Shown here piece after piece: positions 1 through 64,000 of a stretch of DNA of 64,000 nt. The stretch is from Octopus vulgaris (Eukaryota), in NCBI GenBank assembly GCA_951406725.2, contig OX597819.1, forward strand, positions 50,282,001-50,346,000. Direction: 5' to 3'. Under the pieces are notes generated by a model. That model had not been told where the DNA came from. It searched no databases and saw only the letters and a list, made by a program, of their open reading frames with translations. The number at the start of each line of letters is the position of its first letter. The stretch's first letter is position 1. Position numbers and translations under genes: made by a program.

Positions 1-394
1 TTCTAGCCGTGCCCATCCCGTCCTCCTCCATTTTTTTTTTTACAAATCTCGGGCTATATTAATTTCCTTTCTTTCTTCAAGATGGTACAGTGCGATTTTA
101 AGGAATTTGCGTGCTATGACCATCTTGTGATAGGTTGTTATGATTGATGATGACGGTGACTAATGAATGGTGTTAATGGTAGTATATTACTGGTGATGAA
201 GAGATATGAAGGTGACAGTCGATATGATATTAGTGAAGCTGGTGGTGACGACGGCGGCGGTAATGGTAGTGGTAGGTGATGGAGGTGGCGATGATATTGG
301 TGGTCGTGATTGCCATGTCGATGGAGATGGTAGTAGTGGTAGTGATGGTGGTGGTGATGGTGGTGATGGTGGTGATGCTGCTGCAGCTGCAGCT

Positions 395-445
395 GATGAT
401 GATGATGATGATGATGATAATGATGATGACGACAATGACGACAGC

Positions 446-509
<64 letters not shown>

Positions 510-665
510 TGATGATGATGATGATGATGGTGATGATGATGTTGATGATGAAGGCAGCGACGCAGATGGAAGGCACAGTATTTATGATGATAACGACGAG
601 GATGACGTCGACCACGGCCACGACGACGATGATGATAATGATGATGGTGATGGTGGTGGTGGTGC
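395..665. repeat. (GAT)n/(GGT)n trinucleotide microsatellite
   Basis: Long gatgatgat run; explains the poly-D/M/S ORFs at 187-987. Confidence 0.95.
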
Positions 666-939
666 AGGCGGGGCGGGGTGGAGTGACCGTGTGTTTGTTT
701 TGGGAGTAGTAAATGCTGTTGATGCGATTAAAATAAAAAACGATGAAGAAAAAAAGTACATGAATTATAAAAGGAATAAGAAAAAAACAACAACAAAAAG
801 CAAAAAAAAACAAAAACAAAAAGAGAGAAAGGAGCGTGTCTGAAGTGTGTGCCGCTGGGTGTGACGCCGTGAAATATTGCCTGTGTGGCACCGGTAAGAG
901 CAAAGTGAGGTGAATGTGATGGGCTGAAGCTGGAGAGGG

Positions 940-1030
940 AGAGAGAGAGAGGGAAAGGGATGGGAGTGTAAGGAGGTGATAATGCAAGGGCGTGAGAAAG
1001 AGGGAGAGAGAAGGAATGAAAGAGAGAGCA

Positions 1031-1072
<42 letters not shown>

Positions 1073-1220
1073 TTTGTAGATAATAGCGGGGAGGGTAGAG
1101 AAAGATAGACAACTATGTAGATGGATAGATAAGTCGATAGATAGATAGGTCGATAGAGAGATATATAGGTTTATGGAAAGACAGATGGGTAGAGAGAGAG
1201 AGAGAGAGAGAGAAAGAGAA

Positions 1221-1265
<45 letters not shown>

Positions 1266-1515
1266 TATATGTAGATAAGCAGATGGAGGAATAAGTAGAT
1301 CGATCGATCGATAGATAGATAGTTAGATAGAAAGGCAGATATATAGATAGACAGACAGATAGGCAAATCGATTGATAGGTAGGTAGGTTTATAGAGAGAC
1401 AGATAGGTAGAGAGAGAGAGAGAGAGATGTAGGTAGGTAGGTAGGTAGATAAGCGGGTGAGTAGATAGATAGATAGATAGACAAACAGTTAGACAGATAG
1501 ATAGATAGATAGATA

Positions 1516-1546
<31 letters not shown>

Positions 1547-1767
1547 GAGAGATAGATAAAGAGATAGATAGATAGATAAATAGATAGATAGATAAGTAAC
1601 TACATAGATATATAAACAGATAGATAGATAAATAGATAGATAGAGAGATAGATAAATAGATAGATAAGTAAATAGATAGATATATAAACAGATAGATAGA
1701 TAAATAGATAAATAGATAGATAGATAAGTAAATACATAGATATATAAACAGATAGATAGATAAATAA

Positions 1768-1818
<51 letters not shown>

Positions 1819-1830
1819 TATAGATAGATG
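940..1830. repeat. (GA)n/(GATA)n compound microsatellite
   Basis: Direct reading; gives the LSIY/SLSL pseudo-ORFs. Confidence 0.95.
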
Positions 1831-2435
1831 GGAGAAAGAAGGAAAGAATAAGCAAAAGACATGCAGGAAAGAAGTGAAAAAAAAGGAGGGAGAATGAAAT
1901 AGAAGAAAAAAGAGATGATAGTGAAGAGAGGGGTTTGGGTTAGGGTGAAAGAAAAGGTAAAGTTAGAGAAATATGGAAGGGAGGGCGTAAGGCAGGGAGA
2001 AGTATGAAAAGGATTTTGATTACACAGGTAATACGTATATCTGAGCGACACGTGCGTGAAATTGTGATGTAGTGACATTCTTACATTTCTCAGTTGCATT
2101 AAGTGTCACCTAAATATCCTGTTAAGATGAGATACAGAAGGAGAGAGACAGAGGGAGACGGAGAGAAGGGAGGAACCCCACCCCAGGAGGAGGGGGGATT
2201 CGGAGGGAAGAGGGAGGAGGGGGGATTCGGAGGGAAGAGGGAGGAGGAGACGTAGAGAGAGAGAAATGAAAGGTAATGACGGCATGTCATGTAAAAGAGT
2301 AAGATAAAGATATATAATAGATAGATAGATAGAGAGATAGAGAGAGAGAGAGTGAGAGAGAGAGAGAGAGGGAGAGAGAGAGAGGAGGGATAAGCAGTAA
2401 TATGTAGAATGTGGAAAAAAGGAAGTTGAAAGAGA

Positions 2436-2486
<51 letters not shown>

Positions 2487-2545
2487 CTTAAACGGATAAA
2501 TTGATGTTATATAGATAGTAGGTTCGGTTGGAAAGACAGATAGCT

Positions 2546-3252
<707 letters not shown>

Positions 3253-3320
3253 ATACGACTCACACGTGGGGAATAATAATTCCTCCTTTCTGTTACTATA
3301 TATATATATATCTATATATG

Positions 3321-3374
<54 letters not shown>

Positions 3375-3383
3375 GTCAAAGGA

Positions 3384-3427
<44 letters not shown>

Positions 3428-3572
3428 CATATATATCTACTCAACATATACACAGAATTATATATATATATAAAGTGCATGTCTGTCTGTGTGTCAGTCT
3501 GTCAGTCTGTCTGTATGTATGTATGTATGTACCTATCCATCCATCCATCCATCTATCTACCTACCTACTTAC

Positions 3573-3656
<84 letters not shown>

Positions 3657-4489
3657 GCAAATACATCCCCGCAACATAAGCATGCTCTGCGCGTGCATGT
3701 ATGATGATAGGTGTGAAAGAGATGTGCAATTAAGTGCGTGTTAGTGTAGTGCAATGGTAGGCGTGTGTGTGTGTGTATGTGCGTGAGTGCGCGCGCGTGC
3801 GTGCGTGTGTTTCCATGCGTGCATGGAATAAAGGGCATAAGTATACCCCTTGTCCTCTGTGTAAGGGCGACTGATGCTATTGTGTATGTATATATGTGTG
3901 TGAATGTGTGCTTGAGTATATGTAGGAATATATATATATATATATATATATACATACATACATATACATACACATACGTGTACCAATATAAGCATATACA
4001 TACGTGCGTATAATATATATATATGTCTTTATATAGGCGTATGTATTTGTGTGAACTATATGTGTGTGTGGGTGTGTGTGTGTGTTTGTGTGATTGCGTG
4101 TGTCGTATGAAGGAGGCGGTTGTGCGGGGTGGAGAGGGAAGGGATTGAACACGCGTCGGGGTAGAAGTGAGGTATAGGGATAGCGAAGGGAAGAACTAAT
4201 TCGATTACCGGGTGGAGTAGCCGGAGGATATAGAATGGATGGGGGTTGGCGAGTGGGGGGGGGGGTGCAGCGAGTTGAATGGGGTGGGTGTTGATTTAGG
4301 GTGAGGGAAAGTGAGAGAGAGAGGGGGGAGGATGGAGGATGGATGGATGGATGGATGGTTGAGAGTTATCTTGGAGATCACGCCAAATAACGGAAAGACA
4401 ATGGAATCGTTGAAGTAGTTGATGGTGAGGTATGAGGAGGGTAATACACCGGGGGTGTGGGTGGGTGGGTGCGATGGTGGTGTGAGAAG

Positions 4490-4770
4490 TATTGTTGGCG
4501 GTGGCGGTGGTGGTGGTGGTGTTGGTGGTGGTGGTGGTGGTTTTGATGGTGTTGGTAGTAGTGGAGATTTGCGAGGGTGTCGTGTTAATACAAACGGTGG
4601 TGGTGATGGTGTTGGAGGTGATGATGTTCTTGGTGGTGATGGTGGTGGTGATAGTGATGCTGGTGATAGTAATGGTGGTGATGCTGGTGATAGTAATGGT
4701 GGTGGTGCTGGTGCTGGTGATATTGGTGGTGGTGTTGATGATGATGGTTGTGGTGGTGGTGATGGTCAGC
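4490..4770. repeat. (GGT/GAT)n low-complexity tract
   Basis: Direct reading. Confidence 0.9.
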
Positions 4771-4994
4771 GGTGGAGGAGACTGTGTTGCAGCGTCGGTC
4801 ATAATGTACGAGGTCATGGCGGCGGCAATGTGGTGTGATGGGGGTAAGGTTCTTGGATGGTGACTGTTGTCGTTGTTGTTCTTTCAGTGTAGGAGGATCG
4901 TATAAGTGAAGCCAGATGACCAAAGCCGTAGTAGCTATCACCATCTTGTTTTAACATGATATAATAAAGTTCTTCAGGAGGTATATTACATATC

Positions 4995-5222
4995 TCTCTT
5001 TTACTTGTTTCAGTCATATAACTGTGGCCATGCTGGAGCACCGCCTTTAGTCGAGCAAACCGACCCCAGGACTTATTCTTTGTAAGCCTAGTACTTATTC
5101 TATCGGGCTCCTTTGTCGAACCGCTAAGTTACGGGGACGTAAACGCACCAGCATCGGTTGTCAAGCGATGTTGGGGGGGACAAACACAGACACACAAACA
5201 TACACACACACAGACACACATG

Positions 5223-5265
<43 letters not shown>

Positions 5266-5422
5266 GACGGGCTTCTTTCATTTTCCGTCTACCAAATCCA
5301 CTCAAAAGGCTTTGGTCGGGCCGAGGCTATAGTAGAAGACACTAGCCCAAGGTGCCACGCAGTGGGACTGAACCCGGAACCATGTGGCTCGTAAGCAAGC
5401 TACTTACCACACAGCCACTCCT
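4995..5422 (-). mobile_element. tRNA-derived SINE, family A (full length, internal CA/TA microsatellite)
   Basis: Minus strand starts aggagtggctgtgtggtaag (A-box-like) and has gggttcagtcc (B-box-like). It ends ggtgctccagcatggcc...gactgaaacaagtaaaaga. Homologous copies at 37045, 41618, 43270, 17545 and elsewhere. Confidence 0.88.
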
Positions 5423-5699
5423 TCCATTATTTAAAAAAACGTTGGGTGCAATTTGAGGGAAAATTGGGTACTATTTCCAGTGAGTTTAAAGAGGGTAATC
5501 TTTTCCAAGTAGCGAGACAACAAAAATAATAAAAAATTCGTTAGGCGTGCCATTAGCAATGTCTCGCTGACAGCAATTTGCCCATATCTGGCGCAGACAC
5601 TGCTTCATTGGTTTATCATTGTTGTTGTTGCTGCAGTTGTAACCTTTGTTGTTATTGCTGCTGTTATTGTTGTTGATGATTCTCTTCTTGTTGATGCTG

Positions 5700-5870
5700 T
5701 TGTTGTTGTTATATAACCCTATGATCAAAAGCTTTCAAACCAAGACCATCCCCGTCTTTTTTTTCCAAAGAGAGTATACCGTATTTAATATGTCCTTTAT
5801 TTAAGATGGTGGGACATGGTTTGAAAGAGAGTTAGCTGCTATTTCCAGCTGATAGAGTGACTATGGCGGA
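5700..5870 (-). mobile_element. Old dispersed repeat, family D (probable SINE with (CAA)n tail)
   Basis: The motif cctatgatcaaa...gaccatcccgtctttt...taagatggt...ttagctgctatttc recurs at about 1-120, 5430-5520, 6040-6120, 6320-6410, 6430-6630, 46760-46940, 53310-53440 and 55250-55460. Confidence 0.6.
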
Positions 5871-6127
5871 ACTTGGGATGATGCTGGTTGATTTCGCGAT
5901 AGTGGTGTTCGTGATTCTGTTCGTGTTGATGGTGGTGGATGGTGGAGATAAGGATGATGTTAATGTTGACCGCTGTTGTCATGGTGACGATTGACTTCAA
6001 TGAAAACGTTGTTGTTGGTGTTATTTAACTCTAACTAGAGGAAAACAATGATCACAGTCATTCGAGACATGACATCCCAGTTGAATCTAGGATCACTTAT
6101 CTAGGCTTACAATATGTCTCCCCTTTA

Positions 6128-6318
6128 AGGCGGCGAACTGGCAGAAACGTTAGCACGCCGGGCGAAATGCTTAGCGGCAGTTCAAATTCCGTCGAGGTCG
6201 ACTTTGCCTTTCATCCTTTCGAGGTCGATAAATAAAGTACCAGTTGCGTACTGGGATCGATCTAATTGACTGCCCCCCCCCTCCCTCAAAATTTCGAGCC
6301 TTGTGCCTAGAGTAGAAA
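6128..6318 (+). mobile_element. SINE family B
   Basis: ggcggcgaactggcagaaacgttagcacgccgggcgaaatgct...ttcaaattcc...gactttgcctttcatcctttcg...aagtaccag; about 10 copies in the window. Confidence 0.8.
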
Positions 6319-6714
6319 ACATATGCCCCGCCTTTTTTCGAGACAATAGCGTGTGATTTGAGACAGAATTAGCTTCTGTTTATCGCAGGTGAAGCGACTA
6401 TGTGAAGGCTTTCCTGGGCGTTATTGTTTTTTATGTTTAGCCTCATGTTAGCTCTAGTCGAGTTTATCTATGACCAAAAGGTATTCCTGACCGTGAGATT
6501 CTCGTCCTTTTGGGGCTATAGAGAAGAAAGATTATATTATCCAGTGCTTTATTGTTTTTTCCGTATGTAAGACAGTAGAGTATGGTTGGAAAGAGATTTG
6601 ATTAGTTTTCCTACAAAGTTAAACGACCACCATCATGGTGGTGTTGGTAGTAGAGATGAAGTTTAGTGGCTTATGAGCAGGCATGAAGAGGGAGAGAGAG
6701 AGAAAGAGAGAGAG

Positions 6715-6757
<43 letters not shown>

Positions 6758-7191
6758 AAGAGGGAGAGAGAGATAGAGAGAGAGAGATAGAGAGAGAGGA
6801 GAAAATGGTAGGCCGATAGATGGATAGATAAATTGCTGGATAAATAAATGCACAGACAGAAAATAAATTTAGATACAACAGGATAGACAGATTAAATATA
6901 TATACAAAAATAGTAAATCCCACCAAACGAAGAACAAACGCAAGAAAAAAAACAACAACGCAAGAACGTGGAACATGCAAAGTATTAGCAGACGTTTCTT
7001 ATTCTTGTGTTTGGTCTTCGTTTCTTTCTCTTTTTTTTTGGGGGGGGGTTACTATTTACTGCACGCTCACACGGACCCTCGGCCTCCCGACTGACTTTGG
7101 AGTACCTAATTCGCGGAACTTTTTCTACCATCGGGTTACATTACCTTATTCATTCGAAATACGCCATTTCAGCGCCTTTATTGAGAATCAT

Positions 7192-7260
<69 letters not shown>

Positions 7261-7263
<3 letters not shown>

Positions 7264-7490
7264 ATTCAATATGTGACCGCGTGTGTATCGATGGCGATTT
7301 TTTTCTCTCCGTCTTCCTTTCCCTGGATCTTTCTTTTTCCTATGTTTCCGACGAAGAGCTCCGCTCGAAACGTTAAATCCTCCTTCTTTCTTTCCTTTCC
7401 TGAGCGTCCAATAACACTATACTTGTTCCACGTCCTCGCGTTGTTGTGTCTTCTCTTTATGTTTTCAGGTTTGGATTAACTATATATATG
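7261..7490 (+). mobile_element. Short (TA)n-anchored element with hammerhead-like motif (Penelope pLTR/retrozyme-like)
   Basis: Contains ccgacga-a-gagc-tcc-gctc-gaaac-gtt-aaat (7348-7378) and is flanked by (TA)n on both sides. Its 3' part recurs inverted at about 6900-6995 and 23020-23082. Confidence 0.65.
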
Positions 7491-7552
7491 TATAGATAGC
7501 TAGCTAGCTAGATAGATAGATAGAGAAATATATACATAAAGATAGATAGATC

Positions 7553-7590
<38 letters not shown>

Positions 7591-7597
7591 GAAATAT

Positions 7598-7658
<61 letters not shown>

Positions 7659-8149
7659 GATGGATGGACATATAGATAAACAGATAGACTGACAGACGGA
7701 TAAATAAATAGACAGATAGACAGAGAGACAGACCGTTAAATAGATAGAAAGACAGAAATAGATATATAGATAGATAGATAGATAGAGATGGATGTGTAGG
7801 CAGATAGACAGACAGACAGATAAACAGACAGACTGACTGATAGAGTAGTGATAACGAAATGTAACTACAGATAAATAATGGTGTGAGTGAGAAGCACGTT
7901 CGGTATTGTAGATTGAAATAAAACTGACAATAGAAAGATGTGGAAGAAGGGAGTGTTAGAAGAAGGGGTTAATGACAGTTGTGGCGTATAATGGGGACCT
8001 AAGTGAGAACAACCCCGCCCTCACTAACGCCATCAATTAAGGGTTCATCAAAGATATATTTATTTATCAAGATGATGTGAAGAGGTCGGGCACAGAGTGG
8101 ATACTCATCAGAAACGTTGGAGTTGGGTTGGTGTGATTGGACGAAGTGG

Positions 8150-8692
8150 AGAGTAGGGAGAGAGAAAGAAAGAGAGAGAGAGAAGAGAAAGAAGGTAAGC
8201 AGGTAGGTTGATAGATAGATAGAGAGAGGGAAGAGAGAGAAGGTAGGCAAGTAGGTAGCTAGATTGATAGAGAGAGGGAAGAGTGAGAGAGAGAGAAGAG
8301 AGAGAGAGAAGAGAGAGAGAAGGTAAGCAAGTAGGTAGATAGATTGATAGAGAGAGGGAAGAGAGAGAGATAGAGAGAGAGAGCGAAAGTTAAGGTAAGT
8401 AGATAGATAGGTAGAGAGAGAGAAGGTGAGCAAGTAGATAGATAGAGAACAAGGGGGGAAGAGAGAGATAGAGATAAGAGAGCGAGAGAGAAGAGAGATA
8501 GAGAGAAAGAGAGAGAGAGAAGGTAAGCAAGTAGGTAGATAGATAGAGAGAGGGGGAAGAGAGAGAGAGAGAGCGAAAGAGAAGGTAAGTAGATAGATAG
8601 ATAGAGAGAGGGGAAAGAGAGAGAGAGAGAGGAGAGAGAGAGGGGGGAGAAAGAGAAAGAACGAGAGAGAGAGAAGATAAGCAAGTTGGTAG

Positions 8693-8729
<37 letters not shown>

Positions 8730-8745
8730 GGAGAGAGATAGAGAA
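8150..8745. repeat. GA-rich degenerate minisatellite (aggtaagcaagtaggtagatagatag unit among GA runs)
   Basis: Unit recurs about 7 times. Confidence 0.8.
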
Positions 8746-9149
8746 ATTTAGCAACTAATTCCAGCTGATCAAGTGACCATGTGGAAGCTTGGGTGATGGT
8801 GATGATGATGACCATTTTGTCATAATGGTGGTGACGGTGGGGGAGGGTTGATTTCGTGATGGTGGTTGGCAGTGGTGTGACGATGATGTTGATAATGATG
8901 CTGTCATGGTGATGGTTGACGTCGTTGTTGTGGTGGTAGTGGTAGTGATAACGGTGACACAGGTTGTGTTAGTAGAGATGATGGCAGATTGGTAGGGTGA
9001 TGGTGATGGTGGTGACGGCGGTGGCGGTGGTAGCGATAGTGGTTTATTTTTTTTAAAAAGGGGCAAGCAGAGGTGATATTCGTGGTGTAGTAGTGTCCAC
9101 GAGCAAGAAAGAAGCGATGGTAGTGTTGGTAGAAGTGGAGGTAGGGGCG

Positions 9150-9566
9150 TTGTGATGGTTGTGATGGTGTTGCAAATTGTAGTGTCAGAGGTGGTTATGC
9201 TAGAAGTGATGGTAGTGGTAGTGGGGGTTGTAATAGTGGTGGTGGTAGTGGTGGCAGTGGTGGTGGAGATGGTGGTGGGGGTGATGGTAGTGGTGGTGAT
9301 GATGGTGGTGGTTGTGATGGTGGTAGTGGGGGTTGTGATATTGGTGGTGGTAGTGGTCGTGGCGATAGTGGTGGTTGTGAAGGTAGTGGTAGTGATGGTG
9401 GTGGAGGTAGGGGTAATGGGGGTTGTGATAGTGGTGGTTGTAGTGGCGATGATGGTGGTGGTGGTGATGGTGGTAGCGGGGGTTGTGATAGTGGTGGTGG
9501 TGGTAGTGTTGGTAGCGATGGTGGCAGTGGTGATTGTAGTGGTGGCAGTGGTGGTGGTGGTAGTGG
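9150..9566. repeat. (GGT/GAT/GTA)n tract with recurring ggggttgtgatagtggt
   Basis: Direct reading; gives poly-V/T/H pseudo-ORFs. Confidence 0.9.
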
Positions 9567-9914
9567 GATGACATGCGATTGTTTGGAAGGAAGAAGAAAA
9601 AAAAGAATACGGAACATACAAGTAAATAACAAATAAAACAAAAAAATGAATCTCAAAACATAAGTTAAAAAAAACGAACAAATGTGAAGAATTGGCACAA
9701 AAGATTCTCTGACAAATATGAATAATTGAATATATAACAACAACAATAACAACAACAATAATATTAACAGTAAATGATAAATTGATGAATAAACATTTAT
9801 TAATATGAAAAATGTAAGCAATCATACATCTGCGCGTGAGGTGTGTGTATAATATAATTTATAATATGTTCTGTCTGTCTATCTCTCTACCTACTTACAT
9901 ATATATGTATATAT

Positions 9915-10105
9915 ATAGTCAGTTCAAATAAACAATCAGTTTAAATAGGTGAATGATAAAATTAACGGACAACGAGAGGATATGCACGAGAAATGTGTTA
10001 CCTTGACGCTCGGTGAAAAGAGAGTTTGACTCTCGTGTATGGCTCTTCGTCGGAAAGGAGAAAGGGAAACGTTCAAAGAAGGAAAAGTAATCGCCAACAG
10101 CATAG
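9915..10105 (-). mobile_element. Diverged relative of the 7261 element; hammerhead 3' half lost
   Basis: Minus strand reads tggcgatt...tttccgacgaagagcc...gagcgtcaa...cctctcgttgt, collinear with 7290-7450, and ends at a TA run. Confidence 0.55.
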
Positions 10106-10527
10106 GTGTGGTTGCATTGTTAGAAGTAAATGACGTAGCAAAGATATCGTCAGAGTAAAATAACTCTAGAGAATTTATTTATGCTGATACCCCAGCGCTA
10201 ACATCACATCGCTTAATCGTTAAAGATACCCTTCTCATTGCACGCTGAACTTATACTTATAGTATTGTGTTTCTGCCAGCAATCCGATTTTTCCAGATAA
10301 ATCGAATTGGTGTTTCGTCCGGAAGAAATCATAGAAAGAATGTGGAAGTAAATTATTGATATAGCTATAAAAGCCAGACTACGTCAGTCGATTATGATGA
10401 ACAGCAGTAACTTCCATATTATACATTTGATAAGTCTAAGTGTAAATCAGATAACAAATAAAATTACACAACGGGTTGCTAAAATTAATATTAAAATTGT
10501 GAAGCAGAATTCATGAAATTCCTTTAC

Positions 10528-10734
10528 TCTCGTAGAAAACTGTGCGACGTTGTCTATTGTCTATAAATAAATAATCTTTTTTTCACGTGTTCTTTCTATG
10601 TTATTCCCCTGATGATGTTAATTCCGTTAATCTCGCAGAAAACCGTGCGACGTAGTCTATTGTCTATAAATAAAGAAATAATATTTTTTTCACGTGTTTT
10701 TTCTATGTTATTCCCCTGATGATGTGTCATTCCG
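10528..10734. repeat. ~103 bp tandem duplication
   Basis: tctcg(t/c)agaaaac(t/c)gtgcgacgt...ttcccctgatgatgt...attccg occurs twice head to tail. Confidence 0.9.
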
Positions 10735-10799
10735 ATTTATTTATAAAAATTGCTTTGCCTTTAGAACTACGAGGTAATTTCTGTGGGTGTAAGTTTTGA

Positions 10800-13228
10800 T
10801 TCGAGATAATGAAATTATTTTGAACACACTTTTTGCTGACTTCGATCTTGTGGTTGCTTTTAGTTAATTTTTGAGATGCTGATTTCAAATATGGCATCCA
10901 TTTTTTTTTAACATATCAGGTTATTCCATAGCATAACCCTCTTTTTTGATGCACTGTATAAATAATTTACTTGGTGGGGATAGCTTCAAGCTATAAATTA
11001 TAATGTCAATGAAATACGAAATGATAAATGAAATGTAAGGTAGCATCACCTTTTACTAAATACATACTGTTGATTCTCTATGATGGATAAAACACAAATC
11101 ATTTTACACATACCTTCATACTCACGGAGCAAATTCCCGCTTGAGGGAGAGTCTGGAGTGATTCATGTCTACACAGTCTTTTTGAATACACCAACAGTAG
11201 TCTGCCGTCACGAGTGTGTTCGATCGGTTTTGATATCTCTCCTCCATAATCTTTATTGCTTGATGAAAACGTTCACCATGCTCATCGCTCACGTCTCTGA
11301 GGTTAGCAAGAAATTCATAGAGATAATTATTAAAGAAGTGAAGTTTTATGTTCATGCTGCAGCCTAAAAGATGAAATCTACCATGTAATGTCTCGATCAA
11401 ATCTTGTAGTTTGTAGCCTTTTCACTCCCCCATAATCCTTTCACAGCTCCCACAAATAAATCCCATGCTCTTTTTTCTATATGAGTTATCGACCTTAAGA
11501 AAGTATGGCATTTCATCAATGTACAGGAAATGCTGTACATATGAATTTGTAACAGTTACTCTCCACATTAACAGCTTTGACAAATTACTTCAATAGTCCT
11601 TGATAATATAAAGGGGTAGGGAGATGATTTTCTCTCGCTCAACAAGTAGTTAATATATGATGTTCTTCCCAACAGTCAAAATTTTCCTAACTGGACAGAG
11701 TTTCTGTCCCCAATGTTTTTTTCTTGCTCAGCTATGCCATAAGCACAGGAAATACAGATATTTTGTATATCCTCCTTGTTGGCCAAGTAAAAAGTCGACC
11801 ATTTTTTAGAATCACTCATACAACACATTTGTGTTTATCATACTTAAGTAAATCTAATACAACTTTTATGTGATCATAATTATTTTTTAAGTGTAAAGAG
11901 TGACCAATATGAAGCGCACCAAACAATTTAGACTCTATCTATAAAGATTCTCCATTCACTAGGATCATACTGTTCATTACCCATCGCGTTCAACAGTTCC
12001 GCCACGTCACAACAGTAAACAAAATCTTTTCCAGTTGTAAAGAACACCAAGAGATCTTTTTTCTCCTATTCCGATAAAAAGTCACGTTTGTTTCTTTCTG
12101 CAACAAATTCTTCTCTTTAAGCTTAGAAGCTAACAGCTCTTATAATTTTTTTTTGCAGTTCTAGATCTCTAACTAAATCATTAAGTTCTGCCTGGTTGAG
12201 GTTTTCTTGTTCTTTGGTTGATGTTTCTACAATGTCCATATCACTGTCAATTTCATGATTTACATCTACTTCACATATATCACTTTCACCTTGCAGTGAA
12301 GGTAGATCCTTGAAAACGGGTCCTGGTATTTCATCAGAGTGAAGCACTGGATGACTTGCTGAATCCAGATTTGCGTAACTTATATTCTGCCGCGTTCACT
12401 TGTTATAAACAGAAGTCCTTGTGAGACAAAAGTAACAATCGTTTACAATGTTCTTTGATCCCACCATACCATAGAAATGTCAAATGTTAGTTGTTTCCAT
12501 GTGCCCTTTGTCCATCGGCGTAGATTTTCGACACAGGGTTTACATAGATTGTGCGAGGCTCACGATTTATCCTGATCACCAACTTTAATCTTAAAGTAAG
12601 TCAAGTAGGATCTTTTCACAAAGTCACTAATGTTCATTCTTCTTTGACTTGGTCCTGTAAAACACCCAAATATATAACAAAAACAGTCAGGGCAATTCCA
12701 ACATTTCCTCCGCAATGACGCCATGCTGCTGAACCCCTGCGTTATTTCATGAAAAGAGAGATAAGGAACATTTTTATATATCTAAGTTTATCTAAATAGA
12801 TGTCTAAATACAGAGATAAAATAAATATTCAGCAGAAATGTTTAACTATATCTTCTGTATATTTGTTGATAGTTAGAAGAGATTAACAACGCAGATTAAG
12901 ATGACCGAGCATTGGAGCACACAGTTTTTAGGAAACACACTTCTACACAGGTACATATACTAGGCCGACAGAACGTCACAACCTCATTCACGGAACACTC
13001 AGACCCTTGCTGCTAACGTACCCTACGAAAAACACATCGAAAAATTTCTGAAACATGGAGTATGGATGGAGCCAATATGGACCAGCCCATACAAAAAAAG
13101 CTTGACGTGATAAAAAAACAAAAAAAACAAGAACTATTGCCTTTTTAAACCTCAGTGACCCCAAATTATCCCAGAGCAGATCTCAAACTTAGGTCAGCAG
13201 AAAAAATGTTAGAATTTGTTGGCCAGTG
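10800..13228 (-). mobile_element. Chapaev3-like DNA transposon
   Basis: Right end reads CACTGGCCAACAAA on the minus strand (CAC terminus typical of CMC elements). The subterminal tttt(c/t)gctgac...taattt...ctga motif has a degenerate inverted counterpart at about 10830-10900. The left terminus is not resolved. Confidence 0.6.
11122..12724 (-). pseudogene. Degenerate DNA transposase, probably Chapaev3-type (CMC superfamily)
   Basis: Across frames: MASLRRKCWNCPDCFCYIFG, KVGDQDKS*ASHNLCKPCVENLRRW, DCYFCL, HSDEIPGP, NQAELNDLVRDLEL, FLLGQQGGYTKY, KQFVKA, LGCSMNIKLHF, VSDEHGERFHQAIKIMEERYQ, ADYCW. Several stops and frameshifts. The superfamily label is from memory of the family. Confidence 0.8.
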
Positions 13229-13375
13229 TTATGCGATATTAGCGCTGGGATATTAATACATGTCCACATTTATAAGTGTATTCGTATGTAAATAACATAT
13301 ATACAAACGAATAATATATACCCATATATATATATATACATACATATACATATAAATATCTATCTATCTATCTAC

Positions 13376-13447
<72 letters not shown>

Positions 13448-14117
13448 ATAAGAAAAGCAGCGATAAGCAAGCTAGGTACATCTATTTACACATAAAGATA
13501 CATTTAATCGAATAGAAAAATGTAAATGTGTGTGGATATTAAGAATATATAATAAAAAAAACGATATCGCAAATAAGATAGATAGAATTATGAAAGTCCT
13601 ACGGCTGTTTCAGTGGGCTTGGTGTTCCTGGTATAGGACAGATATAAGGATATTGGATGACACCTTTTCCTTCTGGAGGTTAAAGATTGAATGTGGAGTT
13701 GATAGACAGCCGACAACTATATATATATAGTTTATATTTTAGAGACAGGTCCAAGTACAGGAGACAATTTCAGGTATTTCGGTCATATTTTGACCTCATC
13801 ATCAAGGCACAGCTGTCATTTCACTTGCTGAAGTAATAAAGCAAAAAAGAATGATAGTTGTACAACATTCAAGAATAATTGGCGAAGAAAAATAACATTG
13901 TTTAGGAAATATATAGCTTATAGTTGCTTTCTACTTAAAACAAAACAAAACAAGCAGTTGTTAAGTTGATGCTAACGTATTTAATGTAAGGAAAAGTAAA
14001 AAGATGATTAGAATAAGTTATGTGTGATAATATATCAATTCTAATCGATTGGTATGTAAAGAGCAGATAGGTATGCAAAGAGCTAAAGAGACACTGGTAT
14101 GTGTATGCAGATAGCTT

Positions 14118-14172
<55 letters not shown>

Positions 14173-14261
14173 TGGTAGGTAGATAGATAGATAGGTAGAT
14201 AGATAGATAGATAGGTAGATAGATAGATAGGTAGATAAATAGATGATAAATCGTTAGCCAC

Positions 14262-14434
14262 TACACACATTTTTTTCTCTCCTTGTTTTTTCTGTGTTCC
14301 TTTCTGTAGAAGAGCGTAGGCTCGAAACGTAAAAGACTCTTTCTATTCCTGAGCGTTATACTAATACATATGTTTGTTTTGTACACCACCTGTCTTCGTC
14401 TTTTGGGTTTTTTTTCCCGTAAACTCTCCCTATA
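14262..14434 (+). mobile_element. Hammerhead-motif element, CUGUAGA subfamily, copy 1
   Basis: cttt-ctgtaga-a-gagc-gtag-gctc-gaaac-gta-aaag at 14300-14335; ends aaactctccc followed by TATA/GATA repeats. Confidence 0.7.
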
Positions 14435-14469
14435 GATAGATAGATAAGGTAGATAAATAGATAGATACG

Positions 14470-14538
<69 letters not shown>

Positions 14539-15679
14539 TGATTGATAGATTGAAATATAAATAAATTGATAAATAGATAGAGTGAGAGATTAGCAGACAG
14601 ATAGACAGAGAGATGGAAATATTAAAGAAGACTATATAAGGAAATAAGATTTGTGTATAAAACTGGAAATGAAACGAAAGTAGCGCATATTTTCTTCTCA
14701 ACCTCATATTTTTTCCGCCATCTTGTTCACAGAACAATAAAACATCTTTCTTAAAAGATCGAATGGAAAGAACTTTCTGAAACAGTGATAGAAATACGTC
14801 AGCGTTTATGCGAAGATCTCCATTTTATTGAAGCTAACTTGTTTATGTTTATGCTTTTGTTCCGAGACCCTATTAAGTTAGAATATGAAATTTTCTTCCA
14901 ATTACCGCTGTTAACTCTTTCTGCTGCTACTGGCTAGTAGTTATTAATACTAAAACCAATTTCTCTTGTCAATGAGACAGCCGTTTCAAAGCACCGTCTA
15001 TCGGCAGTGTCTTTCTTTACTAGTCACTATATATAACTATTTCTAAAATGGAAATCTCGTACGAAATGAGTTAAAAATGAAACCAGAAATATAGAAGTAT
15101 AGAAAAGGAAGATATTAACAGTAAATAATTATTTGATTTCTCACCGACCTCAGTTTCCATCACTATAAAGACATTTTCTTTTTGTTTCCAACACTTAGCT
15201 CTAAGCTATTATTCGTCATTGAAGACTCAAGAGGAAGCAAGACGTATACGATTTTCATTTATCACTTAATCCTTCAAAGTGTCATTGAGAAACCATCGAT
15301 GTCCTTCTGGCAAACTTCTGCTATGTCTTTCATTTTTACTTTTTCCATATTTCTATGTCGTTTTGAAAGTAGTTGAAATTCAAATCTCTTCAACTCTTTT
15401 ATAAAAGTTGTCGGCAACTAAGAATAAACGATATGACAGGAAGCTTGCTAACCAGTAACATCCAAATCCCACGTTACACAACACACAATAGAAAACACAT
15501 GAGTGAATGAATTGGTTTTATGTGCAATGCTGTGCTCTTCAAGAATTTGGGCGTTATAATCTAAAAATCACGATTTCGAGCACAACTTAGCCTCATTCTG
15601 CTTCATTATTGTCAAAGCCATATATGCCCTTTGTTTTTTTTTAGATTCCATGGGTATGTAAAAATATCACAATTACGAA

Positions 15680-15805
15680 TCTCGCTTTGCAACCACATGG
15701 ATTCAAGTTCAGTCCCACTCAGTACTTTTGGTAAGTGTCTTCAACTATAACCCTGGGAAAACTAATGCCTTGTGAGTGAATTTACTAGACAGAAACTGTC
15801 GTGTG
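15680..15805 (+). mobile_element. SINE family A, 5' fragment
   Basis: aaccacatgg...gttcagtcccact...gtgtcttc...ccttgtgagtgaattt. Confidence 0.65.
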
Positions 15806-16089
15806 TATATATATATATAATTTAAATAATAAGGGTGAAAAATTAAATATTAATTTGATTAATATCAATTTAAAACCAGTGGCTTAGCATATTGAAAAAT
15901 CTGAAGATTCAGAAAAATTATATTACAAACATATAAGAAGGATGGCCACTAAGTGGACATCCATTATGCTAAAGGTAGACCTCATATGGTCTGACCACTA
16001 AGAAAAGGTTGTTCTCAAGAAAATTCAGCAAACGCCAGAACGTAAGCAAGCAAGACAAATGAAAAGATACAAAATATAAAATATAACAT

Positions 16090-16280
16090 TTTGTATATTT
16101 TGTATCTTTTTTGTATTTGTTCTCTCCTTGTTTTTTTTTGTGTCCCTTTCTGTAGAAGATCGTAGGTTCGAAACGTAAAAGACTTTTTCTATTCCTGAGC
16201 GTTGTACTAATACATCTGTTTGTTTTGTGCACCACCTGTCTTCGTCTTTTGATTTTTCGTAAACTCTCCCTATATACATA
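16090..16280 (+). mobile_element. Hammerhead-motif element, CUGUAGA subfamily, copy 2
   Basis: cttt-ctgtaga-a-gatc-gtag-gttc-gaaac-gta-aaag at 16146-16181; closely matches the 14262 copy over about 160 bp. Confidence 0.7.
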
Positions 16281-16282
16281 TA

Positions 16283-16673
16283 CTAGCAGTATCGCCCGGC
16301 GTTGCTAGGGTTTGTTTCGATCCTTTAGAATTGGAATTTTTGAAAAGTAAAAAGTTTGCATTATGTAGCTTGTTATTCTCTTTAAGTGAACATTTTCCTG
16401 GTTGAAATACACCGAAAAATGGCGACACAGCAGTCAAAAAATCGTAAAAAATAGGGATTTTTATAGAAAAAGAAAGTACCTTTTTGATGTAAATAATTTT
16501 TGATGTTAACATGGTCTGATTTCAATTCTTCTTCTACGGAAGGAAGAACAAGTTTTCTTCTATCATACTCTCAATTTCGGTCAACTTGCGCCGCAGGGTC
16601 TCGGAGGAGATAGTGTTAGTTGAAGGCTACCAAACTTGCCATAGACAGACAACTTCAGCTTTATATAGAGAGA
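16283..16673 (-). mobile_element. Non-autonomous Helitron-like element, copy 1
   Basis: Minus strand starts TC(TC)TATA and ends with a GC hairpin about 10 nt before CTAG|T. The plus-strand terminus ctagcagtatcgcccggcg is shared with 35096 and 47218. Confidence 0.7.
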
Positions 16674-16677
16674 TATA

Positions 16678-16813
16678 TAATTGTTAAAGAGGACAAGAAA
16701 CGCTAATGCAAGACAAGCATCTCAAGTCATAAACATATTTTCCCAATAATAATAATGTATTTGACTTGAGATGTTTGTCTTGCCTTAGCATTTATTGTCC
16801 TCTTTAACAATTA
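16678..16813. repeat. Fold-back inverted repeat (~60 bp arms, ~6 mismatches)
   Basis: taattgttaaagaggacaa...ctcaagtca pairs with tgacttgag...ttgtcctctttaacaatta. Confidence 0.9.
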
Positions 16814-17436
16814 GACGTATATATAGATTTGTCAACGGGGATTTCAGGGGAGAGTTTCAGGGGGTCGCTGGCGATGTATCGTGATGATCAAAAATCTGGC
16901 CTGCTATAATTTGGTTAAAGTGATTCAAACTGCAGACTCAACGCAAAATGGTCACATTTAATTCAAAGCGCTAAAAATGTTATGAAAACAATTGGTATGT
17001 GTTCACAAAGTCCAAATGATTAATACGAAAAAGCCCTCCAGGCTACATCCCGAAAAGTAATTTCTTTGCCGAATTTCTACAATGTTTACGGCGGTTCGTT
17101 TTTATATCTTGATTTTCTATTTTTCATGCAATTTACGCATGCTTGCACGCGTGGTGAACACAGTTCACGTCAAACAGCTGACTGAGTAAAGTTCCCTCTT
17201 CAATGCATGGGATAAGGCCTAAACAAACACATTATCGATTTTTGCACTTGCGAGATGGATTTCGGAACAGAAATAGCGCAGTTCAATTTTCATTCGCCTA
17301 AACTTTAAGTGACCCATTTTTGGTGGTTCTACGATTTGTTGGCTAGGAGGAGATGTGCCGGGAAGTTAAACACACAGACACACACACAGACACACAAGTT
17401 AAGTTTTATATATATCTATATCTATATCTATCTATA

Positions 17437-17537
<101 letters not shown>

Positions 17538-17544
17538 ATGTGTG

Positions 17545-17760
17545 TATATATTTGTGTGTCTGTGTTTGTCCCCCCAACGTCGCTTGACAACCGATGCTGG
17601 TGTGCTTACGCCCCCGTAACTTAGCAGTTCGGCAAAAGAGACCGATAGAATAAGTACTAGGCTTACAAAGAATAAGCTTTGGGGTCAATTTGCTCGACTA
17701 AAGGCGGTGCTCCAGCATGGCCGCAGTCAAATGACTGAAACAAGTAAAAGAGTAAAAGAT
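17545..17760 (+). mobile_element. SINE family A, 3' half
   Basis: ttgacaaccgatgctggtgtg...gaataagtactaggcttac...ggcggtgctccagcatggccgcagtcaaatgactgaaacaagtaaaaga. Confidence 0.85.
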
Positions 17761-18764
17761 ATGCTTTGCAGCCCGCCTTGAGTGATCGAATTCACAATTT
17801 GACCCTTTGGACGAAAAAGGATGTGCATTCCCACCATAGAGACATCTACATTGGTCATCTGGTAGCGTAGATTTGACGATAAGTATACGAGAAAAACAAA
17901 GTAACACTCCAAATATACGCCATCTTATGATGGCGTATATTTGGTATCAAGTGTACGAGAAAATTACTTATGACTCGAAAGGGTGTGTAGAATAGACAAT
18001 AAGTATTTGAGTAAAATTACTTACAGAACTTATTAATTCATAAAGCATATGAATTAATTAGTTTTATATAAGAATGAATATATCTAATCTAACAATCGTG
18101 AGATTTATCATTTTTTTTGTTCATTTTAATCTGTCACAACAATGAGTTCATCAATAGATACTTCTTTTGATTATAAATATAAATCTGGTGATGAGCTAAG
18201 AGCGTCGGAAGGAATGGTTTGCGGTATCTGTTCCGATAATTTTCACTCTGGATTCAAATCTTATTAAAGACATCTTTGTCTTTCTTTCATTATTCCGGGG
18301 TCGATAAATAAAACATCAAACCAGGGTAGTGGTTTGGAAGTAGTTTGTTGGAATGTTGGACAGCATGGCTAGTTGTGTCTGTTTCTGCCGTTTGCGTTTT
18401 GGGTTCAAATAATCTCGCCTTCTGTCACCGGGTAGAAAAAAAAAGCGAATAAGAAAAAAAAAACCCTATAAAAAACAAACAAAATGGTCACACTTATGTT
18501 AGGAATTGCATCACTAGCTTAGAAAGTCACGAACCAGAAAGATACCGTAACTTTATCGGAAGATCGGCTGAGATGCAATGCAGCAGCGGATAATAGTATA
18601 TATGTACACAGAAGAGTAATGGAGTGTGTAATACATGTAGCTTCGTTTATCACTGATTCATTCATCATTGTTCCAGAATAAAATAGTACGCGCAATTGCT
18701 TATCATAGATTGATCTGGGATAACACAGGTCGGCGATCTATCGAAAATTCTACTTGTAAGCAGT

Positions 18765-19140
18765 AACTGCTTGTACGCAAAAATTCTGCTTGCACGCTCC
18801 AGAGACCTCTCGCAATGCTCAGCTACCCACGATGCATTGATTGTGGTTTGTGCTTTTATCTAAGTACTGCGAGGCTGCGCTTTTTTTTTTAAATGCAGAT
18901 TTACGTATACGTATCCATCAACATGGGACGAGTGAGCATAAAAATTCGAAGGCGTTTGATAGTTACCAAACAGTGCAGGCAAGGGTACTGTCTAGAAGAA
19001 AAAGTAGAAATGACCAAGAAAATACATGAAGGTGGAAGCTTCACTATTGTAGTATCAATGAGTCTACTGTTCGTTCCGTTTACAAAATGCCTGAAGATGA
19101 TTTATTTACCATTGTGTTATTTTAAAAATTTATTTTAAAA
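18765..19140 (+). mobile_element. Possible pogo/Tigger-derived remnant
   Basis: Repeated (c/t)ttgtacgc-type subterminal motifs, then KQCRQGYCLEEKVEMTKKIHEGG, which resembles the CENP-B/psq HTH start of Tigger transposases (RK.lTLEEK.eii...e.G). Confidence 0.3.
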
Positions 19141-19164
19141 ATAAACCTCCGTGATAAACGAAAA

Positions 19165-19600
19165 TAGATTTCTTTATTGGCCGCGCAGGGCTGACCACAG
19201 AAGGGACAAAATACAAAGTAGAACTTTTATTTTTGGGAAGAAGGAAAAAGAAAAAAAAAAAAAAAGAAAAAAGGGGAGGGGGCGAATTCCGATCAAAAGG
19301 TATCGTGAAAAAATAGTGGGGCCGATCAATAGGGATCGTGTATCACAGAAATGTCAATGTAAAAAGGGAAAACAGATTAGGTTTGTCCGTGGATAGAAAA
19401 GCCTACGGAAAAGACCACGGGAACCTTGGGCAATAGTGTCATGCAAAAACACATTACAATAAGTGACCCTCTTTTTCCTTTCGTTTTTCATTTTTTTTCT
19501 TTTGGTTCATAGGACTATGCTCAAGCTGGCTCCGTCATTCACACGTGCCATTCTTGCTACAATTAACCCATCTTTTTTTGAAACATTCATTAGACAAAAC
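19165..19600 (-). mobile_element. LINE 3' end, Tx1/L1-like
   Basis: Minus strand encodes ECFKKRWV../VARMARVNDGASLSIVL*, then a pyrimidine-rich 3'UTR ending ccaataaa. A second copy of the UTR lies at 39240-39530 on the plus strand. Confidence 0.55.
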
Positions 19601-19844
19601 TTCCCTCTCTACTCTCACCTTCCTCTTCAAGTGATACTTGAAGAAATTGATGAGAGATGGATCAGAGAAGAGATATATAGATTCAATTCCTATATAAAGT
19701 TTGCGGTCAATAATGTTAATAAATGGAGGTTTAATTTTAAAAAAAGGGTTTCTCTAAAAATAGAAAAGAGAGCTGCTAAGTTCTTGACTCATCGAGAAAA
19801 CTGAATCGTGTCGTGTCACACATGGTTAAATATAAATAATGGCT

Positions 19845-19992
19845 TCAAACTGTGGCAGAAGGCAAGAAATTTCGTGGAATGGTTAAGTCGATTATACCGA
19901 CCCCGGTGCTTAAATGGTATTTATTTCATCGATCTCGAAAGGATGAAAGGCAAAGTTGACCTCGGCAGAGCTTGGATTCAGAACGTAAAGTC
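19845..19992 (-). mobile_element. SINE family B fragment
   Basis: cgaaaggatgaaaggcaaagttgacctcggcag...tcagaacgtaaag is the reverse complement of the 6128 body. Confidence 0.75.
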
Positions 19993-20097
19993 CGGCGTGT
20001 AAAATATAAATAATATTGATAAAACTGATCCAATTCCTATGTAAAATTTTCGGTCAATAATGTTAATAGTTTGTAGAGACATGTAGATGGTTTCTTT

Positions 20098-20393
20098 TTT
20101 CCTTCTCGAGCCATGCCTGGCTCATAAGGGCCAGTTTCCCGGTTTCCTTGGCGTATAGGTTCCCCACCTGGACGGGAAGCCGGTCCGTCGCAGGTGAGCT
20201 GCTAGATGCAGGAGGAAAGAGTGAGAGAAAGTTGAGGCGAAAGAATCAGCAGAAGTTTGCCATTACCTTTTACCAGAGCCGCGTGGAGCTTAGGTGTTTC
20301 GCTCATAAACACACACATCGCCCGGTCTGAGATTCTAACCCGCGATCCCTCGACTGCGAGTCCGCTGCTCTAACCACTAGGCCATGTGCCTCC
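20098..20393 (-). mobile_element. tRNA(Arg)-like-head SINE, family C
   Basis: Minus strand: ggaggcacatggcctagtggttagagcagcggactcgcagtcgagggatcgcgggttagaatc (A/B boxes, TCG anticodon-like loop). Same head as 55741. Confidence 0.8.
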
Positions 20394-20769
20394 ACATGTA
20401 AATGGGTGATCCAAACTGTTGAATTTCTCATGAAAAACCATCTTGTCTCTTCGTGGGAGCTTGGTGAAATAAGGTAATGAGAAATTATGTATTATGGTTC
20501 GCTGACGCTCCTGTTGTAGACGCAGGTTGTGTGATTGGTAGGTCCAACAACGTGATTTCAAATTCTGACTATCTGCGTAATGCCTTGTGCTGACCCGCTT
20601 AGCTAAAGGTTTTAAGAACCATTCATCTTCCTGCACTTTTCTGAGGTGAAAAGTCACAATATGCCTCTCGAATGATGGAATAAGAATGCAAATATGCAGA
20701 ATATTTACAAAACTTGAAGACAGACATTTCTATAAGTGTTTTAAAGTCTAATTTCCGTCATTAATTTCT

Positions 20770-21235
20770 CACGCTGCAGGAACGACTAGACGGATGCTAT
20801 ATTCGCTTATCCCGACGCGTATTGAATATCTAATTGCAACAGAGAGCGAATAATAAAGACTTCTACAGGGACCTTCCCCCGATGTCAGAGGTGGTCATAG
20901 CCAGGAGGCTCCGTTTTTCTGGACACTGCTACCGGACCAGGAACGAACGAATTCGTTGCATAGTCGACCTAGCGGTAATTGCTCTGGATCTCTGCGCTCT
21001 GGTTTTAAAGTAGAGATGCTAGGACCTTTCTACTAGGTCATACACCCTCCCATCAAATTTGAGGCCTTGTGGTTATGCGCACCAACGTATGACCACAGGA
21101 TCAGAGGTCGATTATCTATAACATGTTGACAGACCAGTGATTGATACCAGCTTATCAGATCTCGAGTTGAAGTCGGCACTGGAGGACAGGGACTATTGGA
21201 GGAACATCTGTGCAGATCGACGAAACTCGATTTAA
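20770..21235 (+). mobile_element. RTE-clade LINE ORF C-terminus (degenerate)
   Basis: LQERLDGCYIRLSRRVLNI*...KDFYRDLPPMSEVVIARRLRFSGHCYR and later DTSLSDLELKSALEDRDYWRN; RRLRFAGH and W-R tail motifs typical of RTE/RTE-X. Confidence 0.75.
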
Positions 21236-21447
21236 CAAAGAGAGAATGTCTCGTATCAATACGAGGCCACAGATTTGCAGGAAGACTAAATTGATTGTAT
21301 TGTCTTACTGTTGTTTATTGACATATGGTGTTACAACTGGTTCTTACCGACAAAACAGGATGTGAGACCTAATAATTTCTGATGAGATTTTCAACTCAGA
21401 ACATAAAGAGGCGTAGCCAATAGCTACAAAGTAATAAGCTCATTAAT

Positions 21448-21870
<423 letters not shown>

Positions 21871-22397
21871 CTGCCCTGATGCAGTACCAGGCAGTGGCTC
21901 TCGTGGCTTCTGACCTTAACTGATTGGAAGTGTTATCATGTACATTATTTTATCTTGGTATAAATACCACAGATTTGCTTGTCAGTTGTTTGACTTTAAC
22001 TAGTTGAGCATGTCCCTTAGTGGCTGACGATATGGGCATCTCTGATCATGTGCAGAAGTAGTGGGGGAGCATCATAGCCATGTGTTGAGAGGGATTCTTT
22101 GGGATTTGAATAATTCACCTCTGGAAACATATGTGGTTCGTTCAACATCCTTAAACAATCCTTATTCAGGGACCTTTTGAGTGGGATGGGTTACTCGGCC
22201 AGAAGAAAATTCTAACTGGGCCCCACCTGCAAGGTCATGTGCTGTTTATCTTGATATGAGATCACCATGTCGCACGCATATGGTTATGTTGCATGTCCTT
22301 AGTGTACCCTTATCAGACAGGTAGTTATGATGGGTATACTGGGCTTCGTATATTTTACCCCAGTATCACTTTGATGGCATGCACTGCTCTCTCACTC

Positions 22398-22398
<1 letters not shown>
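21871..22398 (+). mobile_element. ~530 bp probable retroelement fragment embedded between (AAT)n tracts
   Basis: Complex, more GC-rich sequence with sharp boundaries, ending ctctctcactc+(AAT)n. Single copy in this window. Confidence 0.45.
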
Positions 22399-22466
<68 letters not shown>

Positions 22467-22781
22467 TATTATTATTATAATAATTTAAAGTTTCTGGTAC
22501 ATTTTTGTCATATAATACTCTGATTTCTGGCATAGCCAGAAGGCCTCAAATTTGATGTGAAGATGTATAAGCAAATAGATAGACGCTAGCATTTCTACTT
22601 AATTTCTTGATCCTGGATAAATGGAAAATAAAGTTGGCATAAGAGGGATTTGAAATCAGAGCGCAGAGATCCAGGGCACATACCGCAAGGTCATTTGGCA
22701 ACATTCTATTGAATTTGTCGTTTCGCGCAGTTTTCGATAGGGTGATGATAATCGATTACAAAATTAGATCTCAATACAACA

Positions 22782-22838
<57 letters not shown>

Positions 22839-22982
22839 ATGCACATATACACATACACACACATGCACGCGTGCACTCACACGCATGCACATACTCACAT
22901 ACATGCACACGCATAAATACGTGTATATCTGTGTGTGTGCGTTTATGTATGCATGCATATATATATATATATATGTCTGTGC

Positions 22983-23023
<41 letters not shown>

Positions 23024-23080
23024 TAATCCAAACATGAAAAAACACAACACGAGGACGTGGAACAAAGGTGTTATTGGACG

Positions 23081-23133
<53 letters not shown>

Positions 23134-23161
23134 TATATATATACACAGACGCACACACACA

Positions 23162-23193
<32 letters not shown>

Positions 23194-23280
23194 TATATAT
23201 ATGCATACATATATATATATGTATGCATATATATATATATATGTATATATGCATGTATCTATGTATGTATGTATGTATCT

Positions 23281-23313
<33 letters not shown>

Positions 23314-24079
23314 ATATATATATCTACATATATATGCATATTTATGTATATCTATACGTATGTATATATATATACACATGCATATATATTTACATATGTT
23401 TCCATATATGTATTCATTTATTCATCTCTCTCTATATATATATACATATATATGCATGAATGTATATATTTATGTATATATGCGTATATATATATATAAA
23501 TATTATATATATAGATGAAAGTGTATGTGCATATATGTGCATATATAGATATATATAAATATAGATATATAAGCGTGTATGTATACGGAAGAGAGAGAGG
23601 GAGAGAAAGGGAGAGAGAGATGCGATGGTTGGAACAAGAGAAATACATGAGTAACATAGGTAGATTGCTGTAGAGACAGAGAGATGTAAAGACACCAAAA
23701 TGTGACGTAGAGACCAAAGGCATGAGAACAAAGACGAAAGGATGGAAAAGAAAGATGGCGAGAGAAGGAGGGTTGGAAAAAAAGATTAAAAAGATTTAAC
23801 GTGGCTGATAGCTAGAGGAGAAGGAGGAGGAGGGAAGGGGGGTAAAATAAGACGGAAACAGTGAAGCGCAGGGATGGATATGAATAAAGCGTCAGATAGA
23901 GCGAGTAGTTGTGAAAAGATGTAGAAATTTTATATAGAAACAAAGAGGAAAGTGTAAGAAGTTGAAAGCGGGAGAAATATGTAATGGCCGTGTGAAGTTG
24001 CAGGAGATTGCGGAGATAAATATATTGCAAGTATGTATGTGTATGTGAGTATGTATTAGTGTGTCAATACGTTTGTCTC

Positions 24080-24121
<42 letters not shown>

Positions 24122-24317
24122 TAAATGATAAATACAAAATAGCTATGCACATACGCATGTACACATGCATATATGTAGACACGTACATACGTGCATATAT
24201 ACTTATATACTTACCTACACACATATTTATATTTGATATATATATCATAAATATATAATAGTTGTACACGTTCTTATGTACACGTGTATATATATATATA
24301 TATATATATATAAAACT

Positions 24318-24351
<34 letters not shown>

Positions 24352-25072
24352 CATATATTACACACGTATACGCAAATATATACTTACATATCTACACACA
24401 CATATGCATACATAGATACTTACACACATATATTTATGTAATTATGTAAATATAATTATATCTATACACATATACGTATGATTCTATGTATCAATGTATG
24501 CATACAGATGTGTCTGCTTATATAAATTCATGCATATATATATAAATACGCACACACACACACACACATATGTATATACATGCAGGTATACGTATATATT
24601 TATATTTATATGTATATACATATATATATGTGTATTCATCAACCTATATCTGCATATGTATGTATGCGTCTGAGAGAGAATGCTTACACATACATAGATA
24701 GAAGTGTACTGTCGAGGCATGACACCGGAAAATTCCCAATCCGACCGTACAAAAGAATTCACCTTCCGCCATTTCTTTTGTATGTATATGCCGGCAGCCA
24801 TCACGCAGCAAGGAGTTTGGGTTTGATGAGTTCTTCTCTACGAATGTTATCTAACTAGTCATGGCTCTTTTTCTTCTGTTAAAAAAAAAAATCCATTCTC
24901 TTTTGTTTTCGTAATAATTTCACATTGAAGGTGATTTCGTTTCTGATATCTTATCAGACACCATTATATGAGAATTTTAGGAAGATGTGTGTGGATATAT
25001 GTCTATTATGCTTATCTGGTTATTATTATGGAGGTGCATGTGCATGCACACAAACACACACACACACACACA

Positions 25073-25136
<64 letters not shown>

Positions 25137-25207
25137 ATATATATATATATATACATACACATACATGCATACATGCACGCATATAAACGGTTTGATGCAT
25201 ACATGCA

Positions 25208-25267
<60 letters not shown>

Positions 25268-25378
25268 CATATATATACTATATCTTTCTATCTATATCCA
25301 CATTACTTCCTCTCAAACATATACGCGCACACATACGTATACACACGAACACACACACAACATGCAGAAACACACGCA

Positions 25379-25537
<159 letters not shown>

Positions 25538-25777
25538 ACATATATATATAAATATATAAAATATATAGATACACATATACATATATGTGTTTGTGCGCGC
25601 CCGTGTTTATGCGTGTGTGTGTGTGTGTGCATGTGTTTATGCCTGTGTATGTGTGTAGAACTCCATATGTATGACTGAATGAATGAATGCGTATATAGCT
25701 TAATCGACTTTTTCCAGCAGAACGTTGTGGTTCGGAGACATCCTTATCTCTGTTTTTGATGTGGTATTTCAAATGTG

Positions 25778-26280
25778 CGAGGTGCATTCCAGAAGTTTTT
25801 AGACTTTTTCAGGAGAGTCATTTATTAATTTCAAAGAAATACAAGGCACTAATCTTCTTCAAAGTAGGATCTTGTAACTTCAATGCACGTCTTGAAGCGC
25901 TCCAGCCACTTCATGAAGATCCCATGAAAGGTGTCCAGGCAGTGAGCTGGCAGAATCGTTAGCACGCCGGGAAAAATGCTTTGCGCCATTTCGTCTGTCT
26001 TTACATTCTGAGTTCGAATTTCCCGAGGTGTACTTCACCTTTGATCCTTTCGGGGTCGATGAAATAAGTACCAGTTAAAAACTGGGGTCAATGTGATCGA
26101 CCTATCTCCTGCCTTGCGCAGGGAAGCTGAGGGATAGTTTTGATGCCCATTTCTATTAAGCAGTTGTTTACCACGATGGAATTGTGAACCGGCTCATTGT
26201 CCTGGTGCAGGCGCTCTGGTCTTTTGCAATAAAATTTTTTTCCTGAGCTCCCTCAAAACCTTCCCAAAATACTCTTTGTA
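25778..26280 (-). mobile_element. mariner (DD34D-type) transposase 3' remnant, interrupted by a family B SINE (25940-26105)
   Basis: Minus strand: EYFGKVLRELRKK / KRPERLHQDNEPVHNSIVVNNCLIEMGIKTIPQLP and WLERFKTCIEVTRSYFEED*. A cgaggtgcattccagaagttt TIR-like end follows. Confidence 0.8.
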
Positions 26281-27041
26281 GACAATCTGACCAGAGGAAA
26301 CCTAATGGGATGCAGAGAATGTTCTTGCTGTCGGAAAAGGGAATCATTATCAGCTTGTCGGTGGATTTACTTAACCTGGTCCTTCGTGCCAACAAAATAC
26401 AGATGATCAGCTCATGCAAGTTAATCCACGAGAAATCTGGAACATTTCACAAGTCTCTGTTGCGTTTTCCCCCAGTTACACAGAACTAGATAGGTAGATA
26501 GAAGAACAGGGAGGAAAAGGGAGAAAAAGAGGGACATAGAAAGAGAATTAATGCATAGGGACAGAAGGAAAAATCGAGAAAGATGAAAGCAGATTATGCG
26601 GCTGTCCATTTAGATATCAAAGACCAATTACTATCCTCCCATCGGACCAACGAAGCCATCTTCCCATCAGCCATTTGAATTGCTTATATTGTCTTTTGGT
26701 CGCACCTCCTAAGAGAATGGGTTTCTCTTCTTCACGGATGGGGACCGCAACTGAATTCAGAATTCCACGAAGCCGAAACAGACACCGCAAGGCATACTGT
26801 GCGACCTGGTCTGGGACCATTTTTTTAAAGACTGGGAATGACTGAGAGGAAAAGGGTAGCGGTTAAATTTGACCACGAAGGGAATTCAATGCAGAGGGTT
26901 CGCATAGAAATTTGAAGCAAACATATCGTTGCGTTCTATCTTAGTCTAATGACACAGTGTATATGTATACACACGTGTAGACACACCCACACGCACATAC
27001 CCACATACGCGCACACACACTTGTATATGTATATACATATT

Positions 27042-27911
27042 CAGGGTGCGGTGAATAAATTGTCGTCTAAATGACGCTAAAATGAAGATAACACTGACAT
27101 CTCATTTTAATAGATATATTTTCTAAAATTACATCAAAATATCTCGAAATACTAAAGAGTAAATTTATAAAATAAAATCATCATTAGCTTCAACCATGGC
27201 CTCCAGTCGACTTCGGAATCTCCTTGCAACTCTTCTGGGTGGTCTCCTTCTTCAAACTGGTGAATGCTGGCATAATCCTTTCCTTCAGTTCATCTTCAGT
27301 GTTTCAACGAGTTTTGTTGGTCTCTTGCTCAACTGCGCCCCACACATAATAGTCAAGGGGGTTGCAGTTTGGGGACTTAGGTGGCCAGATGTTAGGGGTA
27401 ATGTGCTCGCAGAAATTGTCTGATAGCCATGACTGCTTGTGGGGCATGGTGCAGAGTCCTATTATCAGACATAGGGTCTTCCAGCAACCGCCTTCTTTAC
27501 CCAGGGCAGCACTACGTCTTTCAGGTACCTGCGGTAGGCCTCTGTTTTCAGTCTGAGGCCGTGTGGGAAGATGATGGCAAGCATAATGTTGCCATCACTA
27601 CTGATCACTTCAAACACCAAGAAGTTTACTCAATGTTTGACTTTATCACTCTCGGTACATGTCCTCAGATTGCACTATCCTCAGAATGACACCCAAACAT
27701 TGGAACATTCATATTGGAGCTTCCAGCACGAATGACAAGCAGTTCAGCATGTCGTTTCCATATTTCTGGCAGAGTGAACTGCGTCATGGTGCTGTTGTTC
27801 TTACAGGCGGTACCCAACTGACCCTACTATACTGTGTAGTCAGCAGAGTCAGAAAAAACAATGCGCATGCGCGAAATAAAAATATAAAATGGCAACAAAT
27901 TACCCATCAAA

Positions 27912-27917
<6 letters not shown>
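27042..27917 (-). mobile_element. Internally deleted maT/DD37D Tc1-mariner element
   Basis: Minus strand: YLKDVVLPWVKKAVAGRPYV**DSAP...WLSDNFCEHITPNIWPPKSPNCNPLDYYVWGAVE; starts with a CAGGGTG TIR next to TA-rich sequence. Confidence 0.8.
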
Positions 27918-27978
<61 letters not shown>

Positions 27979-28150
27979 ATGTTTCTCATTTTCTTTCCTC
28001 TCTCTCACTTACTCATTCTCACTCTCTCTCCCTCTCTCTATATATATTAATATGGAAGAAGTTGAAGATATGGCAATATACTGTAAGTTTAATAATGGCT
28101 ACCCAACCCAAACTTACACAAACACAGATCTTTATAAATATACATGCGCG

Positions 28151-28189
<39 letters not shown>

Positions 28190-28262
28190 CCGTGTGCATA
28201 TATGCAGATATACATATGCGTGTGCGTGAGTCGAGAGATAGATAGCTAAATAGAGAGGAGAG

Positions 28263-28299
<37 letters not shown>

Positions 28300-28400
28300 A
28301 AAGAAACAAGTTGAAAAGTTATGATACAAAGCAAGAAACAAAATCTCTCATATACATATATATACATACATACATATATACATACATATACATATGTAGA

Positions 28401-28451
<51 letters not shown>

Positions 28452-28761
28452 ATGTGTGTGACACCAGCATAAAACAAAAAAAAAACTATAACATCGGTAA
28501 TAATAACAATAAACAACTAACACATTAAATATTAATAGAAATCGGGTGCAAATAATAAAACAAAAAACAAAAAAACAAAATGGTCGATTGTACATAGAAA
28601 GACAAAGAGACATAGGATGGAATATATATTTCCTTCTCACTTTTTTATGTCTATGTATGTATGCATGCAAGTATGTATGTATGTATGTATGTATGTATGT
28701 ATGTATGTATGTATGTATGTATGTATGTATGTATGTATGTATCTAACTGTCTGTCTGACTG

Positions 28762-28818
<57 letters not shown>

Positions 28819-28850
28819 TTATCTATTTCTCTACCTATCTGTCTGTCTGT

Positions 28851-28932
<82 letters not shown>

Positions 28933-29180
28933 GTCTGTTTATCTGTCTGTCTGTCTGTTTATCTGTCTGTCTGTTTGTCTGTCTATCTATTTCTCTATCT
29001 CCCCATCTATTTCTCTGTCTCCCTCTCTGTCTCCCTATCTCTCTGTCTATCTCCCTGTCTGTCTGTCTGTCTGTCTGTCTCTATCTCTGTCGCTCTCTCT
29101 CTTTCCCTCCCTCTATCTCTCTATCTATCCAAGGGTAGATTCATAACTAAAGGTAGAATGAGGGAGAATAATTATAACAT

Positions 29181-29211
<31 letters not shown>

Positions 29212-29396
29212 TACATAGAAAATGAGTGAGGGTACTATGAAGAGAGAATGAGAGTCAGTATAAAAGAAAGTGATGGATGACTGCATTTGTACAGTGTATA
29301 ATTTGATCATGTTTTGTATGTAAGCTTTAGTTCTCCTAGATTTCAAACAGAAAACACACACACACATACGCAGAGAGAGAGAGAGAGAAAGAGAGG

Positions 29397-29430
<34 letters not shown>

Positions 29431-29712
29431 GGGAGAGAGAGAGAGGGAGAGAGGACAGAGTGATAGAGATAGAGTGTAACAGTCCCGTATAGTCATGTAT
29501 GTAGATTATATCTATATATATTAAATGTGTGTTGGATGCCGACATTAGATTGTGGAGGTGATACTAATAACCGTGGTCATAGTAGCAAAGGTTGATTGGA
29601 ATTGTTGTGGAGGTAGAGGCGGTGGGAAGAAAGTGGATGGGAGTAGAAACACATAATGCTGAGAAATAATAATCATAACAACAATAATAATAATAACAAC
29701 AACAACAACAAC

Positions 29713-29755
<43 letters not shown>

Positions 29756-30352
29756 TGATGATGATGATGATGATGATGATGTGTGCAAAGATGGCAAAAG
29801 TAGTAGGGAGGGATAAGAATTAGAGAAAAACATAGATCGTGTAATACAGAGAGAGCGGGGGTGGGGAGACAGAGAGGAGAGAGACACGAAGTGAATGAGG
29901 GAGAGAGAGAGATAAGGAGAGGAAAAGATGAGAAAGGAAGGAGAGGAAGGAGAGGAAGGAGTGAAAGGATAAGACAAAGAGCAGGAAATGCTACTGAGGT
30001 AAATGGATTGATGTCGTGCAGTTTTTCTCTCAATATCAATCAAAGTATGTGAATTAATATATATATATATAAATAAATACACACACATAAAGGTATATAT
30101 ATGTGTGTGTATATACTTATGCATACATATGTATTGTGAACATACATGAATCTCTCTCTCTCACTTTCTTTATATGTATACATTTATATGTCAGTGTGTG
30201 TGTTATGTATGTATATATTGATATGTACCCTTTCACATATACATATATACACACATACAACCCAGAAGTACGTGCTTGATAAATAAGCTGTTTAGCTAGT
30301 CACACATGTGTCTACATGCATACACATATACATATATATAAATACAAGTATA

Positions 30353-30420
<68 letters not shown>

Positions 30421-30424
<4 letters not shown>

Positions 30425-30732
30425 TAATACTAAGTAATTAAGGGTTTAGCAACGAATTGCCTCACCAACACACCGAATTTAGAAATAGCAGTCAAAGAGA
30501 TATAGCTATTCCTTCTACTAAAAGGGGGATCTCAGTTAAAATTGCATGATGGATTGCCGTCATTTCATTCTTTCTTTCTTACCTGTCTGTGTTTGCCTTT
30601 TGAGTGCTGTGTTTTTACTGAGATCCCCCTTTTAGTAGAAGGAATAGCTATATCTCTTTGACTGCTATTTCTAAATTCGGTGTGTTGGTGAGGCAATTCG
30701 TTGCTAAACCCTTAATTACTTAGTATTACTTA
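30421..30732. repeat. Perfect inverted repeat, 116 bp arms, 80 bp spacer
   Basis: 30421-30536 is the exact reverse complement of 30617-30732 (checked base by base). Confidence 0.97.
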
Positions 30733-30871
30733 AATTTTCCTCGAATGGGGCTTTTACATACCGAAATCTACTTGGTGTAATTGATAATTATCCCTAATTA
30801 ATTAATTTCACCCTTTTATTATATATATATATATATACATAAGTATGTACCCATCTCTCTCTCTTTCTGTT

Positions 30872-30935
<64 letters not shown>

Positions 30936-31403
30936 TATAGACCGGTCCTGTAGACTGTTGGTTACTCTAGAGTTTCCACGGGCTTGATGTTGTTTCTTCA
31001 GAGAGTGAAGACAAAGCTAAAAGACACATTGCACTAAAGCAACGACAACGGTGAGAATAGTGAAGAAGAAATGTACATCCGACAGACAATAACAACGGCA
31101 AAAATAATAATAGAGATAAAAGTGTCAGAATTTTTTATAACAAATTTGTAGCACCATCAAGAAGGACAACAACAACTATAAGAAAAAGAACAACAATAAT
31201 ACTAATACTAGGCACATGGCCTCATATTTTGAAGGAAGGGGCTAGTCGTTGTAATCGACCCCAGTGCTCAACTGGTACTTATTTAATAAGACTCTGGATG
31301 TATGAATGACAAAGTCGATGTCGGTGGAATTTGGGGCTCTCACGCAATAATGAATAAAGAATCGTATACTAATAGCATGTAATACACTGACATGCACTGT
31401 CCG

Positions 31404-31816
31404 TGCAGCATCTGTATTCTTCCCCGTGCCTGTGAAATCTTGTATCCCTGCCGTAAGGCTTTACTTCCACACACGCCAGCTTAATTTAATTCGTCCCTAG
31501 TCGAAAGACACATGTTGTTATTTCCTGTTATTTGTATTTGTGTAACTTTCCCCGTTTTTTCCGTCCTTGTTTTCGCATACATCCGCTGCTTTCTTCCAAA
31601 GAATCTAATGCTCTTAGCTTAGTTTTTCCTTGGGACTGGTCAGATTGGAGCAATCGCGAGTATAACCAGCCAAAATTGCAAAGATAATCTGGAACTCGAC
31701 TGAGGAAAGAAAACTCTGAATGACCCGTCCTTATTTTCTTTGTATTGTCTACCTGGATGTTTTGTTGTCCCTTTCTTGTGTCACCTGACTGGATGTTTTG
31801 CGTTCTTGTCCCATTT

Positions 31817-31865
<49 letters not shown>

Positions 31866-32526
31866 GTGTATATGTATGTATATGTATGTATATATGTATG
31901 TATATATGTATATGTATGTATGTATACATGTATGTATGTGTATATATGTATGTATATATGTATATGTATGTATATATGTGTGGTGTATATGTGTGTGTAT
32001 ATGTATATATAAATACATGCATATATATATACATACATATATGTATATATATATGTATATACATATAAAATACAAAATGGGACAAGAACGCAAAACATCC
32101 GGACAACTAGATGATACAAAAATATACAACAGAACATCCAGATAGACGTTACAAAAAAAGGACGGGTCATTCGAAGCTTTTTATCCTCAGTCAAGAACCA
32201 GATCATCCTCGCAAGTTCGGCTGATTAATCTTGAGATTTCTCCAATCTGGCCAGCCCCAAGAAAAAAATAAGCTAAGAGCATTAGATTCCTTGGGAAAAA
32301 ACATCGAATATATACGAAAACAATGACGGAAAAACAGACGATGTTACACGAATATAGATACAAAAATACAATAAAACAACAACAACAACAATAATAATAA
32401 TAACAGGACATAAAACAGGTGCCTTTCGACTGGGAAGAATTGAATTCAGCTGGCGTGTGTGGAAATGAAGCCTTACGGCAAAGATACAGAACTTTCACGA
32501 ACACAAGGAAGACTATCGATGTAGCA
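31404..32526. mobile_element. Tail-to-tail pair of one ~420-450 bp element around a TA/TATG tract
   Basis: 31404-31820 (+) and 32071-32526 (-) are diverged homologs; both end ggatgttttgcgttcttgtcccattttgta at the microsatellite. Confidence 0.85.
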
Positions 32527-33679
32527 GTGACCACAGTCAAAGGCAAAAAGAGGGCTAGCAGTCTAGCCTCTCTGTCACGTGAGAAGAGAAAAAGAGGAAC
32601 AAAAGAATTAAGGAGGGAGAGGAGAAGAGAGAGAGAGAGAGACAGAGAGACAGAGACAGAAAGTTGTAGAAGCAGATGGACAGAAGAATTAAGGAAGGAC
32701 GAGAAAAAAGAGACAGGTACATAGTGAAGTGCAAAGTGTGTAAGGAAGGCAAAGAAATGTGAGGGGGGGGGGGAAGAAAGAACGAAGAGTGGAATGAACG
32801 AATAAGCGTGAAAAGGTTGAAAAAGTCGTACAAGATTTCAAGCACCCATACACACTCATATACACAAGAGCATATATACGCTCGTAACAGATACACATGT
32901 GCACATGACACATGCATGCATATAACCTTGACCACACGCTCACAGATACAAACCTATGTCTATACGTGTATTGAGGAGGAAGAGGAGGAAGAGGAGGAGC
33001 GATAGTTCAACACAAGAGCAAGCGCATTTTCCCCTTTCTGCACTGCTTTCGCAGTTGGCTTGGTGTAATATGAAGCGCTCGCCGATGACTTGTCAGAACA
33101 AACAACTGCAAAAGTTTTCTAGCCTTCATTCATTCATTCATTCATTCATTCATTCATTCATTCATTCATATGACCTGGTCACAGACACACATGGTTTCAT
33201 CCAGTTAGATTGAAGCCTATCTATTTCACTATCAACCAAATCAATTTTTTTCTGTTAACTATTCAAAATGCCTGACGAAATGGTTTGGTTACATAATCAT
33301 GTAAGACTGATCAGTTTTAAGTGTGGAGACTATATAAACATAGAAATAACGTTGAATTCTCTTCGTATATTCTGACCTCGGTAGACGCCAGCAATTTTTA
33401 AAATTGAAGTAACACTGGCGTATATCAAAGCAGATAACCCTAATATTTTGCTCTATCACCTGCTGATAAAGGCGACGTATGTATGTGTAATTATAATTAT
33501 ACACTCCCGCTAGCACCATGGATACATTTCAGGGAAAGGAAATATAAATCATGTAAGGTTATGCTAATGTATATACATTAATTTCGACGTATTGTTGGTT
33601 CGTTTATACATACACATAACAATGCATACATACATACATACACATTATGCATACATAAATACAATAGATAGACATGCAG

Positions 33680-33728
<49 letters not shown>

Positions 33729-34560
33729 ATATCTTTATATAATACATATCTTTATATATATACACAGACATACACACATTTGCATGTACACACATAGATG
33801 CATTAGTATGTCCGTTTGTATGCATACTTAACTATGTATTCTAGCTATCTCTCATCGTATTTCCTAGTTTACATTAGTCCAGAACCAGACACCCCTCTTC
33901 CACACTTCATCTTAAGTTCCCTCTCTCTGTATCACTCTGACCATATTATCCCATCCTCTCATATCTTCATCTCTTTCTCCCGAGTCGTACCCCAGACCCC
34001 GCTGTCACCACTCTATGATCTTTAGAGAGAGACCTCTCTTTGACTGACAATGAAATTGACACGTGACACGTGACAGTTTATGCAAATGAGACGCTCGCTG
34101 TCAGTCAGTATTTGGTTCACTAAATACACACACATATACACACATACATACTGATGCGCACGAACGCGTATACGCTCAGAAGACAAACACAAACATGCGC
34201 AGATACGGAGTGGACAAGTTAATCCCTTCAAAGAACACGGCCAATATATCTATGATGAAGAACGACTAATTCCATTTCAGGTGTGTAATGAATAAATAAT
34301 GAGCATGTGGGATTATCTCATCTATCTTGCTATCCTCTGCTACACTCTCAGAATCCATCTAACACTACCGCTACTGCTTCCGCCCTGTACAGCTTAGAGA
34401 TGAAGAGAAACTGACGTTACGTTAAAACAACAAAATAATAATAATAATAACGGAGTGCTAGACAGAAACTCTACAAAATGGTGAAGAGAATGAGAGGGTG
34501 AACGAAAGAAAGACAGAAAGAAAGAAAGAAAGAAAGAAAGAAGAAGAAGGGAACAAGAGA

Positions 34561-34596
<36 letters not shown>

Positions 34597-34984
34597 GGAA
34601 GGGGAGAGAGAAAGGAAAAGAGAAGAGAGACTAGGAAAATACTTGCATATATATATGTAGGGATGTGTGTGTATGTGTATGTGTGCATGCACATCTGTGT
34701 GTGATATAAATATATATATATATTATATTTCAGATAATGAAATATATATATCTTTCAGATAATGAAATATATATATATGTATACACACACACACACACAC
34801 ACACACAGAAAGTGGGGGAAAAGAGTGCGTTTATAACCATCAGCCGCAGTACCAGCAGCGTCAGCATCCTCGACGCCATATTGTAGATGTTACTGCTGTC
34901 ATTGGTCCAATAAGGTTACTTCCGCCTCGACTCAGCAAGGATGATCCGAAGACATTTTGTATATTTATAAATATATGTATATAT

Positions 34985-35094
<110 letters not shown>

Positions 35095-35095
35095 A

Positions 35096-35994
35096 CTAGC
35101 AGTATCGCCCGGCGCTGCTCGGGTTTGTAAGGGAAATAACTATATAAGCATTTTTAGAGAGTTATAGCCAAAAAATAGCAAAAAAATGCATTAAAAATGG
35201 AAAAAAAAAATTATAGTAAATTTTTTTTAAATCGTTGACTCATCGTAGACATTTTTAGAGAGTTACTTCCCTTATATAATAGCAAAAAAATGCATTAAAA
35301 TGGAAAAAAATGATGGTAAATTATTTTTTAAATCGTAGACTCATCGTAGATGCGCGCTAATACCCAGAAGGGCTCGATATGAATCACGACTATAAGATAC
35401 CCGGTTTTGGTTAAACTGCATCGCAAAATGTGGGAGTAGTTAGGAATCTAAATCGTAGGAGACAGACACACAACTTCACTTTTATATATAAAGATTTGTG
35501 CAACAACTAAAACATTCGGTTGTGCAAATTGTTTGCACAGGAAACCTGCCCTGTGTGGCGGTTTTTGCCGTTTTTGTGGATCTGTTTCAGCTTTTTTAGC
35601 GATTTCTGTTTTGGCGACTTCAAGCCATGAAGTCGTTGTTCTAAAAGAACGCTGGTCTCCTTGACAACGCTTTACTACGTTGATTTCCTTACACTCCCTT
35701 CCCCACAGCTTCACGAGGGAGGGAAGAAGGGGGAGAAGCAACACAGGTGCAGGTGTGAGCATGGACGCCAACTCCGCCGCCATCGACACACGAAAAATAT
35801 GCGTTAAAATGGAAAAAAAATTATGGTAAATTATTTTTAATATTGTAGACTCATCGTAGACGCGCGCGCTAATACCCAGACGGGCTCGATATGAATCACG
35901 ACTATAAGATACCCGAATTTGGTTAAACTGCACCGCAACATGTGGGAGTAGTTAGGAATCTAAATCGTAGGAGACAGACACTCACACAACTTCA

Positions 35995-36000
<6 letters not shown>
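35096..36000 (-). mobile_element. Helitron-like element, copy 2 (composite with internal duplications)
   Basis: Terminus ctagcagtatcgcccggcgctgctcggg; about 200 bp block duplicated at about 35295-35490 and 35805-36000; flanked by (TA)n. Confidence 0.7.
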
Positions 36001-36052
<52 letters not shown>

Positions 36053-36245
36053 TAATAACAGTGTAAAGGAGGAGTTTCGATATATATATATATATATATG
36101 TACATATATCAAAGCGTCAAACTAATAGACCTGCTTGTTGTTCATACACCTATCTTCGTTTTTTGTTTTTCTATAAATTTCAACTACACACACACATACA
36201 CACAGACACGCAAATATATATATATATATATATATACAGACATAC

Positions 36246-36294
<49 letters not shown>

Positions 36295-36307
36295 CACATA
36301 TACATAC

Positions 36308-36344
<37 letters not shown>

Positions 36345-36347
36345 CAT

Positions 36348-36378
<31 letters not shown>

Positions 36379-37044
36379 CATACATACATACATACAAACA
36401 CGCATGCACACACACGCGTACACACACATGCACACACACGCACATAACCAGAAATATTGGCTAATTTTGTTAATTAATAGATATCTCCAACGTATATCGT
36501 GGTATGCAAATGAGCAAACCTAGTGCTTATTGTCCAGCAAACGCTTTTCTGTGTAGTTTCTTGCGTGCCTGTATCTGAATTTACAAATACATACGCCCAC
36601 AAGTACTCACACACCCACAGCCTACCCCGCCCCCCTAGAGGTGCGCACGCGCTCAGAGGCATATGACTGTTCACATTTTTTTATAAGCGTGGGTGTTCCC
36701 TCGACTGTGTCTCGTGTATCTTTTGCATGTATACGCTTATATCGTAATGTTGCTTGTTTTGAGCTTTGTTGTTGTAGTTTGATGATGATGATGATGATGA
36801 TGGTGGTGATGGTGATGATTATGTGTAGGAGTAGGTGGATGACATGAAAATGACAATATTTCGTCCCACCTGCCCCAACCCGACCTACCCCCCAATGACT
36901 TGATGAAATAGTTAACATGGCGGTCGACTTTGTACTACGATCTACAAATGCATAATAACGAAATGTCAGCAATGCGTGCTACGACCATAAAGGGTGAACA
37001 ATAAATAAATAAATAGATAAATAAATAAATAAATAGATAAATAT

Positions 37045-37452
37045 GGCGTAGGAGTAGCTGTGTGTAGCTGTGTGATAAGAAGATTGCTTCCCAATCACAT
37101 ATTTCCGGGTTCAGTCCCACTGCGTGTCACCTTGGGTGAGTGTCTTCTACAATAGCCTCGGGCCAAACAAAGCCTTGTGAATGAATTTCATAGATGGAAA
37201 CTTAAAGAAGCCCGCCGTATATATATACATATGTGTATTTGTGTGTCTGTGTTTGCCCCCCCCCCACCACCATCACTTGACAACAAATGTTGATGTGTTT
37301 ACGTCCCCGTAACTTAGCGGTTCGGCAAAAGAGACCGATAGAATATGTACTAGGCTTACAAAGAATAAGTCCTGTGGTCGATTTATTCGCCAAAAGGTGG
37401 TGCTCCAGCATGGCCGCAGTCAAAATGACTGAAATAAGTAAAATAATAAAAG
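37045..37452 (+). mobile_element. SINE family A (full length)
   Basis: ggcgtaggagtagctgtg...gggttcagtcccactgcg...ggtgctccagcatggccgcagtcaaaatgactgaaataagta. Confidence 0.88.
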
Positions 37453-37502
37453 AATGAATAAATAAATAAATAAATTTATGTATAAATAAAGAAATGTATG
37501 TA

Positions 37503-37537
<35 letters not shown>

Positions 37538-37596
37538 GGGGAATAAAAGCTGTTACAGAAAACATTATCCTATTCAGTTCTGAAAAGCAAGCAGTG

Positions 37597-37760
37597 AAGG
37601 CACATGGCATAGTGGTTAGGGGCATTCGGCTCACGATTGGACTATAAAGTCGTGAGTTCGATCCCGACCTCGCATTATGTCCTTAAGTAATACACTTTAT
37701 TTTTATGTTGCTCCAGTCTACTCAGCTGACAAAAATGAGTTGTACCTGTTTTTCAAAGGA
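37597..37760 (+). mobile_element. SINE family C variant (gtccttgagcaagacacttt-type core)
   Basis: ggcacatggcatagtggttagg...gagttcgatccc...gttgctccagtctactcagctg. Confidence 0.75.
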
Positions 37761-37934
37761 GGGGCTAGCTACGTTAGAGAGAAATAACAGGTTATTTCCC
37801 CATTAAAAAAAAAAATTACTTACAGCTGTTTCAGATATGTATTTGGGTGCGTTGATGGATCAATATTTTATCAATCGATCGATTGATCTACTGAAAACAA
37901 AGGAAACTACTAGCACAATACTATCTTCCTCGTC

Positions 37935-38303
37935 CGCTACTTGTTTTAGTTACTGGACTGCAGCCTTGACGAGGCACATTGCCTTGAAAAGTTTTGTCAA
38001 ACGAATCGACCTCATTGTTTTTTTTTTCTTTCAAGCCTGGTACTTATTCTATCGCCTCTCATGACAAACCACTAAGTTACGGGAACGTAAAAAATACACA
38101 CAAACACACCAGCGGAATTTTCATTTGATGCTGTTGTTGGAATAATATGGACGCTACATAGCAGATTTAATGTATTTATCATATGATAGTATTTTAGCAA
38201 TTATCTGCTGGTAAAATAGATGAAACAAATTTAATAATATGCAATAAAGCGTGGTTGTTCAATCTAATCTCTCTTTTTATCACTTTATATATACATACAT
38301 ACA

Positions 38304-38361
<58 letters not shown>

Positions 38362-38453
38362 CATATATATACATACATATACACACACACACACATATAT
38401 ATATATGTATATATACACATATATACATATATATACATATATATACATATATA

Positions 38454-38493
<40 letters not shown>

Positions 38494-38504
38494 TATACAT
38501 AACA

Positions 38505-38535
<31 letters not shown>

Positions 38536-38640
38536 CGGGCTTCTTTCAAGTTCTGTTTGACAAATCTACTCACAAAGTTTTGGTCAGCTCTGGGTATTGT
38601 TGAAGACACAGTGGGACTCAATCTGGAACCATATAGTTGG
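37935..38640 (-). mobile_element. SINE family A split in two (37935-38110 and 38535-38640)
   Basis: Degenerate 3' and 5' halves in the same orientation, separated by unique sequence and an expanded microsatellite. Confidence 0.6.
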
Positions 38641-38794
38641 TTCTGGGTTTAAATTCAATGACGTCACTTAAATATGGACTTAGATTTGCAACCAATCAGA
38701 ACTTGGACCTTTACCTTATAAACCTATATACACAGAGCAATTTTAGCTTAAAACAGTTTCAGTAAAACCAGTAACGAAGAATCCTCCTGCATTC

Positions 38795-38835
38795 ATTTCC
38801 TCTGATGAAAGGCCATTATCCGAAACGTAGTACAT
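38795..38835 (+). ncRNA. Minimal hammerhead ribozyme-like motif (canonical core, weak stems)
   Basis: CTGATGA (38802-38808) aa-gg-ccattat-cc GAAAC (38822-38826) GTA; followed by tcagcgttg, as in the tgagcgt motif of the other copies. Confidence 0.5.
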
Positions 38836-39012
38836 TAGTCATTCCTTGTCTTCCTCTCAGCGTTGAACTGATATAAAATTTGTATCTCTAGTGTTTGTTT
38901 TTCCGGAGAGATTTTCCGTTTATTTTCTTTTTATTATACTAACACTGAAATTAGAGCCTCTTACCCTTGGATTATTCTATTCGGGTTACATACACACAAA
39001 CAAACACACACG

Positions 39013-39103
<91 letters not shown>

Positions 39104-39239
39104 CATATATGTGTTTCTATATATATGTATGTCTCTCTTTCGCTTTCCCTCTACCTACCTACCTACCTACCTACCTATCCATCCATCCATCCATCTATCT
39201 ATCTACCTACCAAAAGGAAAAAAAAAAGCGAAAGAAAAA

Positions 39240-39528
39240 AGAGAGCCACTTACTGTAATGTGTTTTCTTTTTGCATGACACTATTGCACAAGATTCCTGT
39301 AGTCTTTTCCGTAGGCTTTTCTATTCATGGACAATCCTAATCTATTTTCCCTTTTTGCATTGACATTTCTGTGATACATGATCCCTATTGATCGGCCCTA
39401 CTTTTTTTCTTCACGATCCCTTTTGATCGAAATTCGCCCCCACCCTTTTTTCCCTTCTCTTCTTCCCCAAAAGAAAAGCTCTACTTTGTATTTTGCCCCT
39501 TCTGTGTTTAGCCCTGCGTGACCAATAA

Positions 39529-39530
<2 letters not shown>
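39240..39530 (+). mobile_element. Tx1/L1-like LINE 3'UTR copy
   Basis: Reverse-complement homolog of 19170-19470; ends ccaataaa+(TCTA)n. Confidence 0.7.
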
Positions 39531-39599
<69 letters not shown>

Positions 39600-39929
39600 A
39601 ATATTATGTAGATATGTTTCTAAATCGTAGGTTCTGGTTGGGGTATAAAAGTAGGGTATATCCAGGGAAGCGCCATTTCCAGACTAATACCGAAATTCAT
39701 CAAGTGTAGGAAATCCTGGTTTCACGACGGTAAAAATTTGTGCCAATGTAAGAGCATAACTTCGATGCAAGTCTAATGAAGTACTACTCCAATGTCTAAA
39801 ACCGCAGACATTACGCAAATTTCGCTTTGATTTTTTGTGTAAACTGGCGTTGCAACCAGAGTTTCTACAGAACCATTAAAGATGTGTTAAAGGATTTCTT
39901 TGTCTTATTAGGATTATTTCTTTCTTCAT

Positions 39930-40270
39930 GTATGGTAGTGGGTAGCGACTTTCTTCACTACTTCAGGGAGTGACGGCCCTGCCCGACACGAATCGCGGCC
40001 TCAGCTGGCTCCGGCTGACAGTACTCGGTATGGGCCCCTATCCAGGGTTACGGAATGGAGACAAACTTCAAAGAAATCCGGAGTGGAGCCCCGTTTAGTG
40101 TTCGACTCAACACTCTTCCGGCAGCTCCTGCAACCAAGCTAGTGCCAAACGTAATGCCTTGCTCTCCTTTGGACTACGTCAGCAAGGTCGAGCGAGAGAG
40201 GAAGCCTGACGATTGGGTTACCCAGGATTTTCTTACATCTAGTCCAGGCCTGCGCAAAACTGGATTTTAT
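39930..40270 (+). mobile_element. GC-rich segment resembling an RTE-clade LINE 5'UTR
   Basis: ccggcagctcctgcaaccaagctagtgccaaacgtaa...tgctctcctttggact...cctgacgattggg resembles RTE 5' leaders as I recall them; not verified. Confidence 0.4.
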
Positions 40271-40645
40271 GCGCAACTCTATTGTCGCCCGAGACAAAAG
40301 AATGCCAACAATATGTATATTCGTAGCAGTAACGGACAACTCCTGTGGCATACCAAATGTACGAAGAATCACAATAGCATCAAATGTAACCAAAGGCCGT
40401 CATATATCCAATGCGCGCGCGTGATAATTTTACTAGGGTTATCATCAGAGGTTTAAGCGCATTCATTAAATTAATTTAGATTTCGAAATTTGTTCTAAAT
40501 TGATGGCCAAGGAAGCAGGTAAAAGAAAACCCCCAAAACAAAGGAAGAACGAGACACTGATTCCTATCGATACAAACGTACTTTTTCATTCATGCGTGTG
40601 TTTGTGTGTGTGAGAAAGAGACAGAAAGAGAGAGAGAGAGAGAGC

Positions 40646-40676
<31 letters not shown>

Positions 40677-41256
40677 CAAGAGAGAGAGAGAGAGAGAAAG
40701 AGAAAGAAAGGATAGAATGCGAGAGATTTGGAAAGAGAAAGAGTTTGTTAAATAGACAAGGGAAAGGATGCGGAGTAATTCGACCGAAAACTTGCAGGCA
40801 GAGATGGATATGGCGATATACTTCTGGATGTGAATGTGAGAAAATATAGTAATGAAGGGAAAAAAGTTAACAATTAGAGAGCAGAAATAGTGGGAGGTAA
40901 TTAGATAAATTCTTAGGCAAAGAACATAGTGATATATTGGTTGCGATCGATGTTTTGTTTCTGGACATGGATCGATGAATCTTTCGGCTAGTCTGTTCAG
41001 TTTATGCGTTGGTTATTCTCAGGCTATTCATGTTGTTGTCACTTTTGCTGTCTAAGGACTGCGTTTATTACAGAATATAAACGGGTTTTTGTATGTAATA
41101 AAATTCGTTTCCTCTTTTACTGCTCTCGGTCGTTATTCAACCGTTACCATGCTGGGGAAACGCCTTCGGATGTTTTAGTCGATCATATCAGCCCTAACAC
41201 TGTATTTAAATCTGGTACATATTTTTTTCTTATCGTTCTTTTATTTATCGAAAAGA

Positions 41257-41478
41257 TAGGAGGCGGTGCTGAAAAGTTCCTGGCTTTGAGTAAAAGAAAA
41301 TACAGGAGGATCAGTTAATTATGATTTTATTCAAAATATTCCCTTCTCAGATTCACACACTTATTGCAGCAGTCTTTAAGTTTTCTAAGCCTTGTAAAAA
41401 AAACTCGGAAGGTTGGGCCTCCGACCAGGCCCTTCGTGATACCCTTAAAGCCAGAACACTTTCCAGCACCTCCTCGTA
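41257..41478 (+). mobile_element. mariner-derived MITE, copy 1
   Basis: TA-ggaggcggtgctgaaaagttcctggcttt ... aaagccagaacactttccagcacctcctcg-TA terminal inverted repeats; second copy at 56742. Confidence 0.85.
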
Positions 41479-41617
41479 ATAATTCTTTGTGACAAAATAT
41501 AGGTACAAATGTAGACTAAAAAATACACACACGTTGTTGCACGTTGGAATCGAACCCAGAACTGTGTAGCAAACTTCTTAATCACACGGCTGTGCCTGCA
41601 CTCAGTATAGATACTTA

Positions 41618-42035
41618 CTCTCTTTTCACTCTTTTACTTGTTTCAGTCATTTGACTGCGGCTATGCTGGAGCACCGCCCTTAGTCGAGCAAGTCGACCCC
41701 AGGACTTGTTCTTTGTAAGCCTTGTACTTATTCTATCGGTCTCTTTTGCCGAATCGCTAAGTTAGGGCGACGTAAACACACCAGCATCGGTTGTCAAGCG
41801 ATCGGGGGGGGGCAAACACAGACAAACATATGCACACACATACATATATATATATACATACATACATATATACGTCGGGATTCTTTCAGTTTCCATCTAC
41901 CAAATCCACTCACAAGGCTTTGGTCGGCCCGAGGCTATAGTAGAAGACACTTGCTCAAGGTGCCAAACAGTAGGACTGAACCTGGAACCATGTGGTTCGT
42001 AAGCAAGCGACTTACCACAGAGCCACTCCTACACC
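41618..42035 (-). mobile_element. SINE family A (full length)
   Basis: Close match to 4995-5422. Confidence 0.88.
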
Positions 42036-42299
42036 TACATAGTCAAAGAGAAAAACCTAAGAAAACAAAAAGAAAAACAAACAAGCAAACAAAGATATAA
42101 CTGTTATGTAAAGGATGTTGGTATAGAAAAATAAAATCGTTCGATCTAGCCCCAATATGCAACTGGTATTTTCTTTATCGATGCTGGAAGAGATAGGAAT
42201 GAAAGTTCATTTTGTTCAACCTGGGTTGACGGGGCAAACCGTTTCATCAGCACACCACTTATATTTTTATTTTTATAGTTATGATTAATCAGAAACTAG

Positions 42300-42828
42300 C
42301 ATACTCATGAAAAAAAAAATAGGATGTAGCTCCTTCTCAAGCCATACACACTCGTAGGACCGGTTTCCCGGATTCTCTGGCATACATAACTCGTGACACA
42401 GAGAGTGACAAGGCTGACCCTTTGAAATACAAGTACAACTCATTTTTGCCAGCTGAGTGGACTGGAGCAACGTGAAATAAAGTGTCTTGCTCAAGGACAC
42501 AACGCGTCGCCGGGAATGCATCACCCGGCTCAGCAGTCGAAATCACAATCTTACGATTATACGGCCAACATACTCATGAAAAAAAAAAATAGGATGTAGC
42601 TCCTTCTCAAGCCATACACACTCGTAGGACCGGTTTCCCGGATTCTCTTGCATACATAACTCTTCGCAGCATGGGACGTCGGTCAACCTCAGGAATACTC
42701 AGTGGACTGGAACAACGTGAAATGAAGTGTTTTGCTCCAGAGCACAACGCATCACCCGGCTCAGCAGTCGAAATCACAATCTTACGATTATACGGCCAAC
42801 ACCCTAACCGCTAAACCACTCGCTTCCA
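42300..42828 (-). mobile_element. Family C SINE chimera with local tandem duplications
   Basis: About 92 bp duplicated at 42300-42391 and 42569-42662; about 52 bp duplicated at 42518-42570 and 42749-42801. Confidence 0.75.
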
Positions 42829-42887
42829 CATACGTAGATTACTCACTCAGTCAAACAGATACAGGTGTGCAACGTCACACACACAGA

Positions 42888-42993
<106 letters not shown>

Positions 42994-43269
42994 CATTGGA
43001 TTGTCAGAAAACTTTGTTAGCACTTCATGGTTATACGTCTGTAAAGATGTAAAATTTATTCCAATTTCAAAAACGAGACAAAAGTTGTTGAATAAGAATA
43101 GAACCACAAAAAAGAAGAAATAAAAAAAGAAATCAAGGAAAAAAATTATAAAGCACTACAATAAAAATATTTTTCGTGTTTATTCAAATAGCATTTAAAA
43201 GGATTAAAATGAATGGAAAACAAAGGAAAAAAAAGCAGGAATGAATTTATCTGAGAGTCCAAGATATAG

Positions 43270-43625
43270 ACACGGTGGTTGTGTGGTAAGAAGTTTGCTT
43301 CCCAATCACATGGCTCCGGGTTCAATCCAACTGCATGATACCTTGGGCAAGTGTTTTCTACTCTAGCTTCGGGCAGATTCGAGCCTTGTAAATGGATTTA
43401 GTAGACGGAAAATGAAAGAAGTTCGTCGTATATATGTATATATATATATGTGTGTGTGTGTGAGTGTATGTGTGTGTTTGTGTCTGTGTTTGTCCCACCA
43501 CCACTACTACTTGACAACCGGTGTTGGTGTGTTTACGTCCGCGTACCGTAGAGGTTTGGCAAAAGAGACCGATAGGATAAGTACCAGGCTTTGAAAAAAT
43601 AAGCACATGGGATCGATTCATTCAA
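43270..43625 (+). mobile_element. SINE family A (3' truncated)
   Basis: ggtggttgtgtggtaag...gggttcaatcc...aaaagagaccgataggataagtacc. Confidence 0.8.
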
Positions 43626-43674
43626 CGAAAATTCGCGAAGTCTAATGACTGAAGCAAGTAGGATAGAAGAATAC

Positions 43675-43705
<31 letters not shown>

Positions 43706-44405
43706 ACACATACACACACAAACACATATACACACAGGCACACACTAACACACACATACATATACACACATGCGCATACAAACACACACACAGAGACATA
43801 CACATGCGCACCCATATACACACGCAAGTGCACACAAACACACACACACACGAACACACATATACACACATGCGCACACAAACACACACACACACACACA
43901 CACATACAGAGACACACACGCACACATACGTATATACACACATGCGCACACAAACTTACACACACACATACATACTCACGCATGCGCACACAAAGATACA
44001 CACACATATGCACACACATGTGCTCACAAACATACACATACGTATACATACACACGCACACATATATATACACACACTTGCGCACACAAACATACACACA
44101 CATACATACACACATGCGCATACAAACAGACACACACACATATACATACATGCGCATACATATACATACGCACACATATACATATACACACACATATACA
44201 CGCGCATGCGCACACAAAGGTACACACACACATGCACACACATGCGCACACAAACATAGATGCACATACATACACACACACGTACACACATGCATGCATG
44301 CGCACACAGGTACACATACAGACATACACACGCACGCACGCACGCACACACACACACACACAGAGATAGGGCGTAGCACAGGCCCACACAGACATGCACA
44401 CACTA
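43675..44405. repeat. Degenerate (CA)n with recurring catgcgcacacaaac unit
   Basis: Direct reading. Confidence 0.9.
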
Positions 44406-44688
44406 ACACAAGAACCTACACGTAAATGCAACAGTCTTTTATCAATCTGTTCACCCAAAATCACTGATAAAACCATAAAATTCCACCTGCAAGCGGAATT
44501 ATCCGTCCATTGAATATTCTTCAGTTGGTTTGCTTAACTGTGTGATGTTCTATAGGCATAAATACCGCCATTTGTCCACCGACATATTGAGAGTGGAGTG
44601 GAGTTGGCGGGAACGAGAGAAATATATATACATATATAGATACACACACGTATATATATATGTATATATATATATGTATATATATATA

Positions 44689-44737
<49 letters not shown>

Positions 44738-44804
44738 ATGTGTGTGTGTATGTATATATATATATGTATATATGTATATATATATATATATGTATATGTA
44801 TACA

Positions 44805-44910
<106 letters not shown>

Positions 44911-45018
44911 AATGAAGAGAGCCTGATATAGGACGGGTGTGAAATGCAGATCGATAGATATAGATGGATAGATAGCTGGAGAGATGCATGGATAGATAGA
45001 GAGTTTGGGGAAGACAGT

Positions 45019-45081
<63 letters not shown>

Positions 45082-46118
45082 AGCTTCATTGGTTACAACT
45101 TGCTTGTCAGACATGTTCAGGCGAACAAACTCAGCTGTAATTGTGAAAGCTCCTTTCGTCATGCTTAATCAATCATGTGTGGTTTAATTCCGTATGGTTT
45201 AATAAGCTCTTCGGTCAGCAGACAGCTTTCGATGGAAGTAAATATTGTGATGGTGGTGGTAGTGGTGAATGTGGTGGAGGTGGATGTGGATGAGGTTGTG
45301 GTGGTGGTGACGACGACGGGAGAATATGGCAACGGTTTTTGTACTGTGTGCTTTGGGTTTTGAAAAGGAAGAGTGAATAAGAGGGAGAGAGAGAGAGAGG
45401 GGGAGGGGGAGAGGAGGAGAGTAAGGAATGAGGGAAAGAGAGAGAGAGAGAGAGAGAAATGGACAGTGAAAGAAAGTGAAGACATGTAATGAGAGAGAGT
45501 GGGAGAGAAGGGGGCAGAGAGAGAGAGAGAGAGGGAGAGAGAGAGAGAGAATAGAAAGAGAGATATTAAAAGATGTATGTAACGAAACGAGGCGGTCAAA
45601 GAGAAATAAACAGTTATAACAGAACGAAAGAAGAGAGGTAAGAGAGAGAAAAAGATCTCTCTCTCTCTCTCTATCGTTGTTTCTGTATACATACATACAT
45701 ACATACATACATACATACATACATACATACATACATACATACATAGATGCATGCATACACACGTGCACACATACATACATGCGTGAATTCTCCCTATGGA
45801 GAATATACATACACACACACACACACATACACATAGACATGCAGATATATACATCCTACATCCGTATAAATCACCCCAAGCGGATAAATCTTTCGCCTTT
45901 TACTACACACACACACACGCACACACACACACACACACACACGCACGCGCGCACGCACACATACACACACACAAACAAACAAGCTCACATACACACATAC
46001 ATACGCACGCACACGCACATTATATTATGTGTGTGTGTGTGTGTGTATGTATACATACACGTTCTTTTATCATTCCTTTATTAATACCTGTGTCTCTAGC
46101 CATCTATCTATCTATCTG

Positions 46119-46184
<66 letters not shown>

Positions 46185-47104
46185 ATCTGTCTGTCTGTTT
46201 GCCTGCCTGTCTTTCTGTTGTCTGCCGATCTATCTCTCTATATACATGCATTCGTACATATATACACACATACATATATATAAATAAATATATATGTATG
46301 TATGTGTGTGTGTGTGTGTGTAGAGGAGGGGTGGGTGTAGATTAAACCATGAGAAAATGAGAAATTAAAAAGAAAGGAAGGAAGAAAGAAAAGAAGGAAT
46401 AAAATAGAAAGAAAGAATAAAGAAAAGGCAGTACAAGAGAGAGGAAGGAAGGAACCAGAGAAGTTTTCGGCTATGAAATCATATTTCGGATATTCGACTA
46501 TCAATTCTCTAACTGGAATATTTTAACCAATATTCTAGTCTACTGGTTGCCTGTGACTGTGTGTGTGTGTGTGTGTGTGTGTCAGCCTGTCTGCCTGTAC
46601 GTCCGTCCACAGACCAATCTGTTAGTGCGTTTAAGCACGAGTGAACAGATGGATCGATGTATGAATGTTTGTGCGCGTGTGTACGTATGCATTCATTAAT
46701 AATACTGTATTGTGTTCGTGTTTCTGTGTATATATATATGTATAGGTTTATGGTTCTTGTAGCTGTTTAGCCCCAGGTTAGTTCCGATTGATTGAGCGAG
46801 CAGGCTTGGTCTATTATCGAATACTGCAGCCGTCGCCATCTCATCTTTTATTCAAACACAAGCACACCAAGGACTACATACATTATCAAGCGATGAAAGA
46901 ACATTTGACTGCTTCTTCTAGAAGGTCTAGCGACCCATATAGCCGCTCCTTCTCGGCTGATACATTTATGCCTGGTTGTATGTGGAGAGTTGCGTAAAAC
47001 AGGGTATGTGACGTTTTGGCACAGCCGTTTTGGCGGCACCTATTTGGCGTCGCTGATTCGACGTTGACTTATTTGACATCAGATGTTTTAATGTTTTTTC
47101 TCTT

Positions 47105-47145
<41 letters not shown>

Positions 47146-47217
47146 TTATGTGGGTGAACATGCTTCTCTTTATGCGTATGAAGAGAAAGTGTTTCTGTCA
47201 ACCGTGTTTAATTAATA

Positions 47218-47600
47218 CTAGCAGTATCGCCCGGCGTTGCTCAGCTTTGTAAGGGAAATAACTATAAAGCATTTTTAGAGAGTTATAGCCAAAAAATAGC
47301 AAAAAAATGGAAAAAATTATGGTAAATTTTTTTTGAGAGTAAAAAAAGGTCGAGTTGCGTCCCCTAGACAGTCTGTGGTTTGTGTTTCTGATTCTCGACC
47401 CCATGTCGAATTTATCGATTTTTTTCAGAACTGGGGGAACTTTTCAAAATTTTCGCTGCGTTAGTTTTGAATTATGACATTGGGCTATGTGTGTGTCAAG
47501 TTTCATCAGAATCGGTTGAAAGCAGTGGTCAGGGTGAGGGTACGACCAAACAGACACACAGAAACACACACAGACAAACTGCCGTTTATATAGAGAGAGA
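47218..47600 (-). mobile_element. Helitron-like element, copy 3
   Basis: Same ctagcagtatcgcccggcgttgctc terminus; first ~95 bp match the 35096 copy; other end tttatatagagagaga as in 16660-16673. Confidence 0.7.
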
Positions 47601-47984
47601 TATTGTGTCTCCTTCCCAACCCTCTCTTCCTCATTCTTTCACTCTCACACACTCTCTATCACACACACTCTCTCTCTCTTACTCCTCTCTCTCTATGTAT
47701 ATGTTTCTGCGCGCGTGTGAGTTTACTTCCAGTACCAAAAATTACTGCATACCAAAACAGGCTGAATGTCTAATCAACCGCACCAAATCATTAGCGTACA
47801 CACAGCTTCACTCAACCGTCACTTTCCGGAAAAAGAACAACTTTCCAATCCACTCAAAACGGCTCGTAGTCACGCTTCAAATCATTTCACCGCTTTATAT
47901 GTGTAGCTCATAATACTGGAAGCGGCATGAACATCTCAGTTCGTACATTCTACTTTGAAATATCGCTACACCTTCGACTATATC

Positions 47985-48167
47985 TTTTATCTTTTACTTG
48001 TTTCAGACATTAGATTGCGGCCATGCTGGAGCACCTCCTTGAAATGTTTTGCTGAACAAATCGACACCAATAATTCCTTTTTTTTTTGTTTTGTTTTATT
48101 TTGGTTAAATGTGGTACATATTCTATCGTTCTCTTTTGCCGAAACGCTAGGTTACGGTAAAGTAAAC
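47985..48167 (-). mobile_element. SINE family A, 3' fragment
   Basis: cttttacttgtttcag...gcggccatgctggagcacc...ctcttttgccgaaacgctaggttacgg. Confidence 0.7.
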
Positions 48168-48872
48168 CTTCATTTTGTACAGATTCATTTACTCGTTATT
48201 TAAGAAATTATTATTATCATCTCAACTAACACTGCGGAGTTCCTGAAGTTGCATCCACTGGATATATACCCCGATTGCGGATGGCACCAGGTAGATCAAA
48301 CTGTACCAGTGCTCTACGCAACACGTCAACACACTAACCAACATATACCCATTAGTCCAAAATATTAAATACACACACACTAAAACACATATACATATAT
48401 ATAATATATGTATATATATATATATAATTTTTACTGTTTTGTTCTCATCGTTCTGTCTATTACTGTTTGTATTTTTTAATTGTTTTTACTGTTTTGTTCT
48501 TACTGTCCTGCTCTTGTTATCATTTTTACCCTCCGCAAAAAATCCCAAATTTTATTTAATTTGCTTTGCGGGAAGGATTGTTTCAACGGAGTCGCGTCTT
48601 GTCCTTACCATCGAACGCGGAGTAGATGAAATAGGAACAACTGAAAAAGGGGAATATTCCTTGTGTTGTATGTCTTGTACTCTGTTTTTTTCGTTGTTTG
48701 AAAAAAAGTTCGTTTCTTTGTTTTTGTTTTTATGTCTTCGTTTCTCATTGTGTTCAACGTTTATTTGATGTCCTGTACCCATATATGCATGTATATATAC
48801 ATATAGATGTAGGTATATACATATATGTATGCATATATGCATATATTTATATATTATTTATATTATTATATA

Positions 48873-48933
<61 letters not shown>

Positions 48934-49154
48934 TGTAAATGCGCTTGCGCGCGGAATTTTGAGAAATTATAGCATATAATGACGGGACACGTATTATCTT
49001 GTTTCTGAATTATAAGTTAGTTATTGAGGCCTGTTACTGACGAGAATTCGCCTGGCGGATAATATTGTTTTGCTAAATTACCCATTAAAGGATGGCAAAT
49101 AATCTTATTTGCCAAAGAAATTCGAAACCATGGTATAACCGCTAATAAAAATAA

Positions 49155-50925
49155 CAAGTAAACAACCCAGAAGAATTCTTTGCCACTTCACCTGCGACGA
49201 AAGAGGCAAAAATTGAGTACATCAACATTGAAGATGATGATATCACACTGGCCATAGATGAGATTGACACAAACTCAGCTGCTGGACCTGATGGATTTCC
49301 AGCGATCCTTCTAAAATCGTGCAAACGAGCCCTTGCAAAACCGCTACAGTTTCTTTTTCAGAGCTTTCTTGCAAGTGGTAAGCTCCCAGTCAAATTGAAA
49401 GAGGGGGTAATATGCTTTATCCATAAGGGAGGTAGCAGAGCAGATGCTAAAGATTATAGGCCTATCTCTCTGACCTCACACATCAGCAAAGTCATGGAAC
49501 GAATAGTCCGCAAGAAATTAATCATGTTCCTTGAAGAAAAGGACTTGCTGACTGACACCCAGCATGGATTTCGACCAGGTAGAAGCTGCCTAACACAGCT
49601 CCTGCAACACTATGACTGGGTGTTAAAACAGCTACTAAATGGCTCAAATGTGGATGTGATATATCTTGACTTTGCAAAAGCCTTTGATAAAGTCGACCAC
49701 GGTATGATTTGTCACAAACTGCGTGGTCTCGGCATAGGCGGAAAACTTGGAGAGTGGCTGCACAACTTCCTAAAAGATAGAAGACATGCAGTTGTGACCA
49801 ATGGAGCCACCTCCAAGGAAACAAATAACAAGCGGTGTTCCACAGGGCACTGTCTTGGGGCCACTGCTGTTCATAGTGGGCCTTTCAGACATGCCCCCAG
49901 TTACTAAGATGGCCACCCTTGCTAGCTATGCAGATGACACAAAAGTCTCCCGCACAATACAAAACCCTGAAAATATTGCACATCTGCAACAGGAATTGGA
50001 TACAATATACAGGTGGGCTGAGGACAACAACATGCAGTTTAATGCAGGTAAGTTCCAGTCCCTGCGCTACCGGCACACAAAGGTAAACGACATGCAGACT
50101 GGATACACTGGCCCGGGAAGAATTGCAATCCCTGAGTCAAAATCAGTGCGTGACCTGGGCATTGACACGAGCAATGATGCATCTTTCCAAGTGCATATTA
50201 CTAATCTGGTGATAAAATGCAGACGGCTAGCTGGATGGATTCTCCGAACTTTCAGAACAAGAGAGAAGGAGACACTGATGGTCCTCTGGAAAACTTTCGT
50301 CCTCAGCCGCTTGGACTACCGCTCCCAACTATTGTCACCACACAATATAACACTAACAGCAGAACTCGAAGCAATTCGAAGAAGCTACACAAAGAAGATC
50401 GTCTCAATGCAAAATATCAGTTACTGGGAAAGACTGAAAGTATTAAACCTCTTCTTCCCTAGAGCGAAGGCGGGAGAGATATGCGGTGATATATATCTGG
50501 AAAATCCTGGAGGGTCTTGTCCCAAACTTTGGCATTCAAAGTTACCCCAACCGCAGAACGGGGCGCCACTGCATGGTGCCAAAGATTCCAACATCACCAT
50601 CAAAATACAGGACCAGATACTGCAACAGCTTGGATTTCAGAAGACCACAGCTCTTTAACATCCTCCCTAAATGCCTGAGAGACTTGCATGGTGTGGATGT
50701 GGGTTTCTCTAAAACTAAACTGGATCTCTTCTTGTCGGGGGTCCCAGATGAACCTACCTCACGACAGGAGACACAGATGCGGGCAGCGGCATCGAACTCC
50801 CTTGTTGACCAAGTGCCACGTATCAGAGGTGGATTCACATATTAGTGTAGCTCATTCAGCGGTGGTGCCCCAGCATGGCCGCGGCCTTCGGGCTAAAACA
50901 TTTTTAAGGATTTAAGGATTTAAGG
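49155..50925 (+). mobile_element. 5'-truncated CR1/L2-group LINE with frameshifted reverse transcriptase
   Basis: SAAGPDG, YRPISLTSHISKVMERIV, QHGFRPGRSCLTQLL, YLDFAKAFDKVDH, SGVPQGTVLGPLLFI, YADDTK, VRDLG, FVLSRLDY, YWERLK. Frameshifts near 49820 and 50460; (TTTAAGGA)3 tail. Confidence 0.95.
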
Positions 50926-51062
50926 TAAAAGTTTTTATTTTTCATTTACTTCGAAAATTGGTATAAAATCGTGGTTTTGGCCGTGTTGGCTGCTATTTCT
51001 AGCATGTAAAAATGACCTGTTAAAGGGTAGTTTTCTTTTGTGTTTAATTGTACACTATTTTA

Positions 51063-51099
<37 letters not shown>

Positions 51100-51154
51100 T
51101 GTGTTTACACACAACGCACGCGCACACATGCACATATACATCGGCATTTAATCG

Positions 51155-51302
51155 GCATCAATACTCGACTGGTACTTTATTTACCGAGCCTAGAAGGGTG
51201 GAAGGCAAAGTTTGATCTTCATGGGATTTGAACTACGAACGTAAAAAGGCGGAACAAATATCACACGGCATTTGGTTCGGTGCTCTATCGGTTTTGCCAA
51301 AC
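51155..51302 (-). mobile_element. SINE family B (degenerate)
   Basis: gactggtactttattt...gaagggtggaaggcaaag...gggatttgaact. Confidence 0.65.
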
Positions 51303-51699
51303 CACCACACCCTGCCACCCTCACTGTTGCTTAGCATCTGTTGCCACAATTTGTACTGACGTGTCTCTATCATTATTATAAACGATCTTCAAAAAAGTAT
51401 TGATTTCTTGATATCTGATACAAATCACCGTACTTCATACGAGGTTTATGCTCAAGCATATTGCTATTGAACAAATACATTCACAAATGCACAAACACTC
51501 ACAAAAACAAATGCATATATATACACATAAAATATATATACAAACAAAGGAACGTACATATAAATATACATACGCATATAGTTAATTCTCTCTGTGTAAA
51601 TATCTTTGTCGAGTGAAATCTGGCACCGCCTCATTGAATCCAGAAACCTTTAGCTAGTGTGTGTAAATACCTATATTTATTTAAGAACATGCAAATAAA

Positions 51700-51760
<61 letters not shown>

Positions 51761-51832
51761 GTACACACGTGTACATATAAAGATTGATATATATACATAC
51801 AAATATACATATATGTATATAAGTATATATAT

Positions 51833-51885
<53 letters not shown>

Positions 51886-52149
51886 TATATATATATATAT
51901 ATATATAAAGGATGTACATGCATATATACGTATGTATATATGTATTATACTTGCGTATATGTACATATGTATATACGTCTATATGAATGTATATATGTAT
52001 ATAAATACACATACATATATATATATATGTATATATGTGTGTGTGTGTAAATATATATATACACACACACACACATGCATATATATATATATATATATGA
52101 GCACAAAAACACACAGCTATATGTGTGTATATAAGTACGCGTGTGGTGC

Positions 52150-52241
52150 AAGCCTGGTGCAAGCCATCTGGTTCGCCAGTCCTCAGTCAAATCGTCCAAC
52201 TCATGCTAGCATAGAAAGCGGACGTTAAATGATGATGATGA
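52150..52241 (+). mobile_element. Retroposon 3' tail ending in (GAT)n
   Basis: cgtccaactcatgctagcatagaaagcggacgttaaatgatgatgatga has the form of an RTE-type SINE/LINE tail. Confidence 0.5.
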
Positions 52242-53577
52242 GGAGGAGGATGAAAAGTAGAGGACGTCCATGCAAGAGCATGAGTATATATTGTGCTCTC
52301 AAGCAACACTATCTGGTTCGTTACGTTTTAATTTGGTTGCTGTTGTAATTATTGCTTTACAGTTATTCTTCTGACCCATTTGTCATGGTATGCTTACTTC
52401 TATTGTTTTTCTTTTCTTTTTTTGTCTTTCCTATTTCATGTTGTTCTGGCTACTATGACGTGTCTCACGATAAGGTAATATACCTCGAGAATGTTCAGTC
52501 GCAGTTGGTAATAATATGGTTGATGTCTTCAGTGTTGTTTTTGCTTCACCTACCTACGTTGCTAACTCCTGATTTTTGTATTTGCTGTAGAAAATATTAA
52601 TGGATATTTATTGCTCTTGGATGGATTGTACGGAAGTCAAATTAGGACATGATGTTATAAGCTTGTCGCTACTATACATATTTATGTCGCTTGATTTTTA
52701 AGATCTCTAATCAGTAATGCACACTATGGTTGGCCAAAGATGAGAAAGGCAAAGCATTCAGTAAAAAAATTTTGAGATAGAATGATGGTATGTGTTAGTG
52801 AGGATGGTACTCTCTCTTAACATCTACAGCACGAAACACCAATCGTTGCCACATCTGTGGGGAAAAAAGCGTAGGTCCTTGGTAGGACTGCAAAGCCAAA
52901 TTTTTGTCGCTCATGGTTCAGAGAACGATCAAGTAGTGACAATGCTCGAAATCGAGCTGCAACCATCATGTACGTATGCATGCATATATGTAGATGAGTA
53001 TGTGTGTGTATGTATAAACGAAAAACCTAATACAAAAAAAAAAAAGACATGAGACATGCGAGAAAAAAAATTATTAATATTGATATAAATGTTTGAAAAT
53101 ATCTTTGGGCAATGAAGGTAAAGAGTTAGACAAAATATGCTTGAAGTTTAAAAAATGAAAGTAAAAAGAAAATATATTGCATTACCTTACCTAAGCTGTT
53201 TAATGGACCTCTATTATTTCGGGGAAAAATTCCCCTTATCAAATAGAAGATAATAATTCTATGAGTATGATTCCTCTAATCTCCGACAGGCCATTCTAGT
53301 GCGTTGTAATGTTGTTTAACTCCATATCTGACCTGACACAATAGACCTATGACAGAAAATATTCCAGCCATGACTATCTCGTCTTCCTTATAATGAACTA
53401 CATTACCCAATATATTTTTTATTTAAGATGGTAGTGGAAATTGTCCTACCATGTCCACCAGGTCTAGCAATCACGGATGCATTCGTCCGTTATATATTGA
53501 GAAAAAGAATACAGATTTGGGGAGTTCCGTGGAAAGGGGGTTCGAAAAAATTTACATAAACTTGATAGTAAGATAGC

Positions 53578-53800
53578 GGAGGCGCACGGATTGCTGGTTA
53601 GGTTGTTGGACTCATGAGCGTAAGATTGTAGGTTCGATTCCTGGACCGGGTGATACATTGTATTCTTCAGCAAAGCACTTGATTTCACGTTGCTTCAGCT
53701 CACTCAGATGGTAAACAATCAGTATTCGTGCGACGGACCGGCATCTGGCCCAGGGAGGAATATACGCACATGCCAGAGAAACCGGGAAACCGACTCTAAG
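53578..53800 (+). mobile_element. SINE family C variant
   Basis: ggaggcgcacgg...ggttaggttgttggactcatg...ggttcgattcctggaccggg...gacggaccggc...gaaaccgggaaacc. Confidence 0.75.
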
Positions 53801-54733
53801 CTCTTTCCAGAGTAATATGAACGAATCTATTATGGTTAGATGGCAGTGAACTAGCGATTGCTACACATCTACATGATGAGGTTAATAGAGAAATATCTTG
53901 TATTTACCTCTCTGTTCGAATGTGATTGGACAGGACAGAAGAAAAAAATAATAAACGAAGGACATATATCTTGCTTATTTTACATGTGTGTACGTGTATG
54001 TGGTGTGAGTGTGTTTGGTGTATGTGTGTGTTATGTGTGTGTAGTGTGTTTGGTGTGTGTGTGTGTTATGTGTGTGTGTGTTATGTGTGTGTGATGTGTT
54101 TGGTGTGTGTGCGTACTTATTTATACATCTTGAAACGCGCACGCGCACTCACACGGACACATGATTACTTCATATGGACAAGATAAGATCTCTGTGGAGT
54201 TTACGTGAGTTATAGTGTCCCCACCCACGCTGAGGAACACATACATGCGCATATTACACATGCACACACAAATACACAAACACACACAAACGAACACACA
54301 CACACACGCACGCACCCACATACACCCGCGTACGCGAACACGTGCACATATACACACATATAGATTGCAAAGTTTTGAGCAATACAATTTCTAAAATGAA
54401 GAAATTCATTTTTTTGTTTCTATAATATTTCAATCATAAACAGATTCTTATCGGTTAATACGGTGAAATAAACAAAATTGCTACCGACGCAAAATTCAAA
54501 CCCACCCACGCGCAGGCACACACACACAGACACACACACATGTACACACACACACATACAGACGCACGGACACACACACACGCACAAACATGTATACATA
54601 TGGATAAACAAATATCGATAAAATTATACAGACATACATACATACGTACATACCTGCATACACACAAGCATACATACATGCATACATATATGCATATATA
54701 TACATATGTACTTACACATGTATATATCTATAT

Positions 54734-54780
<47 letters not shown>

Positions 54781-54875
54781 TATATATACATAGATTTATA
54801 TATATGTGTGTACATATATAAATACATATATATACATATGTGCTACATATATGCATGTGTATATACACATATATG

Positions 54876-54939
<64 letters not shown>

Positions 54940-54954
54940 AATGGACATGTATGC

Positions 54955-55008
<54 letters not shown>

Positions 55009-55740
55009 GTACGTACATATATATCTGTATGTACGTATGTACGTATATATATATGTATGTATGTATATATGTATGTACGTATGTATTAGTAATATGGATA
55101 TGGTGGACGGAGTGGGAGTGTGGTTAATTTAATAATGCTGTCAGAATAATGGTATAGCAGATGTCAAACTAAATGATTGAGACGATAAAAGTGCTATATT
55201 TACTTACTGTCAAGAAGGCAAAAACTATATAAAATATTTTTGTTATTGTTGTTGTTGTTGTTACCATCCAGCCCCTGGTCATCATTGATTGGATCCTCTA
55301 GTCCTATAATAACCTGGCTTTACACGCAAAACCGTGCTGTATATTTTTATATATCTACGACTACGTTCTCTTTAGTACTCTTCGCTTTTTTTACATTGAT
55401 AGCGTGTGATTTGAGGGCATTCAACTGTTATTTCTGTGATGTCGTCCGAGGGTCTTTCATTGTTTCGTGTTATCAGCATTGCTAGCTCAGCTGATATTGG
55501 CGTCTGTGCATTAGGCTCAACAGACATTTCTCAAAGCGTTGAGTTATGAAACTGTTATGTCGCAATACTACACAGTGGCTGTGTGAGCTACGAAATCCTC
55601 GTCGCCACTGTTATGTCGCACGTTCGGATGCCTCTACGACTCAACTTCGGCTCTCTACTGCTACTCTACTCTGTTCGCTACTACTGTTCTAGTCTTACTG
55701 ACGTCTAGGCTTCTCCCTCCATATCTATGTATTGGGCTGT

Positions 55741-56130
55741 GGAAGCGCAATGGCCCAGTGGTTAGGACAGCGGACTCGCGGTCGGAGGATCGCGGTTTCG
55801 ATTCCCAGACCGGGCATTGTGAGTGTTTATTGAGCGAAAACACCTAGAGCTCCACGAGGCTCCGGCAGGGGGTGGTGGTGAACAGTGCTGTACTCTTTCA
55901 CCACAACTTTCTCTCGCTCTTTCTTCCTGTTTCTCTTGTACCTGTATTTCAAAGGGCCAGCCTTGTCACATTCTGTGTGTCACGCTGAATCTCCTCGAGA
56001 ACTACGTTAAGGGTACACGTGTCTGTGGAGTGCTCAGCCACTTGCACGTTAATATCACGAGCAAGCTGTTCCGTTGATCGCATCAGCTGGGACCCTCATC
56101 GTCGCAACCGACGGAGTGCTAAGAAGAAGA
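55741..56130 (+). mobile_element. tRNA(Arg)-like-head SINE, family C (full length)
   Basis: ggaagcgcaatggcccagtggttaggacagcggactcgcggtcggaggatcgcggtttcgattccc head; (AAG)n tail. Confidence 0.85.
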
Positions 56131-56289
56131 TGTATTGGGCTAGCCTACTTCATCGTCTGGGGGCGTCCACACAAAAGCAACTAACAGTATATTACTGGTA
56201 CATTTTATTTAAACAAAATCAACAGCGATATCGATTTTCAGTGAAGCTGCATTTGGATTTAGAAACAGAGAGTATGAAACTAAAGCGAA

Positions 56290-56460
56290 GCTGTGCGTAT
56301 AGATGTATGGTAAGGAAGAGGTTCGTTTCGTAAGCTCGTCGTACTGGTTTCGATGCGACCTGCGCTGCACTTCTGGCAAAGGTATTCTACGAAAACATCA
56401 TCAATGTTTTGTGAAAGAAATGCGATTGATGGTAATCGTGTCGAAAGAAGCCCGTCGTGT
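56290..56460 (+). mobile_element. SINE family A 5' part running into (TATG)n (56460-56740)
   Basis: tggtaaggaag...ggtttcgat...gaaagaagcccgtcgtgt. Confidence 0.55.
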
Positions 56461-56499
56461 GTGTATGTATGTATGTATGTATGTATGTATGTATGTATG

Positions 56500-56533
<34 letters not shown>

Positions 56534-56596
56534 TGTATGTATGTATGTATGTATGTATGTATGGTATGTATGTATGTATGTATGTATGTATGTATG

Positions 56597-56627
<31 letters not shown>

Positions 56628-56741
56628 GTATGTATGTATGTATGTATGTATGTATGTATGTATGTATGTATGTATGTATGTATATATGTATGTATGCATG
56701 TATGTATGTATGTATGTATGTATGCATGTATGTATGTAGTG

Positions 56742-56957
56742 ACGAGAGGTTGCTGAAAAGTTTGTTGCTTCAAGGGTATCACGAAAGACCTGGTTGGAGG
56801 CCCTGTCTTCTGAATAATTTTACAGGGCTTAAAAAACTGAAGGACCGCTGCAATACGTGTGTGAATTTGAGGGGAATATGTTGAATAAAATAATTAATTA
56901 ACTGACCCTCCTGCTTTTTCTTTTACTCAAAGCCAGGAACTTTTGTGCACCCCGCCC
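56742..56957 (-). mobile_element. mariner-derived MITE, copy 2
   Basis: Reverse-complement homolog of 41257-41478; retains the transposase C-terminal remnant GLKKLKDRCNTCVNLRG. Confidence 0.8.
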
Positions 56958-57040
56958 CCCTTGTGCGTGTGTGTGTGTGTGTATACATTACTTACATTAT
57001 TTACATTCGACGGATATTTGTCCTCATGTTGTTCGTTGTT

Positions 57041-57086
57041 AACACAACGTTTCGGCTGATATACCCTCCAGCCTTCTTCAGGTGTC
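57041..57086 (-). ncRNA. Minimal type I hammerhead ribozyme, canonical core
   Basis: Minus strand: GACAC-CUGAAGA-A-GGCUG-gaggguauau-CAGCC-GAAAC-GUU-GUGUU. Stem I GACAC/GUGUU, stem II GGCUG/CAGCC, palindromic AACGUU stem III. Confidence 0.8.
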
Positions 57087-57326
57087 TTGGGGAAATTTCG
57101 AACCTGGATTCTCATTCCTAATTTTTTTCTGCATCTACATAAGAAAGTTAGATGGTTTCAAAGACGAGCTAGTTTTTGATGGAGTTTCTCTATACGTCTC
57201 CATTGAAGTCTAATGTCAGATCCGTACCGATTAGATAATACAGTTCTATATTTCAGAGATGAGGAATTATGTACATTATTTACATTATTTACATTTGAGA
57301 TATTTATCCTCATCTTGTTTGTTGTT

Positions 57327-57372
57327 AACACAACGTTTCAGCTGATATACTCTCCAGCCTCCTTCAGGTGTC
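57327..57372 (-). ncRNA. Hammerhead copy 2 (core CUGAAGG, A9>G)
   Basis: GACAC-CUGAAGG-A-GGCUG...CAGCU-GAAAC-GUU-GUGUU. Confidence 0.65.
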
Positions 57373-57418
57373 TTGGGGAAATTTCGAACCTGGGTTCTAA
57401 TTCCTAAAATTTCCCCAA

Positions 57419-57464
57419 GACACCTAAAGAAGGCTGGAGGGCATATCAGCCGAAACGTTGTGTT
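57419..57464 (+). ncRNA. Hammerhead copy 3 (core CUAAAGA, G5>A), inverted
   Basis: gacac-ctaaaga-a-ggctg-gagggcatat-cagcc-gaaac-gtt-gtgtt. Confidence 0.65.
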
Positions 57465-57711
57465 AACAACAAATAAGATAAGGACAAATATCCGTCGAAT
57501 GTAAAGAATGTAAATAATGTACATAATTCCTCATCTCTGAAATATAGAACTGTGTGTATGTATATATAGACGTTAGAATTTGAAGCTTGGGAGCGATCTG
57601 ACTCTACCAGAGTCTCGTGTTGACCAATGATTTGCGAGTAAAACTTGGCTGAAAGACACCCTGTAGAAACCCTCCGATTATATGAAGCAGCTTAAGTTTA
57701 TGAAGCTTGGT

Positions 57712-58158
57712 CTGTCTAAAAAGAAAGATCTTCAACCAGCGTGTGCTGCCCACCATTACGTATGCGTCAGAAATATGGACTACCAACAAGAGCATTGAAC
57801 ATAAACAGCTGCGGAAAGGTGAATGATGAAGATTAACAAAACGGATAAATGGAGAAGTAACACGATAAGAGTGGGAAAAAAGGTTTGACGGATATTATCT
57901 AGAAAATAAAATATCTGAAATGGTCTTTCACGGGATGTGTTTAGGAGAAAGGACAATAGATTGGATAGCAAATTGACGGAGTGGACACCACGTCCAGAAA
58001 AAGAGAAGGATGGGAAGACTATGCAGAAGTTGGAATGAAATCTTTGTTAAAGTCTTCGGCGCCAAAATATGGATGAGGAAAACATCAGACCGTGGTTGGT
58101 GGAGAGAACATGCTGAGGCCTTTAACTGGCAGTTGACTGAACATGTGCAAGGATGATG
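57712..58158 (+). mobile_element. RTE-clade LINE 3' end (degenerate)
   Basis: CLKRKIFNQRVLPTITYASEIWT, RRKDNR...KLTEWTPR, WMRKTSDRGWWREHAEAFNWQLT; ends gatgatg. Confidence 0.85.
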
Positions 58159-58925
58159 TACCTAGCATAAGGCTATAACTTAACATAGCATAACACATGA
58201 AACTTGAGGTAGATTTGGTTACTTCTTTTAGCAGATCGAATGACTAGGCTCGACAATATCAATAACGCCGCACAAATAATGTACGTCACTTAATTTAAGA
58301 ACGTTTAAAGTATACGTATTACCCCTCCTTTCAACCAACAAAATGGAATGATTTAGCGGATCGAATAACTGGATTTGGTTATTAATAACGCCACGAAAAT
58401 GTTCGTCTCTTAGTTTAATATCATTTAAAACATAACATCCATTGCCTTTTGATAGATGGAGTCTATACATTACACATTGACAAGAATACAATCATGTCTC
58501 AAATACATATTGGAATACAGGAAATGTCTGAAATCGGAATCATATCTACGAAGCCATGAATATGTAGGTTTGATGATAAAATTTTCTGAAATTTCTTCCA
58601 GTTGTTTTTTGGCTGTTATCATATAAATCATTCGATTTCCACAACTTCCTTCGTTGAATACTCATTTTAACCCGCTTCCATTAATTTTCTATCGAGAAAT
58701 GTGCTGGCCGTTGCGGTACACGGATTTTCTTTCCTTTTAAATTAATCCCTTGTTTACTTATGCAATATGCTACGGGTCGACATTGGTGTTATGTTTTGTG
58801 CTAGAAACAGGGTATTTCACCACTTGACAAAAACCTGATAAGATTAATGTTCGCATATTGAATTGATGTATGCAACATTATTTCTGTCTTGTACTATTCA
58901 AATTTCAGTTAAACGATGAATTGAT

Positions 58926-59035
<110 letters not shown>

Positions 59036-59092
59036 TCAATAGAAACAAGGTCCACATTCAAAGAAACTAAAGCATTCCGGCTCAAATTGTCT

Positions 59093-59240
59093 TGCAGCGC
59101 TGAGGCAGTAATGTACAAAACCGAAACTAACTCTACCAACTTGGACAGATCGGCTGGATAAATATTATATAGGAATAGTAGAAGGGTAGTTCAGACAACG
59201 ATACAAAAACCACATTGTTTCCTTCAGGCATATTAAATAC
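59093..59240 (+). pseudogene. GIY-YIG endonuclease remnant of a Penelope-like element
   Basis: CSAEAVMYKTE (59093-59125), a frameshift, then KYYIGIVEG*FRQRYKNHIVSFRHIKY. Matches the PLE pattern C..x.VVYKA...YIG.T...FK.RY.NH..SF. Confidence 0.7.
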
Positions 59241-59924
59241 TTACATAAATGGCACAAACAAATATTATTTATCCTAGCAAGGTAGCGCATTATACTGAGT
59301 AGCCTTAAAGGATCACCACAGAATTTAAATACCGAATCAGAAACAAGGAGTGGCGTCGCCACTTTGACAAATTTCTGTCGAAATTTTATAACCACCGAAT
59401 TGAACAAGTTAAAGAAGAAACGCCAGTTTCACACGTTGGCCTGCAACTTGGCTTTCATCATACATTTTCACGGAGCAATGATGTTTTACAACCTGTTAAA
59501 ATTACGAAACATACAAGTTCATATGAGCCTCACATGTCTCCCCACGGAATCCAGCTGACTTATACTTACGAACACTCCTTCTTTCAACAATCACCACCTT
59601 AGTACCTAAATGTGAAAAATTAGTATTCTTTTTATTTATTGAAAATTTTAGCTCTAAAGTCAGTCTCGCAGCCGACTCGAAGGCAAAACAGCCTTAGAAA
59701 GAAATTATCTCCCCTACAACTATGTCGCACATTATCAGAAACTAGCTGGCTCCACGCCGTCAAAAATGACGGCTAATTGTAGTATTTTATATATAAATAA
59801 GGACAAAAGATAGAATATGGATGGTAATTCAAAGTAGTACACTTCTCAAGGCTAAAATGGTCCACGAAGTGACTACATTTGAGTATGTTTTGGTTTTATG
59901 GTGATCGTGTGTATTTGTGTGGGT

Positions 59925-60237
<313 letters not shown>

Positions 60238-60639
60238 TAAACACATTATCCATTGATACACATCCTTTCACCTTAACGCTGCATTTTCCTCATTTCCTCT
60301 CATTTTCTGTATTTCTGATCTTTCTAGTCTCTCAACTGTCTTTTCAACAAATATGACTCGACAAGATATTTAATAAAGGAAACACTTTATATTGCATGCG
60401 CGTGGGTGCATACACACGCACACACAAACACTCATACACATTCACAGATACACAAACACACACAGATACACACACATACATGCACTTACAGATAAACACA
60501 CATACTCGAACATACACATTTACATATATAAATGTATATATATGCATCTATACATAGGCTTGTTTGTATATTCTTGTTACAAATATGCATCGGGCGATGA
60601 AGCGAGATAGAGAATGCTTGAATGTGGTACACACACTTA

Positions 60640-60678
<39 letters not shown>

Positions 60679-61472
60679 CGATGCATATACACATTTAACC
60701 AAGCCTGTATGCACCATGAAGCACGTGTATAAATTAACAATGCTCTCGCATATAAATACGTCCGTATGTATGTGCATATATGTTGAATTATATGTGGGTG
60801 TGTTTGCACACACACACACACACACACACAAATATACATATAATGTATATAAACATATATTCACACACACACATAAATATACATATATATGTATATAAAC
60901 ATACACTCACACACAGATTATGCATACATATACGTACAAACGTATACACACACACACACACAGATATATGTATATACATACACAGACACGCATAAATATA
61001 CATATATATGTATATAAACATACGCACACACACAGATTATGCATACATATACATATATGCATATACATATACATATATATGCATACTCACATACACATGC
61101 ACAGATATATATATATATGCACACACACATATATATTTATATCTATCTATCTACTATATGTATATATACTTACACAGATACATACACGCATTTTTATAAA
61201 CACACACACACACACACTCACACACAAACATGCACACGCGCGCACACATACACACACATACGTACGCAGACGCACACACATATATACGCATATACGCATA
61301 CAGAGAGACATAAAGCTATACATATACGATTTTGTTTTAAAAAAAAAGAAGCAAACCAAAGTATCATATTGTTATTTTAATATCTTCTTCCTTAGCAGAT
61401 ATCATCTGAAAGACATTATTATAGTCTGATAAGGTTGATAATGTATTGGTAAAAACTAATATCTACTTAAGC

Positions 61473-61564
61473 GATAATGATGATAATGATGAAAATGATG
61501 ATGACGACGACGACGATGATGATGATGATGATGACAGTGATGACTATAACGACAATGACGATGT

Positions 61565-61595
<31 letters not shown>

Positions 61596-61629
61596 AATGA
61601 TGATAAAGATTATGACGACGATGACGATT

Positions 61630-61669
<40 letters not shown>

Positions 61670-61810
61670 CAATAATGTTTATAATGAGGATAGTGACAAT
61701 GACGACGATGATAATAGCGATGATGATGATGATGATGATGATGATGGTGGTGATGATAATGATGATGATGATGATGATGACAGTGATGACTATAATGACA
61801 ATGATGATGT

Positions 61811-61841
<31 letters not shown>

Positions 61842-62270
61842 AATGATGATAAAGACTATGACGACGATGACGATGATGATGATGATGATGATGGTGATGA
61901 CGGCGACGACGACGATGACGATGATGATGATGATAGTGATGATGATGATGATGATGATGATGATGACAATAATGTTTATAATGAGGATAGTGACGATGAC
62001 GACGATGATGATAGCGATGATGATGATGATGATGATGATGATGGTGGTGATGATAATGATAACAATAATATTTATAATGATGATGGTGACGATGACGACG
62101 ATGATGATAGCGATGATGAGGACGACGACGATGATGATGATGACGATGACAATAATGTTTATGATGATGATGGTGACGATGACGACGATGATGATAGCGA
62201 TGATGATGATGATGATGATGAGGATGATGATGATGATAACACTAACGGCAATAGTAATGACAACAATTAC
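61473..62270. repeat. (GAT)n-based satellite with higher-order units
   Basis: gacagtgatgactataa at about 61532 and 61779; acaataat(g/a)tttat at about 61668, 61965, 62062 and 62148. Confidence 0.9.
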
Positions 62271-62960
62271 AAACAATATGTAATAGAAATCAATTACAAA
62301 AATTATATATATATATAAGAGATTAAAAAAAAATAGATAATACAACGCCTGTTAACAGCTGTGACCAAACAATGTTAGAATTTCTAAATGATAAGAAAAA
62401 AAAATTCCTTAAAAAAACGAAAAAAAGAAACAAATACCACCACCACCACCACCACCACCACCACCAGAACTACCAGAACTACCAGCACCAGCCTCAGCCC
62501 CAGCACCACCACCAGCACCACCACTAGTACCAAACCCACCAGCACCACCACCATCACCACCGCCATCACCACCACCACCACCACCACTAACAACAACAAC
62601 AATAAATCCCTGAAGAAAATATAATTAAAAAAATGTAAAACACAAACCGTGAAGAACGAACGATACGTAAGATAAAACGAAATATATAAATCACTTTCCT
62701 CACAATAGCAAATGATACATTATTGATATTAGTTTTAGTCTTGATAATAGTATTAATTTGATATCTCCACTTGATAACAACGCTGCTTTGGAGATGTTTA
62801 ACCACTTCAAACCAAGTCGATAAAAATGAGAGCAATTTAACGTGTAATTAAGTAGTATCGCTGAAATATCAATCTCGGTGAATGAGTTACACAGTTCATG
62901 ATCAGATAACGTTCAATGTTTCACTGCTATATTGGTCATTCTTCAGCTCGGGTAAATGCT

Positions 62961-63034
<74 letters not shown>

Positions 63035-63042
63035 TAATCATT

Positions 63043-63460
63043 TCTATCAGAGGCACAAAGCCTGAAATTTGGATGGGGTGATTTGGATGGGGTGATTTGG
63101 TGGGGAGAATCGATTTCATCGACCCAAATACTAAATCGAACTCAGAAAGATAGGAGGCAAAAGTCGACCTGATTCCGGTGGAATTCGATCTCAGAACGTA
63201 ATGAGTCGGGAAAAAATGCTGCTAAGTATTTTGTTCGACATGCTAACGATTCTGCCAGTTGGCCTCCTCATAAATGGTTTCGAATTTCGGCTCAAAGCCA
63301 GCTGTTTTACGGGAAGAATTAACCGATTTCATTGGTGCCAAAGTTCAACAGATACTGAAAGTCAACCTCGACTGAATTTGATCAGAGAATGTAAAACCCG
63401 GAAGAAATGCCGCTAAGCATTTTGTCCGAGATTTTAATAATTCTGCCCGCTCACTGCCTC
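63043..63460 (-). mobile_element. Two tandem degenerate family B SINEs
   Basis: ggcacaaagcctgaaattt...aggcaaaagtcgacc...ttctgccagtt, then a second unit ending ttctgcccgctcactgcct. Confidence 0.65.
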
Positions 63461-63690
63461 AGTCCTATTGATATGATAATGACGTTACATAGAAGAAGGA
63501 CATGGTTCACGTACTATACGGTTTCTTACCATAAATATCAAAACAGTTAAGCTAATAAAATTTCAGCTCGTTCAAGCGTAAAATTCTGAAGACGAAGACT
63601 GTGAGGATTATATTAATGATTCTGAGGGCAAGCCTTGTTACGCACAAATGTAGTCATGCAGCGTGGTCTCAGAATATTCAACCATTTATA

Positions 63691-64000
63691 TCGGGTTGTC
63701 TGGAAAGTTCGTGCCGATTTATAGTAGCTTACCTTTCGACTTATTTTAGAACATGGTTGAGTTCATAAAATAGGATTTGACTACACCTCCATTTAGAGCA
63801 CAGTTTAAGCTATCTTTTGGTGGGAGAAGGTTTATGTTCCTATAACCTGTGTTAATTCTGTAACCCTTTAAAATGGAAAATAAGAAAGTTCATTTTCAGC
63901 ACTCGATGCTATGGAAACCAGACAAAAATTTCCCACCCTCCATATTTACCAGATAGTGCTCCTTCGGATTTCCACTTATTCAGGTCTCTGCAGAATAGTC
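63691..64000 (+). mobile_element. Internally deleted mariner element (runs off the window)
   Basis: TA+tcgggttgtctggaaagttc TIR; MENKKVHFQHSMLW start (63873) joined almost directly to HPPYLPDSAPSDFHLFRSLQN, the mariner YSPDLAPSD motif. Confidence 0.88.

Follow-up and report, generated by a model that had tools for sequence, protein, structure and literature searches.

The window is a 64-kb stretch of DNA (G000:C6:50282001-50346000) from a microsatellite-rich animal genome of 2.8 Gb in 227 contigs. Self-BLAST and alignment revealed in it three related copies of one repeat, each with a hammerhead motif, which share pairwise identities of 91-93% (E about 1e-45 to 1e-50); no fourth copy was found elsewhere within the 64 kb. 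They form a tandem pair plus an inverted copy, a layout of Penelope type that the original prediction, made from the letters alone, had already recognized and that the copy boundaries bear out. The hammerheads of copies 1 and 2 indeed start 286 nt apart, and the arms at 57240-57384 and 57407-57553 are 91.8% complementary and enclose a 22-nt loop, giving the hairpin of about 145 bp that had been proposed. On folding, an RNA of all three copies collapses into one long hairpin (MFE -272.7 kcal/mol). The 5' boundary 'ttccta', thought to be common to copies 1 and 2, is approximate, with copy 1 carrying about 7-10 extra bases of the family 3' UTR. The flanks are TG/TA-rich, and no target-site duplication could be called at the locus. 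The parts are listed below, where L032 denotes a degenerate near-full-length relative.

56962..56983, no strand: (TG)n microsatellite, left insertion flank, from the sequence
56984..57120, minus strand: copy 1, downstream pLTR, module positions 1-135, ending at the tail-less 3' end of the family (self-BLAST, alignment)
57041..57086, minus strand: hammerhead 1, minimal type I, core intact, predicted cut between 57046 and 57045
57113..57115, minus strand: ATG at module position 6 of copy 1, ATT in copy 2
57121..57127, minus strand: internal-deletion junction from ORF position ~112 to the 3' UTR end, ~2.3 kb missing relative to L032
57128..57239, minus strand: initial 112 nt of the Penelope ORF, carrying a single premature TGA, by similarity to the L032 N-terminus
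57240..57406, minus strand: copy 2, upstream pLTR, ~32-nt tail at 57240-57271, 5'-truncated just after the family (AAT)n tract
57327..57372, minus strand: hammerhead 2, damaged by A9G (57361) and C11.1U (57340), predicted site 57332/57331
57407..57553, plus strand: copy 3, inverted 5'-truncated pLTR, positions 23-167, with tail, hairpin partner of copy 2
57419..57464, plus strand: hammerhead 3, damaged by G5A (57426)
57554-57569: short TG/TA-rich flank after copy 3

Other features of the window include ORF fragments at 11074-12395 (-), which we take to resemble a DNA-transposon protein, and a segment at 57950-58150 (+) that presumably resembles the 3' end of an RTE-type LINE.

Hammerheads and their state

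The hammerheads were assigned after the published description of the minimal type (PMC4209133), in the available text of which Cervera and de la Pena list for PLEs a CUGANGA plus GAAA core, an extra base after A9, a G10.1-C11.1 pair, a stem I of 4-5 bp and palindromic positions 15.2-16.2. Hammerhead 1 consists of a 5-bp stem I, CUGAAGA with one extra A, a stem II of 5-6 bp with G10.1-C11.1, then GAAA and a self-complementary four-base stem III (palindromic ACGU). It alone shows the complete set, with copy 2 departing at A9 and 11.1 and copy 3 at G5. The prediction of minimal type I hammerheads with palindromic stem III thus stands, but an intact core is confined to copy 1. Changes at A9 and G5 impair cleavage in hammerhead mutagenesis. 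Copy 2 can alternatively be read with a two-base position 7, which restores G8-A9 and leaves a G-U pair at 10.1-11.1, and its changes could be partly tolerated. Rfam detected no hammerhead at the locus at the gathering score or at E<=10, the sole matches at the latter level being hairpin-driven miRNAs far below their cut-offs. Elsewhere in the window, another motif resembling a hammerhead lies at 38797-38835 (+): it reads CUGAUGA ... GAAAC, its stem II is very short, its 29-mer is single in the genome, and it may be a diverged relic or chance. Loose CUGANGA...GAAAC matches at 62918-62946 (-) and 30972-31001 (-) show no clear stem II and are probably due to chance.

The family is abundant and decayed. 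An exact 35-nt hammerhead pattern with N7 left free has 2,157 matches in the genome (reversed control, 0), and 7 of 85 copies chosen independently of the hammerhead fit it; the family therefore comprises roughly 26,000 copies, with 13,000-64,000 given by binomial arithmetic. The core is no better kept than its surroundings in the 85 unselected copies (variation of 4.5-12.7% in the core vs 4.3-6.9% in the flank) and is intact in 35 of them. Variation of the hammerhead among copies represents decay, mostly at CpG, and the single strong subfamily polymorphism is at N7, the free position (19/56). Among 307 pieces, 3' ends lie at 126-135 in 103 and at 156-165 in 161, the reference itself ending at 162. 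The two ends differ by the 30-40-nt tail seen in PLEs, which copy 1 lacks and copy 3 carries.

The parent family and the origin of the locus

The sequence between copies 1 and 2 had been left in the original prediction as either a recurring part of the element or unrelated host DNA. It belongs to the element: it is ORF sequence contiguous with the tail of copy 2, and in 25 of 29 other loci fetched the 112-nt spacer directly follows the pLTR tail. Its bases 1-112 occur in at least 40 other genomic places at 89-95% identity (40 of 294 candidates scored, 41 matches listed), and its translation matches the N-terminus of L032 at 32 of 41 amino acids (78%, E 3e-23). In L032 an ORF of about 2.3 kb ends in a stop and is followed by a 3' UTR and by the hammerhead module seen here. 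The middle of its ORF matches RVT_1 at E 5.5e-5, under the Pfam cut-off, and the Atlas neighbours of its C-terminal 195 aa, at 0.96-0.97, carry GIY-YIG (19-21% of members) or HTH_animal (12-15%). Pfam gave no GIY-YIG match on this degenerate C-terminal piece itself and nothing on three stop-free pieces; weak BLASTP matches connect the ORF with an intact 781-aa PLE ORF. By these similarities the parent family classes as an EN+ Penelope-like element with a single ORF, RT then GIY-YIG, of which the window locus holds the first 112 nt. We presume, from motifs rather than from a tree, that it belongs to the Poseidon clade. L263-L266 (e.g. G000:C16:20835500-20840500) represent another PLE family, a young one in which stop-free frames of 781 aa are numerous; we take it to be Neptune-like, and its ORF shares only 24-35% identity with that of the hammerhead family. 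Tandem repeats in its 3' UTR bear CCAAT- and CRE-like motifs, and nothing there matches the head of the hammerhead family (see below).

We hold with considerable confidence that the locus is an internally deleted copy of this abundant retroelement, made up of an inverted end, a pLTR, a 112-nt ORF stub and a second pLTR, which likely arose in one insertion and has likely been inactive since. Allowing up to 1 mismatch, its deletion junction is found a single time in the genome, while the 19-mer counterpart without deletion occurs 71 times. ORF stubs between two pLTRs are found in many lengths, from about 106 nt to more than 1 kb (in a list with duplicate loci), and since these vary so widely the 112-nt stub is one point of a continuum. 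The three copies differ from the family majority at 7/167, 8/145 and 6/135 positions (family mean 4.8%, 182 copies), with about 3% private substitutions in each. The N7=A subfamily state is common to all three, and one change absent from every other copy aligned unites copies 2 and 3, as a single event predicts. It is extremely unlikely that they represent separate insertions, or later local duplications of DNA, around host sequence. Such an origin would accommodate the mutual differences of 7-9%; however, the spacer continues copy 2 as element ORF, subfamily and private changes are common to the copies, and the same inverted-plus-tandem layout is found again in many family loci. According to the available text of PMC8557442, PLE insertions typically come as partial tandems with a 30-40-bp tail and an inverted 5'-truncated copy alongside.

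With a single insertion, the RT of the element would have been primed at a nicked microsatellite and would have copied the 3' pLTR first, then, guided by microhomology, switched to the ORF start of an RNA, continued through the upstream pLTR and afterwards produced the inverted arm. In the parent, the element RNA may be cut by paired minimal hammerheads acting as a dimer, and the pLTR contains a tRNA-like segment with A and B boxes, a likely Pol III promoter at whose start many short copies would have their 5' end. At L186, L187, L192, L201 and L006 the ORF stub abuts the 5' edge of this tRNA-like head exactly (positions 76-83), and these joints look as if RT had jumped templates on meeting an RNA end there. 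The idea that stubs end at a Pol III terminator was rejected, as no T4 run is common to them. At G000:C10:6353413-6399153 the ORF start is present four times on the same strand, 12-20 kb apart, probably through tandem segmental duplication.

The original prediction went further and saw in the tandem hammerheads an active dimer that would release a 286-nt circle, ranking the locus as the best experimental target. Neither claim is supported: the copy 2 core is mutated, the double fold is unfavourable and the junction unique, and in a family of tens of thousands of copies the locus is an ordinary relic. That copies 2 and 1 cleave as a dimer, and that the 286-nt RNA circularises and acts as a non-LTR retrozyme, is in our view very unlikely, even though the spacing of 286 nt and the GC content of 35% lie inside the retrozyme range of 170-400 nt and <45% GC (PMC7229834, in part) and both copies retain the palindromic stem III and stem I. 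The scheme published for dimers (PMC4209133), as we read the part available, lets each core cut the site of the other copy, so cutting copy 1 would fall to the core of copy 2, with its A9G and C11.1U. Relative to the ensemble, adopting the double-hammerhead fold costs 15.6 kcal/mol in the tandem by itself and 110 kcal/mol once the inverted copy is included, energies that exclude tertiary contacts and proteins. According to the same sources, minimal PLE hammerheads show poor dimer cleavage in vitro even when intact (PMC4209133), and the hammerheads of retrozymes are canonical, not minimal (PMC7229834). The locus furthermore lacks the tRNA-like head, which is absent from copy 2, and the ATG of copy 2 is ATT. 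As copy 2 would be tied up in pairing with the inverted arm and the locus lacks the upstream promoter region, the circle is unlikely and the locus makes a poor target for experiments. As for retrozyme membership, the unit is not both tandem and dispersed, its junction being single-copy in the genome, nor is it a non-coding, self-paired unit with a canonical hammerhead: Rfam finds none, ORF sequence is included and the 286-nt circle is 50% paired (z -1.5 vs 100 shuffles).

A related short unit is repeated on contig C29, which is a further point in favour of such circles. A different junction, of about 276 nt, occurs there five times and nowhere else, with some sharing of flanks, and short units of the family can therefore be copied or duplicated; duplication and retroposition are not separable here, the flanks being partly common. 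Loci L009 and L167-L171 of this contig contain a hammerhead-ORF-stub unit of about 276-285 nt with a common junction, once as a three-pLTR tandem, and this unit is a better retrozyme-like candidate than the window locus.

The tRNA-like head and transcription of the family

Between the stop codon and the hammerhead, the family 3' UTR carries a segment of about 75 nt with A- and B-box-like motifs, followed by (AAT)n. The motifs are present in 41 aligned heads, some from overlapping loci. The best tRNA match of this head is Arg(TCG) with 57.6, followed by Arg(TCT) with 54.9 and Thr with 48.5 (others 34-55, shuffles about 25), a narrow lead within a comparison set of tRNA genes from 30 sampled loci in which many isotypes are absent. 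It is not called as a tRNA by ARAGORN (15 loci) or Rfam (L060). In 23 of 30 GIY-YIG-bearing copies (one being L032 itself) the ORF end runs straight into the head. A 35-nt head pattern has 1,038 genome matches; among the first 30, a hammerhead follows in 25, and four of the other five lie inside family insertions. The 5' ends of 30 head-centred copies (two rows being arms of one insertion) fall within -20 to +5 of tRNA position 1 in 23 cases, inside the head in four and further upstream in three. Hammerhead-centred loci display the same clustering of 5' ends at the head.

The ORF is poor in runs of four or more T. In 30 ORF pieces (28,978 nt; not independent, with 12 overlapping locus ids left out) 12 such runs were observed vs 43-64 expected, and none is common to more than two copies at >=7-fold coverage, so that none is ancestral in the 2.3-kb ORF. 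Five of six other GIY-YIG families in the genome contain 3.0-9.1 T4 runs per kb (the sixth none in 453 nt); among them, an intact ORF of the same composition has 9. In the family ORF, Phe codons are 71% TTC, and other two-fold pyrimidine codons are 39-48% C-ending. Against a Pol III reading of these counts, the control families belong to another clade, a single ancestor would be expected to have only 3-5 T4 runs, and a synonymous shuffle of the 403 frameable codons was not significant (P 0.16). Frameshifted pieces of a LINE reverse-transcriptase ORF (250, 286 and 132 aa) at 49155-50845 (+) of the window served as T-run control; this ORF is likewise T4-poor, with 1 run vs 3.5-3.9 expected.

Since short copies start at the head and the ORF lacks an ancestral T4 run, Pol III transcription with SINE-like offspring is suggested, and on these sequence grounds we lean slightly towards the head being a putative Pol III promoter for the short copies. 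A rival account, which we rate as possible though short of an even chance, regards the head as a passive relic of a SINE once inserted in the UTR of a master element, the element being transcribed by Pol II, perhaps spliced, and the copies piling up through RT fold-back favoured by a palindrome. A 12-nt palindrome does lie at the 5' edge of the head, a 38-47-nt GT..AG segment in the tail gives an in-frame start if spliced, and RNA reads pass from the upstream UTR into the head. The T4-poor LINE ORF and the non-significant shuffle also fit a passive head, as does the D. virilis Penelope with its LINE-like TATA-less internal promoter and intron (PMC2377424, available part). However, copy boundaries lie on the 5' side of the tRNA-like segment, the expected place of a Pol III start, free-standing heads are hardly ever found, and zero ancestral T4 runs in 2.3 kb stand against 3-9 per kb in five of the six other GIY-YIG families. 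Splicing would also call for a GT..AG skip, and there was none among the 15 of 28 RNA joints listed, at an ORF-start depth of only about 10-25.

The position of the start codon bears on a wider version of the Pol III reading. Read through the hammerhead, the ATG at module position 6 shares the frame of the ORF in 17 of 23 copies; in 9 of 23 this frame is also free of stops. As this ATG lies upstream of the cut and the frame runs through the hammerhead, cleavage would part it from the ORF and circular ligation would restore the connection. The parent could then be an autonomous Penelope run by Pol III, with a captured tRNA-Arg-like promoter in the pLTR, a transcript of about 2.7 kb, an ORF purged of T4 and a start codon gated by the ribozyme, a reading that we consider tentative and rather doubtful. 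Cutting by the paired hammerheads would here strip off the promoter and, with it, the start codon that precedes the cut, and protein would be made only from uncut or re-circularised RNA. An alternative start would be a downstream ATG combined with the candidate intron of 38-47 nt, and this short intron would point to Pol II, as in the D. virilis Penelope (PMC2377424, same part).

A possible footprint of cleavage was sought in the copies. There are 110 internal 5' ends among 307 distinct pieces, 20 of them at 76-85, after the predicted cut, and four at 66-75; the 20 include internal deletions as well as paired arms of one event, and a palindrome occupies the same place. A preset window of 74-83 contains 16 (P 0.014). 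A second peak, with 14 ends at 111-115, is perhaps a repeat artefact. The excess after the predicted cut may be a hint, and only a hint, of hammerhead self-cleavage.

Unstranded RNA reads of a related organism (three runs of one study, about 6% of each) were aligned to two family loci other than that of the window, one of them over a stretch without the ORF side. No pile-up of starts or ends and no cleavage signal was seen at these two loci, and 78-94% of the reads continue into unlike sequence. The hammerhead-to-ORF depth ratio is about 200 in RNA vs about 250 in a DNA-like contig run, depth thus tracking copy number. We read the RNA as passive read-through, in libraries that would lose short or uncapped RNA. 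The reads neither support nor exclude Pol III transcription or cleavage.

Comparison with known systems

As one decayed copy of a known arrangement, the window locus matters little in itself. The family and the PLEs in the available text of PMC8557442 have in common a single RT-then-GIY-YIG ORF, pLTRs, an adjacent inverted truncated copy and a 30-40-nt tail. The window copy differs from described PLEs in being about 2.3 kb shorter, and the family differs from those of that text in the tRNA-like A/B-box segment and (AAT)n tract ahead of the hammerhead in the 3' UTR. Its hammerheads agree with the minimal type I hammerheads of PLEs in the 5-bp stem I, the extra base between 9 and 10.1, G10.1-C11.1 and the palindromic 15.2-16.2, and also in that most motifs lie in truncated copies. 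The metazoan non-LTR retrozymes (Cervera and de la Pena 2020, PMC7229834, in part) resemble the locus in the spacing of their two type I hammerheads (about 300 nt), their low GC and their co-existence with PLEs. They are, however, repeated non-coding units with canonical hammerheads and abundant circular RNA, whereas the window unit is single-copy, includes ORF sequence and carries minimal, mostly damaged hammerheads.

Octopus SINEs OK, OR1 and OR2 were reportedly found to be tRNA-derived by Ohshima and Okada in 1994 (a reference cited in PMC4758252). The family resembles them in its tRNA-derived head, a likeness of description. OR2 is listed as a CORE SINE, whereas the family has only about 10 nt, and no CORE domain, between head and (AAT)n. 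Repbase or Dfam may already list the short copies as a SINE. A literature search, with subscription papers and repeat databases lying outside it, retrieved no account of a tRNA-like promoter inside a PLE pLTR, and the available parts of PMC6962438 and PMC4758252 do not cover one. R2 elements with HDV-like ribozymes (PMC6765202, in part) offer a functional analogy only, namely a non-Pol II transcript, release by a ribozyme and cap-free translation, with RT clade, ribozyme and polymerase all different.

In the available texts, PMC8557442 describes the role of PLE hammerheads as unclear, and PMC7229834 goes no further than proposing that PLEs mobilise small hammerhead elements. If the promoter reading is true, both questions become testable in one genome, because promoter-like head, hammerhead and ORF are still joined and copy ends mark the presumed start and cut. 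A further comparison is with the SINE-like elements SM-alpha and Sj-alpha of Schistosoma (PMC6765202, same part), which like the family place a Pol III-type promoter before a hammerhead in a short, high-copy retroposon. Unlike in SM-alpha, the promoter-like segment and hammerhead still reside in the 3' end of an ORF-bearing PLE (the 23 of 30 GIY-YIG copies), the hammerhead is of the minimal type and the role of Pol III is putative. Should the Pol III reading be true, each head-bearing truncated copy would be a hammerhead SINE, which would illustrate the way in which PLEs give rise to SM-alpha-like elements.
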